From NCBI GenBank assembly GCA_000320545.1, contig ADNK01002891.1:1-53976 (forward strand): a stretch of 53,976 nt of DNA. Direction: 5' to 3'. The position numbers were made by a program, and so were the translations under genes. This DNA is from Bigelowiella natans CCMP2755 (Eukaryota > Protista > Cercozoa). This document shows, piece by piece, positions 1-53,976 of this stretch. How positions within the stretch are numbered: the stretch's first letter is position 1; each line of letters starts with the position of its first letter. The notes beneath the pieces were generated by a model. It did no database searches. It worked only from the letters and a program-made list of their open reading frames with translations, and was not told where the DNA came from.

Positions 1-450
1 TCTAGACATATCACTGACATGCAAGGACCAATGAGTCCGTGCGCGTGCACGCGGGAAAACACATGCACGTGCACGTCTAGACTTGCTCACTCTTCACGTG
101 CTAGCGTGTACTGATGAAAAGAGCACACGTGACCTTTCCAACTTTCACTTCGTCTGGTCACGTCCACACACACGCATTAAACTAGCAAACAGATCACGAC
201 ACGTGTGCCAACGATGAAATGCTTCGCACGGCACGTCACGTTTTGTCAAAAGCATTGTTCATCACGGTGCACGCAGCACACTTTCTGTGATAAAGTGCCG
301 CGCACGCAGGCTAGCAGGGCAACAGCGCAAGAGAACGCAGGCTGACAGGGTCAGCACAACTGGACAAGCTAGCAAGGCTCTTGTTTGGAAGGCGTTGCCA
401 TGTTGCGAGCTAAACGAGGATGAATGTCACGTGTCATTGACTACAAATGT
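1..450. other. TpA-depleted degenerate (probably repeat-derived) sequence
   Basis: About 12 TA in 450 bp, half of them in CTAG; rich in CA/TG/CACGTG/TGCA; abuts the MITE. Confidence 0.6.
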
Positions 451-757
451 GAGACGGATGTAATGAAGAATTAAAATTTTTCAATGGTCATCCTGATGTG
501 GCTGTGCAATGCAGCGGATGTGTGATGCACATATGCTGCATCTGTGGTGACTTCTCTGTCTAACTATGCAATTGGTGGTCTAGCGGTTGTGTGATTTAGC
601 TTTGGCCTTTGTCGTCACACGATGCCAGCGATGCTACATGTCTTACCTTTCAGATAAATCGCATGCATACGACACAACCTAAGCGCTGTACGTAGCCGCT
701 GCTTTGCATATGGATTACTATTGAAAAGATTCAATCACTTCATTACATCCGTCTCAC
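449..757. mobile_element. Non-autonomous TIR element (MITE-like), ~309 bp
   Basis: Perfect 20-bp inverted repeat GTGAGACGGATGTAATGAAG (449-468) / CTTCATTACATCCGTCTCAC (738-757), extending imperfectly to ~45 bp (…TTTTCAATGGTCATCC vs …TTTTCAATAGTAATCC). No ORF inside. The same terminus recurs at 29521-29578 and ~41750-41815. Confidence 0.75.
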
Positions 758-1460
758 GATTACTCCGCTGATCATGTTCATACGCAGCATCTTGTTAGAT
801 GATAATTTAGCTCCTCTTTAATATCGACGTATTTCCATGACTTAGATGTCCTACTTCTACATTTACGTGGCCATAATTCATGCGTTTGTAAATGGCTTCA
901 ATACGCTACACTTGTACACACACACCGCTCCCTAATCACCCGCACACATTCATCTAGGTACACGTAGTAAGACTCTAGCCCGGTCAGTGCTGCCTGCGTG
1001 CATTCTCGATAAGCCTTTCCGTCACATCGTCAATCTGATGACCGAAGGAACAGACGCAACATTAACCATCGTCCGACATACAAATAGTATATCCTCAGAA
1101 AACAGTGCTTCACAAATTCAGCCGCTCTCTCTTACCCAGTTTGGATAAGTTACTCGCCGCGAGGACGATGAAACACAAGCGCCCGCAGCAACGCAGAAAG
1201 AATCTTTGCATACCTGGATATTGTCTGCTGCTTTGTGCAGCTCTGCAACTAGACTTTCGACTAGAGAGCGTCTACACACACACGTGTGTTTTATAATAAA
1301 CATCATAGGGATTAGGTATTGAAGTGGTAATCTCTGCAGATAATCGGCAAATTCACGTGCGAGTGTGATAACAAATGTCAAATATTAACAATTTGTATAT
1401 TCGATTGACATCAATACCACTTGAATCATATTCAGTATGATCCTCCTCGTAGGAATGGTA

Positions 1461-1685
1461 TCAAATACACAAAGGGCCGCGATAAATACCATACCTTAAG
1501 TTTTGATTCTCCTCTCGACTCTGCTTGAAGCCCCCCCCTCCGTGCTCCGTTTCCGCCCCGCAATCATCCATTGTTGCTAGGGAGGCAAGAGCAATCTGAA
1601 ACATTTTCAATGTGCGGGTGTCCGGGGATATGTCCTGCAGCAAACGCCTGGCACATTGCGTCCCCTCCCGTCCTTCGTAGAGAGA

Positions 1686-1723
<38 letters not shown>

Positions 1724-2934
1724 AAAGAGGGGGGTAAGAGGGGAGTCTTTACGAATACGCAGCGATGTTCGAAAAGAGATTGTCGTATAGCCGCACTATT
1801 CATATATCACATATTCTATCCAAAACTGCCACCTCTCCTTAGCGCTGAGAGGAGAAGAGTGTCAGCGATTTGGAGAGAAGTAGTAGAGTTGGTAGCAGCA
1901 GCAGCTTCACCGCCCTCCCCTTCATCATTGCCATAAGGCTTTTGCGCCAAAGTACGGTGAATGTCAACTGCATCCTTCCACGCCCCTTGCCGCTCAGACG
2001 AATGGAGGGCTAAAAACGATATATCTCTCTGCGGCTTGTACCTAAGAGCATCACCAGTACACATCATTGAAGGGCAGTGTTTGCTGTCCAACACATGCTA
2101 TCACACACTTCTGGAGAAGTAGTAGTAGTATTCTTATAGATATTAGTAGTAGTTGTGGTTGCAGTAGTAGCCGCGGCAGAGGCTCAGCATACCCATTTGC
2201 AAGCATTTGGCGAAAGAGAGCCAACACCTGTCGTTAGCATATATATGGTTTCTCATATCTACCAATGGTCAAACCGAGAGGAAAATCAACCGGTAATAAT
2301 AATCACCTTACGGTGCTGCTGTTTCTGTGCAAAGAGTGATATAAGCCGAGCATAAATGGACGCAGTAGCCTTGAAACTACCAGCGTTCTCTTCATAAAAC
2401 CTTTCCTCGAAAATCTCGCTGGCTCTAACATCGTCTCCAGCAGCAATATAGGCATTCAAGACCGCTAAGCTGTAAGCAGCATTGGAGGTGTAGCCCTCCT
2501 GCATTTGTTTATGCACGGCGGAAGAACATAAGAGGTGTAAATGGGGGGGGAAAGGCGAACTCTTTCAGCAATAGCAATCACACTACAATGGCAAATACAC
2601 AACGGCAAATAACCTGCGTCTTAACAGCGACATGTGGTGTTCCAGAGCCCCCCTCCCCACTGAGAACTGCCAAAGCACGCTGCCAATGTCCGCATTGAAG
2701 ACAGGCATTGGCGACTATCGTCAGCGAGTGAGCGTTGGGCTGCACCTCCGCGGACTTCTCGGCGCGTTGGTAGAGTCGTTGAAGCAGAACGCAAGCCTTT
2801 TCCCATTGCCTACGGTTTTTGTGGTAGAAGGATTTCGAGCGTGCATCTCGTACATTCGTGCTGTAAATACAGCGTGCAAACTCTACTAAAATGGCTAGGG
2901 TAAGCAGCATTCCTTCCCATCTTCTCCCCCCCTC

Positions 2935-2978
<44 letters not shown>

Positions 2979-3483
2979 TCTCTCCCTCTCTCTTCCTCTC
3001 TCTCTCTCTGTGTGTGTATGTTTGTATGCGACACGGCGTGAGCATTGCATGATGGCCAAAGATTTACCCCAATCCCCCGTAGCAGTAGGCGGCTAGATTT
3101 GCTGTTTTCAAGTTATACGATTCACCAGCTCTCTGCTCTATGAAGGCAAGAGCGGCAGCCCACTGATGCGATTTCGCAATAACATGCACTCCAGCATTTA
3201 GCAGAGGGGCGGGTATGCTCGATGACGACGCCTGGTGCCGCGAATTTTTCGTTCGTTTTGAGGAGGGGTGAGGGAACCCTTCAGTCATCACGCGCATTGC
3301 TATATCAACGGCCCTGTATTTGTAAAAAAATGGAGAAGGAGGAGGAGGAGAGGAAGAAAGGGGGAGAGGAGGAGGAAGCAATAAGAAACACGTCAAGGCT
3401 TGATATATAGTAATCCCCCCCCTCTCTCTCTTTCAGATATATTTATCCCATACACGCATATAGCACATATAAACACTCCCATA

Positions 3484-3516
<33 letters not shown>

Positions 3517-3529
3517 TCTCACACACTCA

Positions 3530-3577
<48 letters not shown>

Positions 3578-4090
3578 GGGTACATATACTCATAGTTTAT
3601 CACCCTTCCTGTTGATGAACATCAAGAGCTATGGCCGATAGAAACGCTGTTTTAAGGGCGGTGCTCTCATGCCAGCTCAATCGATTTCTTCTTAACTCGT
3701 AGTGCTGCACCAGCGATCTAATGTCAAGACCATCAATACCATTGCGAGTCCCATATTCTCCAATACCGTTTTCTTCACACCTCCCACAGCGACTTCTACT
3801 ACCACTTCTACTACTATTCCTACTACTACTTATACTACTACTGCTACTATTTGCATTAAAATGTATCTCATTCTCATTAAGGCTGCAAGGAATCTGCTGC
3901 TGCATAGTCCCTGCAGAGAAGCTGGTTCTCCCTTTTTCTTCACAGTGTTTATCCACATCATCGTCGCCACACTCAGGAAGAGCTTTTTCATCAGAGGTGT
4001 CGTAAACCATGGCGTTTGCTGGGGGTCCTTCCTTCCTTTCATTTATACTACTTCTACTACAACGACTCGTTCTATTACAATTATTACTAT

Positions 4091-4123
<33 letters not shown>

Positions 4124-4410
4124 AACTACTACTACTAGCACTATGATCATCAATATTTACGATCCCCAAGCTTGCCAAATGATGGTGATTGCTGCTATCA
4201 TCGAGTTGAGAAAGCCGTAAAAACCGCAGGGCAGTCTGCCACCCGAGCAGCTTCACAGAAGGGAACATTATCGCTATGTAGGAATCCAAGGACAACTCGA
4301 CGGAGAGTTCCTTCATTTTCTTGAAAATCCCCAAGGCCTTTTTCCACTCCCTCCCGTGAGAATATGCGCGAATCAAAGCAGAGTACACCTGTGCAAATGT
4401 GTGTGCGTGC

Positions 4411-4443
<33 letters not shown>

Positions 4444-7400
4444 CGCGCGCGCGCGTGCGTGAGTGTGCATCTAATTGCATATGGCAATGTGTGCATTATT
4501 TTGGAGGTGAAATTGGTTTTCCTCCCTCCTCCCCGGCTAGGTGCTATCTACCTTGCTCATTTCAATGGGAGGATAGGGGGCAAGCCTACTGTAGCCGCCA
4601 CGCTCCTGCACAGCATATATTAGACATATATCCGGTGTAAACATTTAACTTTGATATTATATGTGCTCAGGAGTATTCTCTTAATGCCCATACCGTGGAG
4701 ATAGTGTAGAAGATCTGTTGTGCTCGCTTCCATTGCTTTGCTTGCGCCAAGGCTGAAATCGCTGCTTCAAAGCCATGCTCTAAGGCTAAAGCCCTAGCAT
4801 GTTTCGCCGACGGGGATGGTGGGGAATTCTGCCATTTCTGAGAACGCACACACAACCACGTAGATTCAGAGCTATGCATGCATTGTAATGCCAGCTTTCT
4901 TGCGCTTGTGCTTGGTTTTGATGGGCAATTAAATGTGTTTGCTGCTGCTACTGCCGTCGGTGTTTGACCTTCGCATCTTCCAGGAGCTGTAGTATAATCT
5001 GGTGAAATATGGCAGTTAGTTTAAGATCAAGAGGAAACTCGGCACAGAGATGGCATGTTCGATGATCTTTGACAACACCTTCCAATAGCCATTCACCCCA
5101 GAGGCCTTGAGCACTGCATTAAACACAAAGGAGACGGAAAGACCATCCTCTTCCTCGTAGCCATTTCGGCCAAGAGCGGCCTCCTTGAATGTGCTATAAA
5201 GCGTAAGAGCCTTTCTTGGTTTGCCCGCTTTTCCACACGCGGCAATGGCATGGGAGATAAGGAACGGCGACGAGACCGCGCCCTGCCCGCATATATTCAG
5301 AACATCGAGAGCCATCTCCCTAGAAGATAGTGCGTTGAGAAGTAAGAGGCAAGCTAGGCTGCATTGATATGGCGTCGAGATTTTATGTTAGAGTTTTGGA
5401 TTTGAATGCTTCATGGTGGATACGCGTGAGTGGGAAGGCCTCTTTTTCGTCGCCAATCAAATGGACCGGTATATCGTATATAGTACACAAATGGATAACA
5501 AACTTGGGGGAAGGGGGGGGGGGGGGGGGTAGAAAGAAGGACAACCACTGTGCGAACTTGCTAGAGAGCCCCATGACGACCGTGTAGTGATGAGGAAGGA
5601 TAGGCCTCCCACCCGTTGATATGAGCTGCGTATGTGTGATTCCGATTTGACCTTTTGAGTCTATAGAAGGCAGCTTATCATCCGCACTTCTCATCGCTTG
5701 TTGTTGTTGTTGCGGAGGAGGAGGCGTCATCGATTTGCTTGAGTAGAATGCCCGGAAGTAGCGGATGGCCCCTCGCCAGTTGTTCTCACGGGAACACGCG
5801 TTGAGAATGTGGGAGAGGTGCCGCGCAGTTGGAGAGAGAGACTGTGTGCGTATGTGTGTGTGTGTGTGCGCAGCAACGAGTACGAATTACAAGGGTTTTT
5901 TTGGCTGAATTTGTGGATGTTTTCCTCTGATCATGGATGCGAGTGTGCGTGGTTGACGGCTGTGTGTGTGTGTGTGTGTGTGCTTGTGCGTGTGCGTGTA
6001 GGTGCTGCTCAAGTATCACCATCGCCTTCAAATCATAGAGCACTCTCTCGGCCTCGGAAAGGGTCAAATTCGTCCCTAACACGGCCCCATGGAGAGAGCC
6101 TGAGAAGTATTGCTCTGCCTCTTTCTTGCCACCGTACTTTCTCCGGGCAGTTCGGAGGAGATGAAGAGCTTTCTTTGCCCCCTCCCTCCCCCCCTGTGCG
6201 CAGCAAGTAGCAGCCGCGGCGTATGTTCCTATCAAGTGGTATGGTGGGGGGTGATTGCAGCCGAAAAATGGCTATAGCGATGATGATGATGATGATGATG
6301 ATGATGGTGATGATGGTGAGGATAATGATGATAGGCACGATATTAGAGTGATGATCTTATGATTCTTCTGTTTGACGAATATGAAGATGAGCTAGTATCT
6401 TTACTACCCTCATCAGGTTTTATGCCAAGATCATGCTCTAGAAGGTGTAGAAGGCGAAACGCTGTTTCCCATGCAGCATGGTCCTCCTTCGTGTTCTTGC
6501 AGGCATAGATGGCAGCATTGAAAAGATTCACAATGCTTCGGTCTGCCATCATCGCTGCAAGTATTAATATATATAAAATACATATATGGATAATATTTAT
6601 ATTATTTTTATCCAAGATATATAACATATTCGTGTGTGATAGCAAAACACGAACAGTGTTAGTTGCCCTACCCACTGTATCTAGGTCATCATACCTTGTT
6701 GTCCTTCTCGTCCACTCCCCCCCCCAGCCCCCCCCCGCTTCGCATCTTTCGATTTTTTGTGGTTCTTCACGGCTGTGAGCAGTAGCGCCACTGCATTGCG
6801 GGAGTCGTTGATTTGCCCATAGGCCTTGATCGCGCTTAAGAATATGACGCCCTCCCCCTCTCCGAAGGCAGACGACGTCGTCGGACTCGAGGAGTCGCTG
6901 CTAGGGCGGGAGTTTTCTTTCATGATATTAGTGTAGTAATCTCGAAATATTTTGAGTGCCATACGAGGCCGTGAGGCGTCGAGGAGCGTCTGTAGTACGG
7001 TGGAGAGATGGAAAGCGTTGGCATTCGAGGTTTGAGCCAGCGTCTCAAGCGTCTGGATCGATTCCTTAGGGAGGAAGGGGTAGGGTGGAAGAGGGAGAAG
7101 CGGAGCAAGAGGAAAGAAAGGTTGAGCACATCCTTAGAGGACGGACGGCATGTTTCAAAATAGACTCTGCGAGTATATATCACAAGAGTACTCGTCGTCA
7201 TCGTTCTCATCATTATTATCATAATTACCATCATCATTATCATCATATTATCGTTACCCGCATCACCATCATCATCATTATCATCATCATCATCACCACA
7301 GCAATCAGTGAAATACCTTCCATTTCCTACCCCTGCGCAGACACTCCATGTAAACACCGTACAGCACCGGGTTAAGGTTTGTTGTGGGGACACGAATAGC

Positions 7401-7633
7401 GCCATCAGCCCCCTCCCTATGTCTGGCTGCCTTCTGCACGAGGCGGCCGTTTTCATACGTCGCTCGTTCGAAAATAGCGATTCCCTCTCTCCATCTCCCG
7501 CTTTTGGCGGCAGCATTCATGCCAGCAGCGTACACGTAGCTGTTGAGGAAGGTGCTGCGAGCTGCGGAGAGGAAGTACTTCTCCATGATCTTTCGGAATA
7601 GTCGCAGCGCTTTATCGGGCCTGAGTGTTGTGA

Positions 7634-7666
<33 letters not shown>

Positions 7667-8166
7667 GTGGTGGTGATGGTGATGATGATGGCGAATGGGA
7701 GGGCAGCTTTGTACGAAATCACTCGAGTCCCACACAACAAATACTCCAACCCTTCCTCGCGACTGACCTCTTTCGCTTGATCAGACGAGTGATGGCTGAC
7801 GAGATAATGTATTCTGTATCTGCATTATCTTCTAGTCCCTCGAGTATTGACAGCAATCCGTTGTCGTCCCCTCTCTCGGCTACGTGTGTCAGATTTTGAA
7901 GAATTCGATGCTTCTCGGCCGGGGTAGACTTGCACTGCGTTGCTGCTGCCCCCGGATTTTGAGTGAAAATATGCGAACTCGAGCACCTCTGCTCTCTGAC
8001 GACGGATTGGCGAGCGGAGGAGCGATGTTCTACGAATATAAGGAGAAGAAAGGATACCGCGTGTTCGTGTGTTTATGCGCTCATGTCTGTGTCTTTGATC
8101 ATTGTTGCTTTGTATAGCACATCCTAGAAATCCTCCAGATACACCAAAACGCAGCAAGATGCTTAT
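1461..8166 (-). CDS. Multi-exon pentatricopeptide-repeat (PPR) protein, probably organelle-targeted; 5' end uncertain (possibly up to ~8460)
   Basis: Many PPR-type helix pairs in successive minus-strand exons: YVYAAGMNAAAKSGRWREGIAIFE, IFLSAIKAYGQINDSRNAVALL, LFNAAIYACKN..WETAFRLL..GIKPD, ISHAIAACGKAGKPRKALTLY, FEAAISALAQAKQWKRAQQIF, VYSALIRAYSHGREWKKALGIFKKM, PNAHSLTIVANACLQCGHWQRALAVL. Confidence 0.85.
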
Positions 8167-8880
8167 CTAAAGCCTAGTGCATCGTTGCCCCCCCCCCCCC
8201 GCGGAAAACAAATTACTCCTCTAGAATGAAAGTTGGCTAAGGACCTTGAGGGTGGGGGCGCAAGCCGAAATGATTCCGATAAGACCACTGATGGCTTTTG
8301 ATGGACCTGTGGACGGGGAACGTATTTATAGATGAACTCTCAAGCATAGATGCAAGCAAGAAGTTGAGTTGAAAGATAACTTGAGTCCTGTGTGAAGGAA
8401 AAGGACCTTGTGTTTGAAGGCTTTAAAGGCATTGCCCCTCCCCAAAGTACCAGCGCCTCCATGAACAACACACTAGCCACCAAGCTTCCAATCGAATAAG
8501 CTACCATTTCGTTCTCCGTCTCGCGCGGGAGTCTCTAACGTCCCTCCACCCCCCCTTGCGAAGGGGGAGGAGGCTTGAAATATACGAGAAGTGGTGGAAC
8601 GGGTGAATTCAGAAGGAAATGCCCTTAATTCGGACCAAAAAACCATTTTATCTCCCAGACGCATCCGAAAAATCCCCCTGCATTCCAGAATTTGATGACT
8701 AATTTCCGATGGACACCACCTGTTGTCTTTCGAGGGAGAAACATCGTACATATTTTTCCTATACTTGGAGAATTATATTAAGGAAGAAACATGGGGAATA
8801 TATCGTAATCTTTTTGACCAGAAATCAATACCATACCGCCGAGGAAGGACACCCACCCCCCTTGTTCTGCTTCGAGCACG

Positions 8881-10343
8881 ATGCTGGCGCGGGTGTCGCA
8901 AGTAGCGAAGCGGTTCCCTGTGATCTTTGGCGGGTGCACATTGGGAACTCGATATGTAAGGGGGAGTCGAAATGTTGTATGAGGAGATGTAGTGGTAGTT
9001 GAGGTGATAGCAGGATTGTGGCCTTCAGTGTCCTCACACGTAGGAGACGGTTAAAGAAGTCTTGTAATCAAATGTATGGTTATATTTGTGATCATGTGCT
9101 TTTGTCGTTCGTCATACGTAGGTACTTGGCGATGCATTCACTCAAACGGTAGTAGCCACCCGTATTCTGTCCTCAGCTATGCTCTAAGTCGAAGAATGTG
9201 TTACCGATCGCCCTGCTAAACACACGTCTTGTACATCGTTCATTATTATCGAGGAACGAATGATCCCACTAAATATGTAGTTAGAATGCATGCTCGCTCT
9301 CAGAGGTACACTGTCTGCTGGAGCTGAAGCGGTCATAATGCGTGTAATCATTGCCTGTGTGTAGGTCATCGAACAAACAGAAATTAAAGATATCAGCCTC
9401 AAAAGGACGCTATCCCTTGGGGTGCGACTATACATACATTAGTGCTGCATGATAACAGCTCATTCTATTCCACCGAACTTTGCTATTGTAATCCAAGAGA
9501 AGGCACAAAGAGAAGACTTAGATATTGATATGATTACAGTATATTGTCGTTCCTTGGTTTCAGCGACGTCTTTCGGTTCTCTAATACGCACTGGTGTGCA
9601 TGTACTTCACAGGTGTTTGGATTTATAATGGGGTCGGGACCTTTATACTGGTGGTTCGTTGAATACCTTCCCAAACGTTTCCTGGGTCTTCCAAAGTGGC
9701 AAGCAGTTATAGCAAGGTGACTATTCAATGTGATAATACTGCGACGGCCATGGCGATTGTTTATTTGCATGGCTATGCTGAAGTGGTGAGTAAAGATTTG
9801 AATCGAAGATAGTGGCGGATTTTCTCAAACATGCTATAACTTGTTTATACCGCATCAGATCCGTAACAGACGCCTGGACGCTGAGTAATGATTGATTTTT
9901 TTCCCCGATCTTAGCACATGTTTTTAGTCGTAATTCGCTCTCCAATCCCCCTCCTCCCATGCATGCTTATCTTGAATGAACATCCATGCATTCACTACAT
10001 AGCACGTTTTTAAATTATTTCTTTGAGGAAGTGAGAATAAAATGTTGATGAGAAATATATTAGAATTAAATCTGACAAATATTCAGTTTGTTTAGGTAAG
10101 AGCCATTTATTATTACAATAGGAGGTGTTTTCATTATTCATTATCATATATTACCTTTACAGTGCCGTTCTTCTATTTTCCGATCTTCTACCAAGTGAAG
10201 GAGGCGATTTTCTGGGATGGCAAAACGCCTTTATCAGAGGTAGCAGTGGTGCTAGCAGTATTCGTTGTTAAAATAGTTTAAATTTGATTTTGATAATATT
10301 GTACAAGTGTCTTATGTATGCGTGCGTATGTGTGTATGTGTAC

Positions 10344-10379
<36 letters not shown>

Positions 10380-10803
10380 CATACTTTATGTATGAAAGAA
10401 AGATGCATAAATTATACTTGTAGGTTCCAAAAATTGCTGCTAGGAAATATATAGACGGTGCGGTATTAATGGTTATTGCAATTTATGTGTGAGCGAATAT
10501 GTGTGCAAGTGTGTGCTGGTTTTACGAGGAAAGGGGTGCTTCATCGATGTATTATGTGATTTATTTGTGGGTTGTCTAGCATTCTACACCCTCATCACTA
10601 ATAAAATAGCGACAACTTTAATTTTTGGTCTTCTATGCAATTCTTGCGTTTGGTTTTGAGTCATCTCTGGTAAGTGATTCACTTGTTCTGGCTGTGCTGT
10701 TGAATATAGGTTTTGTCCCTGACATAATATCCTCGACGTAAGTGTATTTCTATCATATCATCATATCATCATCACTACCATCATTGTATATATCATCGAT
10801 TTC

Positions 10804-10844
<41 letters not shown>

Positions 10845-11189
10845 TATGTTATGGACTTTATTTTTTCAAAATTATAAATCCGTTGTCGTTTGTCTACTCG
10901 TACGTGCTGTTTGTGTATAACCGATGGTTTTTGCCTTTGCCCGATGATACAGGCAGGTGTGTGTCCCTATAAACATCGTATTATTCTCGTCCGTTCCAAG
11001 CCATTTTCGCGTACCTGCTTTGTCTCTGTTTGGCTTCATATGGGTAGATATAAATATTAGTAATACATCAAGATGAATACAAAACAATACTGATGCTGCT
11101 TTGTACCACAACAACATCATGGATGTGTCTATAATCGTAGCTCACATCATTGCCGTTGATATAGCCAGGTTTTATGGATGTCGTTATAA
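8881..11189 (+). CDS. Mpv17/PMP22-family membrane protein (multi-exon, not shown in the ORF track)
   Basis: Hand-spliced GT-AG exons give MLARVSQVAKRFPVIFGGCTLGTRY|VLGDAFTQT|VIEQTEIKDISLKRTLSLG|VFGFIMGSGPLYWWFVEYLPKRF…IARSVTDAWTLMPFFYFPIFYQVKEAIF…YIDGFVPDIISSTQVCVPINIVLFSSVPSHFRVPALSLFGFIW|VLWMSL*. This matches the Mpv17/PMP22 layout (GD..TQ, RT, P..YFP.FY, P.N....VP..FR). Confidence 0.75.
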
Positions 11190-11832
11190 CCGACCACGAG
11201 TCATTGATAGCGAATGCTGTTTGTGTATGCTCGTACTTTTGTAGATACTAACTCTATCTTCCCGACGGGGGGCACATGAAAATGAAAAAGACCTTGAATC
11301 ATCTCAATAGCAAGGCTGGACATTGCCGCCAAACAGTGAATGACAAAGAAAGAATATCCATTATCTCTAGACAACGGACATTTTGACTTCTTAAAAAACT
11401 CGTGCCCAGCCCTATTGGTTGTACTAATTGGTTGCAAAGTGATCAGGATGTGTGGGAACAGCCAAACGCTAATGGAAGTACCTGCACTAGTGCAGCATGC
11501 TCTACACATCTCTAGATCTAGACATGTAGTGCAGGTGTACATCGCCAGCATGCTAGCATGTCGCACAAAAGCACTAGAGCGGATGTGAACGCGTGTCCAA
11601 AAATGAAATTTCATGACAGCACATTGCAGGCGCGACGTATGTAGACGAGATTGCAATGCCCACATTGCATCATTGCGACGTACGTTCCTGCAGTGGAATC
11701 CACAAATCTGGAAATCACCGCTGGCTAGCGCTTGCTGGTCCAGTGGTGCTGCAATGTGTTGCAGGCTAATTCACGTGTGTGATGTGATGTGTGAGCAGTG
11801 ATGACAAATTGCTGCAACCGCCAATGGCGGTG

Positions 11833-12290
11833 TTACATGCGAAGGCTCACCCACGCAAAGCTAGAAAGCGAGGCGACGCACTGCACCCCGCATCCACACT
11901 CTTCAAATCCAGACACTCCGCAGACTTGTCTGTGCTTGCTGGCACTTTCAGGACCATCAGCCCCACCAACCGCAAACACCTTGCCATCCCCAAAAGCCAC
12001 ACCCAAAGCCAACCTCTCAGTGATCGTGTCAGGAATTTCCTTCCACCTCGCATCCACGTTCTTCAATGAATCCAGGTGCTCCGCAGGTTTGCCAACACCA
12101 TCAGGACCATCAGCCCCACCAACCGCAAAGAGCTTGCCATCTCCAATGACCACACCCAAAAAACTCCTCTCAGTCATTACGTCAGGAACTTCCTTCCATC
12201 CCGCATCCACGTTCTTCAAATCCAGACACTCCGCAGGTGTTTGCCACCGTCCTGGCATCGTCAGGATCGACAGCCAGCCCCACCAACAGC
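11833..12290 (-). pseudogene. Kelch-repeat gene fragment, degenerate paralog of the 40381-41721 gene
   Basis: About 2.5 Kelch repeats (ECLDLKNVDAGWKEVPD…GKLFAVGG) closely resembling the intact gene. Frameshifts between repeats, no usable start, no Tyr codons; lies in a TA-depleted island. Confidence 0.8.
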
Positions 12291-12621
12291 AGTGTCAGGA
12301 ACAAGAAGCTAGGATCATTGCGACGGGGGAAAACTAGATTGGCGAACAGCAGCAACAGCATCGAGCAGGACAATGGTTCGACGGAAAGCGAGGCATGAGC
12401 CATCATTTCTTTTTCGTTGTTTTTCATTTTCATGCACGTGTTGTGTGGAAGATCTTCACGGAGACTCTCCTTGCGGCGAATCCCGGGCTAGGACGCGGAT
12501 AAATCCTTGTCGCAATTTCCTAATTGACTGCGATTAAAAATGCGCGATAACCAGTGGCATTTTCTACTTGAGTCAACGGCTTTTTGCGAGCAATCCTAGA
12601 ACAATTCGCACGTGCGCCAGA

Positions 12622-14284
12622 ATGGTGGACCGCCCGGCCCGTCGACAAGTTCCGGCGAAGTCGCCCGGGCCATCACGAGGCCCCACCAAAGACCAAACAA
12701 GCTATAATATATGGTATGCCAGTCGTCGGGCGTTTTGTTTCCTGCTTTGTCTTCTCTTACTGACCAAGCCCCTTCCAATTATAGGTATCATAAAAAACCA
12801 GGGAAGGATTACAGGGGGAGGGAGACCGAACCTGCTACCTCCCGATGTCAGGCAGCGAAGGACTCGGGATACACTAAGGGTGCGTAAAACTTTATTTGTG
12901 TATGGCAATAGCTAGATAATTCCTGTTTTTTTCCTCTTCTTCTTTTTCTTAACACATCGCTATGGTTTCCAGGAGAGCGCGCTGGAGCTGCGAACGCTTG
13001 TGTAATTCCAACAAATCAACGAAGCAGAATAACGTTTCTGGTTTTCCCCCTTCCTTTGATTGGGAGAGTATATGGCACGTGTACATGTTCTTAAATGGAT
13101 TGTATCACACTTCTACGACGACATGCCGATGAGTCATCCTCTTCGTGCATCTTTCGAATGTACTAGCAAAAGCACGCATCTGCGAAACTAATTCCATGTT
13201 GCAAAACTCCCGTTTGGCCTCTAAGAATAACAACAACAAAATTGTGTGAAAGATTCACTTCGCGCGTGGCTGCTGCAGCAAGGGAGCGGAGTGCACGTTT
13301 CTACACCGGTCGGATAACTCACACACCTTTTCGCATTTTCACGAAGTAAATACATTATTTGAATTGTAGAGTCATAACTTGTTTCTGCATTATTGTGCAT
13401 GCATGTGCATAGTTGAGTTCGTATGTGTGAATATATCGGAATCACCACCTCAAGTATGTAGGCCGAACGAGACTCATTCATATATCTTTCTAACCGCAGG
13501 ATACCCACAGAAGCAGTTGCAAAGAAATGCGACTTGATGCATGTGAGTGAATTCTGGCTTTTGCAATATGGAGAGGACTAGCATAAGAAAAGGACGTTTG
13601 AAATGTCCAAAGCTGATACTGCTATCACCTCAATTAAGGACATCTTCGGACGAGAAAGACATAGAGACCAGAAGAGCGATATGGGGTAATTTGCATCAGT
13701 TTGATGTTGTTTTCTGTTCCTATTATGAACCACACATTCTTCACATTTGAGCCAAAACATGCTTCGTTGCTATAGCTCAATAGGAATGGTTTCCTTTGCA
13801 CCTTTCTTACCTAGCCATTTCGTTAAATTGCGTATATAGTGGGGTGGGCAGCTTCGATAAAGCATCAATGACGCTTTACGTTGGCGGCCTACCAATAAAT
13901 CATAAGGTAATATCGGATTTTTGGTGTCATCAAGACGACCGACTTTAAATGAGCAAATTAACTGCACGCGTGCTCTTGCTCGAATCAACTTGTTCTCTCG
14001 AAGCAACGTTGGCTCCCATTGACTTTGCTCAGCTCTGTAAGATGCTGCCACTGAGATAAAAAAAGCAAGTTTTTCTCCCGCTCTCCTTATTTGATGAGCG
14101 TTTTTGTGCGACGATGCTTTGAACAGGGGGTGGAAGCTGCTGTAGCAAGGGAGTTTGGGGAATGGGGAGTCATTGCGCGCGTGACCTACCTAAAGCAAAA
14201 AGGCTGCTGTTTTGTGAAGTAATGGAAAATATGAAGTGTTGTTTGTTTTTTTGTAGAGAAGATGATAGTATTGAACCGCTCGGC

Positions 14285-14333
<49 letters not shown>

Positions 14334-14783
14334 TCTTACTTAGTCTAGTTTCTCCTTGTTTATCACGAATGAGGTTGATATAACCATGCGTAGCTTTGTG
14401 GAAGGATCTCCATTTCCATCCACTGCGCCTCTCTCTCTCTCGTAGACCTTTGTGATTGCGGATTTGAGCAGAGCAGATCTTGAACGTCGAGGAATAAACT
14501 TCGGAAGAATAACGGACTGTATTTTACTTTCATAGATACACTCTGAGAGCTTCAGCCGAGTTTGCAAAAGAGGCAATGATCGGCCAAACGATTGCTCTCT
14601 CGTCTCCTTGCTCAGGAGCGACAAGCGCAGCAGTGTCTTCAAAGCCTGGCGCGAAACGACGAAGAAGTAAGTTATCATCGGCCTCTTCCTCCTCGCAAAG
14701 AACGGGAATTTTGAACATTCGTTGGGCGACTGACGACCCTAATCCCAGGGGTAGTAAATGCGTAGTGTGCTGCGTCGAGCATG

Positions 14784-14820
<37 letters not shown>

Positions 14821-15863
14821 TGTGTGTCTGTGAAATAACGATCATGATGACGATCATGATAATGGTGGCGATGGTGATTGTAGTTGTGGCGATGGTGATA
14901 ATGATGACGATGATGATGATGACGATGATGATGATGACGATGATGATGATGGCGATGATAAAAACAAGAAATCAATCAGGATGATGATAATGCTGCTATC
15001 GTCAAATCATCATCATCATCATCAACAACAACTTCATCATCATCATCATTATTATCAGCAACAACAAAAACAACCCCACCTACCCAAAACTATGCCTTTC
15101 CTCCACAGCAATACGGCGGGAGGAGAATCTAAGAAGGCAGCAGCTAGACGCGAAGTTGCGGTCTCTACAAAGGCGCGCAGGGGACCCCAGAGAGGCGAAC
15201 AAGCACTCTCGAAAGCAGCACCAGCAGCAGCATCGTCAACCACCACAATACCATCAATATATAGATAAAAACCCACACACACAAATCCACTGCCAGCAGT
15301 TCTACAGCCCCAACCCACCAACGAGCCATCATGCACCTTGGCCTCATTCAACCCCTGCATTTCCATCAAACGAGCGGGGTTATCACGCAGCAGCGGCGGA
15401 GCCTTCTTCGGCCTCCTCCTTTCCATCTTCGCTTGAATACCCCGACACGTCTGGGCAGTACCCCGAGGCTGCTACGCATCACACTACACCCCAAGCAGGC
15501 TCACGGGTGGGTGATGAGGAGCCCCCCCCCCCTGAGCCGTCAGATGACGTTATAGAGTACGTGTCTGAGGAGGGGGGAGACGCTTCAGCTATTTCAATAA
15601 TAACACCTTGCTTACACCTCGAGACGGACACGGGGAAGGACTCTGGCGCTGGGGGCAAGAAAAAGAGGAAGCGAATACCGAAAACAAAGACCGGCGAACC
15701 GCCATCGTCGCCATCATTAGGGGCGGGTACAACTCTTGAGAGCAGTCGGAGAAAGGAGGAGAAGAACGGTGGCGGTGCTACGCGTGGCCAAGAGCCGGGT
15801 CCGTTGGTGGGCCTGTTAGGGAATTACGGCTCATCGTCTGATGACGAGAACGGTGACGAGTGA
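12622..15863 (+). CDS. CWC2: Pre-mRNA splicing factor Cwc2 (Torus/CCCH zinc finger + RRM), ~10 exons
   Basis: Approximate exons 12622-12713, 12785-12879, 12973-13001, 13253-13308, 13500-13542, 13639-13685, 13840-13906, 14127-14218, 14536-14750, 15109-15863 give RPARRQV…YNIWYHK…SRCQAAKDSGYTKG…CIHFARGCCSKGAECTFLHRIP…DIFGRERH..DMGGVGSF..TLYVGG…EFGEWG…FVKY..SAEFAKEAM…ILNIRWATDDPNP, all Cwc2 hallmark motifs. Confidence 0.92.
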
Positions 15864-16374
15864 TGGGGATATGGGTATATGGCCCATATAGCCTGGTTAA
15901 ATGAGCGAGTTGCATCACTCGATGCCTTAACAAGTAGCTTGATGCATGAAGATGCTACGGTGTTCCTTGTGATTTCGTGTTAAATATGTTATATTTATCG
16001 TATTATTATCATTAGTCCAAGCCGTTTCCAAGCTAGCTAGCTAGCTGGCTAGGGTGTCTAAGTAGCGAACTATGCAGCATGCTTATTTATTCGCATCGAA
16101 TCTTAATTCCAAATATTTGAAGAATGCGTGTACGTACGAAGTCTAGGAAGTGTAGGATGTGTGCATCTGCATATAGATTATTTGCACGATGATATACATT
16201 TGCATCAGCGCTTTTTATCTAGTTTATACGCCACGCACATGCTGCGCTCACGTTTGGCACGATCGGCTCTTATATGCGCCAGATGCGGCTAAAGATCCGA
16301 TACAACATGCGACGCGCCATGTACACAAACACGCGCAGTGAGCAAGATGGCCGCCATGTACAAAGTAGCGTTAT

Positions 16375-18474
16375 TTACGTATTGTCTATTATCAGCGCAC
16401 ATAGCATATAGATAGAGAAGTGCTTACAAATCACTGTTTCGGCATACATGATAGAACCACCTGCAGACCTTCTAACTGACCTACCATCGCGTCCTCCGCA
16501 AGCATCACGATATATAATGACTACAATACAAAGCACGCCACACCATGTACATGTGGCGCTGCAGGGATGCATCTAGACTAGCAGACAAGTCGCTCAAAGA
16601 AATCGCTCCCCTGCTTGGCACCAACTTGAATGAATGCGAGAATGCAGGGCAAGCCATACTAGTATAGCTGCCAACCCCACTATCGGGAGAGCTATTTCCA
16701 ATAATCTCCAAGATTAGGAGGAGGAGGAGGAGGAGGAGGACTAGAGGAGGAGGGGGGGAGGAAGAAGCGCTAAGAGAGAGAGATGACCTCCACATTATCT
16801 AGCCGTTGTATTGCCTCATCTGACACAAAATACATCCGTTCATAGTCCACGGAGCGCAACGAAGAAACCTCAGGCTCAGAGGAGTCATCAGCCTTGGCAT
16901 TTCTAACACCAGTACGTGGTCCCTCCTCTGACGCTGCGCGCCGAAACGCATGATGCCAACCTAAATGTGGAGGGGGGGGGGGGGGGGGGATACAAATGCT
17001 ACGGGATTAGAGATGGAGAAGGCATACGCACCGTTTGCCAAATGATAAAAGAAAGAGGTGTATTTATATGTTATGTCGCTGCTTTGGTTGCATACGTGCG
17101 TTCTCTTGATCGAGAAGCCCCATGTATGATGCTAGCAGCCTCGTTGTAGTCTCCAGGGATGGGGATGGCGAAGAGGATGATGATGCTGTCGGCGCAGGGT
17201 CGCTATGCCCCTCCGCTTATTATTACACATAATATCATTAGCGCAAGTGAGCAATTCAAACCAACTCTATTCTACATAGAAATAGAGGTCGCTTTTATAT
17301 TATTTTCCGTCACAACTACCTCTAATATAGTCCTCCACATTTATCGGCTGCATGTTTCTGGTCTGCCAAACAATCCTCTGCTCCGAGACGCCCCCCCCCG
17401 CACCATAGTCATCGTCACCGTGGCCATGATCAAGCTGGATGACTCCGTCTCTATGATTTTCTATCTTTCTTCGCAGATTGGCAAACTACGACATCGAAGC
17501 AGCAATCGAACAAAACACGTTTTTTTCAGCAATACAATATGAGAAAAGAGCAGTCCGTGAGTTTAACCAGATTGATTTAGACGGCACAGTCACGATATAT
17601 CGATTCAGTAGGATGGTTAGGAGATGTGCAGAGTACTACCGAAGGCCCTGGAAACACTCTTTGCACGTATAAGTCCACTATATTTCTCCATGTTACCTAA
17701 TACGCCACAACCCAATCTATTCTTAGCATATGCGCTATAGACACAACAGCGCGGTTCTTTATGCAAAATATCAGCAGATTTTTTCCTTCATACCCCCAAA
17801 AGCGCTATCTAATATGAATTTGCTGCTCCGATAACGAGTATACTAACCCTCTCCCCCCCCCCCCCCCCGAATACCTCGACGAAAGCATCCTCAACATCTT
17901 TTGGGTTGAAGACAACCAAACACCAGTTGTTGCTATCGCTCGTAGATGATGATTGTGATGATGACGATGCCGACGACGATGGGGACGAGGATGTGCATGA
18001 TGGCGATGATGACGAGGAAGAACGTAACCATAAGGATGGTGTGAGGAAGGAGGAAAAATAGCCGCCCACGGACGGAGTTTCCGGTCTCCATTCAGTCTGA
18101 GTGCATGCCATCGTGCGCATTCGATCGTGAAATATACAAACACACACGCACACACACACGCACGCACACACACACACACAAACACACAAACACACAAACA
18201 CACACGCTCAACCACATATTGTTGTGTTTTTACTTCACCAAAATTGCTGTACCCGACCTTTGGTATTGTAGCTATATGTGCAAGGAATTCAGGTCCAGAT
18301 ACCTGAGAAGCAGCATAATCATATCAATACATACCCTCCCCTCCCCACCATCAACCAAATCGCGAGCACTAGGCCCTCGCCATCCTTTTGAAAACCGATT
18401 CTCCCGCAAAAACACTACACACACACACGCACACACACACACACACATAGAGAGAGATCGAGAGAGAGAGAGAG

Positions 18475-18515
<41 letters not shown>

Positions 18516-19352
18516 CAGTCACACAAGCAGAGCACGGTGAGGATGGCAGTAGCACGCAAAACGCATGGGCAATCGAATACATGTGTACTATACACGCTAG
18601 CATTTCCTTAACGAATGCCACCACCCACCGGTGCATATAATCTTGGCTTGCGCCTGTAAGTGGCGGAGCTCTCGGCTTGTGTCTGTGCAATCTTCCTCGC
18701 AAAGTCTTCTGAGAGAAGCGATTGGCGCTGAAGCACCTCCTCCTTCTGATTGATTGATTTTACGGGATTTGAGCATTTCAGCAGGGGACAGACATGTCTG
18801 GCAGATGCGAAAGAGTAAAAAGCTTCGATGTCATCATCATCGTTGATTAAGATGTGTGAGCATGTGCGGCCATCCTACTATCCTACTACCGCCGTATCCC
18901 CACGACTACAAACAACTGACCGTTCCTGGCACGAGCCTCGCGCGTAGATGCGAGAGATCAGCGGTGAGAATGCTCACTGGGCAATTCACAACATGCACAG
19001 CAAAGGTCTATGGATTATGTCGCAATTCAAGGGAAATGGCAAATAGATTCGAATTTGCTGCCGCTGTCGGTAGTGATAACAACGACTAATACATTGGTAT
19101 CTGATATTAACGTGGGAGGCATCCTGCATCACCGGCGCTGTGTGCCTATATTCTCTACACCTGTATCGCCATCCTCGAGCAATTTGGCGAAATCTTTAGG
19201 ACTCAGCCCGAGGTTTTTCCTGTCCAAATCGGGGACTTTGGGGTTGTATATCGTGGGGCTCAACGCGTTTGACATCAACCAGTAAGTCGCCTGGTTTAGT
19301 AAGAATAAAATCAATCACTTCTTCCATCTCCCCCTTCGCTCCCCTCTCCCCC

Positions 19353-19415
<63 letters not shown>

Positions 19416-20111
19416 TTCTCTCTCCCCCTCCCCCAGAGTTCCATTTTCGATTGACAAATTAAATGGCACTCGTTTGTTCCTTACCGATCCGATGAGACCT
19501 GACATCACCACGAATGCGACTCTTGTTTGTGTCGAGGGAGCACCAGAATTCGCACCGCTAATTAACCACAACATAGAGGGCAGGCAAGAACATGGCCGGT
19601 CAGTGGGTGGGATGGCTTGACTAAAAGAGCTGAATTCTGCCGTGCTTGCATTTAGAATAGCTTAGCCGGTGACAACGAAAAGCAACGCCCCTCCAGCATC
19701 TAAAAAAATAAGGCAAGCCCCCCTGTGTCTGTCCTCCACCCTTTCTAATTGCAAGGTCTCTTACTGGCATCGCCCTTGACCGATCAATACGTCGCTACTC
19801 GTAATACGCATGAATCAACTACATTTCCTGCTGCTACTACGGCTGAGCGAGGAAAACGGCGCACCCAACGGGCATGCTATGACAATATACCGTGGTCCCA
19901 CCCTCCCTAGTCTCTGGGGCGACGGACGACTCGAAAGCATTCTTCGAGGCGAGTGGTGTGATCGTAGCAAATGGCCACGTGCCATTGCCTTCTGCCCCGA
20001 GCCCTGGAACCACGTTAACCTCTGACCAAGTTCAAAGCGATGATGGCTATGGAAGTGCCGAGCGTAAAGCATTGCTCTGGTGCGCCTGCACGACCGCACA
20101 GAGACCAGCAT
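16375..20111 (-). CDS. Multi-exon hypothetical protein; Arg/Ser/His-rich N-terminus resembling a mitochondrial presequence
   Basis: A series of GT-AG-bounded open segments: MLVSVRSCRRTRAMLYARHFHS…, TQTRVAFVVMSGLIGS, ATYWLMSNALSPTIYNPKVPDLDRKNLGL…, TFAVHVVNCPVSILTADLSHLRARLVPGT, WCLVVFNPKDVEDAFVE, VDYERMYFVSDEAIQRLDN. No family recognised; ends approximate. Confidence 0.5.
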
Positions 20112-20559
20112 TGGAACGAGTGGTTGTCTCTCAGTCGGGCCGGGGCTTGTTACAGATGTTGCAGGATGTGTTGCAAGAAATACCCTGGATTTTCCCCGGG
20201 ATAATCCTATATTTGATCACCATAACGTCACATTTCGATTCAGAAAACTGACTTTCTGTTTAGATTCATCAGGTCGTCCATATCACGGTTACAGTGCCGA
20301 TCAAATTCTGTCGAACTTCATTCATGCTGCATTCATTCATTCATTCGTTCACTTCAGCCCTACGACAGGTCAAAAACCAAGGTTTACCCAAACATACACA
20401 ACATTCCATGTCGTTTTTATCGGACGACAACCAAGAAAACAGGGATTTATTCATGAATGGCATGCAATTCAGTTAAAGCCATTAATTGCCTGCGTTTCTG
20501 GAAGAAATTCTTCTGTTTTGTCAGCCGAAGATGGAATCCGGTTGTGTTTCATAACAACA

Positions 20560-21100
20560 ACAACAACGGCAATGCCGCAGGGAGGCAGATGCCACGACGC
20601 TTTCTTCATTGTTCATTGTTCATTGTTCACGAGCAACGAGTTGCAATTTAGTTTCCAACGCTCAGCGTTCTGGCCAAAAACCGCAATGAGATGCTGAGGC
20701 GCATGAGATTGTGAGAGGCTGCCAACAACCTCCAAAGTGTCAATGTGTCTCTGAAAGAGTGAGGCCCACGTTCTGGAGTTCTCTCAGCCGTGCAACCGCA
20801 TTGCATTTTTCACTCCCAGTGACGATGCGGAACATGCTAGCATGGTGGAAGAAAGGAGAGAGGAGAAAGTATCGACAATGGGTCTAGAAGTGTTTGCTGG
20901 TGTGGCACCAGCAAACCAATCCGTCACAGTTGAAAGCAAGATGACGGCATTGCACGCCACAACGTCGGTCTAGCGGTGCTGCAAGTTGTTCTACCTCGAG
21001 CGCTCATTCCAATCATCAAGAAATGAGTCATCACCCCATGCCCAGCAAGCATGTGCATGCACATTGTCATCCAAGTGGGTTCTTGAATCACGCATATGGC
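20560..21100. other. TpA-depleted intergenic island
   Basis: Between 20651 and ~21090 only about 5 TA, three of them CTAG (20837, 20884, 20970). Confidence 0.6.
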
Positions 21101-21341
21101 ACGTTACATTTAGCTATATAGGACCGTACGTTGCTCTTGCAAACACGACTCATGAAGTGGCAGCAGCACTTGTCGTCTCAATCGAAGCAGTAGCGCTAGC
21201 GAGCTAGGCATAATGGCTAGCGCATGATGTCTCTTTTTAAAAAACCATTTTATTAACGACATAGACGAAATCGTTCTTCCACGAATCGTTCGTTCCTGAG
21301 CTGGGATCCATATGATCTAGTGATGCTGGAAGACAAACGTT

Positions 21342-21794
21342 TCACATCACAGTTTCACAAAACCTCTCCAATGCTAATAGCTCCTGGTTGACAGAATGAG
21401 CATTTCCGGCCTAAATCGACGAACAGAATCTCAATTTATTATGAAACCTTAATTGGTTGGCGTGACATACTTCTAAGACAATCTGTTCCTTCTGAGAATG
21501 AATGAATTGTTCTATTTTGTAATATTTTGCACCCCACCTTCATCAATGATTGCTGGAGGGCAGTCCTGTTGAAGGATAAAAACATCGCTCATTGATGGAG
21601 GGCGAGAAATGCAATTCTCAAATTGGAAATACTCGGTAGTTTCAATGGTTTGATAGATATTTCGAAAAAATAGAATCGCTCTATTCGCAGAAATAACGGG
21701 GAAAATGAACACCTTCGCTCCTCACACCACCGACTTTCTGTATACCCGGCATAACTGCAAATCACAAAAAAGACGAAATCAAATCCCTTCGCAG

Positions 21795-21837
<43 letters not shown>

Positions 21838-22222
21838 GGCAATTGCGTTCAAAACTCCGAAAATATCGGGTGAATCAGCAGTATTCTGGCTTCTTTCGCT
21901 CTTGATTTTGATGATGTAATTCCACGATTTTGAAAAAAAAAACACACACACATAAGCCCGAATAAACATGCAGAAATCAAGAAAGCGGTCAGGGGCTCTC
22001 CAACCTGAAATAATCTTTTTCCATGAAGGCGAACTCCTCTTCCCCCCCCCCCTCGAAATGCTTGCACAGGGGCCGTGCGCTTCCCTTGTCGCAATCCGCA
22101 CGATAGTAGGCCATCTGAGCTGCAAGAGGGCATTCATCGAATGATAGTCAGTTTAAGCGCGAGACTGTACCGAAATTCATAAATGTGAGTGCGTGTGTTT
22201 GCCTCAAGATTGGTAAGAGGGG

Positions 22223-22258
<36 letters not shown>

Positions 22259-23112
22259 CACTAGAGTCTCTAGGGCTGGCATAATTTGCCGTAATGGCTA
22301 TTGTTTCTTCCAAATTTAAGGCCCCTGGAAAAAATGAATGATAATATAAATCAACTTAAACCATACACATACACACTCGCAATGAAGTTTATATAAATTA
22401 ACAGTTCCCCAGCATTTTTGAGGAGAATAATCGGTATTCTCCAACATATTTCTCACTCCGCACTGTTTATTGTACTATACCATGAGGTGAGGAATTCGGT
22501 ATATAAATAACATCCCCGGCATGTAGCTCTCCCTAAAAAAAATAGACACGATACATTCAAACGCTATTGTTTTTTGCTAGATGTCATATTCCTTCCACAA
22601 TGTATGCACGGAGAGAGGAAAGAGGGGGGGGGGTTACACGTGCGCAGTGGTCAATTAGGGCACATGCCAAAACAATTGGCCGTCGGCTATGCTATGTAAA
22701 TGCCTTCACCTCATATACGTGCAACTCACACATTTTTGGAAAGCGCCGTTTGTAGCTATCCGGCCGAAATATCTCAAACTCTGAGAGATCACACATGGCC
22801 ACGCGCACCCAAGTAACATACAGGAAGTCAAATATACTCATTCCCGTTGTTTTTGGCGTGGAAACCGAACTCGCTAACGACCATAGGATTGCGACGGCTT
22901 GCGAAAAGCCTCAGGATAAATGGCTGAGGAAGTCTCGTAAGGTCTATTTGTAAGATGACAAGTGAGATTATACGCTCAATCCCTCAGTGCTGCAGTGAGT
23001 TGTGATCGAGTTTATTTTGACAAAAAGGTGAAGTTTTATCCAGATATTGATCTCAGATTCATATATACATATATTATATGAATAAGTATTAAAAAAATAT
23101 TTTTTCCTACAT

Positions 23113-23153
<41 letters not shown>

Positions 23154-23644
23154 CGTGAAGTTTGCGCACATATTTCATGTCTACATATAAATTCACCCAG
23201 GCTGAGAAGAGTCTTGATCTAATATTGAAGGCCAACTAAGAATCGTGTAAAAGGCTGATAAGTTAGTCTCACATTGGGAAAAGCTCTACATCTACGCACA
23301 TACACCCCACCCGCCCCCACGCATATATCTATAATATCATGTATTCATATATAGCATATTACACCTTCTCGCTTCCGGGTTAACAAGATGAGCATTTAGC
23401 GACGGCGTGAGAATGCGAAAGAGCTTCTTGCCTCTCACCAGCTAATGTTTGAGAAACACACCACCGAATATCACAGAAATGCGGCAAATATACCTTGGTC
23501 AAAAACATATTGGAATCACATCAATGCGAGCAAGCGATTGTCGCATCGATTATAGACACATATGCACATCTTCCACATTCATGTAAAAACGCGAAAAACG
23601 GCGCAAAGATGTAATTCGAGAGGATGTGGGTCGCATTATTAGAG

Positions 23645-23688
<44 letters not shown>

Positions 23689-23836
23689 GTGCGCGTGCGA
23701 GCACATTTGTTTATATGTATATTCTTGTGTTCCTGGGTGATGCTACCCCCATCCAGAATGGAAGGCCGTCATCGTCGTAATGAATCTACCAACGAATTAT
23801 GTCGATGATGTCAAGATGATGCTGCAGTCGTCGTGT

Positions 23837-23890
<54 letters not shown>

Positions 23891-24063
23891 ATGTGTACAT
23901 ACACATTCTTTACATTAGCCAAACCACACGCAAGCATCCACGCTAGCATATAAACGCCCCTGTCTCCCTCTCACATCTCCCACTCTGTACACATTGCGAC
24001 TGCTGTAGTTATTACCTCGGATCTTGTCTGCGGACTGCCAATCATCATTGTGGGCCAGAAATA

Positions 24064-24101
<38 letters not shown>

Positions 24102-24157
24102 TTGCAGATTGTGTGGTTTTCGTCCCGGCTGAAGCACTCGGTTGTGATTGTGCGTGT

Positions 24158-24231
<74 letters not shown>

Positions 24232-25185
24232 ATGTTTAAAGGCGCGAGCTTCGTATTTCCACTCTTGACCCCATAAAGCCTTTGTGATGATCGTGAGTAG
24301 ATACATTTCGGTACCAACAAAAGCAAACCGATACGACTTGCAAATTCAGCGACTTAAAGTCCGCCTCACCTGACATTCTTGGGATTCCTCGCAGCGTCTT
24401 TGCGGGAGAGAGTCTGTAAGGAAATCGTCGGATGTTAGTGATTGTGCATACTCTACTTGGCCATGCGAGCAATGGATGGAAAAGCTGTGATTTTGCAATC
24501 GCTAATATCACATGCGTGACACCGCCATAACAGCGCGCCCATTCTACATAGCCCTGCAAACAACCTGCAGGAGGCATTGCGAGAAGTACTTCGGAATCTG
24601 AAATTATATATAAAATTTCAATTGTCTGCAGCTCATCAACTACATATGCGTATCTTTATTTCACCATTTCTGAAATAAACGCTGCACGTCTTAACATCAT
24701 CATCATAGGCATTATAGTGCTTCAAGGAAAGTTACAAGTGGGTGTAGATGTAGAGCTATTTTGCCGAAATAAACCTTAAAATCCCTTGTGAGAATTGGAC
24801 ACTGATCTACAATCCCATAATCAAAGCCGTATCTAATGATGCAGCAGACGACGTTAGCAGGTAGCAAACTCCGCATTACATATATTCAATGGAGACGGAT
24901 GCAAACTGATGGCATTGGCCACGCTCGTGATCTGTATGGTTTAAGAGTGCTTTTGTGGCGAAAGAAGGCCTTCATTTCTCTGTGCGTTTTGGGATTAGGT
25001 CTAAGAGATGAGGGCAATGGGAGAAACCACCTTCGTTTTTTCCAATGTAAAGATTGGTACTCTTTTTCCTTCATATACCTACATATATAATCTACATTTA
25101 TATGTATTTATATTCATATCTTTTTATATATGATTTCGTACATTGTTAGTAATGTGTGCTTTCATCTCTTCTCTCCCTGCGACCC

Positions 25186-25216
<31 letters not shown>

Positions 25217-25481
25217 CCCCTCTCTCTTCCTTTCTCGCTGCGTATGATTCAGCCTATACAAACAGTCTGTGTGTGCGTGTGTCTTGTGAAAGATTTATAG
25301 CTGGCCAACATGAGAAAGTCTTCAAAGTAGGTGAAGGTGTTATCGCCCAAATTGCCCCTAACAAATTGCCAGAACCGTCGGATTGACGACGACGTGCGTT
25401 GTACATTATCAATGCAGGAAGAAGCTAGGATTCATGAATAACGAAATACGACAAAGTACCATTTCTATATATACATATATT

Positions 25482-25519
<38 letters not shown>

Positions 25520-25671
25520 CAATATATATATTACTGTCTGTGTGTATGGGCGTGTATTTTCCCTACTATGCGATGAAGATTTACACAGATGTTAGGTTGG
25601 GAATACGTGTACATATGCATCGTTACTTTCCAATTAGATCGGCGTAGCTCCATCTAAACAAACACACCATA

Positions 25672-25711
<40 letters not shown>

Positions 25712-25772
25712 CATGGGCCGAAGCAAACCCATACAAATTAAACTCAAGCCTAACTACACACACACAAGCGCG

Positions 25773-25817
<45 letters not shown>

Positions 25818-25986
25818 GCATGTAATATCTAAACTTGCATCGAATGTCGGGCAAACACACCTTTTTGCTGGCCAATGAGTAGCAAGGCCCTTGAATATCT
25901 GAACATGAAGAAAACCACATTATACCACCATACAGATGCGTATATGCACATCCAAATTGCCTACATCATAGAAAACATGCTTCTTG

Positions 25987-26025
<39 letters not shown>

Positions 26026-26289
26026 ACTATACACAAGCACACATACACGCACACGCGTACTGTATATCTCCATTCGTCAAGACATTATGGACATCGACAT
26101 ATACGCGTGCGCGTGCGCGTGCGCGTGCATGGTCATACCACAGGAGCGTGTGTGTACTTTGCATAGAAATTCTTCCACCGAGACATCTGACGAGTAATTA
26201 CGTTTGAAAGGGTACGTATAGGTTGCTTTGATTCTTCGTGATGGTCATTTAACTTGCAACATCTAAATTCGCACACACACACACACGCG

Positions 26290-26336
<47 letters not shown>

Positions 26337-26473
26337 GCATACCAGCGCCACGTACATTTAACACTGCTCGTGTTTTTTTTTTAATGTAACTCGTCTTCGA
26401 GCCTCTACTCGGCTGCAACTTACCAGATGCATTGACTCTTTGAATCTTATATGTTGACCAGCTACCGTCACAA

Positions 26474-26518
<45 letters not shown>

Positions 26519-26893
26519 AATACACACGCATTCACACGCCTTACGACCGAGTAAGAATTGAGATTGTAAAATCATATTTTTGTGGAAGAACCAACCACTC
26601 ACTGTTCTCCTGGCTTAGCACCGGGTCGATTGGATTGCCTCCATTCTCTCTGCTGCTGCTACTGCAGCTGCTGCTGCTGCCTAATTCTCTCGAGCCCGAT
26701 AACGTGCAGGTTTCTTTCTCTTCAAGGCCATCATCACCCGCGCCTGATGGGAAAATGCGTCCGTTTTGTGAGAAATTGCAAGCAGTTATTCTTGATGACT
26801 TGTTTATTTGCCACCGTCTTTCAAAGCAGCAGCGTCTGCTAGATAGAATAGAATCGTCGCAACGGAGGAGAGGGGTGAGCGGCCCAGCCCCAT
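21342..26893 (-). CDS. JmjC-domain (cupin-like, JMJD4/6/8-type) 2-oxoglutarate/Fe(II) oxygenase with predicted signal peptide; many small exons
   Basis: Spliced exons: MGLGRSPLSSVATILFYLADAAALKD (from 26893), APV|IFKGLATHWPAKR|WSYADLIGK, YFWPTMMIGSPQTRSE|IHYDDDGLPFWMG|LVRGKKLFRILTP, GELHAGDVIYIPNSSPH|GALNLEETIAITANYASP, …LLALERFCETVM*. The H-x-D…H iron-binding triad is intact. Confidence 0.82.
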
Positions 26894-27253
26894 GATCTCC
26901 GAAATGATCAATAAATTCAGACTACCATGGATGCTATTAGAGATAATAGGTGCTTCTTTTTACTCTGCGACATATTTATATTTCGATTCAGCTGAATTAT
27001 TACCTGCGTTTTATCTATTATGAATTATATATTCGGAACACCTATAGCTTATCCTTTATCGGGTGATTCAATTTTTCATAAACGCCGTTTGATTTTTAGG
27101 AAATATGGCTTTCTTCTTTGTCGCAGATTCTATATTACATTAAATTCTCGCGTTTTATCAAACGAAGAGAATATTATGTCCAAATGAGCAATCATAATCC
27201 AGACTGCCCCCCCCCTTCTCCCCTGACACACGCTATCTGCTTCTTTGCAAACG

Positions 27254-27539
27254 ATGAGTTCCGCAGCAGTCAAGCGGGCGGGTCTTCTGATGATGATGCT
27301 ATCACGAAGTACGAATCGAATGCGCGTCTGGGGGGGTGGTGGGTCACAGCACGGTGCGATTTCATCGATCCATTGCATTGGAAGAATGAATAATCCTGGA
27401 GCCTCAGTATCCGGTACTGTGTGGAAAGGCCCTCCAGGTTATTCGGAGAATGCAACGATATGCGTTCGCATATGTTTGTGTTGAGTTGTCTTTAGGAGTG
27501 TAGTATGCTAACTTTTTGTTCTATGTGTTGGTGTTTGCG

Positions 27540-27631
<92 letters not shown>

Positions 27632-28770
27632 GTGTATTTTTGTACGTAATGTGTTTATGTTTTAGATTCACCTGTTATCAAGTTATTTACGAAAGAAGAC
27701 TGCAGCTTATGCGATAAGTAAGTGGCCACAAATACAACAGTATTTCTCAGTTATGAAGCTCGTAACCTTTAAGGCTTTCGATTATATTAATATATACGAT
27801 ACCGAAACGATGCGGATTGAAATTGATTACAGAGTAAAAGACACGCTAGCAGCACTCAAAGACGAATATCCTCATACTCTGGCAGGTGATTCTCCTCCAC
27901 CCCATGCAGATATTCATCCTTGTTTCTTTCTTCGTTGATTTCACATCACATGAGCAATGATTTCTGTCGCGCCTCATCCTCATCTGTTGCTTCGGTTAGC
28001 TGTTGATATCACCGATGAGGAGCATCAAAACTGGTATAATAAATACAAATTTGATATCCCAGTCCTACACATAGAGGTAAATAGCCGTTCGCAGCAGCTT
28101 GCTGCAACAGCTGATTAGAGTAAAAAAATTAAGCTGCATTAAGTTTCCATTGCTGCTTATATCGAGCATTTTCATGTGCTTTTAAAGTCCAATATTGCAG
28201 TGTGCCTGAGTTCTGCGCCCTTCTATAACTCAACTCGAATAATCATCGTGGTATTGTTAGGGAAAGTACTTTGCAAAGCATCGACTTACAGAGGAAGAAG
28301 CAATGAAAGTAAATCGTACCCAGCCCATTTGCATATGAATGTTTATATTATATACATTATATGTATTCCTAACTTGTACCTACCATATCAGGGATTAGAA
28401 GAAGCTAATACAGGTTGCAGTGAATATCATTTTCAATCATTACCAGACAGATGAAGTCGAGCTCGCAAACGCATTCAGCGTGTTTGCGAACGAAATGGAG
28501 CTTAGCTTATTAAACAAGGGAGATCGTTTTTTAGAGTGCCCTCTCTGTCTCTACCTCGTCTATTTGCTACTTCGTTGTGTTTTGGTAGTGGGCCGACGCT
28601 TATATTTATCTTAAAAGGCCTGGTTTTTATTTTCCTTTTGAATCTGTAAATCGTTCATCTCGTTGGCATGTATTCCCTCACCGATCTCTCCCTGTTGGTG
28701 CGGTGGATAAGGCGCATTTCTCGAGCGACAGGGAGAACCTGATTCGTCAGGCGTGGATTTTAGGGATTAA
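27254..28770 (+). CDS. Glutaredoxin-like DUF836 protein (C5orf63/YDR286C-like) with N-terminal targeting-like extension
   Basis: Exons give SPVIKLFTKEDCSLCDK|VKDTLAALKDEYPHTLA|VDITDEEHQNWYNKYKFDIPVLHIE|GKYFAKHRLTEEEAMK|GLEEANT|GAFLERQGEPDS…*. CxxC and DIPVLH motifs present. The last exon is tentative (alternative stop at 28454). Confidence 0.85.
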
Positions 28771-29487
28771 GCGCGGCGTCCTCAACCACCGCGAAGTAGC
28801 ACAGCATGTTCGCGAGCTTGCTCCTTCCCCCATCCCTTCTGCAGCAAGCGCGTTCTTTGAAGATCCAGCTCTAGGATAAGTGCAGGATGCTCCCTTGCTA
28901 TGACGACTCACACCAGGAAAACATCTGTAAAAAAGGCGAGGCAGTGCGCAGCATCCTCCATGGTTCGTGTGCGCGCGTCGTAAGCAGACTTCCATGTCTA
29001 GATGTATAGCGGTGGGAATCAAGACCTGATGTGCATCAAAGCCTCGGTTTGACAGAATGCACGCGACACGTACTAGCGTACTACGTGGTAGCTTCATCTA
29101 CCCAGGCTGCCATTTTTGATTTGCGAGATTATCTCTGTCAAATATACAAACTGCGCGCTGCAGCACGTACGATTTAGCCGAAGCGCTATATATATGATAT
29201 TGGAACATGAACAACGCAAAAACCGCAGTATATCAGCAGTGCTGTAGGCTAAGGGCCTCTGCAACGAAGCCTGCAGGCAGCGTATGCATTCGCAAATATA
29301 GCATTGGAGGGCAGCGTTAGCATTTGAATTAAAATGCATAAGTAAGCTAATATGTACAGCAAAAAACGCCCAGTGAGAGTGCACGGCGCGGCAGCAAGCT
29401 AGTAGCAAGACACACAACGGTGTATGCTCATGATATGTGCTGCGATTGCGCGTACTGCCAAATAATTCATCATCTGTATATACTACA

Positions 29488-29520
<33 letters not shown>

Positions 29521-29525
<5 letters not shown>

Positions 29526-29573
29526 GCTACATCAGGATGACCATTGAAAAAATTTAATTCTTCATTACATCCG

Positions 29574-29578
<5 letters not shown>
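29521..29578 (-). mobile_element. Solo terminus of the 449-757 TIR element, embedded in (TA)n
   Basis: Reverse complement TGAGACGGATGTAATGAAGAATTAAATTTTTTCAATGGTCATCCTGATGTAGCTGTGC is nearly identical to 450-507; flanked by (TA)n at 29491-29520 and 29579-29608. Confidence 0.8.
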
Positions 29579-29611
<33 letters not shown>

Positions 29612-29857
29612 TTGTCGCCTACAACCTTAAATACATGCATGTACCGCACAGCACAGCTTCGAATATTACATTTATAATGACGATCTAAATTTCAAACGGG
29701 AAACCTACTACTAGACAGAGTTATATAGTTTTTTTTTAAAATAAAACAATTCATTATTATCACCAGTCCTCCCAGGAAAGGCGAACCTCCCCTCTCTCAA
29801 CCCCCACCTACCGATGAAAGCTGCGTCACCGCCTCAATGTAACACGAAGACGCTCTA

Positions 29858-31755
29858 TCATCTACGCACACGCTTTGCATATTGCATCGACGGTGATGAG
29901 GAAGAATGCATATCGTCTCTCTTCGCTGTCTCCAGGCGCTCAACTAGCTCGCGGTTATAGAAGAGGACTTCCTTCACGATGAGGTCTTTTATCATGGACT
30001 TCGTGATCGGCGCGTCCTCAAACTCGAAGAATATAGGATCCCTCGTTGATTTCATTTCCGCTGCCGCGTCCCTCACGTCGCGCAGGTACTCGTGGTTAAG
30101 AGCCTCGCGAGCGGTTATGCGCTCGTGAGGGTTAAATCGCAGCATCTTCTTCAGAAGATCCAAGCTGAGCGAACAATGCGGAGTCGTCGTCATCATCATC
30201 ATCAACATCATCAATTTCTCAGAGGGAAAAAGAAAAAAGAAGAATTGCCATCATCAAATGTGGGGGGAAGAGGCGAGAAGAGCTTCCTTCGTATCATCAA
30301 TAGCGACCATCTTCATCGTACGATGACATATCTTCCAATATTCATTACACACACATCGTCATCATCATCGTCATCATCATCAATCAGTTATTGGTTCTCC
30401 CCCCCCTCCCCCCCCCCCCATCATCGAATCAGCACAGAAACATCATCACGTACGCAAGGGGGTCGGCGCCGGGGAACATCCCCTTGAAGTCTTTTGGCGG
30501 CTTTTTCTCCAACGACTCTAAATACCTACGAGCCTTCTTAGAGCTGACCGCCTGGATATCCCCCCTCCCCGGGGTTCCAATCACATCGAAAATGACGGAG
30601 AGCTGGTCGTGGGGGTGCGTGTATGCGAGGGGGTGGTCTGCTGAGAGAGGAAAGCACGACTTTCCTGGAAACAACGCTTGGCGATCTTGCGGATCCGCGA
30701 AGCTCTCCCTCTGCATGCTGAGCAGCTCCGACAAGACGCAGCCGACTGACCAGATGTCAATGGAGCAGTTGTAGTTGCTTTCCAGCAGAATCAACTCTGG
30801 GGCCCTGTACCAGCGCGTGACGACGTGCTTGGTGAGCTGGTTGGCGACGGTTGGGAAAGGCCCTTTTGGCATTCGGATGGCGGCGAGCGGTGCCTCTTTT
30901 CTCTTTCGAGAGGAGGCGGAGGCGGAGGCGGAGGCGGAGGAGGATGATGACGATGACGGTGGCGCTTTCCCTTCGGACGATTGCCGATGGGGTCGGAGTG
31001 AGTGCATTCTGCGGGGAGCGGGGGGGCCTGCTGTTGATAAGAGCGCAACCAACAATGAGGGAGAGCGGCATCGATCGCGGACACACACACAAACACGCGA
31101 ACGAACATATAGTATACGGTTAACGCGCCATTCGTCTAAAAGCGGCTGCATCTGCGGCGCCCTCGCATATATATATATATCAATATATATATATATATAT
31201 ATATATATACTGTGGTTGAAAACGTCGATATACCATCAGGTGCAAAAAATGAAAGAAGCCTCTCAAATGACCTCTCTCCCCTCTCCTCAGCGGTGCCACG
31301 TTCCTCCCCGTCGCCTCATTGGTCCCCCTCGCAAGGCCAAAGTCGCAGAGCAGCAGCGAGCAGTTGGCGTTGATGAGGATGTTGGCGGGCTTGAGATCGC
31401 GGTGTATGATATTCGCCGAATGCACGTATTTGAGAGAGATGAGGATCTGCTGCAGGAAGAACTGTATGTGGAGATTGGTGAAGTACTGGCTTGAGGTGAT
31501 CAGCTTCTGCAGGTCGGTATCTGCAAACTCGAATACGATGTACAGCTCGTTGAAGTTGTTGATGTCGTTTGGGGCAAGGATGTCGCGCAGCTCAATGATG
31601 TGATCATGCCGCAGCACGCGCAGGATGCGAAGCTCACGCAGCAGCCTCTTTGCGTGCATAACGTCGTCGAATACCTGTTTGGAAAGGAGAGGAAGTTAAG
31701 ACGATGAGGGGGGAAGGGAGGGGGGGGGGGAGGGAAGGTAAGAGAGACAGAGCAC

Positions 31756-31800
<45 letters not shown>

Positions 31801-31803
31801 GTT

Positions 31804-31863
<60 letters not shown>

Positions 31864-33565
31864 TCCATATGCGTATATCCTTTATTGTATTCAGGGCCAC
31901 CGCCACCACCACCATCTTCACCATCATCACCATCATCACCATCCTCCTCACCCCTGTGATTTTCTTGATGGCGACCCTCTCCCCAGTCTCCATATCAACC
32001 GCGCCGTATACATGCCCATAGCTTCCATGCCCCAGGTACTCGATGAACGTGTAGCGCTGCGAGATCTGTGGAGTGTGAGTAACCTGCGAGCGAATAAGAT
32101 CCTCCGGATCGCTGTTTAGCCCCCCCCCCTCTGACTCTGACCCCTCTTCCGACAGGTCAGAATAGTCCCCTCCTACCGTTGTTGAAGCAACAGCAGCAGC
32201 AGCAGCAGCAGCGTGTTCCCTAGTCGTCACAGCCTTAGCCTTGGCAGCAGCACTTTGGCGATGTGGTTTTGCGAGCAATTCCTTGCCTGAAGCGGGATTG
32301 TGATGCTGATGGAAAGACTGATGTTGGCCTTGGCGAAGGAACTCGTCGCTGTGGTCAGCATTGCCACTGTTTCGGTAATGGGCAGAGGGGCGATAGCCGA
32401 CGTCATCTCTATGTGCCACGGCAGTCCCTTCGCCGCCACCACTGCTTTGATTGCTCTGTGCAGTTGTCCAGATAACCCCAACGTGTTGGTGCTGCTGCTG
32501 CTGCTGCGGCTGCTGCCTGTGGTCTATTGGGGTGTTGGCTTTGACGTCATCGTGAGGAGGATAGGTATTATGACTATAGTAGACCGTCCCTTTGTTGGCC
32601 TGGTTGTTGGCGAAGTGGTGGATTTCGTGATGCTGTTTGTAATCATGTTGATTTACCCAAGGGCCTATTTGCGCTTGCTGCTGCTGCTGATGGAGCTCGG
32701 GATAGGGTGCTTGTATTAACTGCTGCTGCTGCTGCTGCTCTTGGCGTGAGGTCATGTATTTTTCCTCTCTTATGGGCCCTGCAGCAACAGCACTCTTTGT
32801 TGTCATATCAGCTGTATTGTGCAACCTGAGATCAGTGTCCTGAGGATGCTCTATAAAGCGATGATGACCAAAGGAGGAGGAGACCGCAGCAGATGACGGT
32901 TTCTCGCTGCTGCTGCCGGTGCTGTTGAATAGGGCCGATGAGAATATGTGCGAGGCTCTCCCCTCTTCTTCAGAAAATTTTGAGATCGACGCCCGCCCGA
33001 CGCACGACATCGGCCTTCGCTTTGTGCTCTTTCCGCCTCCTCTCTTTTGGCGGGTAGAGTGTCGTAGCGTGAAAATCTGCTGGCCAAGATAGTCGAGATT
33101 TATTCGAGAGCGGAATTCTGGTCTCGCAGAAAGCGGCGCATGTCTCCTAGGTTTGGCGGATCCGTATTGCACTCGCGCTGTTTCGAGCCTCTTGGCTGGG
33201 TCAATGTCAATGAAGGAGATCGGCGTGCCCGCGACCGCTCTGGTTGATATGCCTCTTTCCGATTTGGGAAGAGCAGGTGTGGAGTGATATCTCTTCATGT
33301 CTGCATCAGCCTCGAACGCTAACGAAGATGATGAGGTTTGCATGCTCTCGCGTGTCAGTTTCCTGTCTTCCCTCGAAACGAGGGGCTCTGCGTTTGATTT
33401 CGAGGACGACCCATCACCTCCTCCTCCTTCAAACGAGACGATCGTAGCGTCAAGCCCTTCGCCCCCGGCAGGGTGAGATTGTCTCCAAGTGGGCTGCGAT
33501 TTGCAGTCACTAGCGCTTGGAGGAATACCGCCGTCCTCCGCTATTGAGGCCAATCGCCTCCGCAT
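29858..33565 (-). CDS. Atypical MAP kinase with long low-complexity N-terminus and T-K-H activation motif
   Basis: LGHGSYGHV…VAIKKITG|[19 protein letters not shown]…[12 protein letters not shown]…LCDFGLARG…[17 protein letters not shown]…IDIWSVGC…[26 protein letters not shown]. Exons about 33565-31952, 31674-~31280, ~31030-30445, ~30165-29858. Confidence 0.93.
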
Positions 33566-34195
33566 GTTCTCTTACGATTGATGAGAGGCAGAGAGGGGGG
33601 CTTGACGCCCCAGCTACGAGGATAATGAGGCAATTATTTTCATATTATCGTTGTCGCTCGTATAAAAAACGACCTATTTTTATAGGGAGGTAGTCTTCAA
33701 TATTCTGATCCCCGATATTGACAGATTCTATTTCGGTCTCCGGAAGTACTTTAAAGGAAACTGCAGCTTTCCCCTTGCTGCGACAGGCGAACACACTACA
33801 CCTTAAAAAAAAAATTGGTATCGATAGATTTATATGTTACCGACATTATATACTTCAAGTCTCATTCTGAGACTATACGGCGTTCTATGTATAAAATAAT
33901 TACTAAATTATAACGAAACGAATGCGATACGCATACTACGACAACAAAGAACTGTTGTCGCTTTCTGTGCATTATTTCTTCTCTCTTTCGTCTCTCCCCC
34001 CTTCCCGAGGCGATGATTCAGGTGTGAGGGGAGGGAGGGATTAGCCCCTAGGAAAATAGTATCATCTCTCAGGATTAGATAAAATACTCGAGAAAGAGAT
34101 ATCGTGATGGAGAGGGAGTCATCGTTCGAATAGTGTGACAAAACATCGAGCGGCCATGGACACCCTTTCTATCGGAACATGTGCGCTTTGGCGCC

Positions 34196-34414
34196 ATGAG
34201 GGGCGAGATTAGAATTCAAGAGATCGATGGGTTTTTCACGCAGTAAATAACTTCTAAATAACTATATTACTCCTATCTTTGGCAGGGTCTCCTTCGTGCA
34301 TGGATGCACGGTGTTACTGACTCTTTAAAATTCAAAGAGCCACTCGTCTTTCTCCTCACATCGTAAGACTCACAAAGTCTCCACTCACGCCGTGATTGTC
34401 ATCAGTCTCCTTTC

Positions 34415-34490
<76 letters not shown>

Positions 34491-35004
34491 CGAAGGATGA
34501 GTAGCAGCACGTGACTGTCGTTACGAAAGAGCAGCTATCCGAGAGGGCTTGATAAAATCTCGGGGCATTTGTACTTTAATGTGTTGTGTTTGATGTCGAT
34601 GTAATGTATATGAATTAAACGTAGGTCGACGATAAGGCGGAATACGCTCATGTGTGCAATCCTCAATGGCCTGATATTCCTTGGTTTGCTGTCCACATAC
34701 TAAGTCAAACTTCACACGTTATACAGCCGCGTATGTCCGTCCCCAACGAGACTAAACAACGCGAACCAGCAAACCAGTATGCATATACAGTGTAGCGCAT
34801 AAACACTGAATCGTTTGGGAATACAAGCACAGAGAACCATTATTTCTCTCTTCGTTTGATTGTTTAGGATCTTATTATCTCTTGGGCGGAGTCATCTTAC
34901 CAATATTACGATTCATTCTCACGTTCCAACCGTACTTTTCCATTTATATTTAGACTTATTCGTGATGAGAATCAGTTAGTATTATTGGTGTTTCTCTCTC
35001 CTCG

Positions 35005-35062
<58 letters not shown>

Positions 35063-35400
35063 TGTGTGTATGTTCATTATCATAATTGTTGGTTCCCGCT
35101 TATAAATCAGGCTGCAGTTCCTCTCTCCAACGCAAGGCGATCTTTTAGAGGATGACTTGTACTTCCAACGAGCCGCACAAACACACACACAAATAATCAA
35201 CGCTCTATACACTTTCCATTGACACTTGGGGAGTGAAGTCTATATCGCATCGAAACGACATTCTTTCCTCTCATCACACTGTATACGTGTTTAGAGGAGA
35301 GGCCAAAAAGCTCGAAGATGCGACTACAGCCTTCCTCACAGAGACGTAATACACAGATTATATTTTCAGGAGATCTAGGCTCTCACATTAACATGTGCGC

Positions 35401-35431
<31 letters not shown>

Positions 35432-35567
35432 TGTATGGGCGTTCCTTTATCAACATCAGCGTATTCTTCTGGCTATATCAAATATTCTGGCTCCTTCCTG
35501 TCTACGCAACTAGCAGAATTCTCTCTCTGATATGGTACGTAGATGAATTTAACAGCTCGCACGTGTC

Positions 35568-35604
<37 letters not shown>

Positions 35605-35746
35605 AGATTGAAGAATACATGAAAGCATATGCACATGCGAAGGAAGTGTCAAGTTTTTGCTTAACCCATGTATTTGTGTATCTCCAGTGTGTGTGTGTGT
35701 GGGTGGGTGGGGGGGGGGGCATATGCGCATATTTATCTCTCTTTCA

Positions 35747-35786
<40 letters not shown>

Positions 35787-36181
35787 ATTTGTTTGTTCTC
35801 TGTAAAATGGACCGCTTTAACAGGTATCAAGCGATTGTAGATGCAACGTACAAACTGCTGCCTCAACCGAAGTTAATGAGGTGACGACTCTCATGAATAC
35901 ATCAAACTCACACACACACACGCGCGCGCGCAGACACAAAATCACATATTAACGAAGTAACAAATATGAATACAAAATTTGTACTTTGAATAACAGTTAC
36001 AGCAATTATAGCTTAATACAGATGGTATGTGGATTGGCTGACATGGGGTGTTGTTGTTGTTGTTGTTGTTTCTGTTGTTAAAGACGAGTGCAACAAGTAG
36101 CTTTCATATCGGAGAACATCTACTACTTTTTCCTTACAGTCGGTAGGTTTTCAGAATGGACACGAGCCTAGAGAGATAGAG

Positions 36182-36234
<53 letters not shown>

Positions 36235-36650
36235 GGGATAGAGGGGGGGGGGGGGGGGGGGGATGGGAGAGGGGGGGAGAGAGAGAACACACACCTGTAT
36301 ATATCCGCGTATTTGTCTTGATCTATTGACGCCGATGTTACACCGCAGGGTTATACATCCAAATGATGCTGGCAAATTGCATACCTTTCATCGGGTGATA
36401 GCATACACCGTGTGCGAACGGCGACACATAATTAACAACATGCGCTGCTGGCCTTTCGCGTCCCTGTTTCCTCGCTACACCGTCAATATTATGAATTATA
36501 AATGTGTATATGATGGTTTTGTTCTGATTTTCTGTTGGCTGATCAAAGTTGTTTTATTGCATCTTCGTCGATGCGTTTTATGCTGATATGAACAGGCCTG
36601 GGATATGCTTCATGCACGTTTGCTGGTGACTAAATGCGTATATTTCATAA

Positions 36651-36684
<34 letters not shown>

Positions 36685-37006
36685 AATCTCACACACAATA
36701 TAAACATATATATATATTTATATATTATATTATATTATATATATAACGCTCGAGGTACGATTCTCTCTTGTACCATAGCTCAACTTTGTATCATCGTTGA
36801 TTAAGAACCTTGCGGAATAGCCAATCATCACGAGCCTCTGCTTATACACCCCGTCTGCTATCACTCCTATGTTCGCTTATTGCATTAATAAGGCTCTATG
36901 CGCTGTATTCCTTCGATTATCGATGGGACAAACAAGGAGGACAGTTGTTGTCAAGATTGCACTATTTTGAGTAATAATAGCAGCCAAAGCTTTCACTCTA
37001 TTTCTT

Positions 37007-37050
<44 letters not shown>

Positions 37051-37421
37051 ATACAAATACACACACACACACACACGCGCGCGCGCGCATGCATACACAG
37101 TTAGCTCACGGTCAAACACTCGCAGCAAATTCCTAATAGTCTCCGCAATGCAACAACATCACAGAGAGCGTTGGGCGTACTTTCTTGGCTTTGGATTCCC
37201 ATTGGCCGTGGTATGTTGGCTCCATTCATTTTAATCAACTCGAATTCGCCATTCTTGCTGCTACCGCTCGGCGCTAACCCAGCATCTTCTAACAGATGTG
37301 AAAGCTTTACAAGTTCAGCGCGTGATGAGTCGTGATTAACGCGCCTTTTTCCCTTGTTTTTGCGAAGAAAATCGGTTATTGATTCTGCTCACCAGCACAC
37401 GTGGCTGCGTAGATATGAGCG

Positions 37422-37459
<38 letters not shown>

Positions 37460-38034
37460 AAATTCTAATAGTTTGGTTTTCTCTGTTTTTGTTTGGTCAG
37501 GTGACTACTTGGAGTCCTTCCGTAATATTGAAAAACAATTGATATTATAATTGGCAATATATGTGTTAATAAAAGTGATTGAATGCATACACTCTCCAAG
37601 AAAAACGTTTATGTCAAACGCACTAGGAGCCGAGATTGATAAGTTCGTCTTGTGTGTATAGCATCTACTGCCTTTGAGAATCGAAGATCTTTGCACTAAT
37701 TCCTTACCTCCCCCCCCCCTCTCCCTCCTTCTCTTTCCTTTTGTTTATTGCAGCTTGTAGCGTATGGCCTATATGCTTTGACAGCCCCTGTCTTTATCAT
37801 GCTAGCAATCACGGTGTGGTTTGGTTTGCTTGTTGAATACGCGATTTGTGTGTGTGCGCGCGTGTACGTGTACGTGTGTGTGTGTGTGTGTGTGTGTGTG
37901 AGTGTGTGTGTGCATTCATGTGTGTTTGGGGAGATTTGCAACGCCGTAACATGCGTGTTGTATCTAAGTTGCGGCTCGCGTTGTTTTCGAGTGCCTTTTC
38001 GGGGACTGAGAATGCGTTTATTGTTGTGTGTTAG
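34196..38034 (+). CDS. EI24: EI24 (etoposide-induced protein 2.4) family membrane protein, multi-exon; both ends approximate
   Basis: Exons give AWMHGVTDSLKF, YQIFWLLPVYATSRILSLIW|YQAIVDATY, LYALYSFDYRWDKQG, ERWAYFLGFGFPLAV, VAYGLYALTAPVFIMLA, RLALFS. These match EI24 motifs (W.LP…W.Q.IAD; YS.Y.FEYRW; E..W.YF.GFG.PL). Confidence 0.85.
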
Positions 38035-38120
38035 GCAAATCCGGTACAGCACGTGAGTGAAGATAGAGCAGTTGAGGTGGCTAATATGATAATCTTTATA
38101 CTAGTATACAAATATATATA

Positions 38121-38157
<37 letters not shown>

Positions 38158-38158
38158 A

Positions 38159-38191
<33 letters not shown>

Positions 38192-38370
38192 TGTATGTGA
38201 TTTTTTAATGTCAATCATACAAAAGTCTGCTATTGGATCGTAGATGAGTATATGATGCTTTTTGATGGCACGCCTCTCTCATCTTGTCGTCCGCTCAATA
38301 TTGTGTTCCACAGAGCAGCGCCATCTCTCGTCTACCAATATACACAATGCCCAAAATGTAGTACCCAAAA

Positions 38371-38467
38371 CGACGACGATGATGATGATGATGATGATGA
38401 TGATGACGATGATGATGATGACGATGATGATGATGACGACGACGATGATGACGATGATGATGATGAC

Positions 38468-38500
<33 letters not shown>
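38371..38500. repeat. (GAT/GAC)n trinucleotide microsatellite, ~130 bp
   Basis: Directly visible; produces spurious poly-D/M/H/S ORFs. Confidence 0.95.
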
Positions 38501-38501
<1 letters not shown>

Positions 38502-38589
38502 GCATTTCCACCCGCAACATAAAGTCAACCAGGAAGGCGATAAGAGCGGCTCAACTACGTTTTCAAAAGGAAAATGATGCCGTTTGATT

Positions 38590-40250
38590 TCGCACATTTT
38601 TTCTTTTGGGTTTGTCTGCCGACGAATTTGATGTCTTTCCGATCATGGAATAGCCCCCATCCGTGTGCCCTTCTGGCCTCGGATGCACCGCCTGACTCTC
38701 CCGATGTGTTAAAACTGCAGGTTCGCCAACTACGTTGCGTTTTGTTGCTTCGGAGGGGCCAGAGGTGCGAGTAGACATAAATCGAGCGATGAGTGAAACT
38801 GCCAATGCTTGCTCCTCAGTTGCATCGTGTCACGGCCAAGCTTGGCCATCATGACATTATTTCATTCCGCGATGTGTGCACACATATTCAGCTGTTGATG
38901 GGGGTGGGTTCATCTAGCGCTTGCCGACGATGCACTGTGCGGCGACGGCGCAGCATTGCATGCGGCAGCGAGGGATGTGCATAGTCATGTGCGTGCAATG
39001 ACAGGCTGATTGCATGTCTCTATGGGTGTGGGATGGGCATGCTAGCATGCCGTGATGGCTTTGTGACTGAACCATGGAAGACAACTGATGATCATTCGCA
39101 CGTACGGGTGGGCAGATCTTCTTGCACACGCACATGCAAAAATGTCTGGTTTCAACAGCTTCCCTGCTGACCTGCACACAGCCTCTTTGTGTCTAGGTGT
39201 GGCAGATGACAGTGGCCAATTGCTTGCACACAACCACAATGTCATTAGCCACCTGGTCATCCTCGGGAACATTGGAGTGGACCGTGGAAACATTGCTAAG
39301 AATCCAGTCACTCCACAGAATGGTTTCAGCCGAGGACACACTTAGAGACGCAAGGGTTGCCAATTTTTTTCCAAGATCAGCGGTGCGATTCGTCATGAGT
39401 GGTCCAATTTTTTCCTCAATTTTGAATTCTAGACCATCACATGATCAAACTCTTCCCGTGTGGACATGGGGATTCCTTCCCACATCGATTTCCCCCAGGG
39501 CGAGAAAAAGGCAATTTTAGCTTGCATCTCATTTTCAGCAACAGCTGAGGCCATCGCAAGGTGTTCAAAAGCAGGATTTTCAGTGTCAGAGTCGTTGTCA
39601 TCCGCTCTGACGGAGGGTGACCTGTGAGCTGCCCAGTTGAATCCTGCCATCCCTGACTCTGGGTCAACTGACATGATTTTCCCCACGTGCCATTGTTTCT
39701 CGAAGTGCAATCCGATGATCTGTCCAGCTGCAATGACATTTGTCCACGATGATGTCAGGCGGGTCGACACATCAAGAGGGACATCATCGATGCCTTCCCT
39801 GAGGTGGAGCTCGGCCAGAGGTTTCGGAACATTGTTGAGATCGAGGCAATTACGCAGACCACCTGTTTGGGAGGTTGGTCCTGACTCTTGGGAAGTGGCC
39901 GTAACGTGTTCGGTGATCAGGGAAGAATCTAACCCGGGCGACTCCGAAGGGGCCGCAAACTTTTCATCACAGTTAGTTTCCGTCATCTTGTTCCGATCAA
40001 TGTGTTTAGCATCCAAGAGTGTAGATTCAAAGCGTTGATGGTTGCAGGGGAGGGGGGAAGGAGAGAGGAGCTACTCTCAATGAGGGTGCAACTCGGGTTT
40101 CGGAAACATCTTTCACCCTCTTTCTCAGCCGAGCTAAACTTGATGTTTCGTAGATGCAAGGTGACTGGTCGCGAGACTCGATTCCACCAAAACGAAGTGG
40201 GTCAGGAACCTTACGACATCAACAAAGGGACATTTCAATGGACAAATGGC
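38590..40250 (-). pseudogene. TpA-depleted island containing a degraded coding relic (ORF 39429-40016 plus out-of-frame continuations)
   Basis: The 195-aa ORF has no Tyr and a segment IIGLHFEKQWHVGKIMSVD with CAC codons where Tyr would fit. No TA in 39521-39850. Confidence 0.5.
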
Positions 40251-40380
40251 CTTTCCAAAAATCATCGTGACAACACATGTGTGTCTTAGTCGGCTGAGAA
40301 AGAATCTCTCATTGTCATCATCCTGCGTTCAGGATCATCCTCTCACAAACCAAAACCCTTCCAAGGTTTTGGAAAAAACT

Positions 40381-40469
40381 ATGTTTTCGTATAAGGGACA
40401 ACGCGACGAGCGCGGCCGCGGCCGCGGCCGCGACCACGATAGTGGCCGCGATCGAACCCGTAGCCGCAC

Positions 40470-40505
<36 letters not shown>

Positions 40506-41721
40506 CCGCAGCCCCGCACGCAAACGGGGCCGCAGCCATAGCCGGAGCCGAAGCCCCACACGCAGATGCACATACGACCGGAGACGCCGGCGCGGTGAAG
40601 TAGAAAGGGAGTCCCGCCGCAATCGGCACCTCGGCCGATCAGGAGAGGATGCCAGGGAAGACTCCACGAGCGTGTCTCTCCAAGAGGCAAGAGAGACCGA
40701 GATTTCTTCAATCATTCCGCAAGGCATCGGCGGTGTTGCGCAACTCGTCCGACTTATAGTGGAGTACGACTTTGAGCCCCGCCAATGGGATGAGATTGAA
40801 GCGAAAAATGTGAATTGTCCTAATAAAATCTGCTCCTGGAAGAAGAAGCTCTATGCTTTCGGTTACCGGAAAATTAGTTGCTTGGACCTGCAGAGCATGC
40901 GTGTTGTCCCCAACGCGATTCCGAATATAACTTATTGGGAGAGGGATTGTTATGAAGTGTGCTCTTATAATGACCGGCTGTTTGTAGTAGGGGGGGCTCA
41001 TATTGATGCCAGACACATTCTTCGTTGCGTAGAGTGTTTGGACTTGAGAAATGTAGGCGCTGGGTGGAAGGCGCTCCCAGATATGTCGGTGGAGAGGAGG
41101 GCACACGCAGTATGCTGCTGTGACGACAAACTTTTCGCCGTTGGAGGGTGGAGTGAGGCGGGGGTAGAAAAGCGGGTTGAGTTTCTGGACCTGAAAAATG
41201 TGGACCAAGGGTGGAGGGCGGCCCCAGATATGTCGACGACTAGGACTGACCTCAGTGTGTGCTGTCACAATGACAAGCTTTACGCGACTGGCGGGAGAAG
41301 TCAAAGTTGCGATAGATTTGGGGCTTTAAATAGCGTTGAGTGTTTGGACTTGAAGAACATGAGCGCTGGGTGGAAGGCGCTCCCGGAGATGTTGGTGGCT
41401 AGAAGGTTTTTAAGTCTGTGCTGTGTTAATGGGTACCTCTACGCCGTTGGGGATGGAAGATATTGGGGCCCTCCCAAGTACCAAGATTGCGATGAAAAGA
41501 CGAGTGTTGAGTACTTGGACTTGGAGAATGTGCGCGAAGGGTGGAAAGAGGGCCCAAAGTTGTCGTTATGTGGGGGGTCAAGAGTGGTTGGGCTATGTAA
41601 TGATAACGGGAGAGCACTGTATGCGGCGTACGTGGGACGCGATCAAGGTTATATAGTAGGTGGCGAAGAAGTGTGCAATGATTTTGGTTTCAAGCGCTTA
41701 GATTTGGTCTTGCCACAATAG
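40381..41721 (+). CDS. Intronless Kelch-repeat protein with Arg/Ser-rich N-terminus (upstream in-frame ATG at 40246 possible)
   Basis: Uninterrupted ORF with 5-6 Kelch repeats (LFVVGG, LFAVGG, LYATGG, LYAVGDG; VE[C/F/Y]LDL..GWK..PDM). The N-terminus has RSRS dipeptides and poly-Arg encoded by (CGCAGA)n. Confidence 0.88.
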
Positions 41722-41749
41722 AGACTTATGTCTATATTCGTGTATACAT

Positions 41750-44160
41750 AAGACGGATGTAACGAATAATTAAATTTGTTCAATAGTCATCCTCATGTAA
41801 CTGTGCAATGCAACGGCTACACCGCTGTGATTATGTCTATTTATTTCTGCCATGCTTGTATGATGTGCTTCATGTAATTGAATGCATGTCGTACATGTCT
41901 GTGCTAGTGTGTTGTCGCGCAGTACGCGCTGCTGTCCATGTACATTTCTTTTTCTTCTGTTGTGAGTCTTCTGGTTTCGTCATTAAATTGCGCATCACTG
42001 TAGCAGTGAGCTGGTTCCGCATAGACAGCGTTGTTGTGTGACATGCTGTGGGCATTGCAACTAATGATGCATGTCGTCGGTGACATGGCACACATTGCAG
42101 TGTGCTTCTCCATCTTGCGCGGTGCACAATCTAGCAATCCTCATGAGAGCTTGAATTTGCCGATGTTGCCAACGCCCATGACGCAGTGCATCCATGCTAG
42201 CATGCTGTAGCGACACTAGGTAGCTCAAGTTTGTCCCCAGTGCTTGTCAGTGATCCCATGATGTAATCCGAGAAAGAAGAGCTGGGTCTTGGCCGGCGCG
42301 CGCTGCGCATGCATGCTGCGACAATGGGCACACATGCCAGCATGGCTAGCAGCTGGCGCACACGTGCATGCTGGCATGTCATTCGTGTCGATCATGCACA
42401 CACGCACATGCACACATGCACACATCTAGACATGAAGCGCACAACGCATGCACACACGATCACCAGCTAGCCAGCTAGCCGCCAGGTCGGACCTCTGCGC
42501 AACGCTAGAACGACATTTGCATCATCGGCATGCAGGCCACAGCTAGACAGCTAGCACAGCAGCGACACGCTGATCTGCACGCGCACGCCGTGAATGCACA
42601 TGGCATGTTTTTGGCTTGCGCAAAGGTGTGTGATGAAAGCTCATCAATGTTGACAACCAGCTAGCCAGACACTCTGAATGTTTTCATTTTGCGACAAGGA
42701 CGTGCCAGAGGAATTGGCATGTGTCAATGAATTGGTGTGAGTCACGTTGTCGCGCCTTCGGTTTGTGCATTCATCGCTTGCATGGGAGTTGGCATGCTGT
42801 CATTGTCAAGATGATGGTCTGAACTTGCTCAGCTTGCATGGAAGCAGGCGTGGTGCGATGATCCGACGCGGCATTGAAACCACTCGCATGCAGAACGGCC
42901 GCAGCCGGGCTGTTGTCCTTGAACTGTTCGTCACGGCAAGCTGCGTGCTTCGGAATTGGTGACGCTGATCGGTCAGCGTGCCGCAATGATGGATCTGAGG
43001 TGCTGCGCACGTGTGCCACAAGTCCGTCAAACCCGGTGACGACGGGGTTGTGAACAGTGCAGCGCTTTGCGACGCGCTTTGAAGCAGCAGGCAGATGCAG
43101 TTGGTCAAAGAAAAGTCATTGAAACTTGTCCGATGGCCAAACCTGAAAAAATGACCGAAATGTTGACCAAAATGTCCATTTTCAAGGCCTCAAAGTGTGA
43201 AAATTCACACCCGTTGTGCAGCGGATGCACGCTGCGCGTTTGTTCTCTGCCACATTTTGAATGCTTTTGCGTGTGCGTTTGACCAAACGTGACATGCACG
43301 AAAAATTTCAAAGAAATGCGAGCAAATCCAATGTCCATTGCATCACACGACGCGCTTGGTTGCGCGCAAAAGCTTCCAAATGCACATTCTGGCGATTCGT
43401 TGCAGGTTTGACGGACTTGTGGCAGGAGCACGCGTGTCGCAGGGTTGAAGTTGAGATGCACACGCACTGTTGCGTGCAACCGATTGGTTCTGCACCACGT
43501 GCAGCTGTCGAAAGTCAATTGTTGCAGCAATGTGCGCCCTCGCATGCAGCCGATTCGTTCTGCATCGAGCACAGCTGTCGATTGTTGCGGCGTTGGGCGT
43601 GGTGCAATGTGGTCTCGTGTTGAGAACTGAAGTCGCATGAGCGTTGAGTTGCATTGTTGCTTGGTTGTTGAGTTGCTTTGTCACTTGAACGTTTGAGTTC
43701 TGATGTCATGTGGTCTGCATGCAAATGACAGCAACAAACGTCGTTGCCCAGAGGTCCAACCTGGTGGTCGTGCCAGCCTAGATTGCTAGATTGGGCCACA
43801 TGCTGTCAAGCTTGCAAGCTCACAGCCTGCAAACCACACACAACACTGACAGCGCAACACATGATGACCAGGGTGGAGCTCCAATGAGAGCTAGACTGGT
43901 GGAGAGGATGCAAGAATGACCATGATGAAAAATTTCGATCACAATGTCAATTCATCTGCACATCATTCCAAGCTTGCAGAGGCTTCAGGGAAGAAGTGCC
44001 ATCATGCGCGTAGTCAATGACGCGCCAATTGTGCAGTGCACAATGAGTGTCTGCATCTACAGCATTTTAATGATGTCACGCAATCTTTCAGATCTTACAT
44101 TCCTCATCGGGAGCCACGCTCAATTGCCAACAATGTGACAAGGCACTGCGCATGCATGTA
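41750..44160. mobile_element. Degenerate repeat-derived island starting with a diverged copy of the TIR; extreme TpA loss
   Basis: 41751-41815 AGACGGATGTAACGAATAATTAAATTTGTTCAATAGTCATCCTCATGTAACTGTGCAATGCA matches the 449-element terminus. Zero TA in 42665-43787. No recognisable transposase remains. Confidence 0.6.
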
Positions 44161-44332
44161 GTAGCGCATGCCAGAAGTAATCTTTACCACTTATTCAACA
44201 TGAGGGCCACGGCCTTCATTGAACAACATGAGAGGGACAACCTCACACCGTCTAGATAGTGGTAATAAACGCGGAGCCTTCACGTCACAAGCTACACTCG
44301 CAAAACACCGCAATCACTGGGTTGGCGCTAGA

Positions 44333-47300
44333 CTACCGACATCCTTTCTTGTCCCTCGCAATACCAAACAGACCCCTGACCCTGTCCTTTGAAACAAATG
44401 CTCCGTTTCTCTCGCAGTGCCGAATAAACGATCCCCAGTGACGGTTCTTCTTCAAAGTATCCGCATTTCCAACGACCCAACACGCGTATCGCGCCCTGGT
44501 AAGCGCAACGTTCATTCGCCTCACGTCGGCCAGGAAGCCAATGCCGTGGCTATCACCTGACCGCACGCAGGAGAAGATGATGACGTCCTTTTCGCCTCCT
44601 TGGAACCCATCGACGGTTGCGACTTTCAAGTCGACCATGCCCCAACCTTTTCTCCGGTGCAACGCGCCAAGTCTCTCTGCTAACAGCCGCCTCTGGTGCG
44701 CGTAGGGCGTGATGACACCGACGCTAGTTTTCCTTCGCTTCTTTCGAATTTCGCCATCCTCAGGCGCCTCCTCCTCCGGTAGTTCCACGTGCTCCCCGAC
44801 AAATGCAGACAGCACGGACGCGATGCAGTTGACCTCCGCGCTGTTAAAGGAGGATTTGAAGTGGTACTGGTGCGCCGAGGGCACGTCGAGGAAGAGCAGC
44901 GGCCGGAAACGCGGGTTCTTGTGGAAGGGCTTCGCCCAGTGCTCCGACGTCACGTTCGGCCCGTTCTGCAGCTTCGATCGGTAGAAGTGGCGCGAGGGGA
45001 ACGCGGAGATCTCCGGGTGCATGCGGTACTGCGTGTCGAGCATCGAGACGGGGTGACCCCCCCTCACCAGCCTCTCGAATAGAGACTGCTCGTACAGACG
45101 CGCATTGGAACTGGCCATCTGCACGGTGGCCGGCAGCTGCTGTGGGTCGCCGATCAGCACGCACCGCCCCGTCTGGTGCTGCAGCGCCACGAGCGTCGAG
45201 AGCTCCACGCTCTGCGCGGCCTCGTCGACCAGGATGTAGTCCCAGGGGCGCTGCCGTTTCCTCATGAGCTCGCTGCCGGCAGCGCTCAGCGTGCAAAAGA
45301 CAATCTCCGCCTCGTCTAGGAAGGACACCTGCAGGGCATTCTTCACGAGGGCGGAGCACACTTGATCGCGCGTCTTCGCCGCCAGGCTAAGGCTCTCTCG
45401 GCTCGCGCTCGGATCCCCACGTCTACGGTGGGAAGAAGAGCCGTATTTCTCCGTCGGCGCTGTGGCCACGAGCTTGTGCCGCTCTTGATACAACTGCGCG
45501 TAGCGAAGTTGCTCCATGAAGTGGGCCATGTGCTTCTTGAGCTCCTCCACCTGCTGGAACGAAGGGTGCTGCGGCGAGAGCTCCACGCTCCCCCACTTCT
45601 CCTCGGTCAGCAGCTTCCAGGGCTGAGGAGGTCTGCCCACCCTCGCGTGCTGCTTGGTGATCTCCGCGTTGTACCATTTCATGAACTCGACGGCGGTGGC
45701 TTTGAGTTTCCCCAGGCTCTTCTTGATCCTGAGCATATCCGCTTGCGAGGTCTTCACCTGCTCCGCGCACGCTCGCCTTCCTTTCCGCATGATGCCATCC
45801 ACCTGCGCGTCGAGCGACACCGTGCCCCACATGGAGGCGTTGCCGCTCTCTTTCCTCTCTTTGCCAATCCGCAGAATGTTGGGCTGGTAGCGGATGTTCT
45901 CCCCATCCATGAACTGCTGCTGCAGCACCCTCCGCGCCAACTCGTCCACCGCGGCGTTGGAGGGGGCGCAAACGAGTATGTGCGGCTTGGGGCTGACAAC
46001 GATCTCCCCCCCCTCCGTGCTCTCTAACGCCTTCAAGATATCGCTCAGCGACACGGCGCGAGGCGCAGCTCTCGACAACTGCGGCCTGGCCGAGGAGGAG
46101 GAGGAGGAGGAGGAAGAAGAAGAAGGAACTCCGGTCTTTGAAGGAATCATGCCTGCTTTCACGAGGAGGCGCTGCTCGGAATCATACGCTCTCTTCCGGA
46201 CGCTCTGCCAGGTTTTCTTCACCAGCGTGCGGTAGTATGTCTGGAACCGTGAGAGATGAAAAGCGTTTAACAGCTCGACGGCCGTGCGCGTTTTCCCAGT
46301 CCCCGGAGGGCCTTGTAGCAGGGTGAATGGACGCCCCTCCATCGCTGCCTTCACCGCGCCGTGCTGCGAGCTGTTAAGGACGTGACTCAGCCTTTCGGAG
46401 AACTTCTCTGGTAGCTGCAAATCCATGGAGCTGGCATCGTCACCATTGTCGCTGCTGCTGCTGCTGCTGCTGATTCCTGAGCGCGAGGGCGGGACCGACG
46501 TTCGAGGGTCTAGTATCTGCTTGGAAAGCGTGGCGCTGCCAACGTTGCACAACGCGAAATACTCGCGCACCGTTGTGACGACGTGGCTTAGCGCCGCGAC
46601 GAAGAACCTCGTCGTTTTCTTGCCCCGCCTCTCCCTCTCCGCCGCAAGCAGCGTCTCGCGCATGGCGAGAAGGCGCTCGTAGTTATCCTTCGGCGTGTGG
46701 GCGGCGGTGCTGCCGAGCGGCAAATCCTTCCCCGAGCTATCTATCAAGGGTACTACCAGCTGGATCTTGAGGCTCGATTGGCTGCTTTGTACGATGTGGC
46801 ACAGTGCGAACGCCTCTGGGAGGGAACGCTTACGCGGCCGCTGACGGCGGCGTTTTTTGCCGGGTTTCGCGGAGTGGTCCTCTTCGTTTGCCCCCCTGCC
46901 GCTCTGGGGGTGCTCGATAGAAATCACGCCAAAGCACCCCGCAGCGTCTCGATACCCCTTCATCATTCTCCCGTCGTAGAGCTTCACGTAAGTGATCTTC
47001 GTTTCCGAGTTCGCCTCGACGGAGTCGACGGCCATGGAGGATGCAATGCTGTACTTGTCTAAGCTCTCCAGAGCAGCCCTGATCTCCGCTCTGGTGTTCT
47101 CCATCAATAGATCGTGAAAAACGTCGGTGTAGGCCTGTGGACTATTATACCGGGCACAGCTTCGGTACCGCTCGGCCTCTCCATCTCCCCCTTTACCCGC
47201 GCTGCCTTGTCCCACTTTCGCGCGCTGCTTTTCCTTATTCTCGTTCTTATCCGTCTCGACGTGCTCTGTGTAGACCTTTAGCCTTTCGAGAACTTCCTTG

Positions 47301-48069
47301 GAGGGTGGCAGGGGAGGAGCTTCGGGGTCCCATGACAACACCTCGCGCAAGAGCTCATTCCTCGTATCAAGGTACGATAAGCTGCCCGATCCGCCCCTCC
47401 TCCTCTTGCACGGCGATCGAGAACGACTACGCGACCCCTTATTTTTTTTGGGAATCCGCATGCGCTTTGAAACCGTGACGGTAGAGGAGGAGGAGGAGGA
47501 GGAGGCGGCGAGGTAGGATGGGACGAAGTGCTTTGCTTTCCCGGCCTCTCGCCGGCCTTTTAGGACTAACAACTTTGCTGGCAATCGCGACACGCGAGAG
47601 CTAGTATGCCTCGCCTTGGGCACCAGCTTCTTCGTAGCAGGGGCGAGTGTATTGCTTGGAAGGGCGACATGACGCTTTTTACTTCGCCGCTCTGCGTTAT
47701 GGATTCGATGGTCAGGGGAACAAGAGCAGTGTAAAGAAACTTGTGATTTCCAAATCAATCAAAAATCTTACCTAATGAACTCGGGGAGGATGGCGGGGCG
47801 ATAGTTCTTTTTCGGGATGGCGGAAGCGAGGTAGAGACCGGAGAACCCGTTAAATCGATGACTAAGCTATTCGCCTTATCTCCTGAAGGCAAGAGTACAT
47901 CATCTTCCGGTCGTTCCAGAGGGGGGGGCTCATCCAGTTCCGAAGTCATGCATGCTTTATCTTTAACATCTTCATTCGCATTGGCTACGGCATCCTGCTC
48001 CTCCTCCTCTTCCTCATTGCTAGAGGTCTCAGCCTCCAGCTCCGCAACCCATGCGTCATACTTCTCCAT
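44333..48069 (-). CDS. SEN1/senataxin-like (Upf1-like superfamily 1) helicase; one 80-nt intron (47692-47771)
   Basis: Motifs LLQGPPGTGKT, ILVCAPSNAAVDE, ILVDEAAQ, LIGDPQQLP, SLFERL, LDTQYRMHP, GVITPY, TVDGFQGGEKD, RRMNVALTRAR. A GTAAG…GCAG intron joins ORF 47755-48096 (MEKYDAW…) in frame to the 1141-aa ORF. Confidence 0.93.
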
Positions 48070-48949
48070 CGCTTGTTCGTGCGTGCGTGCTTTCAAGGGA
48101 AAAAAAAGAACAAAAAAAAGCGGAAAACATCTATCAAAAGAGACTCACTTAGTTCTCACCCGAAACCCGTCGCCGCCGCCGCCGGCCCGAAATAATATTC
48201 GTGATCGATTTATATCGGCCACTTATCTATGAGAGAAGGAAATATTTACAAACATCAAACCCTGCAAAAAGGTATGGAAAAGGAACCTAGAACTACCGGC
48301 AGAAAATGAGAGAAATTCATTTGCAAGTACGAAATCCATGGGAAATCTAATGAATTCACCATGGGAGCAATTTGGTCAACAATTATAGGATATTCGTTCG
48401 GGAACTTACGAATTTTTTCTCGTCCGTCGTCTTCTCAGGCAAAGTAGGAAACATTCTGCTGTCATTTTGTGATTTGGGTTTTCGTCAAGTTTGACATGAT
48501 GACATATTCTAGCGGCAGTGTAAAAATAGTGAAATAAATTTAGGATATTTATACTATAAATGTGCAGTCGAGATGAATCATGCTAGGGTTTTTCGAGGGA
48601 AAATCGTGAGATCCTTTCCTGGACAAATGGTAACCAATTAATACGAGACTATCCTATAAATCATATCTAGCAAAACATTTGGCAACAAGGCCACCGACCG
48701 CCTCCCACAACATAAACAACAATAGTTGATTGTTGTAGAAGTCAGTTGACCCTGGAAACATCGAAAACGAGTGGAATTTCACTTGGGAGCCGTTGTCGTA
48801 AATAAATCAGGAATAGCCTTGATTTTTGTTGTTAATAAGCGAATGTATGTAATTATTGAACGTAAATGGCATGCAATTTCATATGAATCTGTAGAGAGAG
48901 TACAGATTTAATCCTTAAAATCTTCTCCCCCCTCCCAGCCGTAGCTCAA

Positions 48950-53976
<5,027 letters not shown>

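Follow-up and report, generated by a model that had tools for sequence, protein, structure and literature searches.

Between two convergent genes of Bigelowiella natans CCMP2755 lies a tract (42265..44010) that is saturated in its loss of TpA and in which CpA and TpG are enriched 1.8-fold. We consider it probable, at roughly 60%, that this tract is the end state of TpA hypermutation on a silenced transposon nest, brought about when an adenine deaminase with a TadA/ADAT-type fold is recruited to silent domains. Coordinates are those of the window, the whole stretch of 53,976 nucleotides that was analysed (contig ADNK01002891.1, forward strand).

TpA hypermutation is already known as a process, and the tract is an instance of it. 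Mettrop et al. (bioRxiv 10.64898/2026.01.13.699255, v2 April 2026) reported 15 mutation-accumulation lines of B. natans in which 231 of 302 point mutations fell in two regions, a single-copy NCLDV one and a virophage one. Nearly all of these were TpA to TpG or CpA changes, restricted to some lines and with a rate of 4-6e-7 per site per generation; they arose in clonally propagated lines, and a subset was confirmed by PCR and Sanger sequencing. The same authors described 124 TpA-poor, CpA+TpG-rich clusters, found transposon domains enriched among TpA-poor genes, compared the process with RIP and APOBEC/ADAR, and proposed the ADAT2 homologue Bn78255 without concluding on its activity. A sequence-only reading of the window knew of no described pathway of this kind, which is superseded by this experimental demonstration in B. 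natans. No second paper on the process was found in the literature searched.

A 30-base reference allele from Table S2 of the preprint has an exact match in the genome analysed here, which contains one NCLDV capsid gene. The hypermutation of Mettrop et al. and the present tract share the species, the TpA to TpG/CpA change, the genome-wide footprint and the candidate chemistry. Whereas the preprint treats two integrated viral regions and draws transposon targeting from Pfam enrichment, the evidence here is a direct comparison of copies of a non-viral transposon. It adds an exemption of CTAG, a second target at (A/C)AT, dependence on locus and spread into flanks; CTAG, flanking context and MITEs are absent from the preprint's main text.

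The purged tract and its surroundings

Positions 42270-44010 (1741 bp, 52.7% G+C) contain 11 TA dinucleotides against 97.5 +/- 7.5 in base shuffles (minimum 72 in 5000), in agreement with the earlier count of 11 where about 100 were expected. Observed/expected (O/E) ratios are 0.11 for TA, 1.80 for CA, 1.78 for TG and 0.91 for CG, with AA, TT and AT at 1.08-1.15 and CC and GG at 0.53 and 0.57. The sequence-only reading was right that CA and TG are abundant and that AA and TT runs are untouched, but not in extending this to AT, which is a weak target in the context (A/C)AT. All 11 surviving TA (at 42347, 42427, 42468, 42476, 42506, 42544, 42552, 42662, 43779, 43787 and 43892, spanning 42346..43894) lie inside CTAG, a motif accounting for 4.3% of TA window-wide (p ~1e-15), and a dinucleotide count found no non-CTAG TA between 42264 and 44011. 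The longest stretch free of TA is bounded by the TA at 42662 and that at 43779; a gap had been reported at 42665-43787, and it exists, but its end was misplaced. With TpA at 0.11 and CpA+TpG at about 1.8, the tract passes the limits of the preprint (Rho(TpA) <= 0.43, Rho(CpA+TpG) >= 1.52), and it is shorter than the 3 kb of the preprint's cluster definition (Mettrop et al.).

The tract holds a 405-bp non-autonomous DNA transposon (MITE; 43017..43421, forward strand) with terminal inverted repeats (TIRs) starting CACAAG and ending CTTGTG and a 2-bp target duplication, GC. A search of the B. natans genome returned dozens of copies at 91-97% identity, and the terminal repeat has 154 genome matches, giving about 75 copies by TIR count. 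Target duplications were present in 38 of 45 copies (2-bp in 29 and 3-bp in 9), together with CAC...GTG inverted termini. The termini, TIRs and 2-3-bp target duplications are shared with non-autonomous elements of the CMC superfamily (CACTA/EnSpm, Mirage, Chapaev), an assignment made from the ends only, no autonomous partner having been found. Nor was a cognate transposase found for the MITE; the sole long element with MITE ends holds an inserted Ty3/gypsy element instead. The MITE interrupts a second repeat, of which part is present at 42746..43715 (forward strand); this repeat is ~860 bp long, with at least 13 other copies by genome comparison. One copy of this repeat (in L050) is without the MITE at the corresponding site, and in L033 the nesting is reversed, the second repeat sitting within a MITE copy.

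Outside the repeats, the CTAG-rich left purged flank (42440..42745) and the right purged flank (43716..44010) gave no other match in a genome search of limited sensitivity. An old diverged repeat (41859..42242; 4 other copies at 64-68% identity) forms a partly TA-depleted transition zone to the left neighbour, an intact and unpurged Kelch-repeat gene (40246..41721, forward strand; 491-aa ORF). The right neighbour is a Sen1/Upf1-like superfamily 1 helicase gene (AAA_11 + AAA_12; 44333..47758, reverse strand) with low TA that derives from GC-rich codons and comes without a CA/TG excess. ORFs within the TA-purged island have no Pfam match; they were rejected as genes and are read as by-products of stop-codon loss.

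Four further islands noted earlier are also present (1-330, 11380-12450, 20480-21000 and 38800-40000), but their signature is weaker than that of the tract, with TA O/E of 0.24-0.47 and CA+TG of 1.46-1.62 (0.24 and 1.55 in 38800..40000), and (TA)n tracts are still present elsewhere in the window. The island at 11380..12450 (reverse strand) carries a fragment of a Kelch gene with ~51% amino-acid identity to the intact gene, and its 141-aa ORF contains no Tyr. This fragment suggests that the TA purge can extend to duplicates of host genes; at 53-61% DNA identity to the intact gene it was too diverged for a clean substitution test and was discarded as such. It occupies 11850-12260 (reverse strand) within the TA-poor island and has two internal repeats. 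A small repeat family with inverted ends (matches of ~60-100 bp) occurs at 444-757, 29482-29584 and 41742-41839, and beside several MITE copies elsewhere too. The MAP kinase-like gene at 29858-33565 (reverse strand) has microsatellite-rich introns and is otherwise ordinary.

Direction and independence of change among MITE copies

The 45 MITE copies compared were the best-scoring or TIR-intact ones rather than a random sample. Their consensus is TA-poor, with 5 TA in 405 bp. At these five ancestral sites the copies have TA in 62 cases, TG in 79, CA in 83 and another dinucleotide in 1, so that TG or CA makes up 162 of the 163 changes; the copy in the tract is converted at all five (TG, TG, CA, CA and TG). 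Adenines that follow T show A>G in 36% of cases versus 0.6-1.5% for those that follow A, C or G, while C>T stands at 0.9% per site and is uncorrelated with TA conversion. None of the three outcomes that the sequence-only reading had named as telling against its proposal was seen: the island is repeat-derived rather than unrelated to repeats, the MITE consensus has TA rather than being equally TA-free, and the copies do show an excess of TA to TG/CA.

The 45 copies comprise 34 five-site haplotypes, the choice between TG and CA is unlinked between sites, and the remaining columns give a near star-shaped tree; most conversions are therefore independent and postdate insertion. This shows that TA changed to TG or CA in MITE copies after insertion and on either strand. 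Two target-site duplications (L025 and L038) have TA on one side and CA on the other. The double substitutions CA>TG and TG>CA are among the commonest in the MITE copies (11 cases), as expected if a newly arisen TA is soon removed.

The same comparison bears on whether the pattern reflects intrinsic composition, selection (for example, avoidance of self-insertion) or a sequencing read-out of a modified base. The TA-poor consensus is in keeping with such an origin. However, TG and CA are both seen at one ancestral site in independent copies, and the change reaches into unrelated flanks. Moreover, 86-88% of sampled 31-mers of 40200-46000 are present in 14 other DNA runs, so that over half of the island's words must be present there unchanged, and the Sanger-verified subset of de novo mutations in the preprint also argues against a read-out effect. 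We regard an origin of this kind as highly improbable.

Sequence context of TA loss

Survival of TA in purged relative to background sequence (MITE bodies masked) was 0.02-0.05 when the outer neighbour on the relevant side was A or T (ATAN classes), 0.08-0.14 in other contexts and 0.49 in CTAG. The 3' base alone was rejected as the cause of CTAG survival, as a fit without CTAG predicts 0.10 versus the 0.49 seen. In 38 tracts of at least 500 bp without other TA (42.5 kb), 122 CTAG are left, or 2.9 per kb against 2.5 window-wide. Conversion by either route is seen at the MITE sites TTAG and GTAG, and neither half of CTAG is therefore protective alone. CTAG is protected as a whole motif, a feature unreported in the preprint. 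Around MITE insertions (flanks of L002-L050) CTAG stands at ~5 per kb against the 2.5 per kb of the window, mostly as GCTAGC and GCTAGA, and where a few converted MITE copies have gained a new CTAG, it has been retained (e.g., in L024); CTAG may accumulate as a sink.

As survival of 0.49 is far above the 0.10 predicted from the 3' base, CTAG could carry a protective mark or bound factor, such as both-strand methylation; a chromatin-targeted adenine deaminase of double-stranded DNA would then be paired with a motif-specific shield, much as in restriction-modification. We think this unlikely. A profile search of the genome gave no match to the N6/N4 methyltransferase family PF01555, which counts against a methylation shield, and a joint dislike of the enzyme for C at -2 and G at +1 would explain CTAG without a mark. 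Neither CTAG nor 6mA data on B. natans turned up in the literature searched.

A weak second target is apparent in the MITE copies, where 70 A>G changes occurred at 1977 non-TA positions with A before T, nearly all of them AAT or CAT. The rate of 3.5%, against 0.3-0.8%, is roughly tenfold below that of TA. These (A/C)AT changes rise with TA conversion (rho 0.51, p 4e-4), saturated copies having 2.45 events per copy versus 0.5. Table S2 of Mettrop et al. lists four T>C changes off TpA in the NCLDV region (ATG in three cases and ATT in one), whereas the text places all such changes at TpA (bioRxiv 10.64898/2026.01.13.699255). All four, unremarked in the preprint text, have the (A/C)AT context on the other strand. 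Table S2 also places an off-TpA change two bases from a TpA change in one line (scaffold_10 450383 and 450385), hinting at processive action.

We tallied Table S2 by hand for the 3' base of the mutated A, examining the CTAG exemption in the de novo mutations through three-base contexts, and obtained T 67, A 67, C 52 and G 20. A 3' G is under-represented against 25% (19% without CTAG; p 4e-8 and 6e-4, respectively), the background being non-viral sequence and not that of the viral region itself. The table is unexpectedly asymmetric, with A>G at TAG 3 times and T>C at CTA 17 times.

Locus dependence and the candidate process

Conversion is distributed unevenly among MITE copies. Counts of converted sites show overdispersion among copies (variance 2.9 versus 0.94; 0 of 20000 simulations reached 2.9), with all five sites converted in 22 of 45 copies and none in 4 of 45. 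Conversion goes with TA loss in the 300-bp flanks (rho -0.74, computed with a less strict set of sites, the additional ones being nearly invariant), and against private substitutions rho is 0.10. Flanks of fully converted copies have a median of 0 non-CTAG TA per 100 bp over the first 500 bp, recovering over ~1 kb, while beside unconverted copies the median is 4-7 and normal from the first 100 bp; uniqueness of the purged flanks was checked for the tract in this window. Conversion is thus shown to be all-or-none per locus beyond chance and to fade over ~0.5-1 kb of flank.

The four copies with all TA intact are as diverged as the fully converted ones. At the preprint rate TA has a half-life of ~6e4 generations, whereas MITE private divergence corresponds to ~2e7 generations at the baseline rate (rough figures, both rates coming from laboratory lines), and the TA-retaining copies have therefore escaped and are not merely young. 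Conversion follows the locus and not copy age or copy number, which is unreported in the preprint, and the escape of old copies argues for a marked domain over recognition of homology.

The long element with MITE termini provides a further comparison. It is a fully TA-purged non-autonomous element (0 TA in 1327 bp) into which an intact-looking Ty3/gypsy element of 5716 bp has inserted (L031:2688-8403, G000:C3177). The insertion has identical 326-bp LTRs, a 1659-aa stop-free frame (protease, RT, RNase H and integrase) and a TA O/E of 1.13. It matches the 5.7-kb LTR element named by Mettrop et al., of which there are ~150 copies (bioRxiv 10.64898/2026.01.13.699255). Its insertion may be too recent for TA to have been lost.

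Like fungal RIP, the process in B. natans causes transitions at a particular dinucleotide, destroys transposons and spills over into flanks. RIP changes C to T at CpA and needs duplicated sequence, a sexual cycle and a C5-methyltransferase-like protein. In B. natans the direction is opposite, single-copy DNA is affected too and certain repeat copies are spared: C>T in MITE copies is at the low level given above, and equally old copies carry from 0 to 5 conversions. The spread into flanking DNA beside fully converted copies is a trait of RIP that recurs. From this we infer that the process is domain-targeted and not homology-triggered like RIP. A true reverse RIP, in which duplicates are recognised by homology and every copy is mutated, would accord with the nested repeats of the tract, the leakage into flanks and the duplicated Kelch fragment within another island. 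It is nevertheless improbable, given that a single-copy region is the preprint's main target, that the preprint's mutations arose in clonal propagation, that a ~150-copy Ty3/gypsy element keeps normal TA inside a purged host (though it may be too young) and that four MITE copies keep 5 of 5 TA at a divergence equal to that of fully converted ones. Of the earlier proposal that a process targeted to repeats converts TA to TG/CA on either strand, the repeat-derived substrate, the change, both strands and its local and targeted nature hold up; recognition of repeats as such does not, in view of the single-copy viral target, the spared young LTR element and the 0 to 5 conversions among MITE copies.

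In the mechanism that we favour, a chromatin domain of silent foreign or transposon DNA would be marked, rather than repeats being paired. A TadA/ADAT-fold deaminase would then read 5'-T-A, best with a 3' T and poorly in CTAG, and convert A to inosine, which would be fixed as G by replication. A change on either strand would abolish the TA target, and with the target gone after one change the outcome is TG or CA and almost never CG. Transposons and integrated viruses would decay as a result, presumably in defence of the host. A profile search for deaminase-fold genes in the genome gave 6 PF00383 matches and a single PF02137 locus; the candidates include the ADAT2/ADAT3-like pair Bn78255/Bn77986. 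ADAR prefers G as the 3' base, the opposite of the B. natans changes, in which that base is disfavoured. The natural substrates of TadA, ADAT2 and ADAR are RNA, whereas here the substrate would be DNA and the B. natans enzymes are candidates only. TadA/ADAT2, TadA8e and ADAR convert A by way of I to G and prefer T or U on the 5' side (PMC11022790 for TadA8e), as would be the case in the tract. TadA8e favours TA but is inefficient on double-stranded DNA alone and needs single-stranded DNA (PMC11022790).

Several points count against the deaminase reading: the ADAT2 candidate is the universal tRNA editor, a T-centred lesion would yield an identical sequence outcome, and there is the inefficiency of TadA8e on double-stranded DNA. 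It is possible, although we are doubtful, that thymine or adenine is modified at TpA within silent domains and that the modified base mispairs or is repaired by an error-prone polymerase, leading to T>C. In sequence data A>G at TpA is indistinguishable from T>C before A, so the lesion-bearing base is not discernible. A deaminase that reads a single strand would not usually leave a palindrome almost untouched, which we count in favour of a modified base, as we do a weak TET/JBP-like match (G000:C2607:11363-11530; E 0.0014, 23.5 bits), itself partial and below the family cut-off. On the other side, a record of transitions only (162/163) fits a coding lesion such as inosine, where an error-prone polymerase would add transversions and indels, and the strict 5' T agrees with a TadA-type preference.

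As almost all events in the preprint fell in two viral regions, we infer current activity on transposons from footprints. The locus in this window is direct evidence for ordinary host transposons as targets. The process amounts to a naturally occurring, targeted A:T>G:C mutator of eukaryotic DNA, which mirrors the C>T defences usually seen, and a natural DNA adenine editor might be obtained from it. The tract adds a substrate fingerprint, TA far above (A/C)AT with CTAG spared, that would be required in vitro of any candidate enzyme, and the ~75 near-identical MITE copies of similar age, ranging from untouched to saturated, constitute a natural experiment for mapping the putative licensing chromatin mark.
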